Assembly: GCF_000517025.1 (NCBI RefSeq)
Contig: NZ_KI912097.1
Span: forward strand, 94,988-118,089
Source of the DNA: Halonatronum saccharophilum DSM 13868
Lineage (GTDB): Bacteria > Bacillota > Halanaerobiia > Halobacteroidales > Halobacteroidaceae
Length of the DNA stretch: 23,102 bases
Direction of reading: 5' to 3'
Within the stretch, counting starts at the first letter, position 1. Each line of letters begins with the position of its first letter. Positions 1-23,102 of the stretch are shown piece after piece. Position numbers and translations under genes: made by a program. The notes beneath the pieces are model-generated. The model searched no databases and was not told the DNA's origin. It worked only from the letters and a program-made list of their open reading frames with translations.

Positions 1-476
1 AGTCCTTATATCCTTATAGGGGATATACTCTTAATAGAGATATACAGGCTTATAGGAGAAATCTAAGGATATATGTAAAGGTAAAGTCTTTTGGAACAAG
101 GAAAGCTAATAACACGGAGGTCTTAATACCTATGAAGTGGTGGTATGGAAACTAATTATAGATAACATACCTTAATATTAGTGAGAGTAGTGGTAAAGTA
201 CCGTTGAAACCTTGATAATAAGAGGTGGAGGAATAGCCACAAGTCAATGTATTAGATTAATATAATTTTATTATTTAACACATAAGGTTCTGGTGAGACT
301 AAGAGAGCAGGGTTAATTCCCGAAGACAGGCTTCTATAGGAACAACTAAAGGAAGTTCTAAGCGACTTATGACTACACTTAGAGAAACTTTGAGGAGCTA
401 CACACAAGCTATGAGCCAGAGTTTCGAGTTCTAAGTTAGGAAATAGTAAAATCCACATAATTTAATACACTTGATG

Positions 477-563
477 GAACGCCGTGTGAGGTGAAAGTCT
501 CACGCACGGTGTGGAGCGGGGGAAAAGTTGGAGATAATATCAAATTCTTACCTATCGTTATCA
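477..563 (+). repeat. Repeat module M, copy 1 (GAACGCC...TCTTACCTATCGTTATCA). Contains hairpin CCGTGTGAGG-TGAAAGT-CTCACGCACGG at 482-509.
   Basis: Direct comparison with 691-779 shows ~75% identity over ~88 nt. Differences inside the hairpin are compensatory (G:C in copy 1 versus A:T in copy 2). Confidence 0.6.
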
Positions 564-690
564 TTGGTTTCTGGTGAGACTAAAAGAAAGTTAGGGAAGA
601 AAGTTTTATCTTCCAATCCTTGCCCAATGGGACTTCAATAGAAGTTTTCAGCTATATATGATAAATAGTAATAATTATCTTATTTTCATA

Positions 691-779
691 GAACGCCTTG
701 TGAAGTTGAAAACTTCATGCAGAGTGTGGAGCAGGGGAAAAGATGGAGATTACACCAAACTCTTACCTATTGCTATACA
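691..779 (+). repeat. Repeat module M, copy 2 (GAACGCC...TCTTACCTATTGCTATACA). Hairpin CCTTGTGAAG-TTGAAAA-CTTCATGCAGAG at 696-724.
   Basis: Same register as copy 1 at a 214-215 nt spacing. The conserved GGAGC(R)GGGGAAAAG(W)TGGAGAT core and the TCTTACCTAT tail are shared. Confidence 0.6.
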
Positions 780-1015
780 TATGAGCCTTGGTAGGAAGGT
801 AGAGATTACTTATATCAGAGTGTTTTGTTTTAACGAACGAGAGTGGTTTTATCGAAAGTAAGCTCAGACGCCCCACCAAGGTAAAAGCCAAAGCCTTGTA
901 GCACGAATGGCAACGCGAAGACAAATCGAAGTATTGAAGTCTACTGACAAAGGTATCTAAAGGATACCAAGGAAGTATGCAGACCGTAACACAAGTGAAC
1001 GCATAGTAGCTTCGA
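763..1015 (+). repeat. Repeat module N, copy 1 (TTACC...GAACGCATA). Non-coding, hairpin-rich, candidate structured RNA.
   Basis: Aligns with 4177-4442. Long identical blocks are shared (TTTTAACGAACGAGA-TGGTTTTATCGAAAGTAAGCTCAGACG, GCCTTGTAGCAC, TTGACAAAGGTATCTAAAGGATACCA, AAGTATGCAGACCGTAACAC). Perfect hairpin GGTATC-TAAAG-GATACC at 952-968. No RBS-led ORF. Confidence 0.6.
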
Positions 1016-1155
1016 AAGGGCCAACATTTGGCGCTCGAGCCTTTAGTGTCTGGGCGGGGACTGGGGGTTTAACTTAGCTAATGTGTTGAGCGTTGGAGCT
1101 ACAGACTAAATCGCAAGTGATTGTATTATTTATTGAGGAGGTTTTAAATTTTAAA

Positions 1156-2157
1156 ATGAATATAGAATATTTAATTGAACAGAAAGTAGGAATAATTAAT
1201 ACTAATAACAATCCTGTAAATTTTAATGGTACAATAGAAGAAATAGTTGATTTAGGTTATGATGTAATTGTTACATTTGCCGATTATGATTTTTCTTTAA
1301 GTTGGAAAGCAGGAGAAAATCCATCTATTAGACATTATAGTTGTGGATTAGGTGAATATCCTATACCTAGCAAATGGGAGTTAAAACATTTTAATGAATA
1401 TATACTATATGAATTATATTATGATAGAAAAGTTATATTATGGTTTAAAGATGATGTAACAAAAGAGAAAGTAGTAGCTTCTATTTTAAATTTTTTTAAA
1501 GATGAACATAAAAAATTTAAAGAAGTTATTGAGACAAAACTTTCTACACAAAAAAATAGAGTAAAGGACATTCCAATCAAATTAACTCATTGTACTGCTT
1601 GTATTGAAGAAGGCTGTATGACAGAATATGTTTGCCATATTACAAGTGTAGAGAACGCTATAAAGATAATAAAAGATGGTAAAATCTGTTCTTCTGCTAA
1701 GGTTAAAGGCATTGATGGTCAAGAATTAGCTATGGAAAAAAGTAATGTTCCAGGAGATCCATCAGATTACTTTGACTATGTAATGTTTGGTTTTGGTAAT
1801 TGTCAAGCGGGAGACCGATTAGTGATAGAAAGAAGATTAGGAAAATTTCCAGAAAAGGAAGATTTAAATGAAAAATTTATTCCTGGGGTAAGATTTTATT
1901 TCAAATATAAAGATTTGATTAAACATTCAGGTTATATTTCAGATGGATATCATTATTTAAAGATAAAAGATTCTATTGATATTTTGCCTAACTTAGCGGC
2001 TATAGCAACATCTGAAAATTTTAAAGATGTTTTAATGGGAAATATTCCAAGTGAAATGCATAAGTATTTTGTTTTTTTAGATCATAGCAAATATGATATT
2101 TGGACTTGGTCACATAATATATATGAAAAAGTTAAAAGAATAGATAAGAGAAAGTAA
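1156..2157 (+). CDS. Hypothetical 333-aa protein. The C-terminal half carries DarT/DUF4433-like ADP-ribosyltransferase motifs (HITSVENAIKIIKDGKI, DYFDYVMFGF). The N-terminal ~165 aa are an unknown domain.
   Basis: Long ORF in the six-frame track. ATG at 1156 is preceded by GAGGAGG at 1135-1141 (long 14-nt spacer). The upstream in-frame TTG at 1093 lacks an RBS. Motif similarity to DarT is recalled from memory, not searched. Confidence 0.6.
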   Translation: MNIEYLIEQKVGIINTNNNPVNFNGTIEEIVDLGYDVIVTFADYDFSLSWKAGENPSIRHYSCGLGEYPIPSKWELKHFNEYILYELYYDRKVILWFKDDVTKEKVVASILNFFKDEHKKFKEVIETKLSTQKNRVKDIPIKLTHCTACIEEGCMTEYVCHITSVENAIKIIKDGKICSSAKVKGIDGQELAMEKSNVPGDPSDYFDYVMFGFGNCQAGDRLVIERRLGKFPEKEDLNEKFIPGVRFYFKYKDLIKHSGYISDGYHYLKIKDSIDILPNLAAIATSENFKDVLMGNIPSEMHKYFVFLDHSKYDIWTWSHNIYEKVKRIDKRK

Positions 2158-2700
2158 ATACGACTTCGTCTAACATAGGCTTAGCGGTGCGTCCTATCAG
2201 GGTATATATTCTAGTGAGTGTAAATCTCATCAGAGTAAAGGTTAGCCAGCAGCTCTGTATCGAGTCTTGGAGGTGTTATGGTAACATAACACTTTAAGCG
2301 TAGACAGAAAGTTAGCAAGGTAGAATCGACTGGATACGGTTTTTGTGGTTTTCACGGAGAGTCCGAGAGGACTCGTAGGGATTGGTTTGCCAGCGGTGAA
2401 CTGTATTGAGCTCCGAAAACCGTGTAAATGAGAAGGGTCGAAGCTGTCGCTAAAGTGGAAGACAGTAACTACTTATGCATAAAAGGCGAGCATAAGTAAT
2501 CATCTCCGGAGTCTAAGGCACTACCTCGCTAAACATCAAGAATATATAGAAACCTAGGGAGGTCCTATTAGGTCTTTCCGCAAGGAGAGTATGTCTGATG
2601 AGCTGAAGAGGTAAAGAAGACAAACGCCAATAGGAAGTCGGATACTCTCATAGTACCAAAGAAACTGGGTAACTCTAGTGGAGGGAAGGAGTAGTAACAG

Positions 2701-4062
2701 ATGAAACTGCAAGCAAGGGACACATCTATCGGACACAGAACCGAAGAAAGGGTGAGAACAAAACTTGCTCGCATAGCACAAAGAGCGAAGAAAGATAAAG
2801 AGGTAAGATTCTGCTCTCTAAGTCATCTACTCTATAAAAGCACGCTGATAGAAGCATTTTGGAGACTATCTCCAAAAGCAGCACCAGGGGTAGATAAAGA
2901 AACTAAGAATAGCTATGCAGAAAATCTAGAAGAAAATATTAAGGATTTGAACAGTAGACTTAAAAGCAACTCATTTAAACCTAATCCAGTAAGAAGGAAA
3001 TATATAAAGAAGACTGATAGTGGTAAAATGAGACCTCTTGGCATACCAGCACTAGAAGATAAGGTAGTGCAAACAGCCTTAGTAATAATAATGGAAAATA
3101 TATATGAACAAGACTTTCTACCATTCTCTTATGGGTTTCGCCCTAACAGGAACTGTCATGAAGCTTTGAAGAATCTAAGTAAAGATATAGGAACAAAGAA
3201 GGTGAACTATGTAGTAGACGCAGATATCAAAGGATTCTTTGATAATGTAAGCCATGAATGGATGATGAAGTTTCTACAACATAGAATAAATGACACCAAA
3301 ATATTAAGATTAATCAAAAGATTCTTAAAAGCAGGAGTGATAGAAGAAGGCAAATATTATAAAAGTAAAAGTGGAGTACCACAAGGAGGAACACTATCTC
3401 CTTTATTAGCAAACATCTACCTTCACTATACAATAGACCTATGGTTTGAAAAGGTAGTGACTAAGTATTGTAAAGGGGAAGCATATATGACAAGGTATGC
3501 TGATGATATAGTATTTTGCTTTCAATACAAAAGAGATGTAGAAAGGTTTTATAGAGCATTGAAAGGAAGACTTAATAAATTTAATCTAAAACTATCAGAA
3601 GAAAAGACCAAAGTAATAGAGTTTGGAAGATTCGCTCAAAGAGATGCCAAAAGGAGAGGTAAGAATAAAGCAGAAACCTTTGATTTTCTGGGATTCACCC
3701 ATTATTGTGGGAAAAGTAGAAGAGGAAAATTTAAAATCAAATGGAAGACATCAAGAAAGAAATTCAAGGCAAAGATAAATGAATTCTCTAGATGGATAAA
3801 AGAGAATAGACATCTTCCAATAAACGAAATATGGAGAAAGGTAACCCAGAAGATAAAAGGACATTTCCAATACTATGGAGTAAGCGATAATTGGAAATGG
3901 CTAGAGAAATATAAAACAGAAGTGATAAATCTACTGTACAAAGGGCTTAATAGAAGAAGCCAACGAAATAGTATGAAGTGGGATAAATTAAGAAGATTAA
4001 CCGAAGTATTCCCATTGCCAGAACCAAAGATCAGAGTGAATCTTAACTCCGCTTTTGTGTAA
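2701..4062 (+). CDS. ltrA-like: Group II intron reverse transcriptase/maturase (RT domains 0-7 plus domain X; no HNH endonuclease domain).
   Basis: Hallmark group II RT blocks are present: RPLGIPALEDKVVQTA, FSYGFRPNRNCHEAL, VVDADIKGFFDNVSHE and the YADD catalytic box in TRYADDIVFCF. The maturase-like C-terminus (GHFQYYGVSDNWKWL) has no Cys/His-rich En domain. RBS GGAGGGAAGGAG lies upstream of the ATG. Confidence 0.92.
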   Translation: MKLQARDTSIGHRTEERVRTKLARIAQRAKKDKEVRFCSLSHLLYKSTLIEAFWRLSPKAAPGVDKETKNSYAENLEENIKDLNSRLKSNSFKPNPVRRKYIKKTDSGKMRPLGIPALEDKVVQTALVIIMENIYEQDFLPFSYGFRPNRNCHEALKNLSKDIGTKKVNYVVDADIKGFFDNVSHEWMMKFLQHRINDTKILRLIKRFLKAGVIEEGKYYKSKSGVPQGGTLSPLLANIYLHYTIDLWFEKVVTKYCKGEAYMTRYADDIVFCFQYKRDVERFYRALKGRLNKFNLKLSEEKTKVIEFGRFAQRDAKRRGKNKAETFDFLGFTHYCGKSRRGKFKIKWKTSRKKFKAKINEFSRWIKENRHLPINEIWRKVTQKIKGHFQYYGVSDNWKWLEKYKTEVINLLYKGLNRRSQRNSMKWDKLRRLTEVFPLPEPKIRVNLNSAFV

Positions 4063-4077
4063 AGAGGATCATCTGGG

Positions 4078-4110
4078 GAGCCGTATGCCTAAATTGGGCA
4101 CGTACGGTTC
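4078..4110 (+). other. Group II intron domain V (catalytic hairpin).
   Basis: 34-nt hairpin matching the domain V consensus (GAGCCGUAUG...CACGUACGGUUC), 16 nt after the intron-encoded protein's stop codon. Confidence 0.85.
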
Positions 4111-4176
4111 TGAGAGGGGTATACGCCAACTATACAAGAAAAGATTAACCCTTAAGCAGAAGGCGTATATATCTAC

Positions 4177-4442
4177 TTACCAAATATGACCCTTAGTAAG
4201 AAGGTAGAGATGACTTATATCATATTGTATTTTTTTAACGAACGAGATTGGTTTTATCGAAAGTAAGCTCAGACGTCGCGAAGCCCAGGGATGTTGTATG
4301 TCCAGCGAAGCTGGACATATCCAATGGGCCAACGCCTTGTAGCACCAATGACAATTTAAAGATAAAAATATTGAAGTTCATTGACAAAGGTATCTAAAGG
4401 ATACCAGGCAAGTATGCAGACCGTAACACCGTGAGCGCATAA
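4177..4442 (+). repeat. Repeat module N, copy 2. It begins exactly at the intron 3' junction and carries an extra perfect hairpin ATGTCCAGC-GAA-GCTGGACAT (4298-4318) that copy 1 lacks.
   Basis: Aligns with 763-1015 (see that entry). Perfect hairpin GGTATC-TAAAG-GATACC at 4389-4405. Ends 17 nt before the stop of the convergent minus-strand gene. Confidence 0.6.
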
Positions 4443-4458
4443 CAGATATTTCTTTGTT

Positions 4459-5184
4459 TTATTTAACCCTATAGTCAACTAATATTTTGCTTTCTAACAC
4501 CTTTAATTTAGGTTGTTGGATATCATCTAGATCAATCTCTTCTACATAACTATTTAGATTACTTCCTTTAACTTCTTCAATAGCAGCAATGCCAACAAAG
4601 TTTAAACTACTTAAATTCAATAATATATCCAAAGTTTCTCTACTATCTTCTAGGCTATTCTTTAATAAGGTCTCTTTATATTTTTTAACATTGCTAAAAC
4701 TATAGTAAGCTTCATTAATATTGTATTCTATATTTACATGACGATTATAGTTAACCCTTCTTTGGCTAGGATCTAGTTCTTTAATTAAATCTAACACTTC
4801 TAAAGTAGTATCATAAAGACTATCTGGATCATTATCAATTATTTCAATTACTAATTCGCCTGCATACTTATAGACATTTCTTTCTTTTAGCTTAGTATTA
4901 TCACTCCAAGAAAAACCCTTATCCTCTATATCTTCCTCTTTAAAAGCTTCTAAACTTAATAATTCTTCCAATAGATCATTAATGGATCTTCTTACTTCCT
5001 GCTGAATTTGTGATCTGTTTCTCCCATCACCATTGATATTAAGGTGGATCTTAGTCATATTAGTTTGGCTTATAAGATTTGAACTTCCTAAAGTACTTAT
5101 AACCTTTTCCCCACTAGCTTCAAGTTTAGAAGGAAAGAAGAGAAGAAGTAGAGATAATATGATCAAAAAATAGATCTTCTTCAT
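4459..5184 (-). CDS. Secreted hypothetical protein with an N-terminal signal peptide. Possibly SIMPL/DUF541-like (assignment weak).
   Basis: ORF with ATG at 5184 (MKKIYFLIILSLLLLF...) preceded by GGAGGTG with a 7-8 nt spacer. A hydrophobic leader is followed by acidic mature protein. The upstream in-frame extension to 5244 lacks an RBS. Confidence 0.7.
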   Translation of the reverse strand: MKKIYFLIILSLLLLFFPSKLEASGEKVISTLGSSNLISQTNMTKIHLNINGDGRNRSQIQQEVRRSINDLLEELLSLEAFKEEDIEDKGFSWSDNTKLKERNVYKYAGELVIEIIDNDPDSLYDTTLEVLDLIKELDPSQRRVNYNRHVNIEYNINEAYYSFSNVKKYKETLLKNSLEDSRETLDILLNLSSLNFVGIAAIEEVKGSNLNSYVEEIDLDDIQQPKLKVLESKILVDYRVK

Positions 5185-5394
5185 AGAAAAACACCTCCAA
5201 TTTATTTCTTTCTTATGTATAAAAGCTTCTCTAATAAGATTCAATATCCTTTATATAGAATATGAAAGGTTCTTTATTTAAATGATTCAATTATAGAATA
5301 GTCACTTATGACTATTAAAAAATAAGAATAAAACTTATATTTAGATGTAAGTTTGGATAAATTAAAAAAGAAAATTATTATAAGGAGGGCAAAA

Positions 5395-5766
5395 ATGAAA
5401 AAAATAATTAAAACTATTGCATTAGCAAGTTTATATTTAATTGTGGCTTTCTGGATGAATAATTATAGTGAAGGGCCAACTAATTATAAAAACGAAGAAG
5501 TTTGGGCCAACAGCCCAGCTCTAAGTGGGGAGATGCTCTCTTACTTAGATAGTTTAAGAACTGGAGTAGGGGATGATATAGATAGGGTAATCCTCTTAGT
5601 AGAAGATAAGATAGATAGACAAAAAGAGAGAACAAAGGAAAGTATCTTAAGAGCTGCTAGATTTAGTAGTGGAGCAGTCTCAACCCAAAATTTAAACCGA
5701 TCAATAGAAGGTGCAGAAGCTAGATTAGATGCTAAGTTTAATCATATAAATTATTTACTAGAATAA
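5395..5766 (+). CDS. Small membrane-anchored hypothetical protein (123 aa).
   Basis: ATG at 5395 preceded by AAGGAGGG with a 6-nt spacer. One N-terminal transmembrane helix. Followed by a terminator. Confidence 0.6.
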   Translation: MKKIIKTIALASLYLIVAFWMNNYSEGPTNYKNEEVWANSPALSGEMLSYLDSLRTGVGDDIDRVILLVEDKIDRQKERTKESILRAARFSSGAVSTQNLNRSIEGAEARLDAKFNHINYLLE

Positions 5767-5794
5767 GAAGATTTTCAGAATAATAAAGTAAGCT

Positions 5795-5838
5795 AGAAGA
5801 TGAGTAAATCCTTTAATAAGGTCTCATCTTCTTTTTTC
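5795..5838 (+). terminator. Rho-independent terminator.
   Basis: Stem AGAAGATGAG / CTCATCTTCT followed by TTTTTTC. Confidence 0.6.
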
Positions 5839-5929
5839 TTTAATTAATCCACTTAAAACTTAGTCACTTATGAACATAAAATATAATATGAAAATTTAAA
5901 TATACATATATATAAGGAGGAATGATTTA

Positions 5930-6598
5930 ATGAAAAAGAAAAGCTTTATAACCAAGATTGGCAAGTTTAGTTGGATCTTTCTAGTAGCCTATTTAATCTT
6001 AGGGTGGAGGTATCTAGGAGTAGGAATTCTAGCCTTATTGTGTATTCTAGCACCACCAATTGTAGCAGTTTATAATGATGGTCGAATCTGGTGTGGCAAC
6101 TTATGCCCTAGAGGGAGTTTTAATGATAATCTTCTTAAAAAAATTAGTCGTCAAAAAATAATTCCCCAAGCATTTAGCTCGATATATTTGAGAGTATTTG
6201 CTTTATTCTTCTTATTTTTTATCTTCTTTACCGGTATCTTTTATAGTTCTGGAGAGTTCAATGTGATTTCAGCTTTATTATATAGAATAGTCTTATTTAC
6301 CACAATAATAACTATTATCTTAGGAGTAGTAATAAATCAAAGAACTTGGTGCAAATTCTGTCCTATGGGGTCTCTAGCGACTTTTTTAACCTTATGTAAA
6401 AGGAATATAGATGTGAAAGTACAGAGTGTACAGGTAAAAGAAGAGAAGTGTAATAAGTGTAACTTATGTGAGAAAGGTTGTAAAATGGACTTAAAGCCCC
6501 ATTCTTTTGACAGAGCTAAGAACAATGACCTAGACTGTCTCCACTGCCAAAAGTGTATAAAAATCTGCCCCCAAGATGCATTGAAGATAGATAGTTGA
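5930..6598 (+). CDS. Membrane-bound 4Fe-4S polyferredoxin (NapH/MauN-like CxxCP motifs plus two C-terminal CxxCxxCxxxCP ferredoxin motifs).
   Basis: AAGGAGG RBS. Motifs CGNLCPRGS, CKFCPMGS, CNKCNLCEKGC and CLHCQKCIKICP. Several transmembrane segments. Confidence 0.7.
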   Translation: MKKKSFITKIGKFSWIFLVAYLILGWRYLGVGILALLCILAPPIVAVYNDGRIWCGNLCPRGSFNDNLLKKISRQKIIPQAFSSIYLRVFALFFLFFIFFTGIFYSSGEFNVISALLYRIVLFTTIITIILGVVINQRTWCKFCPMGSLATFLTLCKRNIDVKVQSVQVKEEKCNKCNLCEKGCKMDLKPHSFDRAKNNDLDCLHCQKCIKICPQDALKIDS

Positions 6599-6631
6599 AT
6601 TTTAAGTAAAGAATAATATTATTTCTTAAAT

Positions 6632-7576
6632 TCACAAAACTTCTCGAATGACCCGCTGGGCATTCTTAAAGAAGATTTTTTCGATCTGATCTTCGCTAAA
6701 CTTTTCTTTTTTAAGAGCATAATAGAGTTTATTCATTTGACCAATATTCTCAATCTCTAGCTTAGAGGAGATACCATCAAAGTCAGAACCTAGGGCTATT
6801 ACCTCAATTCCAGCAGTATCTCTAATATGCTTAATATGTCTAATAATATCTCTAATATAACTCTTCTCACCACCGATTAAGAAGTCAGAAGCAAAGTTTA
6901 TCCCAACAACTCCACCCTTATTACTTAAAATTTTAATCATTTGATCACTCAAATTTCGGGAATGGTCTCTAAGTGATCTGGCATTGGAGTGAGATGCAAT
7001 AAAAGGTTGAGAAGAGAGCTGAGCAACATCATAGAAACCACCATCAGATAGATGGGAAACATCAATCAAGATACCCAAACGATTCATTTCTCTTATTACC
7101 TCTTTACCAAAGGGAGTCAGCCCTGTATCTCTAAATTTATTATCTGAATTTGGATACCCTAGAGAATTAGGATAATTCCAAGTAAGGGTTATCAATCTAA
7201 TTCCTAACCTATAAAAGTTTCTTAGATTATAAAGCGAATCTCCTAAAACTCCACCTTCTTCAATTGTTAAAAATGCCGAAATCTTATTTTTTTTAGAGTT
7301 TGCCTTTAAATCGCAATAATTACGGGCCAAGGCAATATCGTTACTGTTCTTTTCAATTTCATTATAAAAAAGATCAAGCATATTTAAGCAGGTCTTAGAA
7401 GGATCATTATTAAGGGATTCTTCTTCTTTTAAATCTAAGTATAAAGCAAAAAACTGAGCTATTGCTCCACCTTTTTTTAATTTATTTAGATCAACTTGAA
7501 AATCATTTGCTTTCAATTCTCCACTTTCATAAAAGATTCTACTTATCGTATCACAATGTAGATCAATTAACTTCAT
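6632..7576 (-). CDS. Membrane dipeptidase, peptidase family M19 (renal dipeptidase-like).
   Basis: DLHCDT N-terminus, DVSH, GSDFDG and other M19 signature blocks. GAGGTGA RBS. Confidence 0.85.
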   Translation of the reverse strand: MKLIDLHCDTISRIFYESGELKANDFQVDLNKLKKGGAIAQFFALYLDLKEEESLNNDPSKTCLNMLDLFYNEIEKNSNDIALARNYCDLKANSKKNKISAFLTIEEGGVLGDSLYNLRNFYRLGIRLITLTWNYPNSLGYPNSDNKFRDTGLTPFGKEVIREMNRLGILIDVSHLSDGGFYDVAQLSSQPFIASHSNARSLRDHSRNLSDQMIKILSNKGGVVGINFASDFLIGGEKSYIRDIIRHIKHIRDTAGIEVIALGSDFDGISSKLEIENIGQMNKLYYALKKEKFSEDQIEKIFFKNAQRVIREVL

Positions 7577-7668
7577 CCAAAATCACCTCTTCTTTCTATA
7601 TTAATATTTTATTAATCCTTAGTCAATAATATAATGATAGATAACCTTTAAAAAAGGGGGAAGATAAA

Positions 7669-9924
7669 ATGAGAATTAAGCTTAGAATACATTATGATAA
7701 CAATAATAACTTCACAGAACCTATACTATGGGTTTGGCAGGAGGGTACAGGTCTAATAAAAAAAGAATTAAGACCAAGTGGGAGTGATGATTTTGGCCCA
7801 TATTATGATCTTCAAATTAATAGAAGTGCTTTTAACTTTAAGTTTAAAGATATTGGGGGAAAGAATATAGTTTGGGAAGGAGATAAGAGTAACCGTTTTT
7901 ATAATACTGGTTTTGGAGATGAGATCTGGTGTAAGGCAGGGTGGCATAATATCTATAGTGTTAGACCAGAAGCAGCAGTAGGAGATATTAAAGATATATA
8001 TAATGAAATTAAAGATTTAATACCTAAAGAAAACTTTTACCTACCAAATACTGATATATCTCGTTTAGAAACGAACTCACTTTTAGGAGCACACAAACTT
8101 TTAGATGGATCAATAAGTTTTGCTTTCTTTCATCCAAGGGCTGCAAAGGTGTATTTAGCTTCTAATATTAACGGGTTTAAAGCTCCTTATAAGATTCATG
8201 GAAGACGTTGTAAAGAAGAAGATAAATTTATCGAAATGAAGCTTTATCGTGGTTATTATAATAACCCAAATATCTGGTGGACTAGGGTAATGAAAGAAGA
8301 TATAAATTCATCCTTAGAGGAAGTAGAATACAAGTTTTATGTACAAGGGGGAACAAAAGGGAATGAAGGCTTTGTTTATGATCCATATACCAGACTATAT
8401 AGTAGTGATTATAGGATGGAAAACTGCGTAGTTGTAGACCCAACAGAGTTTCAGTGGAGTGATGAAGAGTGGAATACACCAGATATTAAAGACCTAATAA
8501 TCTATGAATTAAATGTATATGGATTTACAGATCAAGATTCAGATATATCTTTAGAGGAACAGAGTACTTTTAAAGGGGTAACAAAGAGAATTAAAGAAGG
8601 GTATTTTAATAACTTAGGAGTCACAGCATTAGCCTTTATGCCAACTTCAGAAGCTTGGAGTTCCTTTGGTTTAGGTTATGATCCTTGCTCATTTATGTCT
8701 GTAGAAAAGGACTTTGGGAGACCAGATGATTTTAGAGAACTAGTAGATGTAGCACATAACTATGGCTTAGCAGTAATAATAGATCAGGTCTTTAATCACA
8801 CGTCAAATGATTTCAATCCTTTGTGGAAATTGATTGATGATGGTTCAGATCCTGGTGGTTTTTATTTTTCTGGGGCAACTCAATGGGGAAATCGCTTAGC
8901 TACTGGCAAAGCTGAAGTTGATAATATGCTCATAGATTCTTGTAAATTATTTATTGAAGAATATCATATAGATGGATTTAGGTTTGATGCAACCCATACA
9001 AATTATATGGATCATAGATTATTATATAGATTACAGGATGAAATTAGAGATAAAGGATTTAAAAGAGATGCAGTTATGATAGTCGAGAATCTACCCAATC
9101 AACCTGACCTAAACTTTGATGGTTTTAATGGATATGCTCAATGGAGTGATATATTCCATGATAAACTAAAAGCCATTCTAAGAGAGGGCCAATTTAGAAA
9201 TCATTGGGATGATAGTCCAGATAACTTAGGCGATATCTTCTACTTCTCTAAAAATCAATTTGCCTCTCATACAAATAATGTAATTAATTATAGTGAGAGC
9301 CACGATGAAACCAGTATAAAGTTCGAAATAGAAACTAATGATATAATCAACTGTGATATTAAAGATAGAAAAGCAAGATTGGCTCTTTTTGCAACTATGG
9401 TAGCTTTGGGCCAACCAATGATTTATATGGGCCAAGAATTTGGAGTCAACCGTGAAGCTAATAAGATTGATATAAATAAGATAACTCCCGATCCTAACTG
9501 TCCTGAATTTGAATATAATGATTTTTATCGTTGGGCTCAAGGTATTATTAACCTTCGTAAGAAATATGATGCTTTGCGAATCAGTGGATATAATCCTATT
9601 GACACAGGGGAATTTCAATGGTTAATTGGCCCTTGGTTGAAAGAAAGTCAGGGAAAAGGAAAAAGGGTTATTGGGTGGAAGGTTAGAAGTGCTAAAGAGG
9701 AAATTATAGTACTGATAAACTTTGAACGAGATAGGGTTAAAGTAAAATTACCTATATGTGATAGAGAGAATTGGGTTAAAATTGCTGATATAAAAGAAGT
9801 CGATGATATAACTATAAATAAGGGGATAGAGAAAGTATTAGGTGTTAGATTATTAAAGGGAGATGGAAGAGTAAAGAATTTAAATTTAGATCCATATAGT
9901 GCTTTTATTTATAAAAAGATATAG
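7669..9924 (+). CDS. Glycoside hydrolase family 13 alpha-glucan-active enzyme with a long N-terminal extension (CBM-like RIHY...WVWQEG module). No signal peptide. Pullulanase / debranching-type candidate.
   Basis: GH13 conserved regions DQVFNHTS (I), GFRFDATH (II), ESHDE (IV). RBS GGGGGAAG. Confidence 0.8.
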   Translation: MRIKLRIHYDNNNNFTEPILWVWQEGTGLIKKELRPSGSDDFGPYYDLQINRSAFNFKFKDIGGKNIVWEGDKSNRFYNTGFGDEIWCKAGWHNIYSVRPEAAVGDIKDIYNEIKDLIPKENFYLPNTDISRLETNSLLGAHKLLDGSISFAFFHPRAAKVYLASNINGFKAPYKIHGRRCKEEDKFIEMKLYRGYYNNPNIWWTRVMKEDINSSLEEVEYKFYVQGGTKGNEGFVYDPYTRLYSSDYRMENCVVVDPTEFQWSDEEWNTPDIKDLIIYELNVYGFTDQDSDISLEEQSTFKGVTKRIKEGYFNNLGVTALAFMPTSEAWSSFGLGYDPCSFMSVEKDFGRPDDFRELVDVAHNYGLAVIIDQVFNHTSNDFNPLWKLIDDGSDPGGFYFSGATQWGNRLATGKAEVDNMLIDSCKLFIEEYHIDGFRFDATHTNYMDHRLLYRLQDEIRDKGFKRDAVMIVENLPNQPDLNFDGFNGYAQWSDIFHDKLKAILREGQFRNHWDDSPDNLGDIFYFSKNQFASHTNNVINYSESHDETSIKFEIETNDIINCDIKDRKARLALFATMVALGQPMIYMGQEFGVNREANKIDINKITPDPNCPEFEYNDFYRWAQGIINLRKKYDALRISGYNPIDTGEFQWLIGPWLKESQGKGKRVIGWKVRSAKEEIIVLINFERDRVKVKLPICDRENWVKIADIKEVDDITINKGIEKVLGVRLLKGDGRVKNLNLDPYSAFIYKKI

Positions 9925-9934
9925 CAAACTAAGA

Positions 9935-9966
9935 AAAGCGAAGCAGATGCTTCGCTTTTAATTAAT
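9935..9966 (+). terminator. Rho-independent terminator.
   Basis: AAAGCGAAGC-AGAT-GCTTCGCTTT followed by TTTTAATT. Confidence 0.7.
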
Positions 9967-10090
9967 CTAAGCTTTTAGCAGGAGATTAAGAATAAAAGAC
10001 TAAATAAATATATTAGGTGACAGGTGGCTGATAAAAATCAAATAAGAAATGAACAATTACTGTATCTAAATATTTAGGAGGGATCTGAGA

Positions 10091-10576
10091 TTGAAAATTA
10101 AATCATATACATTATTAATGATCTTGTTTATAAATCTATCTACTCTTCCTGTTTGGGGCCAAGGTGTTTTAAGTTCTGTTAAGAGTAAACCTAATAATTT
10201 GGTAATCTATCACCCTAATAATTGGTCAAATATTGGAGTATGGGATTTTTCAGATAGAGAAATTTTTGAAGGAATGGTTATTAAAGAAATTAATCTAAAG
10301 TGGAATGATAGTAGCTCACAGAACCAAAGTTATAGAGGCTTACATATTGCCTTATTTAATGAAGAAGGTAAAGGCGTTTTACTAAGCGAACAATTTATCA
10401 GAGGAAAAGTAAATACAGATTTCTTTAAAGATCAAGATCCTGCCCAAAGGTGGGAGGTTAAATACTATGTGGAGGACCTTCAAAGAGCAGGAAATTACTT
10501 TTCAATTTCACCTAGAATTAGTATAAATTATCAAAGAGCTAAAGATGAGGATGAGGAGGAGGAGGAGGAGTTATGA
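10091..10576 (+). CDS. Secreted hypothetical protein with a C-terminal poly-Glu tail (TTG start).
   Basis: AGGAGGGA RBS 9 nt before the TTG. Signal peptide KIKSYTLLMILFINLSTLPVWG. The stop overlaps the next start (ATGA), indicating translational coupling. Confidence 0.65.
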   Translation: MKIKSYTLLMILFINLSTLPVWGQGVLSSVKSKPNNLVIYHPNNWSNIGVWDFSDREIFEGMVIKEINLKWNDSSSQNQSYRGLHIALFNEEGKGVLLSEQFIRGKVNTDFFKDQDPAQRWEVKYYVEDLQRAGNYFSISPRISINYQRAKDEDEEEEEEL

Positions 10577-12735
10577 AATCAAAAGAAAATTTAATCTTTG
10601 CATTAGATATTGGAACTAGAACTGTAGTAGGAGCTTTATTAGAAAAGGTAGGTGATAATCTAATACTGAGATATTCAAAGGTAGTTGAACATAAAAACAG
10701 ATCAATGTTAGATGGTCAAATACATAATATCGGTGAGGTTGCCAAGCAAGTAAAGATAATCAAAGAAAGTTTAGAAGAAAAGGCAGGCGTTGAATTAAAT
10801 AAAGTAGGTATTGCAGCCGCAGGTCGGGCTTTAAAAACATTAACCGGTCACCATCAAATAGACTTTGATAACAAAAAAGAGATAAATGAGGATGATATAA
10901 AGCTTTTAGAATTTACTGCAATTCAAGATGCTCAAAAAAAGCTTTCTACAGGAGAGGATAAAGATAAAGCTAGCGGTTATCACTTTGTAGGTTATACACC
11001 TGTACAAACATTATTAGATGGAATTAGAGTAGGAAGTTTATTAAGTCAAAGTGGCAAAAAAATCGAAATAGATATAATAGCCACCTTCCTGCCAAGAATT
11101 GTTGTAGATTCTTTATTGACAGTTATTAGACAAGCTGATTTAGAGGTTAACCATTTAACTTTAGAGCCAATTGCTGCAGCTAATGTAATAGTTCCTCAGC
11201 AGATGTATAACTTCAACTTAGCTTTGGTAGATATAGGAGCAGGAACCTCTGATATCGCTATTACTAGAGATGGATCTATAATTGGTTATGATATGGTACC
11301 TGTGGCAGGAGATGAAATGACAGAAGCTATCTGTGAAGCTTATATGGTAGATTATAATACTGCTGAGAGTATTAAAAGAAAACTAGTTGAAGAAGAAGAG
11401 GTAGAAATGAAAGATATCTTAGATCAGAAGGTCAAAATTCCTACTGATCAAATAATAAAGAGTATAGAAAATAAGGTAGAGGAGTTGGCCCGATTAATTG
11501 GTGATTCAATTTTAGAACTAAACGGGAAGAAACCTCAGGCCGTTATCTGTATTGGAGGAGGGAGTTTAACACCTCTATTAAAGGAAAAATTAGCCTCTAA
11601 ATTAAATCTCCCTATTAATAGAGTAGGTATTAAAGACGGAGAAGAAATTAAGGGCATTGAAGGTAAGATCAAAAACATCAGTGGGACTCAATCCATAACT
11701 CCTTTTGGTATAGCTGTAAGTTCAATGAAGAATAAAAGCAGAGCTAACTTCACAAATATAACCCTCAATGGAGACAAACTTCATTTATTCACATTAACAA
11801 ATCCAAAGGTCTCTGATGCCTTACTTGCTGGAGAAGTTGAAATTAATGCACTCAAAGCAAGACCAGGCTTAGCTATAACAGCAGAAGTTAATGGACAGTT
11901 AAAGATAATTAGAGGTACCTTAGGAGAAAGTGGGCAGGTATTAGTTAATGGGGAAGAGAAAGGAATTGATGAGATAATAAAAGAAGGAGATAGAATCGAA
12001 GTAAAGCTTGGTTCTAAAGGAGAAAATGGAACAGGCAAAATAAAGGATATCGTCAGTGACCTACCAAGTCGTGATATAATTATAAATGGTCAGAAAGAAA
12101 CAATTGCTCCAATCTATTATAGAAATGGCAATTTAGCTAGCTTAGAAGAGGAAATTTCAGATGGAGATAAGATAGAATATAGGGTGATCCAATCAATAAG
12201 AGAGGTAATTGAAGATGTTTTAGGCATCTCTCTTAGAGGTTTAAAAGAGAGAAAGTTATCCTACTCCTTAAATGGTGAAAATAAGATATATAGAATGAAG
12301 GCATATGATCTTAAGATTAATAATAAAGAAGTTACTCTAGACTATGAAGTAGAAGAAGGCGACAAGGTAACCTTCAAGAGATTAGAACAGATTGAAGTAA
12401 AGATAAAGGATATTTTAGGTGAAGATAAAATTGGAAGTGAGATAAATATAAGTTTTAATGATAGGGCTTTAAGAGTTCCAAGTAAGGATTTTAAAGTCTT
12501 TAAAAATGGTCAAAAGGCTAGTATAGAGGATTTTATAAGTAATGGTGATAAGATTGAATTAGAAGGTGAAGGGATAAGGTTAAACCAACTTTTAGATCAT
12601 ATTAATTATCAAATTCCTACTACTTTAGGTGGAAAATTAGTAATTGAGAAAAACGGAGAGAAGGCTCAACTGACTGAGCCTTTAAAAGATGGAGATAGAG
12701 TAAAGCTCAATATAGAATATTTTAAGGAGTATTAG
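10573..12735 (+). CDS. Actin-fold ATPase of the FtsA/PilM family (N-terminal ~380 aa) fused to about six C-terminal ~50-70-aa repeats with an NG(E/Q)K...(D/E)GD(K/R)(I/V)E motif.
   Basis: Phosphate-1 LDIGTRTVVGA, phosphate-2 LVDIGAGTSDIAI, adenosine motif ICIGGGSLTP. Repeat motifs VNGEEK..EGDRIEV, INGQKE..DGDKIEY, LNGENK..EGDKVTF, KNGQKA..NGDKIEL, KNGEKA..DGDRVKL. Confidence 0.7.
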   Translation: MKSKENLIFALDIGTRTVVGALLEKVGDNLILRYSKVVEHKNRSMLDGQIHNIGEVAKQVKIIKESLEEKAGVELNKVGIAAAGRALKTLTGHHQIDFDNKKEINEDDIKLLEFTAIQDAQKKLSTGEDKDKASGYHFVGYTPVQTLLDGIRVGSLLSQSGKKIEIDIIATFLPRIVVDSLLTVIRQADLEVNHLTLEPIAAANVIVPQQMYNFNLALVDIGAGTSDIAITRDGSIIGYDMVPVAGDEMTEAICEAYMVDYNTAESIKRKLVEEEEVEMKDILDQKVKIPTDQIIKSIENKVEELARLIGDSILELNGKKPQAVICIGGGSLTPLLKEKLASKLNLPINRVGIKDGEEIKGIEGKIKNISGTQSITPFGIAVSSMKNKSRANFTNITLNGDKLHLFTLTNPKVSDALLAGEVEINALKARPGLAITAEVNGQLKIIRGTLGESGQVLVNGEEKGIDEIIKEGDRIEVKLGSKGENGTGKIKDIVSDLPSRDIIINGQKETIAPIYYRNGNLASLEEEISDGDKIEYRVIQSIREVIEDVLGISLRGLKERKLSYSLNGENKIYRMKAYDLKINNKEVTLDYEVEEGDKVTFKRLEQIEVKIKDILGEDKIGSEINISFNDRALRVPSKDFKVFKNGQKASIEDFISNGDKIELEGEGIRLNQLLDHINYQIPTTLGGKLVIEKNGEKAQLTEPLKDGDRVKLNIEYFKEY

Positions 12736-14075
12736 AATATCCTGCGAAATTCCTTAGCTAATAAAAAAGACATAATTATTACTGATATTAATTCTGATAT
12801 AGGAAAGGCAAACCAGAGAGGGGCCAACCCATAAAAACGTCCTAAAAGGTACATAATAGGAAGTAAAAGTACTATCTGCCTTAAAAAAGAGATGATTAAA
12901 CTAGGTAGCCCCTTTCCTAGCCCTTGAAAGATTGATGAACCAACTATAGCAGGACCAATCAAAGGAAAGGCCAAACTTATCCTTTTTAAAGCAGTAATAC
13001 CAATCTCTAATAACCTTTCATCTTTATTAAAGAGAAGTATTAACCTGCTAGGGAAGAATTGAAATAATAAGAACCCTGCTGTAGTAAAAAGAAAAGCCAC
13101 GAAAATTGTCCACTGTATTGCCTCCTTCATTCTTTTAGGCTTATTATGACCATAGTTATAGCCAAATAAGGGTAAAAAACCTTGCTTTAGTCCATAAACG
13201 GGCATAAAGACAAAGGATTGTAAACGAAAGTAAATACCTACTACGGCAACAGCTATTGGATCATAAACTTCTACAATAATGTTTACTCCTGCAATCATAA
13301 TACTGGCAAGCAGTTGCATAACTATTGCCGGTAAGCCTACCTGATAAATTTCAACTATTACTTCCCAATCTAGTTTAAAGTTTTTTAAGCTTACCTTGAT
13401 CTGATTCTTATCACTAAAGATTATATATCCAATAAAAAGTCCACTTATAATCCGAGCCAACACTGTAGCGTAAGCTGCTCCTTTTATTCCTAGAGCTGGA
13501 AAAGGGCCAAGGCCAAAAATTAATAGCGGATCTATAATAATATTTAAAATAGCTCCAACTAATAGGGTAAGCATAGGGGCTATAGTATTTCCTTCTCCCT
13601 GTAAGATACTATTAGCTATCATCGGAAAGAAAAGGGCCAAAGATCCAGTCATAATTATCCTAATATAAGGTACACCCAATTCAATTAACTTAGGATCATT
13701 GCTAAAGAAGGAAAATAATTCTTCTGAAAAGAAGAAACCAATAACTCCAATAATTAAAGCATAAAGTAGTGTTATTATCATAACATGGACTGCTACATTA
13801 TTGGCTTTTTTAGTATCATTGGCCCCTAAGGATCTAGAGATCAAAGAGCTGGCACCAATTCCCGTTCCTACAGCCAATGCTATTAAAACCATCTGTATAG
13901 GAAAAGATAGGGATAAGGCTGCTAATCCTTCAGTACTTAATCTTCCTATGTAAATACTATCTATTACATTATATAGAGCTTGGATAGCCATACCTACTAT
14001 TGCTGGTAATGATAACTTAATTAATAGGGGAAGTATAGCTTCTTCACCTAGATTTTTAGTTCTCTTATTCATTTC
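12732..14075 (-). CDS. MATE family efflux transporter.
   Basis: 12 transmembrane-like hydrophobic segments with MATE-typical composition. ATG at 14075 with GGAGGA RBS (MEMNKRTKNL...). The longer ORF to 14105 lacks an RBS. Confidence 0.8.
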   Translation of the reverse strand, partial: EMNKRTKNLGEEAILPLLIKLSLPAIVGMAIQALYNVIDSIYIGRLSTEGLAALSLSFPIQMVLIALAVGTGIGASSLISRSLGANDTKKANNVAVHVMIITLLYALIIGVIGFFFSEELFSFFSNDPKLIELGVPYIRIIMTGSLALFFPMIANSILQGEGNTIAPMLTLLVGAILNIIIDPLLIFGLGPFPALGIKGAAYATVLARIISGLFIGYIIFSDKNQIKVSLKNFKLDWEVIVEIYQVGLPAIVMQLLASIMIAGVNIIVEVYDPIAVAVVGIYFRLQSFVFMPVYGLKQGFLPLFGYNYGHNKPKRMKEAIQWTIFVAFLFTTAGFLLFQFFPSRLILLFNKDERLLEIGITALKRISLAFPLIGPAIVGSSIFQGLGKGLPSLIISFLRQIVLLLPIMYLLGRFYGLAPLWFAFPISELISVIIMSFLLAKEFRRIF

Positions 14076-14286
14076 CATAAATCTTCCTCCTCTTTTGGGC
14101 AGCAAATATAATTTCTAAAAATTCCTTCTTAAGTATTGGCTGTTTTAGTAACACTATAAATTACTATATAATAAATTTGATTTTTTTACAAATAAACCGA
14201 TAAGATAAGAAGGAATTATTATAAATATGATTAATTATAAATCTAAGAAAGAATAAGAATACATAAAAGAGAAGGGAGGGGAAACA

Positions 14287-14772
14287 ATGGAGCTTAAAAA
14301 ATTAACTCAAAGTGGTATTTTATTGGCTTTAGGTATCATATTACCTTATGCTTTTCATGCCTCTGGGGTAGGAGGTAACATATTTTTACCTATGCACCTT
14401 CCAGCTTTATTAGCCGGTTTTATCGTTGGCCCTGTTTATGGAATGGCAGTAGGAGGATTATCACCTTTAGTAAACTTCTTTATTACAGGTAGACCACCTA
14501 TACCTATTATGCCTTTAATGGTTGTTGAATTAGCCGTCTTTGGACTGATTACTGGTCTATTATACAAGAAGGTTCATATCAATATAAACTTAATAATTGC
14601 TATGCTAGTAGGTAGATTAGTATATAGAACAATATTTGTTCTATTTATCGGTGAATTTGCTAATCCTTTAGTACTTGTTGCAGCAAATCTCCCGGGGGAA
14701 TTACCTGGTATTGCAATGCAGTTGGCCCTTATTCCAGTAATTGTTGATCTAGTCAATAAAGCTAGAGATTAA
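14287..14772 (+). CDS. thiW: ThiW-like ECF-type S-component membrane protein (putative thiazole/thiamine-precursor transporter).
   Basis: ~160-aa polytopic protein. LPMHLPALLAGFIVGPVYG matches my recollection of ThiW family conservation. GGGAGGGG RBS. Confidence 0.5.
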   Translation: MELKKLTQSGILLALGIILPYAFHASGVGGNIFLPMHLPALLAGFIVGPVYGMAVGGLSPLVNFFITGRPPIPIMPLMVVELAVFGLITGLLYKKVHININLIIAMLVGRLVYRTIFVLFIGEFANPLVLVAANLPGELPGIAMQLALIPVIVDLVNKARD

Positions 14773-14781
14773 GTTATATCT

Positions 14782-14979
14782 TTAACTTAAAACAAGGGCA
14801 TTTAATCTAGGCAGTTTAGTTAAAAGATTAGTAAGGTGTATAACTAAATCATTCCATGATTGAAAGTTAGAGAATATTCCATATAAGGAATAAGTTGAAG
14901 TTATTAAAAAAGCTATTATAAATAAGCTTACTAATAGTTTTATACTTATTGAAATTATAACATTAAGCATATTAAACAT
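14782..14979 (-). CDS. Possible small hydrophobic protein (65 aa). Doubtful.
   Basis: ATG preceded by AAAGGAGAA. Two predicted transmembrane segments. No other support. Confidence 0.25.
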   Translation of the reverse strand: MFNMLNVIISISIKLLVSLFIIAFLITSTYSLYGIFSNFQSWNDLVIHLTNLLTKLPRLNALVLS

Positions 14980-15044
14980 ATTTATTCTCCTTTATAATTA
15001 TTATCTATAAGATATATTTTGGTTTAAAAGGAGAAAATATATTC

Positions 15045-15092
15045 AAAAAGAGATGGATCTTAGGGCTAGATTCCTAAGATCCATCTTTGAAT
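15045..15092. terminator. Bidirectional rho-independent terminator (perfect 14-bp stem).
   Basis: AGATGGATCTTAGG-GCTAGATT-CCTAAGATCCATCT, flanked by an A-run upstream and T-rich sequence downstream. Serves the DUF1657 gene on the minus strand. Confidence 0.75.
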
Positions 15093-15105
15093 TTAAGAAG
15101 AGAGA

Positions 15106-15342
15106 TTATTGCTGTTGATTTTGCTCTTGTACATTAGTACCTTGCTTAAATTGAGGTTCCTGTTCCTCAACATAATTAGTACGATTTTCTAGTTGTTGTA
15201 CAACATGTTGTACCTCTTGAGCACATTGTTGATACATATCTTGTGCCATTTGGTCATCAGTATCTTGAGCAAAACCTTCTAAGGTAACCTTAGCAGTCTC
15301 TAATCCATTAAGAGCTTGGTGTAGATCTTGTCCAACTGTCAT
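15106..15342 (-). CDS. DUF1657 family small protein (spore-associated family in Bacillus/Clostridia).
   Basis: MTVGQ...L..A...LE.FA..T.D..A..MY...AQ...HVV..LE.R...VEE.EPQFK pattern typical of DUF1657. AAGGAGGTG RBS. Confidence 0.7.
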   Translation of the reverse strand: MTVGQDLHQALNGLETAKVTLEGFAQDTDDQMAQDMYQQCAQEVQHVVQQLENRTNYVEEQEPQFKQGTNVQEQNQQQ

Positions 15343-15591
15343 TTAACTTAACACCTCCTTTCTGTCACATTTATTATAATAACCTAATGAAAGTTTTTTA
15401 TTATATGTAGATTAATTCAAAATAACAAAGAAATTCCACAAAGAAAAAGAATAATAATCTATAAAAAATAACATTATAATAAAATTCAGATAATAAAAAA
15501 AGTTAAAAAGGAAAGTTAGCTTACTTTTGAATTTGTAGATTTTTAATCTAAAAAGAGTAAAAAACTATAATAATATCAATAAAACAAGTTT

Positions 15592-15620
15592 TTGACAACA
15601 CTATATTTTTATGCTATTAT
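15592..15620 (+). promoter_or_regulatory. Sigma-A-type promoter (TTGACA-17 nt-TATTAT) for the ECF S-component gene.
   Basis: Consensus -35 and near-consensus -10 with 17-nt spacing, ~35 nt upstream of the RBS, at the end of a 296-nt AT-rich leader. Confidence 0.55.
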
Positions 15621-15656
15621 ATATAAGTAAAAATTCAAGTTGAAGGGAGAACACAG

Positions 15657-16178
15657 ATGAACAATACAAAGAAGTTAGCTTTAGGAGGATTATTAACTGG
15701 GTTAGTAGCAATTGCGACTATGGTTATCAATATTCCAATGCCAGGTACAGGTGGCTATATACACTTAGGAGATAGCATGATCTATTTAACTGCTATCTTA
15801 TTTGGTTGGAAATTTGGAGCTTTAGCAGGAGGTATTGGTTCTGCTTTGGCAAATATCTTATCTGGATTTGGTCAATGGGCACCCTTTACTTTAATTATCA
15901 AAGGACTTATGGGCTTAATTATAGGCAAGGTCGCTTATAACGGTACAGAAGATACAGAAATAAAAGCTAAGCATATATTAGGTGTACTTGTAGGAGCTAC
16001 TTGGATGATAATAGGGTATTATTTTGCTGAAGGAATTATGGTAGGAAGTCTTATTGTACCATTACAGAGTATAAGCTGGAATGTAATTCAATCACTTATG
16101 GGAGCAGTAATAGCCTTCCCAGTACTATTTACCCTATTAAAGACTGAAGTATTAAATGATTTAGATATTGAAGGATAA
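15657..16178 (+). CDS. ECF transporter S component (substrate-capture membrane protein). Substrate unknown.
   Basis: 173 aa, 5-6 transmembrane segments, Gly-rich helices typical of ECF S components. GAAGGGAGA RBS. Confidence 0.6.
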   Translation: MNNTKKLALGGLLTGLVAIATMVINIPMPGTGGYIHLGDSMIYLTAILFGWKFGALAGGIGSALANILSGFGQWAPFTLIIKGLMGLIIGKVAYNGTEDTEIKAKHILGVLVGATWMIIGYYFAEGIMVGSLIVPLQSISWNVIQSLMGAVIAFPVLFTLLKTEVLNDLDIEG

Positions 16179-16304
16179 TAAATTAGAAGGTATCATTAGT
16201 TATGAATCAAGGTCTTTAAATCTTTAGCACATAGCTCAAAGCTCACAGCACAAACGGGTGTTAGACCATTTGTTCTAAATAATCTGATTTGAAGGTGGTA
16301 ATTT

Positions 16305-17294
16305 ATGAAGGCAGGTAAGATTGATATTGGTAATTTAAAGGAGTTAATTTTAGATAAACTATCTGCAAACCGTTCAGAGGTCTTAGTTAGGCCAAAGATT
16401 GGTGAAGATTCAACAGTTATCGATTTTGGAGAATTTGTAGCTGTTATGTCTACCGATCCTATAACTGGAGTAAAAGAAGGAATGGGATCTTTAGCAGTTA
16501 ACGTAGCTTGCAATGATATTGCAGCTAATGGAGCAAAGCCAATAGGTATTCAGCAAGCTTTACTGGTTCCTCCTGATACAACAGAAGATCAAGTAGTTGG
16601 GATAATTAAAGATATTAATAAAGCAGCACAGGATTTAGGTATAGATATTTTAGGAGGACATACTGAGGTTACAGATATCGTAAATCAGCCTTTAGTCGTC
16701 TGTACAGCTATCGGTAAAGCGGCCAAAGATGCTTATATTACTTCTTCTGGAGCTAAGATCGGTGATGACATTGTTGTCACCAAGTGGACCGGCTTAGAAG
16801 GAACTGCTATCTTAGCAACTGACTTTTGGGATAAGTTGATTGGCTTAGGTATCGATAAAGACCTACTAACGCAGGCAAAAGAGTTAGGTGAAGAATTAAG
16901 TGTTGTGCCTGAAGGTTTAATCGGGGCCAACTTCAAGGTCAACTCTATGCATGATGTAACTGAAGGTGGGCTATATGGTTCTTTGTTTGAACTTACTGTT
17001 GCTGCAGAATCTGGATTTGAGATATATCAGGATCTAATTCCTTTACATTCTGCAACAGAGATTATTGCTAAAAAGTTAGATATTAATCCATACTCTTTAA
17101 TTGGATCTGGGATGATGATCTTAACTACTGAACGTGGAAAAGAACTTGTTGAAGAGTTAGAGAAAGCTGGGATAAAGGCTACAATTATCGGTAAACTTAC
17201 TAAGGATGAACGAAGAGTAGTAAGGGATGAAGGTGACCTTCTGATAAAAAAAGCTCCTTCAGATGAACTATGGAGGTTTTTGGCACAAAACTAA
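16305..17294 (+). CDS. AIR synthase-related (PurM-like superfamily) protein. ThiL/HypE-like fold, exact family unresolved.
   Basis: N-terminal GEDSTVIDFGEFVAVMSTDPITG and LAVNVACNDIAANGAKP blocks typical of the PurM-like ATP-binding fold. Lacks a HypE C-terminal Cys motif. AAGGTGG RBS. Confidence 0.65.
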   Translation: MKAGKIDIGNLKELILDKLSANRSEVLVRPKIGEDSTVIDFGEFVAVMSTDPITGVKEGMGSLAVNVACNDIAANGAKPIGIQQALLVPPDTTEDQVVGIIKDINKAAQDLGIDILGGHTEVTDIVNQPLVVCTAIGKAAKDAYITSSGAKIGDDIVVTKWTGLEGTAILATDFWDKLIGLGIDKDLLTQAKELGEELSVVPEGLIGANFKVNSMHDVTEGGLYGSLFELTVAAESGFEIYQDLIPLHSATEIIAKKLDINPYSLIGSGMMILTTERGKELVEELEKAGIKATIIGKLTKDERRVVRDEGDLLIKKAPSDELWRFLAQN

Positions 17295-17306
17295 TAACCT
17301 ATTAAA

Positions 17307-17336
17307 TGATAGCACCTAGTGTGCTATCATTTTTTC
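17307..17336 (+). terminator. Rho-independent terminator.
   Basis: TGATAGCAC-CTAGT-GTGCTATCA followed by TTTTTTC. Confidence 0.75.
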
Positions 17337-17423
17337 TATAAAATTTAAAAACTTAGCCTTTAATTTTTTATTTTTTAAATCTTACACTTGCGCTAATTAA
17401 AGAATTAAGGAGGAGGAATAAAT

Positions 17424-18197
17424 ATGAAATTATCATTACCAAAGTACTATAATCGTAGAATTGCGCGGGCAATAGCGGAGTTTGACTTAATCGAAGAAGG
17501 AGACAATATTTTAGTTGGCTTTTCAGGCGGAAAAGATAGTGGCTTTTTATTATATGCTTTGAAGGCATTTCAGCAGAGTATGAGCATTAACTTTAATATA
17601 AGTGCTATAACCATTGACTTAGAGTTCAATAAAGATGCAGACTTTTCTCAAATGAAGGGTTATTGTAAAAGTTTAGATATACCTTATCAGATAGTAAAGA
17701 GTAATATTTCTAAAATAATCTTAGCTGAAGAAACTAAGAACCCTTGTGCTAAGTGTGCTTACTTTAGAAAAGGAATTATATCAAATTATATGCAAGAAAA
17801 AGGCTTTAACAAGGTAGCTTATGGTCACCATTATGATGATATAGTAGAGACCTTCTTGATGAGTATAATTTACTCAGGTCAGATCAAAACCTTCCAAGCA
17901 AAAAGCTATTTAAGTAATAGTGATATTTATGTAATTAGACCTCTATTATATTTAAGAGAGGAAAATATTATCAAAGCAGAAGAATTTACAGGCTATAAAG
18001 CTGTTAAAAGTTCATGCCCTTATGATGGAGAGACTAAACGAGAAGAGATAAAGAATTTAATTAAGAGCTTTGATCATAAAAATCAAATATTTTATAATTT
18101 AGCTGCAGCAATGAGAGAAGGTACTCCTATAAACCTTTTGCCTAAAGAACTTTCTAGAGATAAAATTAGAGATAAAATGAAAAAGTTATGGTATTAA
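17424..18197 (+). CDS. ttcA: PP-loop ATPase, TtcA-like tRNA 2-thiocytidine synthetase family.
   Basis: SGGKDS PP-loop, CAKCAYFRKG and SSCP Cys motifs. AGGAGGAGG RBS. Confidence 0.75.
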   Translation: MKLSLPKYYNRRIARAIAEFDLIEEGDNILVGFSGGKDSGFLLYALKAFQQSMSINFNISAITIDLEFNKDADFSQMKGYCKSLDIPYQIVKSNISKIILAEETKNPCAKCAYFRKGIISNYMQEKGFNKVAYGHHYDDIVETFLMSIIYSGQIKTFQAKSYLSNSDIYVIRPLLYLREENIIKAEEFTGYKAVKSSCPYDGETKREEIKNLIKSFDHKNQIFYNLAAAMREGTPINLLPKELSRDKIRDKMKKLWY

Positions 18198-18240
18198 AAA
18201 GCCAATAACCAGTAATTAATTACTGGTTATTGGCTTTTTG
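18196..18240. terminator. Rho-independent terminator (perfect 17-bp palindrome, bidirectional).
   Basis: AAAAAGCCAATAACCAGTAATT|AATTACTGGTTATTGGCTTTTT. Confidence 0.8.
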
Positions 18241-18435
18241 TATTTAGTAAACTTAATAAGAAGCATTTAGGTTCAGCAAGTTTTTTTATTCAATATATTC
18301 TTTTCAGTGCTAAATTTCTATTCTACTTAAGTAATCTTTAGCTAGAAGAAGGAGTTTTTTTATAAACAGAGAAGATTAAATACTACTTAGTTATTTTTAC
18401 TTTTCATCTTATCAGGATCTAAGGGGGGATTAAAG

Positions 18436-19533
18436 GTGTATTTATCTAGTGTTGAAGAGTTGAAGATAGGTGACGTTTTAGCCAAAGAAGTCTATGATCA
18501 TTATGGAAATTTATTATTACGTAAAGGAAGTAAATTAAATAAAAGTTATATTAATAAATTAAAGAATTTGAATTTAGAATATATATATATTGAAGAAAAG
18601 AAGGAGACAAAAAAAGAAAGCAAAAAGTATACAAATAAAAGAAATAATAAAAAACTAGTTCCTAAAAAAATAAAGCGAGAAGCTAGAATCATTGCAAGAG
18701 GATGTATTAAAAAGATTAATTCAGGTGATAGTAAGCTAAATGAATCTGAAATTAATGATTTAATTAAAATGATTGAAAATATAATTGATGGCATATCTGA
18801 TAATGATGATCTAATTGAAAATTTACAAATTGTCAGATCTCTTAAAAATGAATTGTTCTTCCATCTAACAAATGTAGCTATTCTTTCTTTAGTTATTGGT
18901 AAGAAACTCAATTATAATCGTAAAATGTTGAAAATGTTAGGGTTAGGAGCTTTCTTGCATGATATTGGTAAAGCTATGGTTTCTGCCGATATTTTAAATA
19001 AACCAGGGCGTCTAACTAAAGAAGAATTTGAAGAAGTTAAGAAGCACTCTCTATATGGTTATAAAATATTAAGTAGACAACCAGATATTCCAGAAGTAGC
19101 TGCTAGAATAGCTTATCAACATCATGAAAGGTGTGATGGATCGGGATATCCTAAAGGCATTACAAAAAGGTTTATAGACCAAGGGGGAAGAATTGTAGCA
19201 ATTGCAGATGTTTTTGATGCAATGATAAATAATAGAGTATATAGAGATTCAATCAAAGTAAAAGAGGTAATTGAATATCTTTATGCTGCTTTTACTGAAA
19301 ATAAAATGGATAGAGAGTTAGTTGGACACTTTCTAAAGATGATAGTTCCTTATCCAGTAGGAACTAAAGTAAAGCTAAATATAGGGTGCGAAGCAGTAGT
19401 AGTAAGGGTTAATGAAGAGGCCAAGTTAAGGCCTGTAATTAGACTATTGAAGTTTTCTAGCTTAGACTATGACCAATTAGAAATTGATTTATCGAAGAAT
19501 CATAGCATAGATATTATAGATGAGGTAGATTAG
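18436..19533 (+). CDS. HD-GYP domain protein (putative c-di-GMP phosphodiesterase) with a Lys-rich N-terminal linker.
   Basis: HDIGK ... HHERCDGSGYP motifs. GTG start after GGGGGGATTAAAG. Confidence 0.8.
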   Translation: MYLSSVEELKIGDVLAKEVYDHYGNLLLRKGSKLNKSYINKLKNLNLEYIYIEEKKETKKESKKYTNKRNNKKLVPKKIKREARIIARGCIKKINSGDSKLNESEINDLIKMIENIIDGISDNDDLIENLQIVRSLKNELFFHLTNVAILSLVIGKKLNYNRKMLKMLGLGAFLHDIGKAMVSADILNKPGRLTKEEFEEVKKHSLYGYKILSRQPDIPEVAARIAYQHHERCDGSGYPKGITKRFIDQGGRIVAIADVFDAMINNRVYRDSIKVKEVIEYLYAAFTENKMDRELVGHFLKMIVPYPVGTKVKLNIGCEAVVVRVNEEAKLRPVIRLLKFSSLDYDQLEIDLSKNHSIDIIDEVD

Positions 19534-19546
19534 AATTTAAATTTCT

Positions 19547-19587
19547 AAAAGAGTTAGGGCCAAAATAGAGCCGCTAACTCTTTTTTT
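19547..19587 (+). terminator. Rho-independent terminator.
   Basis: AAAAGAGTTAG ... CTAACTCTTTTTTT. Confidence 0.7.
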
Positions 19588-19749
19588 ATAAGTACATTTA
19601 CTTAACACTTAGTCAATTATGGATATAAAAGAAAATTAACTAAGATAAACATGTAATATATAACATTAAATAATATTTATTAGCAGAAAAGAATAGATCT
19701 TGTATAGAATTCTAATAAAAAATAAAATAATTTGATCTAGAATCCTAAA

Positions 19750-19778
19750 TTGACATAGAATTAAATTAGTGATAAGAT
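19750..19778 (+). promoter_or_regulatory. Sigma-A-type promoter (TTGACA-17-TAAGAT) embedded in three TAGAAT(T/C)(C/T)TAA direct repeats.
   Basis: Consensus -35, 17-nt spacer, plausible -10. Lies ~75 nt upstream of the MATE gene start. Confidence 0.45.
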
Positions 19779-19852
19779 GGTTTGTGATTATTCATCTGAA
19801 AATAATTCGAATTATATATATGATTTGAAATAACTATTAAGGACTGATCTAG

Positions 19853-21241
19853 GTGAAAAGAGAGATTAACCTAAGCGAAAAATCCATTACTAAGAGTTTA
19901 TTTATATTGGCAGGGCCAATGATATTAAGTAATTTAATGAATACATTATATAATATTGTTGATACAATATGGGTAGGCAGATTAGGAGCTAGTGCAGTAG
20001 CAGCTATATCTTTAGCTTTTCCCATTATATTTCTTTTAATATCAATTGGAATGGGCTTTACCATTGCAGGAACCTCATTAGTTGCTCAAGCAAAGGGAGC
20101 AAAGGATCAAAAGAGAGTCAATAGGTTAACAGGTCAAATACTTATCTTAGTTACTTTAGTATCTATAATGTTTTCATTTATTGGTTTCTTCTTTAATGAA
20201 AGTATATTAATGATAATGGGGGCTAAAGGGGAAACTTTGAGATTAGCTACCGATTTTTTAAATATTATCTTTATTGGACTAACACCTATGTTTATATACT
20301 TTGTCTTTACTTCTGTATTAAGAGGGCTAGGAGATAGTTTAACACCAATGAAGTTAATGGCTCTCTCAACAGTTATAAATATAATCTTAGATCCATTATT
20401 AATATTTGGGGTAGGACCCTTTCCTAGGTTAGAAGTTGCAGGAGCTGCCTTAGCTACTACCTTAGCTAGAACTATAGTTGCTATTATGGGAGTGAAAATT
20501 TTATTAAGTGGTGATTATGGTGTCGAGCTTGGTCTAGAAGATTTTAAACCAAATCTATCTGATCTTAAGAGAATAATTAAAATCGGAATTCCTGCCTCTT
20601 TAGAGCAGTCAACAAAAGCAATTGGGATGGCTTTGATGACTAGCTTGACAGCTTACTTTGGTACTAGAGCTGTTGCAGCTTTTGGAATAGGAAATAGAAT
20701 TTTATCGGTAGTGTATATGCTGTCGCTAGGGTTTGGTGGGGCAACAACAGTGTTAGTTGGACAGAATTTAGGTGCTAATAAGAGTAAAAAGGCTGAAGAT
20801 GTAGTTATAAGTGCAGTCTTAATAAACTTCATATTATTAATGGTCTTTAGTCTTACAACCTTTATCTTCTCTGAATCTATAGTTAAAGTATTTAATAATG
20901 ATCCTGAGGTATTAAGGATGGGATCAGATTATCTGAAGATAATTGCCTTCTCCTTTGGGTTTATAGGAACTTTAAGAATAGTAAATGGTGCTTTTAAGGG
21001 AGCAGCAGATACTATGCCAGCTATGTTCTTTTCTTTATTAACCTTATGTATATTGCAAGTTCCTATTGCTGGATTATTGGCCCATAACTTTGAATTAGGA
21101 GTTAGTGGAATTTGGTGGGGTGTAGCAATTGCTAATACCTTAGGTGCAATCTCATCCTTCCTTTGGTTTAAGAGGGGATACTGGAAGCAAAAGGTGGTCT
21201 TGGCTAAAGTAAAAAAAGAAGATATAAAGGGAGGTGCTTAA
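19853..21241 (+). CDS. MATE family efflux transporter (second copy).
   Basis: 12 transmembrane segments, MATE-like. GTG start with a weak RBS (AAGGA), so the start codon is uncertain. Confidence 0.75.
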   Translation: MKREINLSEKSITKSLFILAGPMILSNLMNTLYNIVDTIWVGRLGASAVAAISLAFPIIFLLISIGMGFTIAGTSLVAQAKGAKDQKRVNRLTGQILILVTLVSIMFSFIGFFFNESILMIMGAKGETLRLATDFLNIIFIGLTPMFIYFVFTSVLRGLGDSLTPMKLMALSTVINIILDPLLIFGVGPFPRLEVAGAALATTLARTIVAIMGVKILLSGDYGVELGLEDFKPNLSDLKRIIKIGIPASLEQSTKAIGMALMTSLTAYFGTRAVAAFGIGNRILSVVYMLSLGFGGATTVLVGQNLGANKSKKAEDVVISAVLINFILLMVFSLTTFIFSESIVKVFNNDPEVLRMGSDYLKIIAFSFGFIGTLRIVNGAFKGAADTMPAMFFSLLTLCILQVPIAGLLAHNFELGVSGIWWGVAIANTLGAISSFLWFKRGYWKQKVVLAKVKKEDIKGGA

Positions 21242-21258
21242 GCACCTCCCTTTATATC
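21221..21258. terminator. Bidirectional terminator, a perfect 17-bp palindrome overlapping the MATE stop codon.
   Basis: GATATAAAGGGAGGTGC-TTAA-GCACCTCCCTTTATATC between convergent genes. Confidence 0.75.
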
Positions 21259-21281
21259 TTAGGCTTTAATTTTCAATAGGA

Positions 21282-22676
21282 TTATTCGCTTTTATTAGAT
21301 ACTTTTACAGTACTTTCTTCAATCTCTTTATTATTCTCCAAGAAATTATTTAATAATGAAGAAAAGTCAGTATCGCTTGTCTTTTTGAAAGTATCAATCA
21401 TAGCACCTAAATTTGCTCCACCTTCGGCAGTTCCTAAAAGGTCCAGTAAGTTATTGGTCTTTCCAGCATTAACAAACTTTAAATCAGCTTCTTTAAGAGC
21501 TTCGGCTAGAGCAACACCAATTGCTTCATCCTTATCAACAACCTGCTCAGCAGTTAAAGCTCTAATTGCATCTTCAGTAAACATATTAAGTGACTTAGCC
21601 AACTCTTCTTTAACCTTAGCTTGTGCAAGACCACGTTTTTCTATGGCAGATGCTTCAGCTTCGGCCTCAGCTACTTTCTTAGCAGCATTACCTTTACCTT
21701 CTAAGGTCATCTCTTGTTCATAACCTTCAGCTATAATACGTTTTCTATCTTTTTCAGCAGCAGCAGCGATAATCTGTTTTTCTTTTTCAGCTTGAGCCTT
21801 TATAATAGCCTGTTCTTTTTCAATCTCTTCTTGTTTAACTTCATTAATTCTCTTAACCTTCATTTCTTCCTCAGCAACAATCTGTTCTTCTTTAGCTATT
21901 ACTATCTGCTTTTTCTGTTCACGCTTAGCAATAGCCTCATCTCTTTCAATCTCACGATCGCGGGCCAACTGATCAGATTCAGCTTCTTTAACCTTAGCCT
22001 CTTTGATTCTATTAGCATTATCAATTCTTGTTTCAGACTCAATTTGAACCTCACGTCTTCTAGAAATATTAGAGATAACCTTTGAATCTTTGGTGTCTTG
22101 AAAGTCTACTAGGGCAAAGCTGATTAATTTCAACCCCCAATGAGAAAGGTCTTCTCTAATCTCTGCTTCAACCTCTTCAGACATTCTCTTCTTGTTGGCC
22201 CTTACATCAGTTACACTATACTTAACAGTAACGGCTCTAACAGCAGACTCAATAATCTCTTCTAACTGTTCTCTAAGCTCACAATCAGTTGTAAAGGTTT
22301 CAGCTGCCTTCTCTACATCTACAATTCTATACTTTGTTGATGAGTTTACTAGATAACGAGCTTGATCCTTCTCATAGGTTTCCTGATTAGAAATAATTAA
22401 CTCTTTGATGGTAATGTCCATAACCCTAAGAGCACGTCCAACAAAGGGGATCCAAGCTGGTATATGGAAGTATGTACTCTTTCCTCCATTTTTTCTTAAA
22501 GATTCATCTGAAGCACAGACCATACGTTTTCTTGGTGTAACTACTAGATGAGCTTCACTTGGGGGAACAATCCGGTACCATTTAGAGAGTACAGTAAAGA
22601 AAAATAAAAGAATAATGAGCATCGATAAGATTCCTGCACCTAAACTTAAGAATGATGAAAATAAAGTTTCTAACAT
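21282..22676 (-). CDS. floT: Flotillin-like SPFH/band-7 protein (FloT/YuaG-type) with an N-terminal membrane anchor and a long E/K/A-rich coiled coil.
   Basis: N-terminal transmembrane segment, SPFH-like block, then heptad E/K/A-rich repeats. GGAGGT RBS. Confidence 0.75.
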   Translation of the reverse strand: MLETLFSSFLSLGAGILSMLIILLFFFTVLSKWYRIVPPSEAHLVVTPRKRMVCASDESLRKNGGKSTYFHIPAWIPFVGRALRVMDITIKELIISNQETYEKDQARYLVNSSTKYRIVDVEKAAETFTTDCELREQLEEIIESAVRAVTVKYSVTDVRANKKRMSEEVEAEIREDLSHWGLKLISFALVDFQDTKDSKVISNISRRREVQIESETRIDNANRIKEAKVKEAESDQLARDREIERDEAIAKREQKKQIVIAKEEQIVAEEEMKVKRINEVKQEEIEKEQAIIKAQAEKEKQIIAAAAEKDRKRIIAEGYEQEMTLEGKGNAAKKVAEAEAEASAIEKRGLAQAKVKEELAKSLNMFTEDAIRALTAEQVVDKDEAIGVALAEALKEADLKFVNAGKTNNLLDLLGTAEGGANLGAMIDTFKKTSDTDFSSLLNNFLENNKEIEESTVKVSNKSE

Positions 22677-22733
22677 AATACTTATGACCTCCTAATTATT
22701 TTTAGAAAACTTACAGAAGCTATATATCGCATT

Positions 22734-22961
22734 TTATTTAAGTTCTTCTTCAGCAACTAAAGCTATGTCACCATTGCGAAATTTAACCATTACTTCATTC
22801 ATAAGAACTATAGAACGAAGTTTATTGTCTTTAGGATAGCTAATAACAATATCATTTCCATTAGAAAGTTCTTCAATAGCACTTATTAGATCACGACGAC
22901 TTTTAAATATAATTTCTTCTTCAGAATAGCTTTGTAAATTAAGTTCTTTAAAATTTATCAT
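22734..22961 (-). CDS. Small soluble hypothetical protein (75 aa), co-transcribed upstream of the flotillin gene.
   Basis: AGGAGGT RBS 9 nt before the ATG. 57-nt gap to the flotillin start. Not NfeD-like (no transmembrane segment). Confidence 0.55.
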   Translation of the reverse strand: MINFKELNLQSYSEEEIIFKSRRDLISAIEELSNGNDIVISYPKDNKLRSIVLMNEVMVKFRNGDIALVAEEELK

Positions 22962-23102
22962 ATGAATTTAACCTCCTTAAAGTTTTCAGTTTAATGTTAC
23001 CATATTAATATATTTAAGTCAATAAAATAATATGATTTAAATTATATCTATTAATAGCTATAATTTATCGGGAAATTTCTAATAATATTATAGAAAACAA
23101 TC

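What the first reader, a model, noticed from the sequence alone, without database searches (positions are those of the whole stretch)
1..1090. Mosaic of repeated non-coding modules with compensatory hairpin changes: candidate novel structured RNA array upstream of the ART-like gene
Seen in the sequence: (1) module M occurs at 477-563 and 691-779, 214-215 nt apart. The hairpin CCGTGTGAGG-TGAAAGT-CTCACGCACGG in copy 1 becomes CCTTGTGAAG-TTGAAAA-CTTCATGCAGAG in copy 2, so G:C changes to A:T on both strands, i.e. covariation. (2) Module N occurs at 763-1015 and 4177-4442. (3) A shorter motif GGTT(T)CTGGTGAGACTAA(R)AGA occurs at 284-310 and 567-593. No RBS-led ORF fits these regions; the two ORFs in the track have no RBS and cut across repeat boundaries. 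Conserved sequence with stem-preserving substitutions is the signature of functional RNA rather than of decaying mobile-element debris. The window starts inside the array, so it may extend upstream. I could not match it to any riboswitch, T-box, OLE-like or type III antitoxin family I know.
Basis: seen in the sequence. Interest (0 to 1): 0.7.

Follow-up and report, generated by a model that had tools for sequence, protein, structure and literature searches.

The report
Nested group II intron fragments
The repeated "modules" are pieces of group II self-splicing introns, a well-known class of mobile ribozyme, that have inserted into one another and partly decayed; they are not a new kind of structured RNA.

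Summary
The repeats are real, and the hairpin covariation is real, but both belong to a known family. Rfam places module M (477-561, 691-776) in RF00029, group II intron domains V-VI. It places module N (865-994, 4288-4431) in RF02003, a group II D1-D4 segment. All four matches exceed the gathering scores, which meets the finder's own refutation criterion.

Window 1-561 is collinear with the 3' two-thirds of ~830-nt ORF-less group II introns on Clostridium baratii and C. difficile plasmids. "Motif 3" is a conserved segment of those introns. 562-776 is a second, diverged 3' fragment that starts exactly after the first intron's 3' splice site. N1/N2 homology starts exactly after that fragment's 3' splice site.

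N1 and N2 are 5' fragments of an intron type found complete in Natroniella acetigena. Each carries a different internal deletion, and both lack the reverse-transcriptase ORF and domains V-VI. A complete intron with an RT/maturase ORF (2187-4135) interrupts the 5' flank of N2.

The region is best read as a nest of intron-into-intron insertions in Halonatronum saccharophilum.

One unexplained item remains. A ~150-nt flank with a covarying long-range helix accompanies every N-type copy.

The parts
1..561 (+). Intron A: 3' two-thirds of an ORF-less group II intron (M-type). Its 5' ~400 nt lie upstream of the window. Domains V-VI are at 477-561, and motif 3 (284-306) lies just 5' of a short domain IV stub.
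   Evidence: Collinear alignment with the ~830-nt ORF-less introns of the C. baratii plasmid (L004) and C. difficile BI1 dnaE (L005). RF00029 scores 62.6 bits at 477-561.
562..776 (+). Fragment B: the 3'-terminal ~215 nt of a second, diverged M-type intron, running from motif 3 (567-587) through a D4 stub to domains V-VI (691-776). It has one broken pair in domain V and no domains I-III in the window.
   Evidence: Homology to A 281-561 starts at 562, the first base after A's predicted 3' splice site. RF00029 scores 41.1 bits with a flagged mispair.
777..870 (+). N1, 3' part of the conserved 5' flank ('leader') that precedes N-type introns. Homology with N2 (from 4182/4184) starts right after B's 3' splice site.
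871..1056 (+). N1, domain I fragment of an RF02003-type group II intron. A ~59-nt deletion at 870/871 removes the 3' strand of the leader helix, the candidate 5' splice site and most of the GGGUGAAAGUCC core. Homology to full-length copies ends at ~1056.
   Evidence: RF02003 scores 71.9 bits at 865-994. Alignment to Natroniella L007/L006 and metagenome L008/L009. BLAST to L008 covers 872-1056 at 84%.
1156..2157 (+). Host gene between N1 and N2 (333 aa); it is not part of any intron. It is the finder's 'ART-like gene'.
   Evidence: 100% identical to a Halonatronum saccharophilum hypothetical protein and a member of a widespread ~270-aa family. No Pfam or NCBIfam match. The predicted fold has a PTP-like and a DarT-like part.
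2163..2186 (+). N2 leader, 5' piece (ACTTCGTCTAACATAGGCTTAGCG). Bases 2178-2186 form the 5' strand of the covarying long-range helix.
   Evidence: Aligns with the leader starts of L007, L008 and L009.
2187..4135 (+). Intron D: a complete group II intron inserted into the N2 leader. It has 5' GUGCG at 2187, D1-D4 at 2221-2521, an RT/maturase ORF at 2701-4062, domains V-VI at 4076-4135 and a 3' AC end.
   Evidence: RF02005 scores 130.1 bits and RF00029 40.9 bits. RVT_1 E = 2e-40. TIGR04416 group II RT/maturase scores 374.5 bits against a cut-off of 300. Leader homology is interrupted exactly at 2186 and 4136.
4136..4292 (+). N2 leader, remainder. Bases 4277-4285 (CGCGAAGCC) form the 3' strand of the long-range helix. 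The candidate 5' splice site is at 4292/4293 (GAU|GUUGU).
   Evidence: The splice-site assignment is an inference by analogy with intron D.
4293..4441 (+). N2, domain I fragment of the RF02003-type intron. A ~23-nt deletion near 4327/4328 removes GUGAAAGUCCC and part of the next hairpin. The fragment is truncated at 4441, just before the convergent gene 4459-5244.
   Evidence: RF02003 scores 50.3 bits at 4288-4431. Alignment. BLAST to L008 covers 4271-4439.

Best explanation
The region is a cluster of group II intron retroelements of three lineages that have inserted into one another in the chromosome of Halonatronum saccharophilum.

The proposed order of events is as follows. Two copies of an RF02003-type intron (N1, N2), each preceded by a ~150-nt structured flank, sat on either side of a host gene. 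An ORF-less M-type intron (B) inserted into the flank of N1. A related ORF-less intron (A) then inserted into B. A complete intron carrying its own reverse transcriptase/maturase (D) inserted into the flank of N2. N1 and N2 later lost their 3' parts (domain IV ORF, V, VI) and suffered different internal deletions.

What is shown: the family identity of every piece, the collinearity with full-length relatives, the deletions, and the coincidence of homology break-points with predicted 3' splice sites.

What is inferred: insertion happened by retrohoming (reverse splicing of excised intron RNA into DNA, then reverse transcription). Intron D is probably still able to splice and move. A could splice only if its unseen 5' part is intact and a maturase is supplied in trans. 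B, N1 and N2 are inert remnants.

For: Family identity:
- Six Rfam matches exceed gathering scores, all on the + strand: RF00029 at 477-561, 691-776 and 4076-4135; RF02003 at 865-994 and 4288-4431; RF02005 at 2221-2521.
- The domain V-VI fold on six sequences is 94.3% paired, with 9 pairs changed on both sides and 0 of 500 shuffles as good, and it works only in register 0.
- Module M matches 803 plasmid records, many annotated under ltrA group II RT/maturase genes. It also matches phage records at up to 94.5% identity.

M-type pieces:
- Window 40-561 is collinear with ORF-less introns that carry RF02004 in the 5' part and RF00029 in the 3' part. One of them splits the C. difficile dnaE gene.
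- B aligns to A 281-561 starting at 562, one base after A's ...UAU 3' end.
- N1/N2 homology starts at 777-779, directly after B's ...UAU 3' end.

N-type pieces:
- Full-length or near-full relatives occur in the canonical order D1...ORF...D5-D6: Natroniella L007 plus L006 (429-aa IEP, TIGR04416 380.7 bits) and metagenome L008.
- N1 lacks ~59 nt and N2 lacks a different ~23 nt relative to these.
- No IEP remnant or further intron piece is present elsewhere in the window.

Intron D and context:
- The leader piece 2163-2186 aligns with the leader starts of the other copies and is separated from the rest by intron D.
- The intron D IEP passes the curated group II RT/maturase cut-off.
- Public short-read assemblies break inside N1 (~884), as expected of a dispersed repeat.
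Against: - The 5' parts of A and B and the 5' piece of the N1 leader would lie upstream of the window, and I could not retrieve them. The A-in-B-in-N1 nesting therefore rests on the three 3' junctions only.
- Fragment B could instead be a 5'-truncated retrotransposition product or the result of a template switch.
- The candidate 5' splice site of the N-type (GUUGU) departs from the GUGYG consensus and was assigned by analogy, not tested.
- There are no expression or splicing data.
- The origin of the N1-gene-N2 arrangement, with both N copies 3'-truncated, is not explained by retrohoming and needs later deletion or recombination.
Confidence: 0.9

Rival explanations
1. The finder's reading: a new family of structured non-coding RNA, arranged as an array of modules upstream of the ART-like gene and kept by selection for its own function.
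For: The modules are non-coding and module M keeps its stems through compensatory changes. No RBS-led ORF fits the region.
Against: Every module reaches the gathering score of a curated group II intron family. The modules are collinear with parts of complete introns elsewhere. The copies carry lesions that a functional RNA would not tolerate: a broken D5 pair, and deletions of the conserved D1 core.
Confidence: 0.02
2. A circularly permuted (CP) group II ribozyme. Domains V-VI (691-776) are followed directly by domain I-like sequence (777-1056), as in the D5-D6-D1-D2-D3-D4 RNAs of Roth et al. 2021, which back-splice to make RNA circles.
For: The local order D5-D6 then D1 fragment on the same strand matches the CP order (PMC8637638).
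Against: - CP RNAs are ~900 nt, with complete D1-D4 after a linker bounded by AY and GUGYG.
- Here only ~280 nt follow D6. No GUGYG lies between 777 and 871, and the ~59-nt deletion removes the D1 start.
- The D5-D6 and the D1 piece belong to different lineages, and each occurs in canonical order elsewhere.
- The junction coincides with a normal 3' splice site followed by sequence that continues the N leader.
Confidence: 0.02
3. The pieces have the same identity, but the juxtapositions arose differently. Fragment B is a 5'-truncated cDNA copy (abortive target-primed reverse transcription) or the product of RT template switching or tandem partial duplication, rather than an intron split by insertion of A. 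N1 and N2 would be recombination products.
For: B begins at an internal position of the intron and keeps only the 3' end, which is the polarity expected of incomplete reverse transcription from the 3' end (mechanism from established knowledge of group II retrohoming). A and B are only ~79% identical, so no recent duplication is involved.
Against: A's 3' end abuts B's first base exactly, which insertion of A into a complete B explains in one step. A truncated B would need a second, coincident insertion at its truncation point. Intron D shows that clean intron-into-flank insertion does happen in this same locus.
Confidence: 0.25
4. The fragments have been domesticated. For example, N1 might act as a structured 5' UTR that controls the 333-aa gene, or A/B/N pieces might assemble in trans into a working ribozyme.
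For: N1 ends ~100 nt before the gene's RBS, on the same strand. Two independent read sets carry the same N1(part)-gene-intron D arrangement.
Against: Homologues of the gene are widespread, and nothing indicates intron sequence upstream of them (contexts were not examined). N1 has lost the conserved D1 core. The promoter and terminator scans are no better than shuffles. No pair of fragments complements the other to give a full D1-D6 set of one lineage.
Confidence: 0.04

Closest known systems
Bacterial group II introns (Rfam RF00029 Intron_gpII; clan CL00102 families RF02003, RF02004, RF02005)
   Same: The domain V-VI sequence and fold, the D1-D4 segments, an RT/maturase ORF in domain IV of intron D, the 5' GUGCG and 3' AY ends of D, and all elements on one strand.
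   Different: Only intron D is complete. A is cut by the window, and B, N1 and N2 are fragments with lesions.
Nested or 'twintron'-like group II intron insertions and intron fragments in bacterial genomes (general knowledge; not looked up here)
   Same: Introns interrupted by other introns, with homology resuming exactly at the inner intron's splice site. ORF-less and truncated copies sit beside a complete one.
   Different: Two of the three insertions lie in the conserved 5' flank of the N-type intron rather than inside its ribozyme. The outer 5' halves were not seen.
ORF-less group II introns of clostridial plasmids (C. baratii NZ_CP124308; C. difficile BI1 NC_017177, inside dnaE)
   Same: Collinear with window 1-561 at 68-83% identity, with the same motif 3, short D4 stub and D5-D6.
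   Different: Those copies are complete (~830 nt, RF02004 5' part present). The window copy lacks its 5' third because of the window edge.
Group IIC introns such as B.h.I1 (Toor et al. 2006, PMC1702495)
   Same: The N-type candidate splice site lies ~8 nt after the 3' strand of a stem, within the 3-11 nt range reported for IIC. Intron D sits just after a small UAAC...GUUA-type hairpin. Both IEPs are short (429-453 aa). That paper's report of 5' splice sites non-adjacent to the ribozyme offers a way for a 5' flank to travel with an intron.
   Different: Domain V of both D and the N-type has the AGC triad, not the CGC that the paper gives as the IIC hallmark. The 'stem' encloses ~120 nt rather than a terminator loop.
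Circularly permuted group II ribozymes (Roth et al. 2021, PMC8637638)
   Same: The local order is D5-D6 followed by D1-like sequence.
   Different: No AY...GUGYG-bounded linker, no complete D1-D4, and the pieces come from different lineages. See the membership test.

Membership tests
Group II intron (ribozyme) | Domain V hairpin with a catalytic triad at its base, a 2-nt bulge and a GNRA-type loop, followed by domain VI with a bulged branch-point A | tested here: met
   RF00029 scores above the gathering value at 477-561 (62.6 bits), 691-776 (41.1) and 4076-4135 (40.9). Pair counts are 94% paired in register only. M2 has one C-A mispair in domain V.
Group II intron (ribozyme) | Domain I-IV sequence and structure upstream of domain V in the same element | tested here: met
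   Met for intron D (RF02005, 130.1 bits, at 2221-2521). A's 3' part of D1-D4 is collinear with complete relatives. Not met for B, which has no D1-D3. N1 and N2 have only D1 fragments with deletions.
Group II intron (ribozyme) | 5' GUGYG and 3' AY boundaries | tested here: inconclusive
   D has GUGCG at 2187 and AC at 4134-4135. A and B end in AU at 561 and 776, and their 5' ends were not seen. The N-type candidate is GUUGU (N2 4293), assigned by analogy. In N1 this region is deleted.
Group II intron (retroelement) | Intron-encoded reverse transcriptase/maturase in domain IV | tested here: met
   The intron D ORF 2701-4062 has RVT_1 at E = 2e-40 and TIGR04416 at 374.5 bits against a cut-off of 300. 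A and B are ORF-less, like their clostridial relatives. N1 and N2 have lost it, and tblastn finds no remnant.
Group II intron | Self-splicing or maturase-assisted splicing and mobility | not testable with these tools
   Needs RT-PCR or RNA-seq across 2186/4136 and 561/562, or in vitro splicing.
Circularly permuted group II ribozyme (Roth 2021) | One ~900-nt RNA in the order D5-D6-linker-D1-D2-D3-D4, with the linker bounded by AY and GUGYG | tested here: not met
   After D6 (776) only ~280 nt of intron-related sequence follow. No GUGYG lies in 777-871, and the D1 core is deleted. Definition taken from PMC8637638.
Circularly permuted group II ribozyme (Roth 2021) | D5-D6 and D1-D4 belong to one co-evolving RNA | tested here: not met
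   The M-type D5-D6 occurs with an RF02004 5' part in canonical order. The N-type D1 occurs with its own IEP and D5-D6 in canonical order.
Group IIC intron (Toor 2006) | Domain V with CGC in place of AGC and a distal stem 2 bp shorter | tested here: not met
   Read from sequence. D has GGGAGCCGUAUGCC...GGGCACGUACGGUUC, so the triad is AGC, with a short distal stem. The N-type (L008 1028-1062) has AAGCCGUGUACGGGAGACCCGUACGCACGGAUU, also AGC. M-type D5 has CGC but a full-length distal stem, and its relative lies inside an ORF.
Group IIC intron (Toor 2006) | [quoted passage not shown] | tested here: inconclusive
   The N-type has a covarying 8-bp helix whose 3' strand ends ~8 nt before GUUGU, but it encloses ~120 nt. 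D follows a weak 4-bp CUAA...UUAG hairpin plus CG.

The most novel reading that the evidence does not exclude
The ~150-nt flank that precedes every RF02003-type intron copy examined (window N1 and N2, Natroniella, two metagenome contigs, all in unrelated gene contexts) is a structured element in its own right. It is closed by a long-range helix that covaries among copies.

It either travels with the intron, for example through use of an upstream non-adjacent 5' splice site as seen in vitro for B.h.I1, or it is a dispersed repeat that serves as a dedicated landing pad for at least three intron lineages (N-type, D, M-type).

Either way it would be a homing-site or 5'-extension structure that, as far as I could check, has not been described for group II introns.
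Probability: 0.25. Interest if true: 0.4.

Novelty: already known. Interest (0 to 1): 0.12.

Why it matters
As submitted, the finding does not matter much. It is a textbook mobile ribozyme caught by standard Rfam models, and it should be annotated as such: one apparently intact intron and four fragments.

It has some practical value. It explains why public assemblies break at this locus, and it warns that 'covariation between two local repeats' is what any pair of diverged intron copies will show.

The only part with some research interest is the conserved, covarying 5' flank of the RF02003-type introns and its apparent role as a hot-spot for insertion of other introns. If confirmed, this would bear on how introns that lack an endonuclease domain choose and perhaps carry their target sites.

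Tried and rejected
- Extending the window upstream. Exact-protein look-ups of the 333-aa ORF and the IEP returned only short-read contigs that begin at window ~884. The two small ORFs in 1-861 are not on record. My DNA pattern is present twice in the window, yet the genome-contig scan did not return the H. saccharophilum genome.
- Finding N elsewhere. Module N alone (779-1155) has no plasmid match, two viral-contig scans were empty, and the Natroniella leader has no plasmid match.
- A first pair-count on the D5-D6 alignment used a mis-registered bracket string and gave 46% pairing. The +2 slide control exposed the error and it was redone.
- I first took GUCGCG as the N-type 5' splice site. I dropped it after the leader helix showed that this string is the 3' strand of a stem, and after comparison with intron D placed the start at GUUGU.
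- I first called D and N 'class C' from a remembered resemblance to the O. iheyensis intron. I withdrew that label because domain V has AGC, not CGC.
- attC-like and target-site-duplication readings of the leader were considered from the sequence and rejected. The core-site order is wrong, and the flanking ACGTC strings are not identical in L008.
- Promoter and terminator scans of 1-4600 were no better than shuffles.
- The CP group II reading was rejected (see the membership test).

Full report
**Observation.**
- Module M: 489-561 and 704-776 are 79% identical at a spacing of 215 nt. BLAST extends this to 471-561 vs 685-776, E = 8e-16.
- Module N: 779-870 vs 4184-4275 is 90% identical and 929-992 vs 4366-4429 is 91%. 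With gaps the match is 779-1005 vs 4184-4441, E = 2e-42.
- Motif 3: 281-306 vs 562-587 is 85% identical.
- The small ORFs in the region have no Pfam match and are not on record as genes.

**Identity.** A gathering-threshold Rfam scan of the whole window gives six matches, all group II intron families and all on the + strand:
- RF00029 (domains V-VI) at 477-561, 691-776 and 4076-4135.
- RF02003 (D1-D4-4) at 865-994 and 4288-4431.
- RF02005 (D1-D4-6) at 2221-2521.

Module M is therefore domains V-VI, and module N contains a domain I segment. It also includes one broken C-A pair.

On six domain V-VI sequences the known fold is 94.3% paired, with nine pairs changed on both sides. No shuffle out of 500 does as well, and the signal vanishes when the 3' partners are slid by one to three columns. 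A first attempt used a mis-registered structure string and was discarded. The covariation is real, but it belongs to a ribozyme domain that has been known for decades.

**Module M and motif 3.** BLAST of 1-1155 against plasmids finds 803 records. Most hits are to the domain V-VI part and lie beside ltrA RT/maturase genes. Phage records match at up to 94.5%.

Window 40-306 also matches unannotated DNA on clostridial plasmids. Two such loci were fetched. Both carry an ORF-less intron of about 830 nt, with RF02004 in the 5' part and RF00029 at the 3' end. In C. difficile BI1 the intron sits between two halves of dnaE.

Window 1-561 aligns collinearly with the 3' two-thirds of these introns. Motif 3 is a conserved segment just 5' of a short, variable domain IV stub. 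The window therefore starts about 400 nt inside an ORF-less intron, which I call A.

Bases 562-776 (B) align to A 281-561: motif 3, a shorter stub, then domains V-VI. This homology starts at 562, the first base after A's ...UAU 3' end.

**Module N.** N has no plasmid or viral match. A degenerate pattern found two contigs of Natroniella acetigena, and a second pattern found two metagenome contigs. These show the complete element in canonical order:
- L007 carries the 5' part (RF02003, 115.9 bits).
- L006 carries the continuation, with a 429-aa RT/maturase and domains V-VI.
- L008 is an ORF-less deletion derivative with both ends.

Against these, N1 lacks about 59 nt, including the GGGUGAAAGUCC core, and stops being homologous at ~1056. 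N2 lacks a different 23 nt and stops at 4441. tblastn with both IEPs and blastn with all references find no further intron pieces in the window. N1 and N2 are independent, decaying 5' fragments.

**Nesting.** All N-type copies share about 150 nt of alignable sequence upstream of the ribozyme, which I call the leader. It begins ACKTCR.TAACA...GYTTAGCG. In the window this start is at 2163-2186, immediately 5' of the GUGCG of intron D. The rest of the leader resumes at 4136, immediately after D's 3' AC.

Intron D (2187-4135) is complete. Its D1-D4 match scores 130 bits. Its 453-aa ORF passes the curated group II RT/maturase cut-off at 374.5 against 300. Domains V-VI are present.

In the other copy, N1/N2 homology begins at 777-779, directly after B's ...UAU 3' end. 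Three homology break-points thus coincide with three predicted 3' splice sites: 561/562, 776/777 and 4135/4136.

The simplest account is D inserted in the N2 leader, B inserted in the N1 leader, and A inserted in B. The outer 5' halves of the second nest lie upstream of the window and could not be fetched. That part is an inference, and a 5'-truncated or template-switched origin of B remains possible.

**Organism and neighbour gene.** The 333-aa ORF between N1 and N2 is 100% identical to a hypothetical protein of Halonatronum saccharophilum. This organism belongs to the same order as Natroniella, which fits the shared N-type intron. The ORF belongs to a widespread ~270-aa family with no Pfam, NCBIfam or PDB sequence match.

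**Alternatives.**
- The circularly permuted group II class (PMC8637638) has the order D5-D6-D1..D4, which resembles 691-1056. It needs a linker bounded by AY and GUGYG and a complete D1-D4 of one lineage, and none of this holds here.
- I first labelled D and N as class C. The IIC hallmark given by Toor et al. (PMC1702495) is CGC in domain V, whereas both have AGC, so I do not file them there.

**Residual puzzle.** RNAalifold on the four leaders predicts an 8-bp helix between the leader start and a segment ending about 8 nt before the candidate 5' splice site GUUGU. In the window the strands are 2178-2186 and 4277-4285. The paired strings in the four copies are AGGUU/AACCU, AGUUU/AAACU, GUGUU/AAUAC and GGCUU/AAGCC. 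It is 96.9% paired, with four pairs changed on both sides, and only in register.

There are only four sequences, so this is suggestive and not proven.

**Verdict.** This is a known kind of element and it is now correctly identified. It is of low interest apart from the leader.

Noticed in passing
window 2163-2186 + 4136-4292; L007 413-553; L008 249-~400; L009 minus strand ~381-228: A ~150-nt flank precedes every RF02003-type intron copy, in unrelated gene contexts. It has a covarying 8-bp long-range helix (window 2178-2186 with 4277-4285) and a competing small UAAC...GUUA hairpin. Three intron lineages sit in or after it.
   Followed up: partly
[not shown]
   Followed up: partly
L008 1-62 (minus strand) and L008 249-1186: The metagenome contig carries an ORF-less deletion derivative of the N-type intron in which only ~25 codons of the IEP are left. 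It also carries, head-to-head, a second leader start on the opposite strand that continues into different intron-like sequence.
   Followed up: no
L005 (C. difficile BI1 NC_017177) 2581-3385: dnaE is annotated as two separate CDS ('DNA polymerase III subunit alpha' and 'OB-fold nucleic acid binding domain-containing protein'). They are separated by an unannotated ~800-nt ORF-less group II intron (RF02004 + RF00029).
   Followed up: partly
window 472-562: Domains V-VI of intron A are 94.5% identical to a stretch of Listeria phage LPJP1 and 81-89% identical to stretches of several jumbo Bacillus, Staphylococcus and Clostridium phages. This is unusually close for hosts so distant from a soda-lake Halanaerobiales species.
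   Followed up: no
window 5270-5349 and 5832-5910: An 80-nt direct repeat (72.5% identity) lies in the two intergenic regions upstream of the adjacent + strand ORFs 5353-5766 and 5930-6598 (a ferredoxin-like protein). There is no Rfam match.
   Followed up: no
window ~884; loci L001-L003: Two independent short-read assemblies (SRR190844, SRR3928346) both start their contigs inside N1. This is consistent with further N-type copies elsewhere in the genome collapsing the assembly. The species' genome was not returned by the genome-contig scan, although the pattern occurs twice in the window.
   Followed up: no
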